The notes below the pieces were generated by a model that was not told the DNA's origin, did not search any database, and saw only the letters and a program-made list of their open reading frames with translations. A program made the translations under genes and the position numbers. Below, piece by piece: positions 1 to 26,371 of a stretch of 26,371 bases of DNA (positions are counted from its first letter, which is position 1; each line of letters opens with the position of its first letter). The stretch lies in NCBI GenBank assembly GCA_009787075.1, contig WRGS01000231.1, positions 1 to 26,371 on the forward strand, read 5' to 3'. This DNA comes from Paludibacter sp. GTDB lineage: Bacteria > Bacteroidota > Bacteroidia > Bacteroidales > Paludibacteraceae.

Positions 1-126
1 ACAAAATATGGACGAAATATACAAACTTTTTTGATACTATTTTGCTGATTTTTAATCGGTTAATCGTTTTTTAAGGAGCGACTATTTATTATGTTAAAAT
101 AACACAATAATTTATTTGTTAAAATT

Positions 127-167
127 AAAAAATCTGCTCTGTATCATTTGCAAAGCGGATTTTTTTT
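127..167 (-). terminator. Probable intrinsic terminator downstream of the Fur-TBDR gene
   Basis: ATCTGCTCTG / CAAAGCGGAT imperfect 10-bp stem flanked by an A tract and a T tract, about 37 bp past the stop codon at 204. Confidence 0.6.
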
Positions 168-203
168 GTGAAATTAATTTTTATAAATATTTTTCAATAA
201 AAT

Positions 204-2792
204 TTAAAGTTTAAATTCCATTGGAATAGAGATTTTTACATTAAAACTCCGCCCCATATTGTAAATTCCATCAACTTTATAGCGCGACAAATGGTCGTAA
301 TAGGTTTCGTTTAACAGATTGTTTGCAGCGAGATTCAAGAGTATTTTTTGATATTTTATTCCGAATTCAAAAGCAAATCCTGCGTTTAACAAATTGTAAT
401 CGGGCGTTTTGGTTTCATTTTCGGCAACTTTGTTCTGTGTAAACGAATATTGATTTTGCAGATAAATTGAAAACTTTTTCACTGCTTTTTTTAATGAAAA
501 ATTTGCCTCTATCTTTGCATTTATTTTTTGAGAAGGCATTAAAGCCAAATAATTGTGATTAACATTCTGCCCAAATGTGCCACTGTACGAACTTTCGATA
601 TGCATCCAGTCCAATGGGTGTGGATGCAAATGAAAACCCGCCTCGCCGCCGTATAAAAAAGCATCGTTTTGCGTGTAATTGAAAACAGGAATATTGTTTA
701 TTGCATTGTCGGCGGGTTGCAAACAGATGTAATTGCGGATATAATTGAAATAAGGATTTATAAAAAATTCAATATGCTTGATGCTGTAATTCAGCGAAGC
801 GTCTATTTGATAACTGTTTTCGGTTTTCAAATCAGGGTTGCCTATTTCGTAACGGTTAGTTCCTTCGTGCACGCCGTCGCTTAACAATTCAAACATATTC
901 GGTGCGCGAAAACCGGAAGACAAATTTAACCGAAACGACAAACCTTCCACAATGGGTTGATATATTCCTGTGGAAAAATTAAAGGAATAATATTGTTTGT
1001 CAAATGCTTCAGAAGTAATATATCGAGTATCAAAACGCAAACCAGCCTGCCAGTACGCTTTTTGAGAATAATAAAAATCGGTCATAGCAAAAACGCCGAC
1101 ATCATAAGTATTGGCATCTGGAATAAGAATTTCCTCGCCGTGATTGGTGTTGCTCTGCGCCATTGCCTGACTGCCTGCGGTAATCGCCAAATGCTCATTC
1201 CATCGCTGCGAATACCATTTGGCATTGTAAGAAAAAGTGTGCAAATTCATATTCAGTGCGGCTTCTCTGTCTTCTTCAAATTCTTTCCTGTTATTGAAAA
1301 CATATCCCAAATCAACTTTCAATTTAGCCCCATTATTAAAGAAAAAAGTATTTTCGGAACTGACTAAATGCGTTGTCAAATTCTGATAAGGCAAAAGCGG
1401 TTTTCGCCCGTTTTTGTAAATTTCTTCTTCTTCCAGTTCCTCTTCTTCGGCTTCGGTCAAACCAAATTTTTCATTTAAAAAACTGTATTTCAATGCAGTA
1501 GTAAATTTGTTTCCTGTATATCCAAAAGTGGTTTTCAAATTTCCTGTATTAAATCGGCTATTGGGAACAAAATTATTATTGCCGTCTTTATAATCTTTGT
1601 GCGTGGTATATCCGCCGAACAAATTCCAGTGCAGACGGTTTTTCGACAGTTTGAACGCGCTGTTGTTTCTAAAACCAAGCGTATTGCCTGTAAATTCCGA
1701 ATTAACAGCGGCTTCAATGCTGTTGTTTTTTGCATAGCGTTCATCTACAAAATACAGCACACCGCCCAAAGCATCGCTTCCATAAAGCAAGGAAGCAGGA
1801 CCTTTGATAATTTCTACCTGCTCGTAGCCGTTTTCGTCAAGTCCAAGTCCGTGTTCGTCGCCCCACTGCTGATTTTCAATTCGTATCCCTTGCGAAAAAA
1901 CGGCAATTCTATTGCCGCTCAATCCGCGAATAACGGGTTTGCCGATGCCTGCGCCCGTACTCAAATTGTCAATTCCTGCTATGGAAGTCAGTTTGTCGGC
2001 AAGCGAAATGCCCTGTACGCTTTCGTCTTTTATACTCAATTTTTCTACGCTAATCACATTTTCGCCCTGCAAACGCGAAGTATTTTCAATAACTACAATT
2101 TCCTGCAATTCGTGCGAAGAAGGCTGCAAATAGATAATTTGTCCGTTTTCACTCAAATTAATTCGATTGAGATAAGTTTGATATCCGATAGCGGAAATTT
2201 GCACCAAAATCTGCGGCATAGTAAAATTTACCTGAAATTGTCCCTGTGCATCGGTAATTGTCCCTGTTTTTGTTTCGGGATAATATACATTGGCAAATTC
2301 AACAGGCGCATTATTTTCTTTATCCAAAATCTTGATTTGCGTTTGAGCAAAACACATTATTTGTCCTGCAAAAATCAGTAAAAACAAACAAACGGTTTTC
2401 AAAAATCCGCTGCATTGACGGCAATATCCTGTAATATACGAAGATGTAGAAACAGCGGTATATCCCTGCGGAAGTTCTTGTTGAGTAACAGATTTTTCGA
2501 TGCAAGTAATAGTGTCGCAGGCGATGCAATAAAAATGCGGGTGATTATCGTGATGATTGCCTGCCGTGCAATTATGATGACACAAAGCATAGCAGGTTTT
2601 TCCGTCATTGTTTATTATTTTATGCACTTTTCCATCATCGCAAAAACTCTGTAAAATGCGGTAAATTGTAACTCTGTCAATTTTTTCGGACAAACGTTTG
2701 CCAATTTCTTCGTGGCAAAGAGCCGAATTTGAATTTTCTAAAATGCTGAATACCAACTGTTTTGTCTTTGTGTTTCTTCTTAACTTGTCCAT
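204..2792 (-). CDS. Fur/Zur-family transcriptional repressor fused in frame to a TonB-dependent outer-membrane receptor (862 aa from the MDKLRR start)
   Basis: Residues 1-129: winged-helix DRVTIYR motif, HHDNHPHF metal site and two CxxC motifs (CIAC, CRQC) typical of Fur. Then a hydrophobic signal-peptide-like segment (LKTVCLFLLIFAGQIMCFA-Q), a CarboxypepD_reg-like domain, a plug (GKPVIRGLSGNR...GPASLLYGSDALGGV) and a beta-barrel (NPDLKTE, GRSFNVKI). ATG at 2792 is preferred over the track start at 2888 because a promoter lies at 2819-2850. Confidence 0.9.
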   Translation of the reverse strand: MDKLRRNTKTKQLVFSILENSNSALCHEEIGKRLSEKIDRVTIYRILQSFCDDGKVHKIINNDGKTCYALCHHNCTAGNHHDNHPHFYCIACDTITCIEKSVTQQELPQGYTAVSTSSYITGYCRQCSGFLKTVCLFLLIFAGQIMCFAQTQIKILDKENNAPVEFANVYYPETKTGTITDAQGQFQVNFTMPQILVQISAIGYQTYLNRINLSENGQIIYLQPSSHELQEIVVIENTSRLQGENVISVEKLSIKDESVQGISLADKLTSIAGIDNLSTGAGIGKPVIRGLSGNRIAVFSQGIRIENQQWGDEHGLGLDENGYEQVEIIKGPASLLYGSDALGGVLYFVDERYAKNNSIEAAVNSEFTGNTLGFRNNSAFKLSKNRLHWNLFGGYTTHKDYKDGNNNFVPNSRFNTGNLKTTFGYTGNKFTTALKYSFLNEKFGLTEAEEEELEEEEIYKNGRKPLLPYQNLTTHLVSSENTFFFNNGAKLKVDLGYVFNNRKEFEEDREAALNMNLHTFSYNAKWYSQRWNEHLAITAGSQAMAQSNTNHGEEILIPDANTYDVGVFAMTDFYYSQKAYWQAGLRFDTRYITSEAFDKQYYSFNFSTGIYQPIVEGLSFRLNLSSGFRAPNMFELLSDGVHEGTNRYEIGNPDLKTENSYQIDASLNYSIKHIEFFINPYFNYIRNYICLQPADNAINNIPVFNYTQNDAFLYGGEAGFHLHPHPLDWMHIESSYSGTFGQNVNHNYLALMPSQKINAKIEANFSLKKAVKKFSIYLQNQYSFTQNKVAENETKTPDYNLLNAGFAFEFGIKYQKILLNLAANNLLNETYYDHLSRYKVDGIYNMGRSFNVKISIPMEFKL

Positions 2793-2810
2793 AAAAATGA
2801 TTATTAAAAT

Positions 2811-2863
2811 TAATGCCACAAAGTTACGATAATATTTTTTAATAATGCAACAATGTGGCGATA
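2811..2863. repeat. Two 21-bp direct repeats (17/21 identical, 32-bp period); candidate Fur/Zur operator boxes
   Basis: TAATGCCACAAAGTTACGATA (2811-2831) and TAATGCAACAATGTGGCGATA (2843-2863); each contains a degenerate GCAAC-N3-GTTGC palindrome. Confidence 0.65.
2819..2850 (-). promoter_or_regulatory. Bacteroidetes sigma-A promoter of the Fur-TBDR gene
   Basis: Minus-strand TAACTTTG (-7 consensus TAnnTTTG) at 2819-2826 and TTG (-33) at 2848-2850, 21-bp spacer. Confidence 0.7.
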
Positions 2864-2911
2864 AAAACTGCACAAAAATAAACAGCAAGTTATTTAAGCA
2901 GTTTCAATAAC

Positions 2912-2933
2912 GTTTGTGGAAATTTCCACAAAC
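2912..2933. repeat. Perfect 22-bp palindrome
   Basis: GTTTGTGGAAATTTCCACAAAC equals its own reverse complement. Confidence 0.9.
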
Positions 2934-2964
2934 AAAAACCCGCTCTTAAAAAAATAAGAGCGGG
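2930..2964 (-). terminator. Intrinsic terminator of the Ala/Lys-rich lipoprotein gene
   Basis: Perfect 10-bp stem CCCGCTCTTA / TAAGAGCGGG with a 6-nt loop, followed on the minus strand by TTTTTGTTT. Confidence 0.85.
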
Positions 2965-2989
2965 CATCATTTTTTTTAAAGCATTAGAG

Positions 2990-3508
2990 TTATTTAACTT
3001 TCAAATTATCAATTCCTTTGTTAATTGCATCTTTTGCCTTGTCTTTTGCGTCCTGTGCGGCTTGAGCAGCGTTGTCTTTTGTCGTTTGAGCGGCATTTGA
3101 AACACTTTCTTTCACATCTTCAACCTTTTGAACGGCAGCGTCTTTTACATTGGTACCAGCATCGACAGCCGAATTTGCAGTATTTTTCACAGTTTCAACT
3201 ACGCCCGAAGCCGTGCTTTTTACTGCGTCCCACGCTGTTTGCGCTTCTTTAACTGCTTTTTCAGCTGCAGCCTGAGCCGCTTTATCGCCTTTTGCTTTCG
3301 CATCTGTAAGAGCCTGTTTTGCAGCGGCAAGTTTTGCTTCTGTTGATTGTAATGCCGCATCTGCTGCATTTTCAAGATTCTTTCCCAAAGTATCAACAGA
3401 CGAAACGATAGTGTCCTGCGGTACAGTTTCTTGTGCCGCTTTTTTTACGCAAGAAGTCGCTAAAAGCGCACCTGCAACAATACTAAAAATAAAAATTGTC
3501 TTTTTCAT
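2990..3508 (-). CDS. Ala/Lys-rich low-complexity lipoprotein with 11-mer amphipathic repeats (LEA/apolipoprotein-like)
   Basis: Signal peptide II ending LLATS-C20; C-terminal half has 11-residue periodicity. Confidence 0.8.
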   Translation of the reverse strand: MKKTIFIFSIVAGALLATSCVKKAAQETVPQDTIVSSVDTLGKNLENAADAALQSTEAKLAAAKQALTDAKAKGDKAAQAAAEKAVKEAQTAWDAVKSTASGVVETVKNTANSAVDAGTNVKDAAVQKVEDVKESVSNAAQTTKDNAAQAAQDAKDKAKDAINKGIDNLKVK

Positions 3509-3555
3509 TCTTTCTTTTCTTTAAAATGTTAATATTATTATTAAAAAATTTGCTG

Positions 3556-3603
3556 CAAAAGTACTGCTTTTTTATTAAACAACAATTTTTTTTGTTAATT
3601 TTG
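3556..3603. promoter_or_regulatory. Divergent promoter pair for the lipoprotein (-) and patatin (+) genes
   Basis: TACTTTTG on the minus strand at 3556-3563 and TAATTTTG on the plus strand at 3596-3603, both matching TAnnTTTG. Confidence 0.55.
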
Positions 3604-3658
3604 TTGCATAAAATTTGTGTGGAAGTTACAAATGGTTTGTAATTATAACATATTAATA

Positions 3659-5959
3659 ATGAGAAAATTAATTATAACATTATTCGTTTTTATCTGCGCT
3701 GTTCCGCTTTTGGCGCAGCAAAAAGTGGGGCTTGTTTTCAGCGGCGGCGGCGCAAAGGGAATGGTGCATATCGGTGTGATTAAAGCCTTAGAAGAGAATA
3801 ATATACCGATTGATTACGTTGCAGGAACATCTATGGGCGCAATTGTGGCGAGTTTGTACGCCATAGGAATGACGCCTGACGAAATGATAACTCTCTTAAA
3901 ATCAGATTCTTTTCGCCGATGGTCGAAAGGGATTCTGACTGAAAAAGAAAAATATTTTTATTTCAATACCGATTCGCGCCCTTCGTTTATTGATATTCCG
4001 TTTCGATTCAATATAAAAAGTTTGGATTCACTTAATATTCAGGCAGAAATCCCTACGCATATTGTTTCGTCAAAGCAAATGAATCTCGCTTTTTTGGAAC
4101 TTTTCTCTCAGGCATCAACTGTTGCAGGCGGCAATTTCGACCGACTTTTTGTACCATTCCGCTGCCTTGCCTCTGATGTTTATGCCAAAAAATCGGTTGT
4201 GCTTTCATGCGGAAATCTGGGTGATGCGGTACGGACTTCAATGAGTATTCCGCTGGTTTATAAGCCTATAGAGATTGACAGCCTTTTGCTTTTCGACGGC
4301 GGACTGTACAATAATTTTCCTGTCGATGTGATGGAAAAAGATTTTTCGCCCGATTATATTATTGGTTGCGATGTTTATAAAGAACTTGAAAAACCCAAAC
4401 TCAATGATGTTGTTTCTCAAATGACAAATATGCTGATGAATGTTAAACGTTACCGTTTGACAAAAACAGAAGGATTGATTATGCGTTTTGATACAAGAAA
4501 ATACAATATGCTTGATTTTTCAAAAGTTGATGATTTGGTAAAAATGGGTTATGATTCAACTATGGTTTATATTGCAAAAATAAAATCGCAAATAAAATCC
4601 AGACGCGACAGCGCAGAACTTGCGCAGCAGCGGTCTGCTTTTAAAGCGAAATTTCCAAAACTCGAATTTCAAAATATTGAAATCAGCGGAGCAAATAAGA
4701 ATCAGCAAAAATACATAAAACGCTTTTTGCAGCACAATAACGAAGTTTTCAGTATTGAAGATTTTCGTAAAAAATATTTTATGCTGCTTTCGGATGGCAG
4801 GATAAAAGAAATTATTCCACGCGCACGGTTTAACAGCGAAAATGGAAATTTTGATTTGCTGCTAAAAGTTGATGTGCAAGCGCCTATGGTGGCGCATGTT
4901 GGCGGCAACGTGTCGTCTTCCACTTCCAACGAAGCATATTTTGGCGTTTCGTTCCAGCATTTGAGCAATTACGCTTTTACAGCGACAACAGACGCTGAAT
5001 TTGGCAAATTTTACAATTTTTTGGGCTTAAGCGGACGAATTGATATTCCTGCACGCACGCCGTTTTATGTGAAAATGTCGGGCGTTTTACATCGTTTTTC
5101 TTTTTTTGAAAAAAGTAAATGGTTCTATGAAGATAATACAACTTTCGATTTCGACCAAAATGAAATTTTTACAAAACTCAGCGCAGGCATACCTGTGGCA
5201 ATGCGCGGGCGGCTCGAAGGCGGAATTGGATACGGAACGCTAAAAGACCATTATCGGCTGAACAAGTTAATTTCTGCAAGCGAAAAACATTATGATGAGA
5301 GCCTCTACAATCTTGCCACAGTATATTTACGCTACGAAAATTATACTATCGACAATATTTCATTTCCAATTTCGGGCTATCTTTACGATGTTTCGGCGCA
5401 AGTTCTTACAGGAAATTTGTATTTTACTCCTTCAACAAACGCTCAAACCGACCGCACGCGAGTAAGATGGTTGCAGTTGCACGCAAAATACGACAAATAT
5501 ATCACCATTTCAAAACGCTTTATATTAGGAACTTACGGCGAAACGGTATTATCAACGAGAAAATTTTCGAGTAATTACAACGCAACTCTCGTTCAAGCGT
5601 CTGCCTTTGCGCCGACAACGCACAGTAAAACAGTATTCAACAGCGCATTACGCGCAAATATGTTTGCCGCAACAGGCTTAAAACCGATTATCAAATTCAA
5701 CGACCAACTTTATTTGCGCAATGAATTCTATTGGTTTGTGCCGCTGCGAAAAATCGGATTCACAGAAGACGGACAACAGGCGGAATACAAGCCGTTTTCG
5801 TTGAAAAATTCGGAATATTTGGCAGAAAGTTCGTTTGTTTTGTATATGCAGCGGTTTTCGGTTGCACTGTTTGTAAATAAATACAGCCACGCGGCAAGTG
5901 ATTGGAACATAGGACTTAATCTCGGTTTTTTAATTTTTAACGATAAATTTATTTACTAA
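3659..5959 (+). CDS. Patatin-like phospholipase with POTRA-like segment and C-terminal beta-barrel (PlpD / type Vd-like)
   Basis: Signal peptide MRKLIITLFVFICAVPLLA-Q; oxyanion motif GGGAKG; nucleophile GTSMG; catalytic DGG; beta-strand-rich C-terminus. ATG 3659 is preferred over GTG 3617. Confidence 0.9.
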   Translation: MRKLIITLFVFICAVPLLAQQKVGLVFSGGGAKGMVHIGVIKALEENNIPIDYVAGTSMGAIVASLYAIGMTPDEMITLLKSDSFRRWSKGILTEKEKYFYFNTDSRPSFIDIPFRFNIKSLDSLNIQAEIPTHIVSSKQMNLAFLELFSQASTVAGGNFDRLFVPFRCLASDVYAKKSVVLSCGNLGDAVRTSMSIPLVYKPIEIDSLLLFDGGLYNNFPVDVMEKDFSPDYIIGCDVYKELEKPKLNDVVSQMTNMLMNVKRYRLTKTEGLIMRFDTRKYNMLDFSKVDDLVKMGYDSTMVYIAKIKSQIKSRRDSAELAQQRSAFKAKFPKLEFQNIEISGANKNQQKYIKRFLQHNNEVFSIEDFRKKYFMLLSDGRIKEIIPRARFNSENGNFDLLLKVDVQAPMVAHVGGNVSSSTSNEAYFGVSFQHLSNYAFTATTDAEFGKFYNFLGLSGRIDIPARTPFYVKMSGVLHRFSFFEKSKWFYEDNTTFDFDQNEIFTKLSAGIPVAMRGRLEGGIGYGTLKDHYRLNKLISASEKHYDESLYNLATVYLRYENYTIDNISFPISGYLYDVSAQVLTGNLYFTPSTNAQTDRTRVRWLQLHAKYDKYITISKRFILGTYGETVLSTRKFSSNYNATLVQASAFAPTTHSKTVFNSALRANMFAATGLKPIIKFNDQLYLRNEFYWFVPLRKIGFTEDGQQAEYKPFSLKNSEYLAESSFVLYMQRFSVALFVNKYSHAASDWNIGLNLGFLIFNDKFIY

Positions 5960-5967
5960 TTATTGCT

Positions 5968-5975
5968 TAAGTTTG
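5968..5975 (+). promoter_or_regulatory. Putative -7 promoter element of trmB
   Basis: TAAGTTTG 20 bp upstream of the ATG. Confidence 0.5.
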
Positions 5976-5994
5976 CAGTAAAATTATTATAAAA

Positions 5995-6741
5995 ATGGGC
6001 AAAAATAAACTTGCAAAATTTGCTGATATGGCTACTTTTCCACACGTTTTTCAGATTGCATCAAGAGAAATTTTAAACGGGAAAACTTTTGATTTTCAGG
6101 GAAATTGGCGTAAAAACGTTTTCAAAAATTCTAATCCGATTATTTTAGAATTGGGTTGCGGAAAAGGCGAATATACAGTTGAGTTGGCAGAACGTTATCC
6201 TGACTGCAATTTTATCGGCGTAGATATTAAGGGTGCGCGGATTTGGACAGGCGCAAAAAAAAGTTTTGAAAATAAAATTAAAAACGCCGCCTTTATTCGC
6301 ACTGATATTGAGATGATTAACCGATTTTTTGCCGCAGACGAAGTAAATGAAATCTGGCTGACTTTCCCCGACCCGCAAATGAAAAAAGTTAATAAACGGC
6401 TAACTTCCACCAATTTTATGCGAATTTATCAGCAATTTGTTGTAAATAAAGGAATTATACATTTAAAAACCGACAGTAATTTTCTTTTTACTTATACCAA
6501 AGAAATGATAAAAGTAAATGATTATCAAATAATTACACAAACAGACAATCTGTATTCCGCACCTTTGCCCAGCCCTGTTCTTGAAATTAAAACATTTTAC
6601 GAACAACAATGGCTATCTCGCGGCATATCAATAAAATACATCGCTTTTATATTGGATAAAAAAGAAAAATTCTTTGAACCGAATATTGAAATTGAAAAGG
6701 ACGATTATCGCAGTTTTGGGCGAAACGCGGTTGCAAAATAA
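5995..6741 (+). CDS. trmB: tRNA (guanine-N7)-methyltransferase
   Basis: [13 protein letters not shown]-binding motif, [29 protein letters not shown]. Confidence 0.97.
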
Positions 6742-6766
6742 AACTATTAAAAATGGGTAAATTATT

Positions 6767-8038
6767 TTATTCTATCAATTTTGTTTCTTTCAAACGGGCA
6801 TAACGACCAATAATTTTTTCGTTTTTGTCTATATAAAATATTACAGGAGTGCTTCTTACGCCATAATCGTTAAAAATTTTTCCTTCAAAACCTTGAAAAT
6901 CACAAAATTTATTTTCCCATTCAAAAGTATTGGCAAGTTCTTTGTAAATCGTTGGTTCAGTGTCAGATGCAATACTAATTACTTGAATTCCTTTACTTTG
7001 TAATTGCGCATAATATTTTTTAAATTCGGCAATTTGTTCAACGCAATGCGGACAATCCGATTCGTAAAAAAACAAAATCGTGTTTTTCAGCGATTTAACG
7101 CCGTCAATTTTATGAGCCGAATTACCGATTTTGCCTTTCAAAACTTCCGCTGAATATTTATATGCAAATGAAAATTTATCCAGCCGATTGGAATTTACCA
7201 AATATTGAGCAATCATATCTTCGGCATCAGCCCACGAATTACGCTGGCATTGCGTTGCCAAATCGTCGGCAAAAGCGCGAAAAACATTGTCGGAACGTAT
7301 TTGCTGCATCTTTTTTACCATTAATTCTCCATATTGGGCTGTGGAATTCATTAATTTCAGAACAACTTTTTGCGCAGGAGAATAAAGGTCAGATGTGTAT
7401 AAATCGTCAATTTTCAACGAATCGGAATAAAACGCAAGCAGTGCGGCATAGTTCTGTTTTTTCTCTGCGGGCAAAAAAAGCCGCTGCGCATAACCATTTG
7501 TAAAACGCTGAATTTCAATATATTTACACGCATAAAGTTGGCAGCGGGTTAATTCACTGTACATTGCAGAATAAATTTTATTCTGATTTACAAATTCGCT
7601 ATTCATTGCGGCAACCAACTGTGAATTTTCGGGGAAAAGCGGCAAGCCTTTGTAAATAAATTCAACTTTATCGCAAACTGATGCAAAATCGGTTTGCTTT
7701 TTTATAAATATTTCATTTTCAGTGCTTTGCTCAATTTTCAAATTGTTTCCTTCGTTTATTACAGTAAAATTTTCACTATTCATCACGCAGTTCCACTTGT
7801 CCGCGCCTGCTTCAAAACGCAAAATTCCGCAATAATTTGCATATTGCGCTGGCATTTTAAAACTGAAAATTCCATCAGGCGGAACAATCCCGCGAGCCAA
7901 AGTGTCGGTTTGCGCCCCTTGAAAAGCACAAATAAAATACTGCCGATTAGATAAATTCGGCGTTTTAAAATTAACTGTTTGCGCAAAAGATAAACTTGCA
8001 CAAAATATTGAAATACAAATAATTAAATATTTTTGCAT
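6767..8038 (-). CDS. Exported TlpA/AhpC-TSA-like thioredoxin-domain protein
   Basis: Signal peptide MQKYLIICISIFCASLSFA-Q; C-terminal thioredoxin fold with FFYESDCPHC (CxxC) and YGVRSTP. ATG 8038 is preferred over 8131. Confidence 0.8.
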   Translation of the reverse strand: MQKYLIICISIFCASLSFAQTVNFKTPNLSNRQYFICAFQGAQTDTLARGIVPPDGIFSFKMPAQYANYCGILRFEAGADKWNCVMNSENFTVINEGNNLKIEQSTENEIFIKKQTDFASVCDKVEFIYKGLPLFPENSQLVAAMNSEFVNQNKIYSAMYSELTRCQLYACKYIEIQRFTNGYAQRLFLPAEKKQNYAALLAFYSDSLKIDDLYTSDLYSPAQKVVLKLMNSTAQYGELMVKKMQQIRSDNVFRAFADDLATQCQRNSWADAEDMIAQYLVNSNRLDKFSFAYKYSAEVLKGKIGNSAHKIDGVKSLKNTILFFYESDCPHCVEQIAEFKKYYAQLQSKGIQVISIASDTEPTIYKELANTFEWENKFCDFQGFEGKIFNDYGVRSTPVIFYIDKNEKIIGRYARLKETKLIE

Positions 8039-8048
8039 AAAATTAATT

Positions 8049-8744
8049 TTAATATTTTTGTTCATTGTTCCGAAAATAATATACAATTCCAAATTCGCGG
8101 CAAAGTGCGTAGTGTGTTTCTGGCGGCTCATTTTTAAAATGCTCTTCTACTTTGTTCCAAATTTCGAGAATAATTCGGTCGGCTTCTGCCAGCAACGCGA
8201 TAAAATCCTCGCGGCTGCGTCCTGTGGTCGATTTGTACAGTTGTTGCGAGTCGTAATGTTCTTTAAAAATATCATAATGTACGCGTACTTTGTTAATTGC
8301 AGGATTATAAATCGGAATTCCTCCGTTTTGCGTGCGCTGCTCCTCGCCTTCAATAATCTTGCCGCCCCAAAAAAGTACGCTGTCTTCGGCGTTTAAATTT
8401 GGAACGTTGCTGCTGTTTGGCGAAAGTCCGTAAAGAGTTCGATTTTCCTTTTTAATTTCACCGCGGATAACTGCCAAATTGAACACCTGAATAAAGTGAG
8501 AAATATACATACGCGCCTGATTCAGAGTTTGTTGATAGCGTTTTGAAGCATCAATTCGCGTAGAAAGTTTATTTTGATAAAGCGAAAGTTTCTGTTCAAA
8601 ATTATTGGCAAATATTCTCGCTTCGCTGAAAAGTTTCAAAGACATAACTTTCTGATTATAAGGCAATTTCTCGTCTTTTTCAACGGCTGTACGCAAAGCA
8701 AGCACACGTGCATTATTAGTTTTCGGCAAACGGCGATATGGCAT
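8049..8744 (-). CDS. Conserved hypothetical protein of Bacteroidales (MPYRRLP family)
   Basis: 231-aa ORF with the recognisable N-terminus MPYRRLPxT..AR..AL and C-terminal FGIVYYFR; tightly packed between ispA and the redoxin. Confidence 0.8.
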   Translation of the reverse strand: MPYRRLPKTNNARVLALRTAVEKDEKLPYNQKVMSLKLFSEARIFANNFEQKLSLYQNKLSTRIDASKRYQQTLNQARMYISHFIQVFNLAVIRGEIKKENRTLYGLSPNSSNVPNLNAEDSVLFWGGKIIEGEEQRTQNGGIPIYNPAINKVRVHYDIFKEHYDSQQLYKSTTGRSREDFIALLAEADRIILEIWNKVEEHFKNEPPETHYALCREFGIVYYFRNNEQKY

Positions 8745-8786
8745 TTTGTAATTTTTTTGGTTAAAATTTTTACAAAAGTAAATATT

Positions 8787-9764
8787 TTATTTGATTCTTT
8801 GCAATAATTGTTTTGTTAAAATTTGCAAATTTTCTTTTCTTTTGTCCTCAACTGCCACACAATTAATATTTTCCAACGATTTTTTATAATAAAAATTAAT
8901 TTTTTCTTCTGCAAGTTCTTTTATTTTCAATTTATTAAAAATTTCGGTCATTCTGCTGATTTTTTCCTCTGGCAGAATATTATTATTTTTTAAAAGAAAA
9001 TTTAATTCTTCTTCTTCTTTTCCCCCTTTTGCCCGCTGTAAAGCATTGATTAACAGATATGTTTTTTTATTACAAAGAATATCGCCGCCGATTTTTTTGC
9101 CAAAAGTTTTTTCGTCGCCCCAAACGTCAAGAAAATCGTCTTTGAGTTGAAAGGCGAGACCAAGATTAATTCCGAAATTATAAATTGCCTGACAATCAGC
9201 GTTTTGCGCTTTGCCGACAATCGCGCCGATTTTCAAAGCGCAACCCAAAAGCACCGCAGTTTTCAATTTTATCATTTCCAAATATTGATTTTCAGAAATT
9301 TCACTCTGCGTTTCAAAATCCATATCCAACTGCTGCCCCTGACAAACTTCGATAGCAGTTTGAGAAAAAACATCGAGAATTTCTTTTAAAAGTTCTGTTT
9401 CTGTTTGTGCAATATATTGATATGCAATTATTTGCATCGCATCGCCAGAAAGAATTGCCGCGTTTTCGTTCCATTTTTTATGCACTGTTGGTTGTCCGCG
9501 CCGCATTTGAGCCTTGTCCATAATATCATCGTGCAAAAGCGTAAAATTGTGAAAAATTTCTATGCCGATAGCGGGATTTATAGCAGGTAAAACATTGTTG
9601 GAAAATAAATTACATGCCATCAAAGTAAGTGCGGGGCGCAACCGCTTTCCGCCCAAATTCAACACATATTCAATCGGCGCATAAAGTTCTTTCGGCTCGC
9701 GCTGCCAATTAATTGTATTAATTTGATTTTCAACGATTTTTAAAATTTCTTCAAAAGTTTTCAT
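8787..9764 (-). CDS. ispA: Polyprenyl diphosphate synthase (IspA/IspB family)
   Basis: GGKRLRP, first Asp-rich motif LLHDDIMD..RRG, GQQLD, LKTA, second Asp-rich motif QLKDDFLD, GGDI..KKT. Confidence 0.9.
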   Translation of the reverse strand: MKTFEEILKIVENQINTINWQREPKELYAPIEYVLNLGGKRLRPALTLMACNLFSNNVLPAINPAIGIEIFHNFTLLHDDIMDKAQMRRGQPTVHKKWNENAAILSGDAMQIIAYQYIAQTETELLKEILDVFSQTAIEVCQGQQLDMDFETQSEISENQYLEMIKLKTAVLLGCALKIGAIVGKAQNADCQAIYNFGINLGLAFQLKDDFLDVWGDEKTFGKKIGGDILCNKKTYLLINALQRAKGGKEEEELNFLLKNNNILPEEKISRMTEIFNKLKIKELAEEKINFYYKKSLENINCVAVEDKRKENLQILTKQLLQRIK

Positions 9765-9823
9765 TTATTCGGTTTTTTGAACTCTATAGTTTTTAAAGTT
9801 TATCAAACAGTTTTAATTGCATT

Positions 9824-10159
9824 TCAAGCATTTTTGTAATATTTGCCTGATTTTTGCAACAATTGCTCAATAAATTCTTTTGACATTTGAACATTTATAG
9901 TAGATTTTGTACTCGCTATGATATTGTTATCGCCGATTTCGTTGCCCGAAAACGAAATATTTGCATTATCGTCGAGCAAATCAAACGCATCAATATTATA
10001 AAAAATTGCGATTTTTTGCAAATTTTTCGAGCCCGGCTTGCATTTGTCCGATTCCCATTTGCAATATGCATTTTGCGAAACATTTAATTTTTCCGCTATT
10101 TCCATTTGCGAAAACTTGTGTTCCTGACGGAGTTTCAGTAATAAGCCAAGAGTTGCCAT
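9824..10159 (-). CDS. XRE/Cro-C1 helix-turn-helix regulator, possibly frameshifted near the C-terminus
   Basis: LRQEHKFSQMEIAEKLNVSQNAYCKWESDKCKP is a classic HTH_3 pattern; ATG at 10159 (MATLG); an alternative-frame tail runs to 9793. Confidence 0.85.
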   Translation of the reverse strand: MATLGLLLKLRQEHKFSQMEIAEKLNVSQNAYCKWESDKCKPGSKNLQKIAIFYNIDAFDLLDDNANISFSGNEIGDNNIIASTKSTINVQMSKEFIEQLLQKSGKYYKNA

Positions 10160-10199
10160 GTAATTGTTATTTTTTTTAATAAATAAAAATATTTTTTGG

Positions 10200-10207
10200 C
10201 AAAGGTA
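10200..10207 (-). promoter_or_regulatory. Putative -7 element of the XRE gene
   Basis: TACCTTTG on the minus strand, 40 bp upstream of the ATG. Confidence 0.5.
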
Positions 10208-10288
10208 ATTTATTTTTATCACATAAAAAAATAGCAAAAGTAGTTAAAATTAAAACTTTTGTATATTAATGTTTAAAAATATTACATA

Positions 10289-10296
10289 TAATTTTG
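10289..10296 (+). promoter_or_regulatory. Putative -7 element for the divergent OMP gene
   Basis: TAATTTTG matches the consensus but lies in very AT-rich DNA. Confidence 0.35.
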
Positions 10297-10411
10297 CATC
10301 AAATTAAAAAATCTTTTGTATTGCTGTGTCATTATAGCGGTGTAAAATAAAAATAAAAGCATTAACTGTATGTTAGTTAATACTTAAAAAACAAAGCACT
10401 ATCTTAATAGA

Positions 10412-10464
10412 AAATTATTTTAACAAAAATTTAATGGACTTCTGTTTTTTTGTTAAAATAATTT
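10412..10464. repeat. Perfect 18-bp inverted repeat with a 17-bp spacer
   Basis: AAATTATTTTAACAAAAA (10412-10429) / TTTTTGTTAAAATAATTT (10447-10464). Confidence 0.8.
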
Positions 10465-10508
10465 AACAAAAAGAACGATAAACAACAAGAAGTCCATATT
10501 ATATTTGT

Positions 10509-11098
10509 ATGAAAAAATGTTTTATTTTAATGAGTTTTGCGCTTTTGAGCGCAGGCGCGTTTGCGCAAACAACAATTTCCATTGACGCACAATTGGGTTG
10601 GGGAATTCCTCAAGGTAGCGCGTTTAAAGCTTAGATGGCGGCAAATCAACTAAAGTCGGTTTGGTTTATAATGTTGATTTGCTTTATCATTTAAGCGACC
10701 AATTAGCAGCAGGTTTGACTTACGATGCTTCTGTGCTTTTTGGCGTAAAATCGTCTAATGAAGGCATAAGCGATATCGGAATGTATGGCTTGGCTCTTTA
10801 CGGCGTGAAAGGTTATTACAAATTTTTGGATTCAAAAGTTTCGCCATTCGCCACTTTGTCCTTGGGGCTTTCTCAACTTTCTACGCCTGATGTAACTTAC
10901 GGCGACAATAGAACAGTTAAAGGTATTACAAAATCGTCAATCGGCATCAAACCCGAAATCGGCGTGCAATTTGGTAAATTTGTCATTGCTGCATCTTATT
11001 TTGTACCAATGAAATACAAATTTACCAATGTAAGCCAAAGCGCAGGCGTTTTGGAAATTTCAGCAGGCGTTAGAATTCCAATTACATTTGGAAATTAA
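10509..11098 (+). pseudogene. Small outer-membrane beta-barrel protein (OmpA-like transmembrane / porin family), interrupted by a 1-nt frameshift
   Basis: ATG 10509 gives signal peptide MKKCFILMSFALLSAGAFA-Q then TTISIDAQLGWGIPQGSAFKA* (TAG 10632-10634). A different frame continues LDGGKSTKVGLVYNVDLLY... through the track ORF 10661-11098 with alternating beta-strand pattern ending GVRIPITFGN. Confidence 0.8.
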
Positions 11099-11119
11099 TG
11101 AGAAACAATTTTATTTTAC

Positions 11120-11155
11120 AAAAAAACAGCAAGAGAGCATCTTGCTGTTTTTTTT
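11120..11155. terminator. Bidirectional intrinsic terminator between the convergent OMP and MaoC genes
   Basis: A7-CAGCAAGA / TCTTGCTG-T8 with a 5-nt loop. Confidence 0.85.
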
Positions 11156-11165
11156 GTGTAAAAAC

Positions 11166-11582
11166 TTACACAAATTTTGTTAAATGTTTCAGCCGCGCAA
11201 CTCCGTCAATACAAACGCGATGTTCAGGCGCGGCAGTTTCGTCAAGCAAAAGGCAACTGACTGTACCATTGTGTTTTTCGGTATTAATATCTGTAATTTC
11301 AACGCGCGCCTTGTAAGTTTTTTGCGTAAAAATAGGTGCGCGGAAACGCATTTCCTGCGAAATATAAATTGTGCCTTCGCCCGGAAAAAGCGTACCAAAA
11401 ATACGCGAAAAAACTGCTCCAGCCAAAAATCCGTGAACTATCGGACGCCCAAAAGGCGTAGTTTTAGCAAATTCTGCATCAATATGCAAAGGATTGTCAT
11501 CTCCTGTAACTTTGGCAAAATCATTGACTTGCTCTTGGGTAAAACTCAATTCGAGTTCATAAAAATCGCCTGTTTTTAACAT
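11166..11582 (-). CDS. MaoC-family (R)-specific enoyl-CoA hydratase/dehydratase
   Basis: Hydratase-2 motif FAKVTGDDNPLHID..FA..TPFGRPIVHG; hot-dog fold pattern. Confidence 0.9.
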   Translation of the reverse strand: MLKTGDFYELELSFTQEQVNDFAKVTGDDNPLHIDAEFAKTTPFGRPIVHGFLAGAVFSRIFGTLFPGEGTIYISQEMRFRAPIFTQKTYKARVEITDINTEKHNGTVSCLLLDETAAPEHRVCIDGVARLKHLTKFV

Positions 11583-11630
11583 AAATTTATGGTTTATTAG
11601 AAATTATCAATTAAGTTACCGATTATTTTT

Positions 11631-13601
11631 TTATTCTGTTTGAAAAGGCGATGCTGGCAGTCCGTTTTTGCCGCGCAAATTCCACCAATTCGGATTATTT
11701 GCCCACGCATAACGCACCTGTGCAGGATTTTCTATTTCTTTGTTCCAAACTTCAACGGTTTTTCCAACGATTTTTGCCTGCGCAGGCAGAAATGTTCCAT
11801 TTTTTTTATCAGAAATATAAAATCCATTTAATTCTTCAACCTGCTGAAAATCAGCCGTTCCTTCACGAAAATACAGAATAATTTTATTTCCTTTAATTTC
11901 GTATTTTTCATATAAAGGACTGTCGGCTGAAATATTTTCGCCATAAGCCAATTTTCTCGCCTGCAAAGAAAGCCGCAAGCCAATGTCTTTTTTGTTCAAC
12001 GGGTGAATGTCGTTCCATTCGCCAAGGTCGATAGTTACAGCCATTGCGGTATTGTCAATTTTTTCGTCAATAATTCGTTGAACATTGCGCAGAGCCGCCC
12101 AATTGCTGTTTTGTTGATAGGGCGCAGCGTCCATAAAGTTGCAAAGTTGCACCAACAAAAAAGGAAGATTTTTATTTTTCCAATCTTCGCGCCAGTTTGC
12201 AATAAGCGCATTCATTAAGTCAAAATATTCATAATAATTAGAAGTGTTCGACTCGCCCTGATACCACACAAAACCTTTGATATTAAAATTTGTAAGCGGC
12301 GCAATCATAGCGTTGTACAAGCCTGTCGGCTGACAATGAATATACATTGCCACACCTGCAACCGCAGGCATAATTGCGCCTGTTTTATATTTCCATTCGC
12401 CTTCAAGGGAAATTTCCGCGCCATTATTAAAAACAATTTTATACGGTTTTTCCCTAACAAATTCAGGCGTTCCGCTCTGGCTGACAAGCCTGATGGTAAC
12501 AGTATTTTTTCCGTTTTTTAAAATATTTTTTGGAATAAAATAATTGCGCGGCGGATATTGATAGGTGGTATTTCCCACAAACTGCCCATTTACAAAAACC
12601 GAATCGGCATCGACAATGCGCCCCATAAACAGTTTTGCTGCCTGATTTTCAAATTCTTTGTCAATGTCAATATCTTTGCGAAACCAGAATACGCCGTTTT
12701 GTTGAGCAAAGCCATTGTTTTTTCCCCACGAATTGTCGAAAAGGTCGGTTGTTGTCCAATCGCTGTCGTTGTAAGATGCTGAATACCAGCGCGGTTGCTC
12801 GTTGCTTCCCAAGTCTTCCAAATTTGCAACCTGCTGCCAACGCTGCGAAGGCAAATTGCTCAAATTCTGCATTTGTTTCACAAAATTATCGTCCTGCACA
12901 AGATGCAACGCACTTTCATTTGCGGGAAACCGCTTAATATATTTTTCAGAAATCCACGCTTCGGCAGGAGTTCCGCCAACGCTCGAATTGATTATTCCAA
13001 CAGGAATATTTGTTTTTTCGTACATAAATTTTGCAAAAAAATATGCCACGCCCGAAAAATTCTGTGCAGTTTCGGGCGTTAAATCCACCCACGAGCATAC
13101 AGGAACATCCGTTTGCGGATAATGAAAATTGTACGTCATCGGAATTTTAACATAGCGAATTTGCGGATTGGAATAAGCGGCAATTTCATCGCCATACATG
13201 CTCATAAGGCGCGAAATTGGCGTTTCCATATTCGATTGACCGCTGCAAAGCCAAACATCGCCAAATGTTATGTTGTTAATTGTCAAGGTATTGCTTGCCG
13301 AAATTGTCATACAATAATTTCCGCCGCCTTTTTGCGCAGGCAAGGTAACAAACCAATTCCCTGCACTGTCGGCAACGGTTTTGTATGAAGTTGTAAGGTC
13401 AGAATGTTTTTTATTATCAGAATATTTTTTATCAAAAGTAACCGTAATTTTTTCTGACGGAGCAGCCCAGCCAAAGATTTTAGCAGGGACATCACGTTGC
13501 AAAATCATATTGTCTCCCACAAGGTGCGGCAACCGCACCTGCGCCGATAATATACCCGCAATAAACAACATTGCCAAAGAAACAGAAAATTTGTTTTTCA
13601 T
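11631..13601 (-). CDS. Sialate O-acetylesterase (SASA family) with inserted beta-sandwich domain
   Basis: Signal peptide; DNMILQR; GDVWLCSGQSNM (catalytic Ser); WYQGESN; DIHP (Asp/His); VRYAW; LPASPF. Confidence 0.92.
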   Translation of the reverse strand: MKNKFSVSLAMLFIAGILSAQVRLPHLVGDNMILQRDVPAKIFGWAAPSEKITVTFDKKYSDNKKHSDLTTSYKTVADSAGNWFVTLPAQKGGGNYCMTISASNTLTINNITFGDVWLCSGQSNMETPISRLMSMYGDEIAAYSNPQIRYVKIPMTYNFHYPQTDVPVCSWVDLTPETAQNFSGVAYFFAKFMYEKTNIPVGIINSSVGGTPAEAWISEKYIKRFPANESALHLVQDDNFVKQMQNLSNLPSQRWQQVANLEDLGSNEQPRWYSASYNDSDWTTTDLFDNSWGKNNGFAQQNGVFWFRKDIDIDKEFENQAAKLFMGRIVDADSVFVNGQFVGNTTYQYPPRNYFIPKNILKNGKNTVTIRLVSQSGTPEFVREKPYKIVFNNGAEISLEGEWKYKTGAIMPAVAGVAMYIHCQPTGLYNAMIAPLTNFNIKGFVWYQGESNTSNYYEYFDLMNALIANWREDWKNKNLPFLLVQLCNFMDAAPYQQNSNWAALRNVQRIIDEKIDNTAMAVTIDLGEWNDIHPLNKKDIGLRLSLQARKLAYGENISADSPLYEKYEIKGNKIILYFREGTADFQQVEELNGFYISDKKNGTFLPAQAKIVGKTVEVWNKEIENPAQVRYAWANNPNWWNLRGKNGLPASPFQTE

Positions 13602-13603
13602 TT

Positions 13604-13669
13604 CTATTTTATCTTTTTAGAGTTAAACTGTACCAATTTTTCCCAATCAATTTCTCCATTGTCAATTTT
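13604..13669 (-). pseudogene. C-terminal scrap resembling EcoO109I/PmeII-family type II restriction endonucleases
   Basis: Reads KIDNGEIDWEKLVQFNSKKIK*, with no start codon and a stop just upstream; the G.IDWEKLV.FNS ending is recalled from that family. Confidence 0.5.
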
Positions 13670-13807
13670 TATTTATTAAACTTTACAAAATATTCGTCAA
13701 TTTCAGGGCATATAGGCGGGTTCAGGGTTGTAATTCTGAAATTTATTTCGCAGGCTATTGGTTATAACCTGCTGAATGTGTGATTTTTGGTGGTTAGTTA
13801 GCACCAT
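13669..13807 (-). pseudogene. Internally deleted TdeIII-family type II restriction endonuclease
   Basis: ATG 13807 gives MVLTNHQKSHIQQVITNSLRNKFQNYNPEPAYMP* (stop 13703); an overlapping frame gives PEIDEYFVKFNK* (13707-13669). Both match my recollection of TdeIII-family N- and C-termini. Confidence 0.7.
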
Positions 13808-14120
13808 TGTCTATTATTTTAATATTTTTTGTAAATAATTCTCTATCGTGTATGTTTTTCCAAATACATTGTTCAAGTATAAAAAAATCAAAATTATTTT
13901 CTTTATCTTGATACATACTCATTCTTTTCAAACTTTTTATTGCTTGATTTAACGATTTTATTATTTCGGGTTCAGATAAAAAAGACCATTTAGAAATTTC
14001 TTCTGCAATTTCTTCTATTGATTCCTCTGTATCTATTAAAACGGATTTTTTTTCTAAAAATAATTCAGAACTCCAAACCTCAACGTTTCCTACATTAAAA
14101 CTTGCGTAATAGCATTTCAT
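13794..14120 (-). CDS. Hypothetical protein (108 aa) inside the R-M remnant island
   Basis: Very AT-rich ORF; ATG 14120 is preferred over the track start at 14180; its 3' end overlaps the start of the TdeIII-like remnant, suggesting coupling. Confidence 0.55.
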   Translation of the reverse strand: MKCYYASFNVGNVEVWSSELFLEKKSVLIDTEESIEEIAEEISKWSFLSEPEIIKSLNQAIKSLKRMSMYQDKENNFDFFILEQCIWKNIHDRELFTKNIKIIDNGAN

Positions 14121-14201
14121 ATTTACTTCTTTTTTAATTGAAATATTGTGCCGAATACACTGCTTCACAAACCAATCCAAATTTGAAAATTTGTTTGTTA
14201 C

Positions 14202-14390
14202 TCATTTCTTTATCATTTCTGTGAAAATAGTGTTATATGTAATATCAAGTGCAACATCTGAAATACCCCATTCTATGCCCTCTTTTGCAATTGCAATTTC
14301 ATTATCAGATAATTTTCTACCTATCCTATTCATTGCTTCATTTTGCAAGTCTTCTTGTGTAATTACAAATATAATATCATCTTTTCCCAT
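14202..14390 (-). CDS. Small acidic hypothetical protein (62 aa) in the R-M remnant island
   Basis: MGKDDIIFVITQEDLQNEAMNRIGRKLSDNEIAIAKEGIEWGI...; starts 2 nt after the methylase remnant stop. Confidence 0.65.
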   Translation of the reverse strand: MGKDDIIFVITQEDLQNEAMNRIGRKLSDNEIAIAKEGIEWGISDVALDITYNTIFTEMIKK

Positions 14391-14392
14391 AA

Positions 14393-14570
14393 TTAATAAT
14401 CCTGTAATTCAGACTGTAAGATTTGCGTTGAGCCGTTTTCGCCAACTTTTTTTACTAAACCATACTGCACTAAATAGGCAATATTTGAAGTGGTTACATT
14501 TTTTTCCAATGTAATCCGTAGCCCATTTGCCTGCTTCCAATATGCTGAATAACTGCGTTGTTTCTATCAT
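14393..14570 (-). pseudogene. 5' remnant of a modification methylase with an N-terminal HTH-like extension (type found next to TdeIII-like endonucleases)
   Basis: Removing one A from the A7 run at about 14499-14505 gives MIETTQLFSILEAGKWATDYIGKNVTTSNIAYLVQYGLVKKVGENGSTQILQSELQDY*. The W...Y.GKNVT.SNI.YL.QYG.....G.NG pattern is recalled from such methylase N-termini; no catalytic domain remains. Confidence 0.7.
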
Positions 14571-14607
14571 TTCTGAATAGATTTTACAAATTTGCAAAGA
14601 TTACAAT

Positions 14608-15627
14608 TTATTTTGAATTTTTCTTATAATATTTAATCAGTTTTGGTATAACCTCTTCAATTGTTGCAGTAATAACATAATCAGCGATTGTGTTGATTGG
14701 GGCGGCAGGGTCGTTGTTAATTGAGATAATTAACGAACTTTCCTGCATTCCTGCAATGTGCTGTATTTGCCCCGAAATACCGCAGGCAATATACAGTTTT
14801 GGACGCACGGTTACGCCTGTTTGTCCGATTTGACGTTCGTGTTCGGCAAAGCCCGCATCAACAGCCGCACGCGATGCGCCAACTTCTGCACCCAAAACGT
14901 CTGCCAATTCGTATAAAAGTTTGAAATTTTCTTCCGAGCCAACGCCATAACCGCCTGCAACAATTATTGACGCGCCGCCAAGATTTACTTTCGACTTTTC
15001 GATATGCCGCTCAATAACTTCTATCACAAAATCGGAATCAGAAACATATTTCGCCACATCAATTTTGCGCGTTTCGCCCTTGTAATTTGCATCGCGGATT
15101 TCTTTTTTCATCACACCCTGACGCACAGTAGCCATTTGCGGACGACAATCGGGATTGACAATCGTAGCCACAATATTTCCGCCAAAAGCAGGACGAATTT
15201 GATAAAGCAAATCGTGATAGGTTTTGGCATTTTTCTTATCTTCATAATCGCCGATTTCGAGCGAAGTACAGTCGGCAGTCAATCCGCTGAACAGCGCCGA
15301 CGACACGCGCGGACCCAAATCACGCCCGACAGATGTTGCACCCATAAGCGCAATTTGCGGCTGCTGCTGTTTGAAAAGATTTACCAGCAACGAAGTGTGC
15401 GGCAATGAAGTATAAGGATAAAGGCGTTTGTCATCTGCAATGTGCAGAATATCAACGCCAAAAGGAAATACTTGCGCACCAATGCCGTCAAGTTTGTAAC
15501 CTGCTGCAAGAGCTTCGAGTTGTACGCCAAGTTGGTCAGCCAAAGAACGTCCTTTGGTCAAAAGTTCAAGCGAAACATCGCTAACAAGAGCATCTTCTAT
15601 CTCTAAATAAACAAATACGTTATTCAT
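14608..15627 (-). CDS. etfA: Electron transfer flavoprotein alpha subunit
   Basis: SGLTADCT, QIRPAFGGNIVATI, IIVAGGYG, GASRAAVDAG, QIGQTGVTVRPKLYIACGISGQIQHIAGM. Confidence 0.95.
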   Translation of the reverse strand: MNNVFVYLEIEDALVSDVSLELLTKGRSLADQLGVQLEALAAGYKLDGIGAQVFPFGVDILHIADDKRLYPYTSLPHTSLLVNLFKQQQPQIALMGATSVGRDLGPRVSSALFSGLTADCTSLEIGDYEDKKNAKTYHDLLYQIRPAFGGNIVATIVNPDCRPQMATVRQGVMKKEIRDANYKGETRKIDVAKYVSDSDFVIEVIERHIEKSKVNLGGASIIVAGGYGVGSEENFKLLYELADVLGAEVGASRAAVDAGFAEHERQIGQTGVTVRPKLYIACGISGQIQHIAGMQESSLIISINNDPAAPINTIADYVITATIEEVIPKLIKYYKKNSK

Positions 15628-15668
15628 ATTTTATAAAAGTCTGTTTTTTTTGATGTTAAAAAAGTTTG

Positions 15669-15676
15669 CAAATGTA
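15669..15676 (-). promoter_or_regulatory. Putative -7 element directly upstream of etfA
   Basis: TACATTTG on the minus strand, 41 bp upstream of the ATG. Confidence 0.5.
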
Positions 15677-15722
15677 AATGAATTTTTTAAAATTACACGC
15701 AAACAAATGAAAATTTATAGTA

Positions 15723-16316
15723 TCATTTTCTAGTAAAACCTCTGCTTTTGCGTACAAATTTTTCTTCCCAAAGTACCCACATTAAGAAAATTACAAAATA
15801 AAAAAGCAGTTTTAAGAAAATTTCATGAACAAAATAAAACCATTGAGGGTGAGATTTTACTATTATTGCTATTATGCTTATTCTGAATATGTTAAACAAA
15901 TAAATTACCGCAAGTCCTGCGGGAATATACCAAAGTTTCTTCTGCCACGGTCCGCGATAAAATGCTATTATACAAATAAATATATACGACTGCTTAATTG
16001 CCGTACAACCCCATACAATGCGAATTCCCTGTTGAACATCGGGAAACCAGATATTGTTTCCAAACCGCAGAACAGAGCCAAAACCTAAAAAGTTGATTAT
16101 TTTGTTGCAAACCATAGCAATATGCCGCACCATAAACCTGAACGGCGCAGAAACGTCAATTCCCAAAAAAGTTACAAGCGAATCCGATTCATCGCCTATG
16201 ACAAAAAATTTCCACAAGAAGTGTGCAACTGCAAGTATTACAACAAAATAAATTATACCGGAATAATGTTCGTATTTTCCAAAAATACTTTTTTCAGTTT
16301 GATTTGTGTTTCCCAT
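15723..16316 (-). CDS. Exosortase/archaeosortase-family membrane protein
   Basis: Multi-pass hydrophobic protein with candidate triad Cys (IVWGCTA), Arg (NIFRISI) and His (FVHEIF). Confidence 0.8.
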   Translation of the reverse strand: MGNTNQTEKSIFGKYEHYSGIIYFVVILAVAHFLWKFFVIGDESDSLVTFLGIDVSAPFRFMVRHIAMVCNKIINFLGFGSVLRFGNNIWFPDVQQGIRIVWGCTAIKQSYIFICIIAFYRGPWQKKLWYIPAGLAVIYLFNIFRISIIAIIVKSHPQWFYFVHEIFLKLLFYFVIFLMWVLWEEKFVRKSRGFTRK

Positions 16317-16361
16317 TTTTAAATTAATTTATATAATTTTGGTATTTTGAAATAATTCAGT

Positions 16362-17387
16362 TTAAATGGTAACTCTGGCGAACGGTACTTCTGTAAGCGC
16401 ACAAAAATCGTTTTTCAAATATTTAAAATAACCTGCCATTGCTATCATAGCGGCATTGTCGGTTGTGTAGGCAAAAGGCGGAATAAAAACATTCCAATTG
16501 TATTTTTTGCCAACATCAACAAATGCCTGCCGCAGAGCCGAATTTGCCGAAACTCCGCCTGCAAGCGCAATTTCGCTGATATTCAATTCTTTGGCTGCCA
16601 AAATCAGTTTTTTCATTAAAATATATACCACCGTTGCCTGAAGGCAAGCGCAAAGGTCGTTTATATTTTCAGAAATAAAATCAGAATTTTCTGCCTGTTT
16701 ATCTCTTAAAAAATATAAAAAAGATGTTTTCAATCCGCTAAAACTGTAATCATAGCCTTTAATATTCGGTTTGCTAAACGAAAATTTTGCAGGATTGCCT
16801 TCTTTTGCAAGTTTATCAATATGCGGACCGCCCGGATAGGGTAAGCCCATAATTTTTGCGCATTTATCGAACGCTTCGCCCGCTGCATCATCTATTGTTT
16901 GCCCGATAACCTGCATTTTGTCAAAATCATCGACAAGAATAATTTGTGAATTTCCACCGGAAACCAACAGACAAAGAAAAGGAAATTTCGGTTTGTGCTC
17001 CCCTGATTTTCCATCGTTGATAAAATGCGCCAAAACGTGTCCCTGCAAATGATTTACATCAACGAGCGGAACGCCAAGCGACTGAGCGAAACCTTTTGCA
17101 AAACTTGTTCCAACGAGCAACGAACCGAGCAAACCCGGTCCGCGCGTGAAAGCGATTGCCGAAAGTTCCGATTTGTCAATATTTGCGCGTTTCAATGCTT
17201 CCCAAACAACAGGAATAATATTCTGCTGATGTGCCCGCGATGCCAATTCAGGCACAACGCCTCCAAAAGCCGCGTGAATTTGCTGACTTGCGATAACATT
17301 CGACAGCAATACGCCATCTTGCAACACTGCTGCCGAAGTATCGTCGCATGAAGATTCTATACCCAAAATCGTTACAGGTTTCATCAT
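16362..17387 (-). CDS. tsaD: tRNA N6-adenosine threonylcarbamoyltransferase
   Basis: GIESSCDDTSAA, GGVVPELASRAH, GPGLLGSL, NHLQGH, DDAAGEAFDK, AGGVSANS, TDNAAMIA. Confidence 0.97.
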   Translation of the reverse strand: MMKPVTILGIESSCDDTSAAVLQDGVLLSNVIASQQIHAAFGGVVPELASRAHQQNIIPVVWEALKRANIDKSELSAIAFTRGPGLLGSLLVGTSFAKGFAQSLGVPLVDVNHLQGHVLAHFINDGKSGEHKPKFPFLCLLVSGGNSQIILVDDFDKMQVIGQTIDDAAGEAFDKCAKIMGLPYPGGPHIDKLAKEGNPAKFSFSKPNIKGYDYSFSGLKTSFLYFLRDKQAENSDFISENINDLCACLQATVVYILMKKLILAAKELNISEIALAGGVSANSALRQAFVDVGKKYNWNVFIPPFAYTTDNAAMIAMAGYFKYLKNDFCALTEVPFARVTI

Positions 17388-17390
17388 CTT

Positions 17391-18746
17391 TTATCTTACC
17401 CAAACCTTGTATTCCCAAGGTCCGAGTTTGATTGGGAATGTAATTGTCGATTTTTTGCCTGTAAAATATTCGGTAAATTCTTCTTTTGGAAAAACGTCAT
17501 TAGTATAAACATCGTGTTTTTTGCCGCTCAAATTCAAAGCAACAACAATTTCTTTGCCTTCTTTTTTCCGCGAAAAAATCAAAATATCTTCTGCCGCACC
17601 AACACGATTAAACATTTTCACATCGCCGCCTTGTGCGCCTGCTTTCAACGCAGGATGCGTGTGTTTGAGATTGTTAAGTTTTTTGTAAAAAGCAAAAGTG
17701 CTGTTTTTAGACCACGAAATCTGGTCTTTGTCAAAAAACTTCAAACGCCTGTTGAATCCGATTTCCTGCCCTGAATAAATCAGCGGCATTCCGGGCAAAG
17801 TATAAGTCAAAACCGCAAACGCTTGCACGCCGCCTTTATAACGCTCATATTCAGTTCCGTTCCACGAATTTTCGTCGTGATTGGTAATGAAATTCATTTT
17901 GTAAGCATCTTCGGGCAAAATGGAATCATTTTTTATCAAATAATTGCGAATTGTTTGCACGCTGCTGTCTTTGGCAACATTATTCATCAAATGCAACAAA
18001 TTCCAAGCATAATCTGCATCAAAAGCGTTGAATAGCAGTTCTGGATTTTCGGCTTCGGCAAGCATAAATACAGGCTTGATACTGTCCAAAACAATGCGCG
18101 TACTGTCCCAAAACGAAGTTGGAACTTCGCCTGCAACATCACAGCGAAAACCGTCAATATCAAAATTTGATACCCAAAATTTCATTGCATCGGTCATTGC
18201 AGCACGCATCGCGCCATTGCCATAATTGAGTTTGTAAGTGTCTGTCCAATCGTATGGACTTAAAGGATTTCCCACAGAATCAAGCATATACCAATCTTTA
18301 TGTTCGGCAAGCCAAACATTATCGCAACCGGTATGATTGGCAACCCAATCAATAATTACCTTAAAACCTTGCTCGTGCGCACTTGCAACAAGCGTTTTAA
18401 AATCGTCGGCAGTGCCAAATTCGGGATTTATGGCTTTGTAATCTTTTACAGCATAATAACTTCCGAGTTTACCTTTGCGGTTAAGTTCAGAAATTGGATT
18501 AACAGGCATAAACCACAAAACATCAACGCCTAAATCTTTCAACTGCGGCAAATATTTTTCAAAGGCTTTAAAAGTGCCTTCTTTTGTGTATTGACGCACA
18601 TTTACTTCATAAATTACAGCCGAGCGCGTCCAATCGGAATGCACAACAGGCTTTGGTTCAAATGTTTTTTTCGCGGTTTTATTGCACGAAACGACAAAAA
18701 ACGCAGCAAAAATAACTGTTAAAGAAAATAAAATCGTTTTTTTCAT
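17391..18746 (-). CDS. GH13 alpha-amylase-family lipoprotein
   Basis: Lipoprotein signal MKKTILFSLTVIFAAFFVVS-C; DWVANH; catalytic GFRCDVA, LAEAE, NHDEN. ATG 18746 is preferred over 18842. Confidence 0.92.
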   Translation of the reverse strand: MKKTILFSLTVIFAAFFVVSCNKTAKKTFEPKPVVHSDWTRSAVIYEVNVRQYTKEGTFKAFEKYLPQLKDLGVDVLWFMPVNPISELNRKGKLGSYYAVKDYKAINPEFGTADDFKTLVASAHEQGFKVIIDWVANHTGCDNVWLAEHKDWYMLDSVGNPLSPYDWTDTYKLNYGNGAMRAAMTDAMKFWVSNFDIDGFRCDVAGEVPTSFWDSTRIVLDSIKPVFMLAEAENPELLFNAFDADYAWNLLHLMNNVAKDSSVQTIRNYLIKNDSILPEDAYKMNFITNHDENSWNGTEYERYKGGVQAFAVLTYTLPGMPLIYSGQEIGFNRRLKFFDKDQISWSKNSTFAFYKKLNNLKHTHPALKAGAQGGDVKMFNRVGAAEDILIFSRKKEGKEIVVALNLSGKKHDVYTNDVFPKEEFTEYFTGKKSTITFPIKLGPWEYKVWVR

Positions 18747-18872
18747 TATAAAATTAATTTTTAAAAATTTATTAATGATTAGGATTAGAATAAATTGTTG
18801 CAAAATTACAATATTATTTTTGAAAAAATCTTTGCAAAACAAAAAATATATGAAAAATTAACTTTTAAAATT

Positions 18873-19400
18873 TCATTTCATTTTTCTGAACATTTCCCAA
18901 ATTACAATTCCTGCGGAGACGCTTACATTGAGTGAATGTTTTGTGCCAAATTGTGGAATTTCCAAACATAAATCGCTTGCGCTAACTATTTGCTGCTGAA
19001 CGCCTTTTACTTCATTTCCAAAAATTACAGCGTATTTCGCGTTTTTCTCTGTGCGAAAGTCCGCAATATTTGTACTGCCTGTTGCCTGTTCTACAGAAAT
19101 AATTGTAAAATTCTGATTTTTAAGCAATTCTATTGCCGAAAGCGTATCTTCAAAATATTGCCACTCAACAGAAAATTCCGCGCCCAAAGCGGTTTTATGA
19201 ATTTCGGCGTTAGGCGGTGTGCCGCTAACGCCACAAAGCAAAATTTTCTCCACTAAAAACGCGTCGCAAGTGCGAAAAACCGAGCCTATATTGTGCAAAC
19301 TGCGCACATTATCCAACACAACAACTAACGGAATTTTTTGTGTATTTTTAAATTCTTCGGTTGTAATTCGTTGAATTTCAGATGTTTTTAGTTTTTGCAT
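18873..19400 (-). CDS. TrmH/SpoU-family RNA 2'-O-methyltransferase
   Basis: LDNVRSLHNIGSVFRTCDAF, FGNEVKGV, IPQFGTKHSLNVSVSAG; start ATG 19400 or GTG 19403. Confidence 0.93.
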   Translation of the reverse strand: MQKLKTSEIQRITTEEFKNTQKIPLVVVLDNVRSLHNIGSVFRTCDAFLVEKILLCGVSGTPPNAEIHKTALGAEFSVEWQYFEDTLSAIELLKNQNFTIISVEQATGSTNIADFRTEKNAKYAVIFGNEVKGVQQQIVSASDLCLEIPQFGTKHSLNVSVSAGIVIWEMFRKMK

Positions 19401-19418
19401 CACTTTTATTTTTTATCA

Positions 19419-19496
19419 CAAAAATAATATTTCACTTTAAAATTTCCAAAATATTATTTTTTAAATATTTTAAACCAAAAATTTATGCTAATTTTG
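19419..19496. promoter_or_regulatory. Divergent promoter pair for the TrmH (-) and rhomboid (+) genes
   Basis: TATTTTTG on the minus strand at 19419-19426; TAATTTTG on the plus strand at 19489-19496. Confidence 0.45.
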
Positions 19497-19539
19497 CAGA
19501 AAATTTTATTAAATTTAAAAAAAACCGTATAATTATAAG

Positions 19540-20433
19540 ATGACTTTTTCTGAACAGATAAAATATCAATTTAAAAATGGCGGTGCGCATATTTCGCTGA
19601 TTTACATAAATATAGCGGTTTTTGTTCTTGCAAAAGCGGTTGAAATTGTGTGCAAACTTTTTTTGCTCAAAGGGTTTGATTTAACTTCGGTTTTGGCGAT
19701 GCCTTACGATTTATACACTTTGAGTACAAAGTTTTGGACGCCAATAACTTATATGTTTTATCACGAAAATTTTTGGCATATTCTTTTTAATATGCTTTGC
19801 CTTTATTGGTTTGGCGTTTTGTTTTTAGCAAATTTTTCTGTCAAGCAATTTGTGTCGGTTTATGTGTTTGGCGGGCTTGCCGCAGCGGCGTTTTATCTGT
19901 TAAGTTTCAATATGATACCATATTATCAACATTATTTTTCGGCGCATTTGTTTATGATGGGCGCATCAGGTGCGATTATGGCTTTGATTGCGGCTGTGGC
20001 GATGTGGCAGCCGAATGCAGAAATTCGTTTGCTTTTTATCGGCGCGGTAAAACTGAAATATATTGCCATTTTTTTTGTTGCAATAAGTTTTTTCGGCTTG
20101 GCAGGCAACAACGCAGGCGGCGAAATGGCGCATCTTGGCGGAGCGGCGGCTGGTTGGCTTTTTGCTTTTTGTCTTAAAAATAAAAATATTGATATTACCG
20201 CGTGGGTTATGTGCATAATCGATTGGTTTGCAACGACTTTCCGTCCGCGCAAACAACCGAAACTCAAATTTACAAAATTCGATTCAAGCCGAACGACAGA
20301 TGCGGAATTTAATATGGATAAGGCTCAAAATATGGAAAAAATTGACACTATTTTAGATAAAATAAAAGCATCTGGTTACGAAAGTTTAACAAATGCCGAA
20401 AAACAGTTTTTGTTTTCGCAAGGTAGAAAATAA
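19540..20433 (+). CDS. Rhomboid-family intramembrane serine protease with soluble C-terminal tail
   Basis: HILFNML, catalytic GASG, AHLGGA; C-terminal ID.ILDKIKASGYESLT..EK..LF tail typical of Bacteroidetes rhomboids. Confidence 0.93.
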   Translation: MTFSEQIKYQFKNGGAHISLIYINIAVFVLAKAVEIVCKLFLLKGFDLTSVLAMPYDLYTLSTKFWTPITYMFYHENFWHILFNMLCLYWFGVLFLANFSVKQFVSVYVFGGLAAAAFYLLSFNMIPYYQHYFSAHLFMMGASGAIMALIAAVAMWQPNAEIRLLFIGAVKLKYIAIFFVAISFFGLAGNNAGGEMAHLGGAAAGWLFAFCLKNKNIDITAWVMCIIDWFATTFRPRKQPKLKFTKFDSSRTTDAEFNMDKAQNMEKIDTILDKIKASGYESLTNAEKQFLFSQGRK

Positions 20434-20493
20434 TCTTGCCTTTTCTTCGTTGTCTGAAACAAATGAGGTGGGCTTAAAAATATTTTAAAAAAA

Positions 20494-21591
20494 ATGTTTA
20501 GAAAAATAGTACGAACAATAATTTTGCTGATAAATATTGGTTTTGCGTTGTGTTTATTGGCAACTTTGGCGGCGGGCAGCATCAATCCGAACAGTTTCCC
20601 GCTGATTTCCAATTTGTCGTTGCTATCTCCTTATCTGTTGATAGTCAATATTTTATTCTTTTTATTTTGGATTATCAGATTAAAAAAATCAGCATTGGTT
20701 TCAGGAATTGTGCTGTTGTTTTCGTTTTCGGTGGTTGGGCGCACTTATCAGGCTTTTAGAGGTACGCCCGATTTGACAGGCAAAGAAACGACTGTTAAAA
20801 TTCTGACATATAATACAATGAGCAGTTTTGATTTTAAAAAATATTCGCCATCAGATACCGCTTCAGGCTATGGTTATATTCTTGGTCAAAATGCAGATAT
20901 TATACTTTTGCAGGAATTTTGCATAAGTCAAAAGCCTGAATATATTACAAATGAGGATATTAACAAAATTTTTAAAAATTACAAATATCAATATATATGG
21001 TATCGAAATAATTCCGTATCTTTGCAGGAAAGTGGAATGGCGATTTTTTCAAAATTTCCAATTGTCAAAAAGCAAAATATTGATATAAAATCGGCGTATA
21101 ATTCTGCAATTTATGCAGATATTAAAATAAATGATTCTATTTATCGTTTTTTTAATTTGCATTTGGAATCAAATAAAATTACGGCAATGGATAATGCCCG
21201 CATCAACAAAATTATTGAAAAGCCAAACAACGCAGATTTGACAGAAACAACAAAGCTTCTCGCTCAAAAACTCAGTGAGGCGGCAAAAATTCGTGCGGGG
21301 CAGGCTGAGCAAATCGCTGAATTAATAAAAACATCGCCTCACAAAGCCATTGTTTGCGGCGATTTTAATGATGTGCCGTTTTCGTACACTTATTCCACTG
21401 TAAAAAAAGGACTTAACGATGCTTTTGTTAAGTCGGGCAAGGGATTTGGTCTTACTTACGACAGAGGATTTTATAAATTGAGAATTGATTATATTTTATG
21501 CGATAAATGCCTGAAAACAAGTGATTTGCAGGTTGATAAGAAAAAACATTCCGACCATTATCCTGTTCATTGTTTGATGTATTTTCCGTAA
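20494..21591 (+). CDS. Membrane-anchored endonuclease/exonuclease/phosphatase (EEP) family protein
   Basis: N-terminal TM helices; LTYN, LLQE, HLES, GDFND, RIDYI, SDHYP. Confidence 0.92.
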   Translation: MFRKIVRTIILLINIGFALCLLATLAAGSINPNSFPLISNLSLLSPYLLIVNILFFLFWIIRLKKSALVSGIVLLFSFSVVGRTYQAFRGTPDLTGKETTVKILTYNTMSSFDFKKYSPSDTASGYGYILGQNADIILLQEFCISQKPEYITNEDINKIFKNYKYQYIWYRNNSVSLQESGMAIFSKFPIVKKQNIDIKSAYNSAIYADIKINDSIYRFFNLHLESNKITAMDNARINKIIEKPNNADLTETTKLLAQKLSEAAKIRAGQAEQIAELIKTSPHKAIVCGDFNDVPFSYTYSTVKKGLNDAFVKSGKGFGLTYDRGFYKLRIDYILCDKCLKTSDLQVDKKKHSDHYPVHCLMYFP

Positions 21592-21651
21592 ATTGATGAA
21601 TTATTTGTTGATTTAATTATTTTTAATTTTAAAATTTTAGTTTTTTAAAAA

Positions 21652-22029
21652 ATGAATTTACCTGAAAATTTGAAATACACGAAAAACCACGAATGGTTGC
21701 GTGTGGAAGGCAATCATGCCTTTGTTGGAATTACCGATTTTGCGCAAAGCGAATTGGGCGAAATCGTGTTTGTAGAAGTTGAAACTATTGGGGAAACCTT
21801 GGCAGCAGAAGAAGCGTTTGGTTCTGTTGAGGCGGTTAAAACCGTTTCCGAATTGCTGATGCCTGTCGATGGCGATATTGTGAATTTCAACAGCGACCTC
21901 GAAGATTTCCCCGAATTTATCAATGATGACCCTTACGGCAAAGGTTGGATTATTGAGATTGTTGTTACGAATCCTGCGCAAATAGACGAATTGCTTTCGG
22001 CAGAAAGTTATAACGCATTGGTAGGTTAA
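21652..22029 (+). CDS. gcvH: Glycine cleavage system H protein
   Basis: YTKNHEW, GITDFAQSELGEIVFV, lipoyl-Lys in SVEAVKTV, INDDPYGKGW. Confidence 0.96.
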   Translation: MNLPENLKYTKNHEWLRVEGNHAFVGITDFAQSELGEIVFVEVETIGETLAAEEAFGSVEAVKTVSELLMPVDGDIVNFNSDLEDFPEFINDDPYGKGWIIEIVVTNPAQIDELLSAESYNALVG

Positions 22030-22133
22030 AACAAAAATTAACATTAAAAGGTTGAAAATCAAGCGCGTTGCCGAAAGTTCTGCGTGAAAAAATAATTTTA
22101 TTTCTCGTTTTTTAACAAAAAAAATAAAAACAA

Positions 22134-22946
22134 ATGATGTTTGAGCAACGAACAATATGGATTGCTTTTGGATTGACTATGATTGCCGGTCTTGCAACAG
22201 GCATAGGCAGTTTGATTGCTTTAATGTTCAAACGCACCAACAAAAATTTTCTATGCGCATCGTTGGGTTTTTCAGCAGGCGTAATGTTGTATGTGTCGTT
22301 TATGGAGTTAATGCCTACAGCCAAAGAAGGATTAACACAAATTTTTGGCGAAAAAACAGGAACATTATATTTGTTGTTTGCCTTTTTCGGCGGAATTGCC
22401 TTGATTACGCTGATTGACTTTTTGATTCCAGAATCCAACAATCCGCACGAATTGCAAAGCGTGGAGGATATGAGCAAACCCGATGCCGACCAAAAATCGT
22501 TGCACCGCACAGGAATTGTTGTTGCGCTGTCGCTCGCAATTCACAATTTTCCCGAAGGCATTGCCACTTTTACATCGGCATTAAGCGGACTTTCGGTAGC
22601 AATACCAATTACAATTGCTATCGCAATACACAATATACCTGAGGGCATTGCCGTGTCTGTGCCTATATATCACGCCACAGGCAACAAACGAAAAGCCTTT
22701 TGGCTGTCTTTTTTGTCTGGGTTGGCTGAACCTTTGGGTGCATTGATTGCCTACTTTTTATTGATGCAATTTTGGTCGCCTGCGGTAAATGGCATTGTGT
22801 TGGCTGCTGTTGCAGGAATTATGGTGTATATTTCATTAGATGAACTTTTGCCTACAGCCGAAAAATACGGTAAACATCATATATCCATTTCAGGACTTAT
22901 TGCTGGAATGTTTATAATGGCTTTGAGTTTGTTTCTTTTTATATGA
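22134..22946 (+). CDS. zupT: ZIP-family zinc/divalent metal transporter
   Basis: GFSAGVMLYVSF, AIHNFPEG, AIHNIPEGIAVS, SGLAEPLG, AGIMVYISLDELLP. Confidence 0.94.
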   Translation: MMFEQRTIWIAFGLTMIAGLATGIGSLIALMFKRTNKNFLCASLGFSAGVMLYVSFMELMPTAKEGLTQIFGEKTGTLYLLFAFFGGIALITLIDFLIPESNNPHELQSVEDMSKPDADQKSLHRTGIVVALSLAIHNFPEGIATFTSALSGLSVAIPITIAIAIHNIPEGIAVSVPIYHATGNKRKAFWLSFLSGLAEPLGALIAYFLLMQFWSPAVNGIVLAAVAGIMVYISLDELLPTAEKYGKHHISISGLIAGMFIMALSLFLFI

Positions 22947-23202
22947 TGAAAGGAATTGTTTAAAAATATTTTGGTACACAAATGACAATGAAACAGAAAT
23001 TTTTAAAATAATAAATATGGATTATTGACATACAGTACAAATTTGATGAAATAGTAATCGCTCAAAAATATGTAGATAAAGGTCATAAAAAAAGAAATGT
23101 AACGATTAGAATAATTGATGAAATATAACCGCATCTAATTCGCCATCAAAATAAGCAAGATTTATTTGCCTGATTATCAATAATATTTTTCCATATATCC
23201 AT

Positions 23203-23246
23203 AAAAAAAGTATGAGGCTGCTTGAGGTAGCCTCATACTTTTTTTT
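23203..23246. terminator. Bidirectional intrinsic terminator between zupT (+) and the OmpA-family gene (-)
   Basis: A7-GTATGAGGCT...AGCCTCATAC-T8. Confidence 0.9.
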
Positions 23247-23267
23247 ATGAATAATATATTTACAGTT

Positions 23268-25196
23268 TTACTTTTCGGTAATGGTAAATTCTACACGGCG
23301 GTTCTTTGCACGGCATTCGTCGCTGTCGTTTGCAGTGCAAACAGGATTACGTTTTCCTTTGCCTTCAAATGTCATGCGCGATTTGTGAATACCGCGTTTT
23401 ACCATTTCATTATAAACCGATTCTGCGCGGCGGTTCGACAGGTTATCGTTATAAGCATCGCTACCCACATCATCAGTATTTCCAACAATATGAATCTTTA
23501 TATTCGGATTTTCAATAAGCAATTCGTACAATTTCTTCAATTCAGGCTCGCTTTCAGGTTTGATTGTCGCTTTGTTGAAATCGAAGAACAGATTTTCGAG
23601 TACAATTGGCACTTCAGGCTTAATTGGGTCAAGTTCAATAATTGCCGCCGTTCTGCCTTGCGTTGTTACATTTGCTGAATTGGAAATATAACCGTGAGCG
23701 GCTGCAAGAACAATATAATTCCCTTTTTCCATAATTCGAGAAGTTTCGCCCGTTTTGCTGTCGGCATTGGTTTGGAAAATTTGTTTTCCCGTTGCCGATT
23801 CATTTACAATAATTGTTGCAGCAATAGGAAGTTTTGTTTCAGAGTCAATCGTTTTAACTGTCAGCACAGGTTTATGCACAAGTTGAATAACCATAGTATC
23901 CGCTTTTGTCGATGGCGATATATTATCTGTAAATGGCTCGTAATCGTTCATTGTAACATCAAGCGAATAAGTTCCGTCAGCCATCAAACGCGAGGCAACG
24001 CCTGTTTTGCGATTTGCAGTAAGTTTTCCCACTTGCCGCCCCTGATTATTTTTGAGCGAAAGTAGAGCAGGAATTCCCTCACCCGTTTCCGAATCTATAA
24101 CGCGGGCAGTAAAGCGCGGACGCACTGGACGAACATATTTGCGGTCGGGAGTGAGGTCGAAAAACGCGGTAAATTTCACGCCAATAAGCATAGAATTAAC
24201 TTTTTTGCCAAACGATTCGGGCGATTTAAAAGCAGAATTTATTTTGACATCTGCAGGATTTAAACCCATATTAACATTATTTGCAGTTAATATATCAGGA
24301 CGGGAAATCAAACCGCCGTTTCCTTGCAAATAATCACTCATATCAATATTATTATTATGAATATCAGCAAATCCATAATCTGCAAACAGCCCCACACGAT
24401 ATGAAATCCGCTTTTCATAATTTCTCTGACGGTCGCGGCGTTGAGGCGCGCCATAAATCCATTTATCAAGATAAACGCCAAACTCAACCGAGCCAATAAA
24501 ATTGGCGTTAAATTTCAATCCTTCTTTTGTTGCGCTGATTTCTTTGTTATTAATAATTCCGTGATTTGGAATATCAGTCATTAAATCAATAAATTGAGGG
24601 TCGTCTGCTTCTGCGCTGAATTTACCTTTTGAAGAAGAAAAACCCAGAAAATTTACTCCATATTTTGCGCCTACTGTTGCATAAAACAAATCGTTAAACC
24701 GATAGCCAACATTAAACGGAATATTTACATAACCTGCATTTTGAACATCGGAAACTTTACTGAATTTATAATTATAAATGATGTCCAACCCATTCTGCAA
24801 GTAAGGATAGTAATAATCAATATGTTGTTCAAAATTATTAAATGTAGTTTTAGAATTTAAATAATTAAATTCCACGCCCGCTCCAAACATAAATTTGCCA
24901 ATACTTCCCTGATAACCAACGCCAAGCATGCCGCCGAATCCACCGGGAATTTTTGTTCCTAATGAAATATCTTCTACTCCTGTTCGCTGATAATAATAAG
25001 AAAGGTCTCGGGCATAAGTAACGTCCTGCGTTTGGTTAATACCGTGTCCCAAACGTGAATATCCTGCTCCAAACCATACAGCCAAATTGTGTCGGAATCC
25101 TTCGAGAATATACTCATCTTGCGCCTGCAATTTGCCACTTTGTATGCAAAAAAGCGTCAAAATTGCAATCATCAAAAATCTAAATTTTTTATTCAT
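23268..25196 (-). CDS. Large OmpA-family protein: N-terminal beta-barrel, two tandem Ig/CarboxypepD_reg-like repeats, C-terminal OmpA peptidoglycan-binding domain
   Basis: Signal peptide; beta-strand-rich N-terminal half; repeats starting RVIDSETG and KTIDSETK; FDFNKATIKPES, GNTDDVGSDAYNDNLSNRRA, NRRVEF. Confidence 0.9.
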   Translation of the reverse strand: MNKKFRFLMIAILTLFCIQSGKLQAQDEYILEGFRHNLAVWFGAGYSRLGHGINQTQDVTYARDLSYYYQRTGVEDISLGTKIPGGFGGMLGVGYQGSIGKFMFGAGVEFNYLNSKTTFNNFEQHIDYYYPYLQNGLDIIYNYKFSKVSDVQNAGYVNIPFNVGYRFNDLFYATVGAKYGVNFLGFSSSKGKFSAEADDPQFIDLMTDIPNHGIINNKEISATKEGLKFNANFIGSVEFGVYLDKWIYGAPQRRDRQRNYEKRISYRVGLFADYGFADIHNNNIDMSDYLQGNGGLISRPDILTANNVNMGLNPADVKINSAFKSPESFGKKVNSMLIGVKFTAFFDLTPDRKYVRPVRPRFTARVIDSETGEGIPALLSLKNNQGRQVGKLTANRKTGVASRLMADGTYSLDVTMNDYEPFTDNISPSTKADTMVIQLVHKPVLTVKTIDSETKLPIAATIIVNESATGKQIFQTNADSKTGETSRIMEKGNYIVLAAAHGYISNSANVTTQGRTAAIIELDPIKPEVPIVLENLFFDFNKATIKPESEPELKKLYELLIENPNIKIHIVGNTDDVGSDAYNDNLSNRRAESVYNEMVKRGIHKSRMTFEGKGKRNPVCTANDSDECRAKNRRVEFTITEK

Positions 25197-25299
25197 TATT
25201 TTTAATATGTTTTGATTTTGTACTTATTCTGAAAATTATTTTATCGCTGCTTATGAGCATTGTTTTTTCAATAAAAAGCAATGACTTACATTAAAAATG

Positions 25300-25307
25300 C
25301 AAAATTA
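25300..25307 (-). promoter_or_regulatory. Putative -7 element of the OmpA-family gene
   Basis: TAATTTTG on the minus strand, about 100 bp upstream of the ATG. Confidence 0.45.
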
Positions 25308-25367
25308 CTATTTTTTTTGTATATACTATTTTTTTTTTAAAAGTTTTTTTGTAATAATATTTGTAAA

Positions 25368-25403
25368 AAAAAGAGATTGTCTTTTATGAAACAATCTCTT
25401 TTT
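25368..25403 (-). terminator. Intrinsic terminator of the infC-rpmI-rplT operon
   Basis: AAAAAGAGATTGT / ACAATCTCTTTTT 13-bp inverted repeat with a 10-nt loop, 17 bp after the rplT stop. Confidence 0.85.
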
Positions 25404-25420
25404 CGTTATGAAAATTTTTT

Positions 25421-25771
25421 TTACGAATTTTTTGCTTTATCAACAATCGCCTTAAATGCTTCGGGATGATTCATTGCAAGGTCTGCAAGTACTTTTCTGT
25501 TCATTTCGATACCTGCTTTGTGCAACGCACCCATCAAGCGCGAATATGAAAGTCCTTCCAAGCGCGCTCCTGCGTTGATACGTTGAATCCAAAGAGCGCG
25601 AAAATTGCGCTTTTTGTTGCGGCGATCGCGGTAAGCATACTGCAACCCCTTTTCCCAAGTGTTTTTTGCGATTGTCCAAACATTGCGCCTTGCGCCGATG
25701 TAACCGCGTGTTAATGATAAAATTCTTTTTCTTCTGTTGCGCGAGGCAACGTGATTTACTGAACGTGGCAT
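25421..25771 (-). CDS. rplT: 50S ribosomal protein L20
   Basis: [16 protein letters not shown]...[27 protein letters not shown]. Confidence 0.99.
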
Positions 25772-25867
25772 AATTTTTAAAATGATTTTGTGAAAGTTAG
25801 CGGCAAAATTTTACTTTCGCACTTTTTATTTTGCTAAACTCTCGGTTAATAACTTGAAAACAATTTT

Positions 25868-26065
25868 TTATTTTAAACAAAGTAAAGATTTAACTTCTTT
25901 AACATCAGCGCGTTCCACCATCGAAACGTGTGTCAGATTGCGCTTTTGTTTCTTTGTTTTTTTAGTCAAAATATGACTTTTAAAAGCGTGTTTCCGTTTA
26001 ATTTTACCTGTTCCGGTAAGGGCAAACCTTTTTTTAGCACCGGAATTAGTCTTCATTTTTGGCAT
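25868..26065 (-). CDS. rpmI: 50S ribosomal protein L35
   Basis: [34 protein letters not shown]. Confidence 0.99.
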
Positions 26066-26125
26066 CTTCTTTTTATTTTATTTATTATTAAATTTTTTAT
26101 CAAACTTAAAAATCACAAATCATAT

Positions 26126-26371
26126 TTACGATTTTTTCTTTGGCGAAAGAAAAAGTATCATTCGCTTTCCTTCCAAGCGCGGCATAGAATCAACCTTTGC
26201 TAATTCTTCGAGCTCATTTGCAAAACGCAACAAAATTTCTTCGCCCTGTTCTTTGAACAAAATAGACCGCCCTTTGAAAAAAACATACGCTTTTATTTTG
26301 TTTCCCTCTTTGAGAAAACCCTGCGCGTGTTTTAATTTAAAATTAAAATCGTGGTCGTCAGTTTGCGGACC
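26126..26371 (-). CDS. infC: Translation initiation factor IF-3, 3' part (5' end lies beyond the window)
   Basis: Own translation: [81 protein letters not shown]; located upstream of rpmI-rplT. Confidence 0.97.

Follow-up and report, generated by a model that had tools for sequence, protein, structure and literature searches.

A Zur-like Fur domain fused in frame to a ZnuD-like TonB-dependent receptor through an internal signal peptide in gut Bacteroidales

Bacterial regulators and outer-membrane proteins work in different compartments and are for this reason textbook cases of products encoded separately. The locus analyzed here, positions 204-2792 on the minus strand of a 26,371-nucleotide stretch of DNA from the termite-gut bacterium Paludibacter sp. 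(the window), is a single stop-free frame of 862 codons that fuses a Fur domain to a receptor. This raises the question whether such a gene is genuine and, if so, how two halves with different destinations could be made as one chain.

Composition and authenticity of the fused frame

The minus-strand frame is open over 204..2888, and translation from the ATG at 2792 yields 862 residues followed by a stop. A Zur-like Fur domain, a Sec signal peptide, an NTE domain of the SusC type, a TonB-box-like motif, the plug and the barrel follow each other along the chain (Table 1). Pfam matches above the gathering scores were found for FUR, CarbopepD_reg_2, Plug and the TonB_dep_Rec barrel. The junction reads GYCRQC SGF L (TTG 2402) KTVCLFLLIFAGQIMCFA↓QTQ, with the arrow at the predicted cleavage site. 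Frame, ATG-to-stop translation and Pfam all agree with an earlier note on this DNA, which had described one stop-free ORF of Fur domain, internal signal and TonB-dependent receptor. The HHDNHPH motif and the two CxxC pairs that it placed in the Fur part are present in the translation, and it gave correct positions for the TTG (2402) and the signal peptide's end (2346).

Table 1. Position of the features of the fused gene and of its upstream region within the window
Feature	Residues	Position	Strand	Basis or remark
Operator box 2, ATCGCCAC-ATT-GTTGCATTA		2843..2862	-	Putative; overlaps the -33 region; upstream-region alignment
Operator box 1, ATCGTAAC-TTT-GTGGCATTA		2811..2832	-	Putative; encloses the -7 element; in register in fused loci and in unfused L035, L039 and L194
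Bacteroidetes -7 promoter element, TAACTTTG		2819-2826	-	Inside operator box 1
Start ATG		2790-2792	-	Fur-domain start
Zur-like Fur-family domain	1-129	2406..2792	-	Pfam FUR, nearest structures, invariant columns, dN/dS
Internal Sec-type signal peptide, SGFLKTVCLFLLIFAGQIMCFA	130-149	2346..2405	-	h-region and FA↓Q conserved in all fused relatives
In-frame TTG		2400-2402	-	Within the signal-peptide segment
Predicted signal peptidase I site	A149 / Q150	2346-2348 / 2343-2345	-	FA↓Q motif
Periplasmic NTE (CarboxypepD_reg-like) domain of SusC-type transporters	154-234	2091..2333	-	Pfam PF13715
TonB-box-like motif ELQEIVVI	228-235	2088..2111	-	L229, Q230 and E231 conserved in alignment
Plug domain	253-345	1758..2036	-	Pfam PF07715, E = 1.3e-15
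C-terminal part of 22-strand TonB-dependent receptor barrel	489-862 (Pfam match 489-826)	207..1328	-	PF00593, E = 1.1e-23
Stop codon		204-206	-	After last residue, 862

The source genome is a MAG of 73% completeness. Two independent Logan assemblies of the source-sample runs, at word depths near 95 and 26, match the window over 2250-2900 with zero differences and zero gaps. Since both come from the same sample they rule out a binning or assembly slip and do not bear on strain-level variation. None of the RNA runs searched for the locus contains it. The same single-ORF architecture was found in 50 of 66 related protein clusters (40-78% identity), which derive from many independent assemblies, and chance or error is therefore excluded. 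The carriers of these fused clusters are Bacteroidales of termite and cockroach guts, among them Viscerimonas tarda, which is in culture. The fusion is thereby confirmed as a genuine gene and no assembly error.

The Fur part comprises a winged-helix DNA-binding domain and a dimerisation domain. Its PF01475 match (residues 6-101) scored 28.6 bits, above the curated cut-off of 23.1, and the domain reached 32.6 bits in a six-frame search of the genome. An AF2 model of residues 1-250 had pLDDT values of 83-88 in the wHTH and 65-72 in the dimerisation domain, and the best Foldseek matches of this model were Zur, Fur and PerR (probability 1.00), all sharing the two-domain fold. Among solved structures, Zur/FurB 3mwm and 2o03 come closest. 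Both CxxC pairs, C89/C92 and C124/C127, are invariant across 40 fused relatives, as expected of a structural Zn(Cys)4 site, and so are H57, C75, H80, D82, H84 and H86 in the alignment of fused relatives. The M-site of S. coelicolor Zur we take to consist of D65, C79, H85 and H87. In a phmmer alignment to 3mwm, C75 pairs with C79, H86 with H87, H80/H81 with H84/H85 and H57 with D65, which is compatible with Zur and no proof of zinc specificity; H81 is the only one of these residues that is not invariant across the clade.

The Fur domain is under purifying selection within the fused frame. Its dN/dS is 0.05-0.15, at dS above 1, and the barrel shows the same constraint. No stop codon follows it, so that any Fur domain that works has to be produced as the N-terminal part of a precursor. 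In a library of representative proteins none of the nearest 150 relatives outside the fused clade was long; most matches were stand-alone Fur proteins, and the fused clade was represented only by fragments or one long member.

Plug and beta-barrel are both present in the receptor half. The NTE domain was modelled with pLDDT above 90 and matched the NTE domains 9hfj and 6ytc in Foldseek, and the motif ELQEIVVI is what we take to be the TonB box, judging from its consensus. Of the solved chains that the receptor matches, ZnuD 4rdr is the nearest (E = 3e-26). The ZnuD family NF038289 scored 145.8 bits, far below the NCBIfam cut-off of 950, and we therefore call the receptor ZnuD-like and no ZnuD equivalog. 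Genes of the fused clade are at present labelled only 'TonB-dependent receptor', which hides the regulator in the annotation.

TonB-dependent receptors carry their cleavable signal peptide at the N-terminus. Here it lies at residues 130-149, and it would be N-terminal only in a product begun at TTG 2402. The segment consists of K132, an h-region and CFA↓Q, i.e. it would place one membrane segment with a predicted signal peptidase I site behind a cytoplasmic N-domain. AF2 predicts a helix over residues 125-147. The fused relatives keep K/R in the n-region and FA↓Q, with Q150 invariant and A149 nearly so, and their h-region spans 10-19 residues; the FA↓Q site conforms to the Bacteroidetes Q-rule. 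An M50/RseP homologue is encoded in the genome of the window, and SppA was not found in this 73% complete assembly.

Promoter, operators and the metal

The boxes upstream of the frame have the 6-5-6 palindromic pattern TTGCAA-N5-TTGCAA, and their centres are 32 bp apart. The clade consensus is ATTGCAAC-nnT-GTTGCAAT, of which box 2 is a degenerate copy. When about 28 upstream regions were aligned on the -7 box, the promoter and both putative operators proved conserved, also in the unfused relative L035. This is the single promoter of the gene; within 150 nt upstream of the junction no TAnnTTTG was present in 22 fused genes. The arrangement suggests that the Fur part is probably an autorepressor that acts via the palindromic operators at its own promoter.

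Zinc is the likeliest candidate for the metal. It is favoured by the nearest sequences and folds, which are those of Zur, by the nearest receptor, which is ZnuD, and by an extra operator match at a ZntA/CadA-type gene. The operator pattern is that of the box of the nickel regulator Nur, unlike known Zur or Fur boxes, and this weakens the zinc assignment. A search of the window's own genome with ≤2 mismatches returned 24 operator matches versus 7 in the control, the best one outside the module lying at the -33 of a gene for a P1B ATPase of the ZntA/CadA type. Only this site is persuasive among the 24. In five other carrier genomes, searched with ≤1 mismatch, the matches were mostly intragenic or the module's own boxes. 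The gene neighbourhood was also considered as a clue to the metal and is uninformative, with flanking genes that differ at every locus.

History of the fusion and alternative readings

In the barrel tree the fused state spans the whole clade and the Fur-less forms are scattered tips. All fused clusters have the same in-frame junction despite divergent linker sequences. Judged by these comparisons the fusion is old and conserved. An unfused fur-receptor operon was found in a close relative, L035 (Dysgonomonadaceae MAG Cc175_bin72). Its regulator and receptor are orthologous to the two halves of the fused gene (59% and 65% identity, respectively), and promoter and operators are shared as well. 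The L035 regulator stops at a TAA three residues past the last CxxC, and the receptor has its own ATG 14 nt downstream of the regulator's end and a longer n-region (MKKLSEIKKQG...). In the literature we found no account of a Fur-receptor fusion or of a membrane-tethered Fur.

Five relatives (L184, L205, L206, L207 and L208) have independently lost the Fur core. All five retain the promoter and the Fur ATG in frame with the signal peptide, and two of them also lost the internal NTG-Lys. If the frame were indifferent, five of five in-frame deletions would have a chance of about (1/3)^5, a figure that carries an ascertainment risk, since gene calling would turn an out-of-frame remnant into a shorter gene. 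Three short-called relatives were checked, and these had lost the whole promoter region instead. Genome G041 carries the fused gene together with a stand-alone paralogue with the same operator, so that repression could come in trans in some hosts.

The stretch could also be read as two genes in one frame, with the receptor made mainly from TTG 2402 with an ordinary N-terminal signal peptide, and with read-through from the Fur ATG tolerated, after loss of the stop, as a by-product that only supplies regulator, without any selected coupling or stoichiometry. Several findings fit this. A canonical start lies nearby in 19 of 25 junctions, and most relatives have an NTG at the old receptor start. 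The Leu codons there are all TTG or CTG; the signal is modest, since the background fraction is already 56%. Relative L210, from which Fur is wholly lost, must begin at TTG-AAA, and L035 shows the ancestral receptor with a start of its own. However, six of the 25 junctions lack ATG, GTG or TTG ahead of the h-region (L024 has ATC, L041 ATA, L002 and L003 CTG, L028 and L182 none), and in these lineages the receptor can come only from the precursor. The in-frame state of all five promoter-retaining deletions, two of which removed the internal start, and the failure to find an internal promoter in the 22 fused genes also speak against two genes. To our knowledge Bacteroidetes lack Shine-Dalgarno-driven internal initiation. 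Even with a separate receptor start the regulator would be made only as a precursor in need of cleavage, and it would still be freed by the same cut. We therefore regard two genes in one frame as unlikely. Internal initiation as such may nevertheless supply much of the window's receptor, since the NTG is kept at the old start and L210 has to use it; a second product from TTG 2402, which the earlier note had considered, is in this respect plausible.

Recoding at the junction would provide a free regulator ending in ...CRQCSGF, either by a +1 shift on GGA-TTT-TTG-A or by transcriptional slippage on the T5 run, either of which would put the TGA in frame, with the receptor starting separately from TTG. 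Most relatives do have a TGA or TAA of the +1 frame at or adjoining the junction (NTGA). In prfB the P-site codon re-pairs in the +1 frame, and the P-site codons of the window (TTT) and of L022 (CTT) could do the same. But the slippery sequence is not conserved, the preceding codons being TTT, CTT, GTT, CTG, CAA, CTA, TTG, TCA and others, and on this ground programmed frameshifting was rejected. The NTGA is accounted for by the conserved Met/Leu/Val-Lys, out-of-frame stops are frequent in AT-rich DNA, and L024, L025, L028, L031 and L034 are without any +1 stop. Five T are short for transcriptional slippage, and the in-frame deletions favour straight read-through. Altogether recoding appears very improbable.

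An artefact of sequencing or assembly, or a slip that recently inactivated the gene in this strain and left the Fur part as a relic, would agree with the 73%-complete MAG and with the classic TTGA stop/start overlap that removal of one T restores, but is effectively refuted by the exact agreement of the two run assemblies, by the 50 divergent clusters with the same in-frame junction and different linkers, by the dN/dS of 0.05-0.15 and by the different look of true relics such as the deletion derivatives. The earlier worry that the T5 run reflects a recent slip is unsupported, as the clade inherited the in-frame junction from its ancestor.

Proposed route of the precursor and comparison with known systems

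The best explanation of these data, and in our view a fairly probable one, is that the chain is a precursor which signal peptidase I would cut as it does RsiV, leaving a tethered and probably later released autorepressor. The gene would then be a self-contained, self-repressed metal-uptake module. It would have arisen from a fur-receptor operon by loss of the regulator's stop codon. Transcription would start from one promoter, with -33 and -7 each covered by a 6-5-6 palindromic operator, and translation would run from the regulator ATG (2792) without interruption through Zur-like domain, signal peptide and ZnuD-like receptor. The Zur-like domain would fold in the cytoplasm, and the internal signal peptide would enter SecYEG in an N-in/C-out orientation, so that the receptor part is translocated. 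After cleavage behind FA149↓Q150 the receptor would proceed to the outer membrane, probably with an N-terminal pyroglutamate, and a 149-residue stub, made up of regulator and signal peptide, would remain on the inner membrane. This stub is probably freed when an RseP-type protease clears the signal peptide, similar to RsiV. The metal-loaded regulator dimer would bind both operators and switch the gene off. In the window the in-frame TTG 2402 probably also yields some receptor-only product.

The earlier note had proposed in essence the same, i.e. a real fusion that is separated by signal peptidase I and regulates itself. The comparative evidence supports this proposal by the age of the fusion, the selection on Fur, the FA↓Q site, the lineages without a start, the in-frame deletions and the two operators. 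A further step would be to regard the fusion as a selected device instead of a tolerated accident, in which the repressor becomes available only after export and cleavage of the receptor and repression is coupled to it 1:1 and in time. We put this forward tentatively and think it less likely than not.

With the Zur/Fur metalloregulators (S. coelicolor Zur 3mwm and 7vo0; M. tuberculosis FurB/Zur 2o03) the chain shares the two-domain fold, a Cys4 site from two CxxC pairs and His/Asp/Cys residues at positions that align with the Zur sensing site. It differs in that the regulator is not free as translated, with no stop and a signal peptide five residues past the last CxxC. Furthermore, the operator of the fused gene is a Nur-like 6-5-6 palindrome and the Pfam FUR score is low (28.6 bits). 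NTE, TonB-box-like motif, plug and barrel are shared with ZnuD/SusC-type transporters (ZnuD 4rdr; NTE of BT3090 and BT1762), and ZnuD is the receptor's best match in NCBIfam and among PDB sequences. In contrast to these transporters the signal peptide is internal, behind a folded cytoplasmic domain of 129 residues.

In regulators of the ToxR/CadC type, a winged-helix DNA-binding domain lies N-terminally in the cytoplasm and is joined by one membrane segment to a periplasmic part. The fused protein has the same topology. However, ToxR and CadC stay intact and sense via the periplasmic domain, whereas the periplasmic part of the fusion must leave for the outer membrane, and their DNA-binding domain is OmpR-like instead of Fur.

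[quoted passage not shown] RsiV and the fused protein are unrelated in sequence. RsiV is nevertheless a precedent for a type-II regulator that is cut by signal peptidase and then cleared at site 2. In each protein a regulatory domain at the cytoplasmic N-terminus is followed by a membrane segment that contains a signal-peptidase site and by a C-part outside the cytoplasm. The cytoplasmic part of RsiV is released through the machinery of signal-peptide processing and clearance, and that of the fused protein would be as well. The cleavage of RsiV is gated by lysozyme and destroys the inhibitor, whereas it would be constitutive in the fusion. Here the extracytoplasmic part is a whole outer-membrane transporter and the cytoplasmic part a DNA-binding repressor.

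If the proposed route is true, large cytoplasmic passengers at the N-terminus would be a routine load for the Sec pathway and signal peptidase I, the processing of a signal peptide could at the same time mature a transcription factor, and operon partners could merge into precursors that cross compartments. If in addition the fusion were a selected device, it would represent a bacterial 'polyprotein' across cytoplasm and outer membrane, from which signal-peptide clearance releases a transcription factor. Within Bacteroidota the clade defines a large Zur-like subfamily that is as yet uncharacterised and whose 6-5-6 operator is of the Nur type. With its promoter and operators, the regulator and the receptor would form a compact, portable and self-regulating uptake cassette of 2.7 kb, and with Viscerimonas tarda as a cultured carrier the module is directly testable.

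Reading frame and junction

On the minus strand of the window a single frame without stop codon extended from 2888 to 204, and its ATG at 2792 gave a product of 862 residues. Four Pfam domains were recognized, each above its gathering score. This confirmed the Fur domain and receptor in one ORF described in the earlier note, whose positions for the internal TTG (2402) and the end of the signal peptide (2346) also agreed with DNA and translation.

Features of the fused gene, its upstream region and relatives with a deleted Fur domain
Feature	Position or change	Strand	Source or frame
FUR	residues 6-101	minus	Pfam
CarbopepD_reg_2	residues 154-234	minus	Pfam
Plug	residues 253-345	minus	Pfam
TonB-dependent receptor barrel	residues 489-826	minus	Pfam
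Palindrome over -33 region	window 2843-2862	minus	upstream alignment
Palindrome enclosing -7 box	window 2811-2832	minus	upstream alignment
L184	deletion of residues 4-102		in frame
L205	MDKNRRN fused to GGIILK...		in frame
L206	15 initial Fur codons abut h-region		in frame
L207	deletion of residues 31-97		in frame
L208	double deletion, only HPHFRCI remaining		in frame

The junction reads ...GGA TAT TGC CGT CAA TGC AGC GGA TTT TTG AAA ACC GTT TGT... and translates into GYCRQC-SGF-L-KTVCLFLLIFAGQIMCFA/QTQ, where the slash marks the predicted cleavage site. Therefore, at most 5 residues separate the Fur fold's second CxxC from a typical n-h-c signal peptide ending FA/Q. For the region 2250-2900, two run-level assemblies made separately from the source sample (termite-gut metagenome) showed no differences or gaps. 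Full-text literature searches retrieved no paper describing either a fusion of Fur with a receptor or a membrane-tethered Fur; public annotation names the fused proteins merely 'TonB-dependent receptor'.

Distribution and origin of the fusion

The same single-ORF architecture was found in other Bacteroidales. In total, 50 of the 66 protein clusters obtained with residues 1-260 carried Fur domain and receptor in one ORF (40-78% identity). Numerous independent assemblies contributed them, under the labels Prevotellaceae, Tannerellaceae, Dysgonomonadaceae, Candidatus Symbiothrix or Bacteroidales; the hosts were termites or cockroaches (gut), and the carriers include the cultured termite-gut isolate Viscerimonas tarda. 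In the junction alignment of these relatives the linker from the CxxC to the h-region (the hydrophobic part of the signal peptide) varied in sequence and length and was never interrupted, and the FAQ motif was almost invariant.

A subclade of Dysgonomonadaceae and Symbiothrix (P0052, P0053, P0055, P0061; L028, L031, L033, L034, L181-L183) lacked the NTE, the periplasmic CarboxypepD_reg-like domain of SusC-type transporters. Here 0-2 residues remained between the CxxC and the start of the h-region, and the positive charges preceding the latter were confined to the Fur CxxC and the residues directly behind it; it looks as though the regulator C-terminus had been turned into the n-region. At locus L041 (2540-3000) unrelated sequence, possibly an insertion, truncated the fused gene after the NTE domain, which looks like a dead copy. 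At locus L023 (2400-2818) the regulator retains only the initial half of the signal peptide (…MKTVLLFVLVFAGQNDF) before running into stop codons, and the receptor gene that comes next is a different one, seemingly because a rearrangement secondarily broke up the fusion.

In the barrel phylogeny (maximum likelihood), fused genes occurred throughout the clade. Fur-less forms were scattered tips, and the well-supported branches required at least five losses of Fur. Among the nearest 150 Fur-domain relatives in a library of 1.8 billion proteins, all those outside the fused clade were stand-alone (120-190 residues), and stand-alone orthologues (~40% identity) were common in Chitinophagaceae and Flavobacterium. 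At three Chitinophagaceae loci (L043, L066, L076 (~3750-5000)) the orthologue followed a conserved gene pair, with no receptor near. Both products of the pair are membrane proteins, one divergent and small (~130 aa, Cys/His motif), the other of ~210 aa.

An unfused arrangement was present at locus L035 of the Dysgonomonadaceae MAG Cc175_bin72. The regulator ended in ...GYCPNCLTC-TAA, and the ATG of the orthologous receptor (65% identity, own signal peptide) was found 14 nt past this stop; promoter and operators were the same as in the fused loci. The fusion is therefore an operon that lost its first stop codon. This loss lies near the base of the receptor clade. One T fewer in the T5 run at the junction would restore a TTGA overlap of stop and start, but the in-frame junction is ancestral, not a recent slip. 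At L036, L039 and L194 a stand-alone regulator of the same subfamily was paired with a different receptor.

Promoter, operators and putative metal

Alignment of ~28 upstream regions, in register, revealed a shared 19-bp palindrome ATTGCAAC-nnT-GTTGCAAT over the -33 region. A second copy ~32 bp downstream encloses the -7 box TAACTTTG and is followed by the ATG after 22-37 nt. The half-sites, TTGCAA-N5-TTGCAA, give the candidate operator the same 6-5-6 pattern as the reported box of the Streptomyces nickel regulator Nur (PMC2691836). The genes flanking the fused gene varied between loci, so the module is monocistronic and self-contained. Upstream of it the window encodes a predicted lipoprotein (2990-3508, minus strand; 172 aa, Ala/Lys-rich, weak apolipoprotein-like repeats) and, on the plus strand (3617-5959), a protein of 757-780 aa carrying a patatin domain at its N-terminus. 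Neither is a conserved neighbour of the fused gene in relatives.

By sequence, the closest solved regulators were S. coelicolor Zur and M. tuberculosis FurB/Zur, and the best four matches in fold comparison were Zur structures. The invariant C75 aligned to Cys79 in the sensing site of S. coelicolor Zur. The receptor matched ZnuD best (NCBIfam 1.9e-42; PDB 4rdr 3e-26), with a score far below the ZnuD cut-off. Elsewhere in the window's genome the operator was matched best by TTGCAACTTGGTTGCAC, with one mismatch (G000 contig C228:10448-10464, L191:249-265). This site overlies the -33 region of a gene for a heavy-metal P1B ATPase of ZntA/CadA type (L191:339-2222; 628 aa, TIGR01525 3e-163), which may be a second regulon member. 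We lean towards zinc as the metal; nickel or cobalt would be unlikely, and iron or haem more so.

A cation-diffusion-facilitator gene (Cation_efflux and ZT_dimer) was located directly downstream of a Fur-less receptor (L209:2948-3629). Genome G041, which holds the fused locus L021, also contains a second module (L194:1500-3015) with a stand-alone 130-aa regulator paralogue, a perfect TTGCAAC-GCT-GTTGCAA operator and, after the regulator, a different TonB-dependent receptor. The operators of the fused gene could therefore also be targets, in trans, of this soluble paralogue.

Synthesis and predicted processing of the product

Pairwise Nei-Gojobori estimates among fused genes gave a dN/dS of 0.05-0.15 for the Fur domain (dS >1), the same level as for plug and barrel (0.07-0.11); constraint was looser on the signal peptide (0.14-0.9). 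H57, C75, H80, D82, H84, H86 and the four Cys of both CxxC pairs were invariant in 40 fused relatives. Both halves thus appear functional within the fused frame. As no stop codon intervenes, every copy of the regulator domain is made as the N-terminus of a chain continuing into signal peptide and receptor. Of all arguments for a precursor that is a normal, functional product, this obligate synthesis of a conserved regulator within a longer chain carries the most weight.

Alternatively, the receptor could be made mainly from an internal start, which differs from the precursor model only in the source of most receptor and which we consider improbable. Of 25 fused junctions read as DNA, 19 had a canonical start (ATG, GTG or TTG) a few codons ahead of the h-region. 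These genes use TTG or CTG for 56% of their Leu codons, but Leu at the old start position was always encoded by one of the two, a bias that is suggestive, although the sequences are not independent. At L210, where Fur is wholly lost, the receptor must start at TTG-AAA. The receptor-only product from TTG 2402 considered in the earlier note is therefore credible. Several observations speak against it as the principal route. The other six junctions lacked a canonical start, with ATC (L024), ATA (L041), CTG (L002, L003) or none (L028, L182); L024 stands for a subclade, well supported, in which this position is Ile or Val.

Five relatives with differing deletion breakpoints had lost most of the Fur domain and kept the promoter and the Fur ATG. 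All five were in frame with the signal peptide (probability ~0.004 if frame were irrelevant). One caveat is that out-of-frame remnants would appear in annotation as shorter genes; the three short-called genes inspected had all lost the whole upstream region and held no out-of-frame relics. The internal NTG-Lys is missing in L206 and L208, so the ATG of Fur is their only sensible start. Additionally, the Bacteroidetes -7 element TAnnTTTG was absent from the 150 nt preceding the junction in all 22 fused genes searched, so a single transcript serves both parts.

A frameshift onto the +1 TGA at the junction is very unlikely, no conserved slippery site being present. An artefact or relic is excluded for practical purposes by the agreeing run assemblies, the 50 fused clusters and the purifying selection on both halves.

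For the precursor, an AF2 model of residues 1-250 contained a winged helix, a dimerisation domain, a continuous helix (125-147) through the signal peptide and a confident NTE beta-sandwich matching SusC NTE domains. ToxR-type regulators and anti-sigma factors have a cytoplasmic N-domain, a single membrane segment and an extracytoplasmic remainder, and the predicted topology of the fusion protein is the same. B. subtilis RsiV, whose N-domain is cytoplasmic, can be cleaved by signal peptidase, and its cytoplasmic part is then freed by site-2 protease, which also clears ordinary signal peptides (PMC4183432). An M50/RseP homologue is encoded in the window's genome; SppA was not found in its 73%-complete assembly. 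Based on the topology and the RsiV precedent we propose that the internal signal peptide would be inserted co-translationally or by SecA and cut between A149 and Q150. The receptor would then move on to the outer membrane, and the regulator stub would first be tethered and released later.
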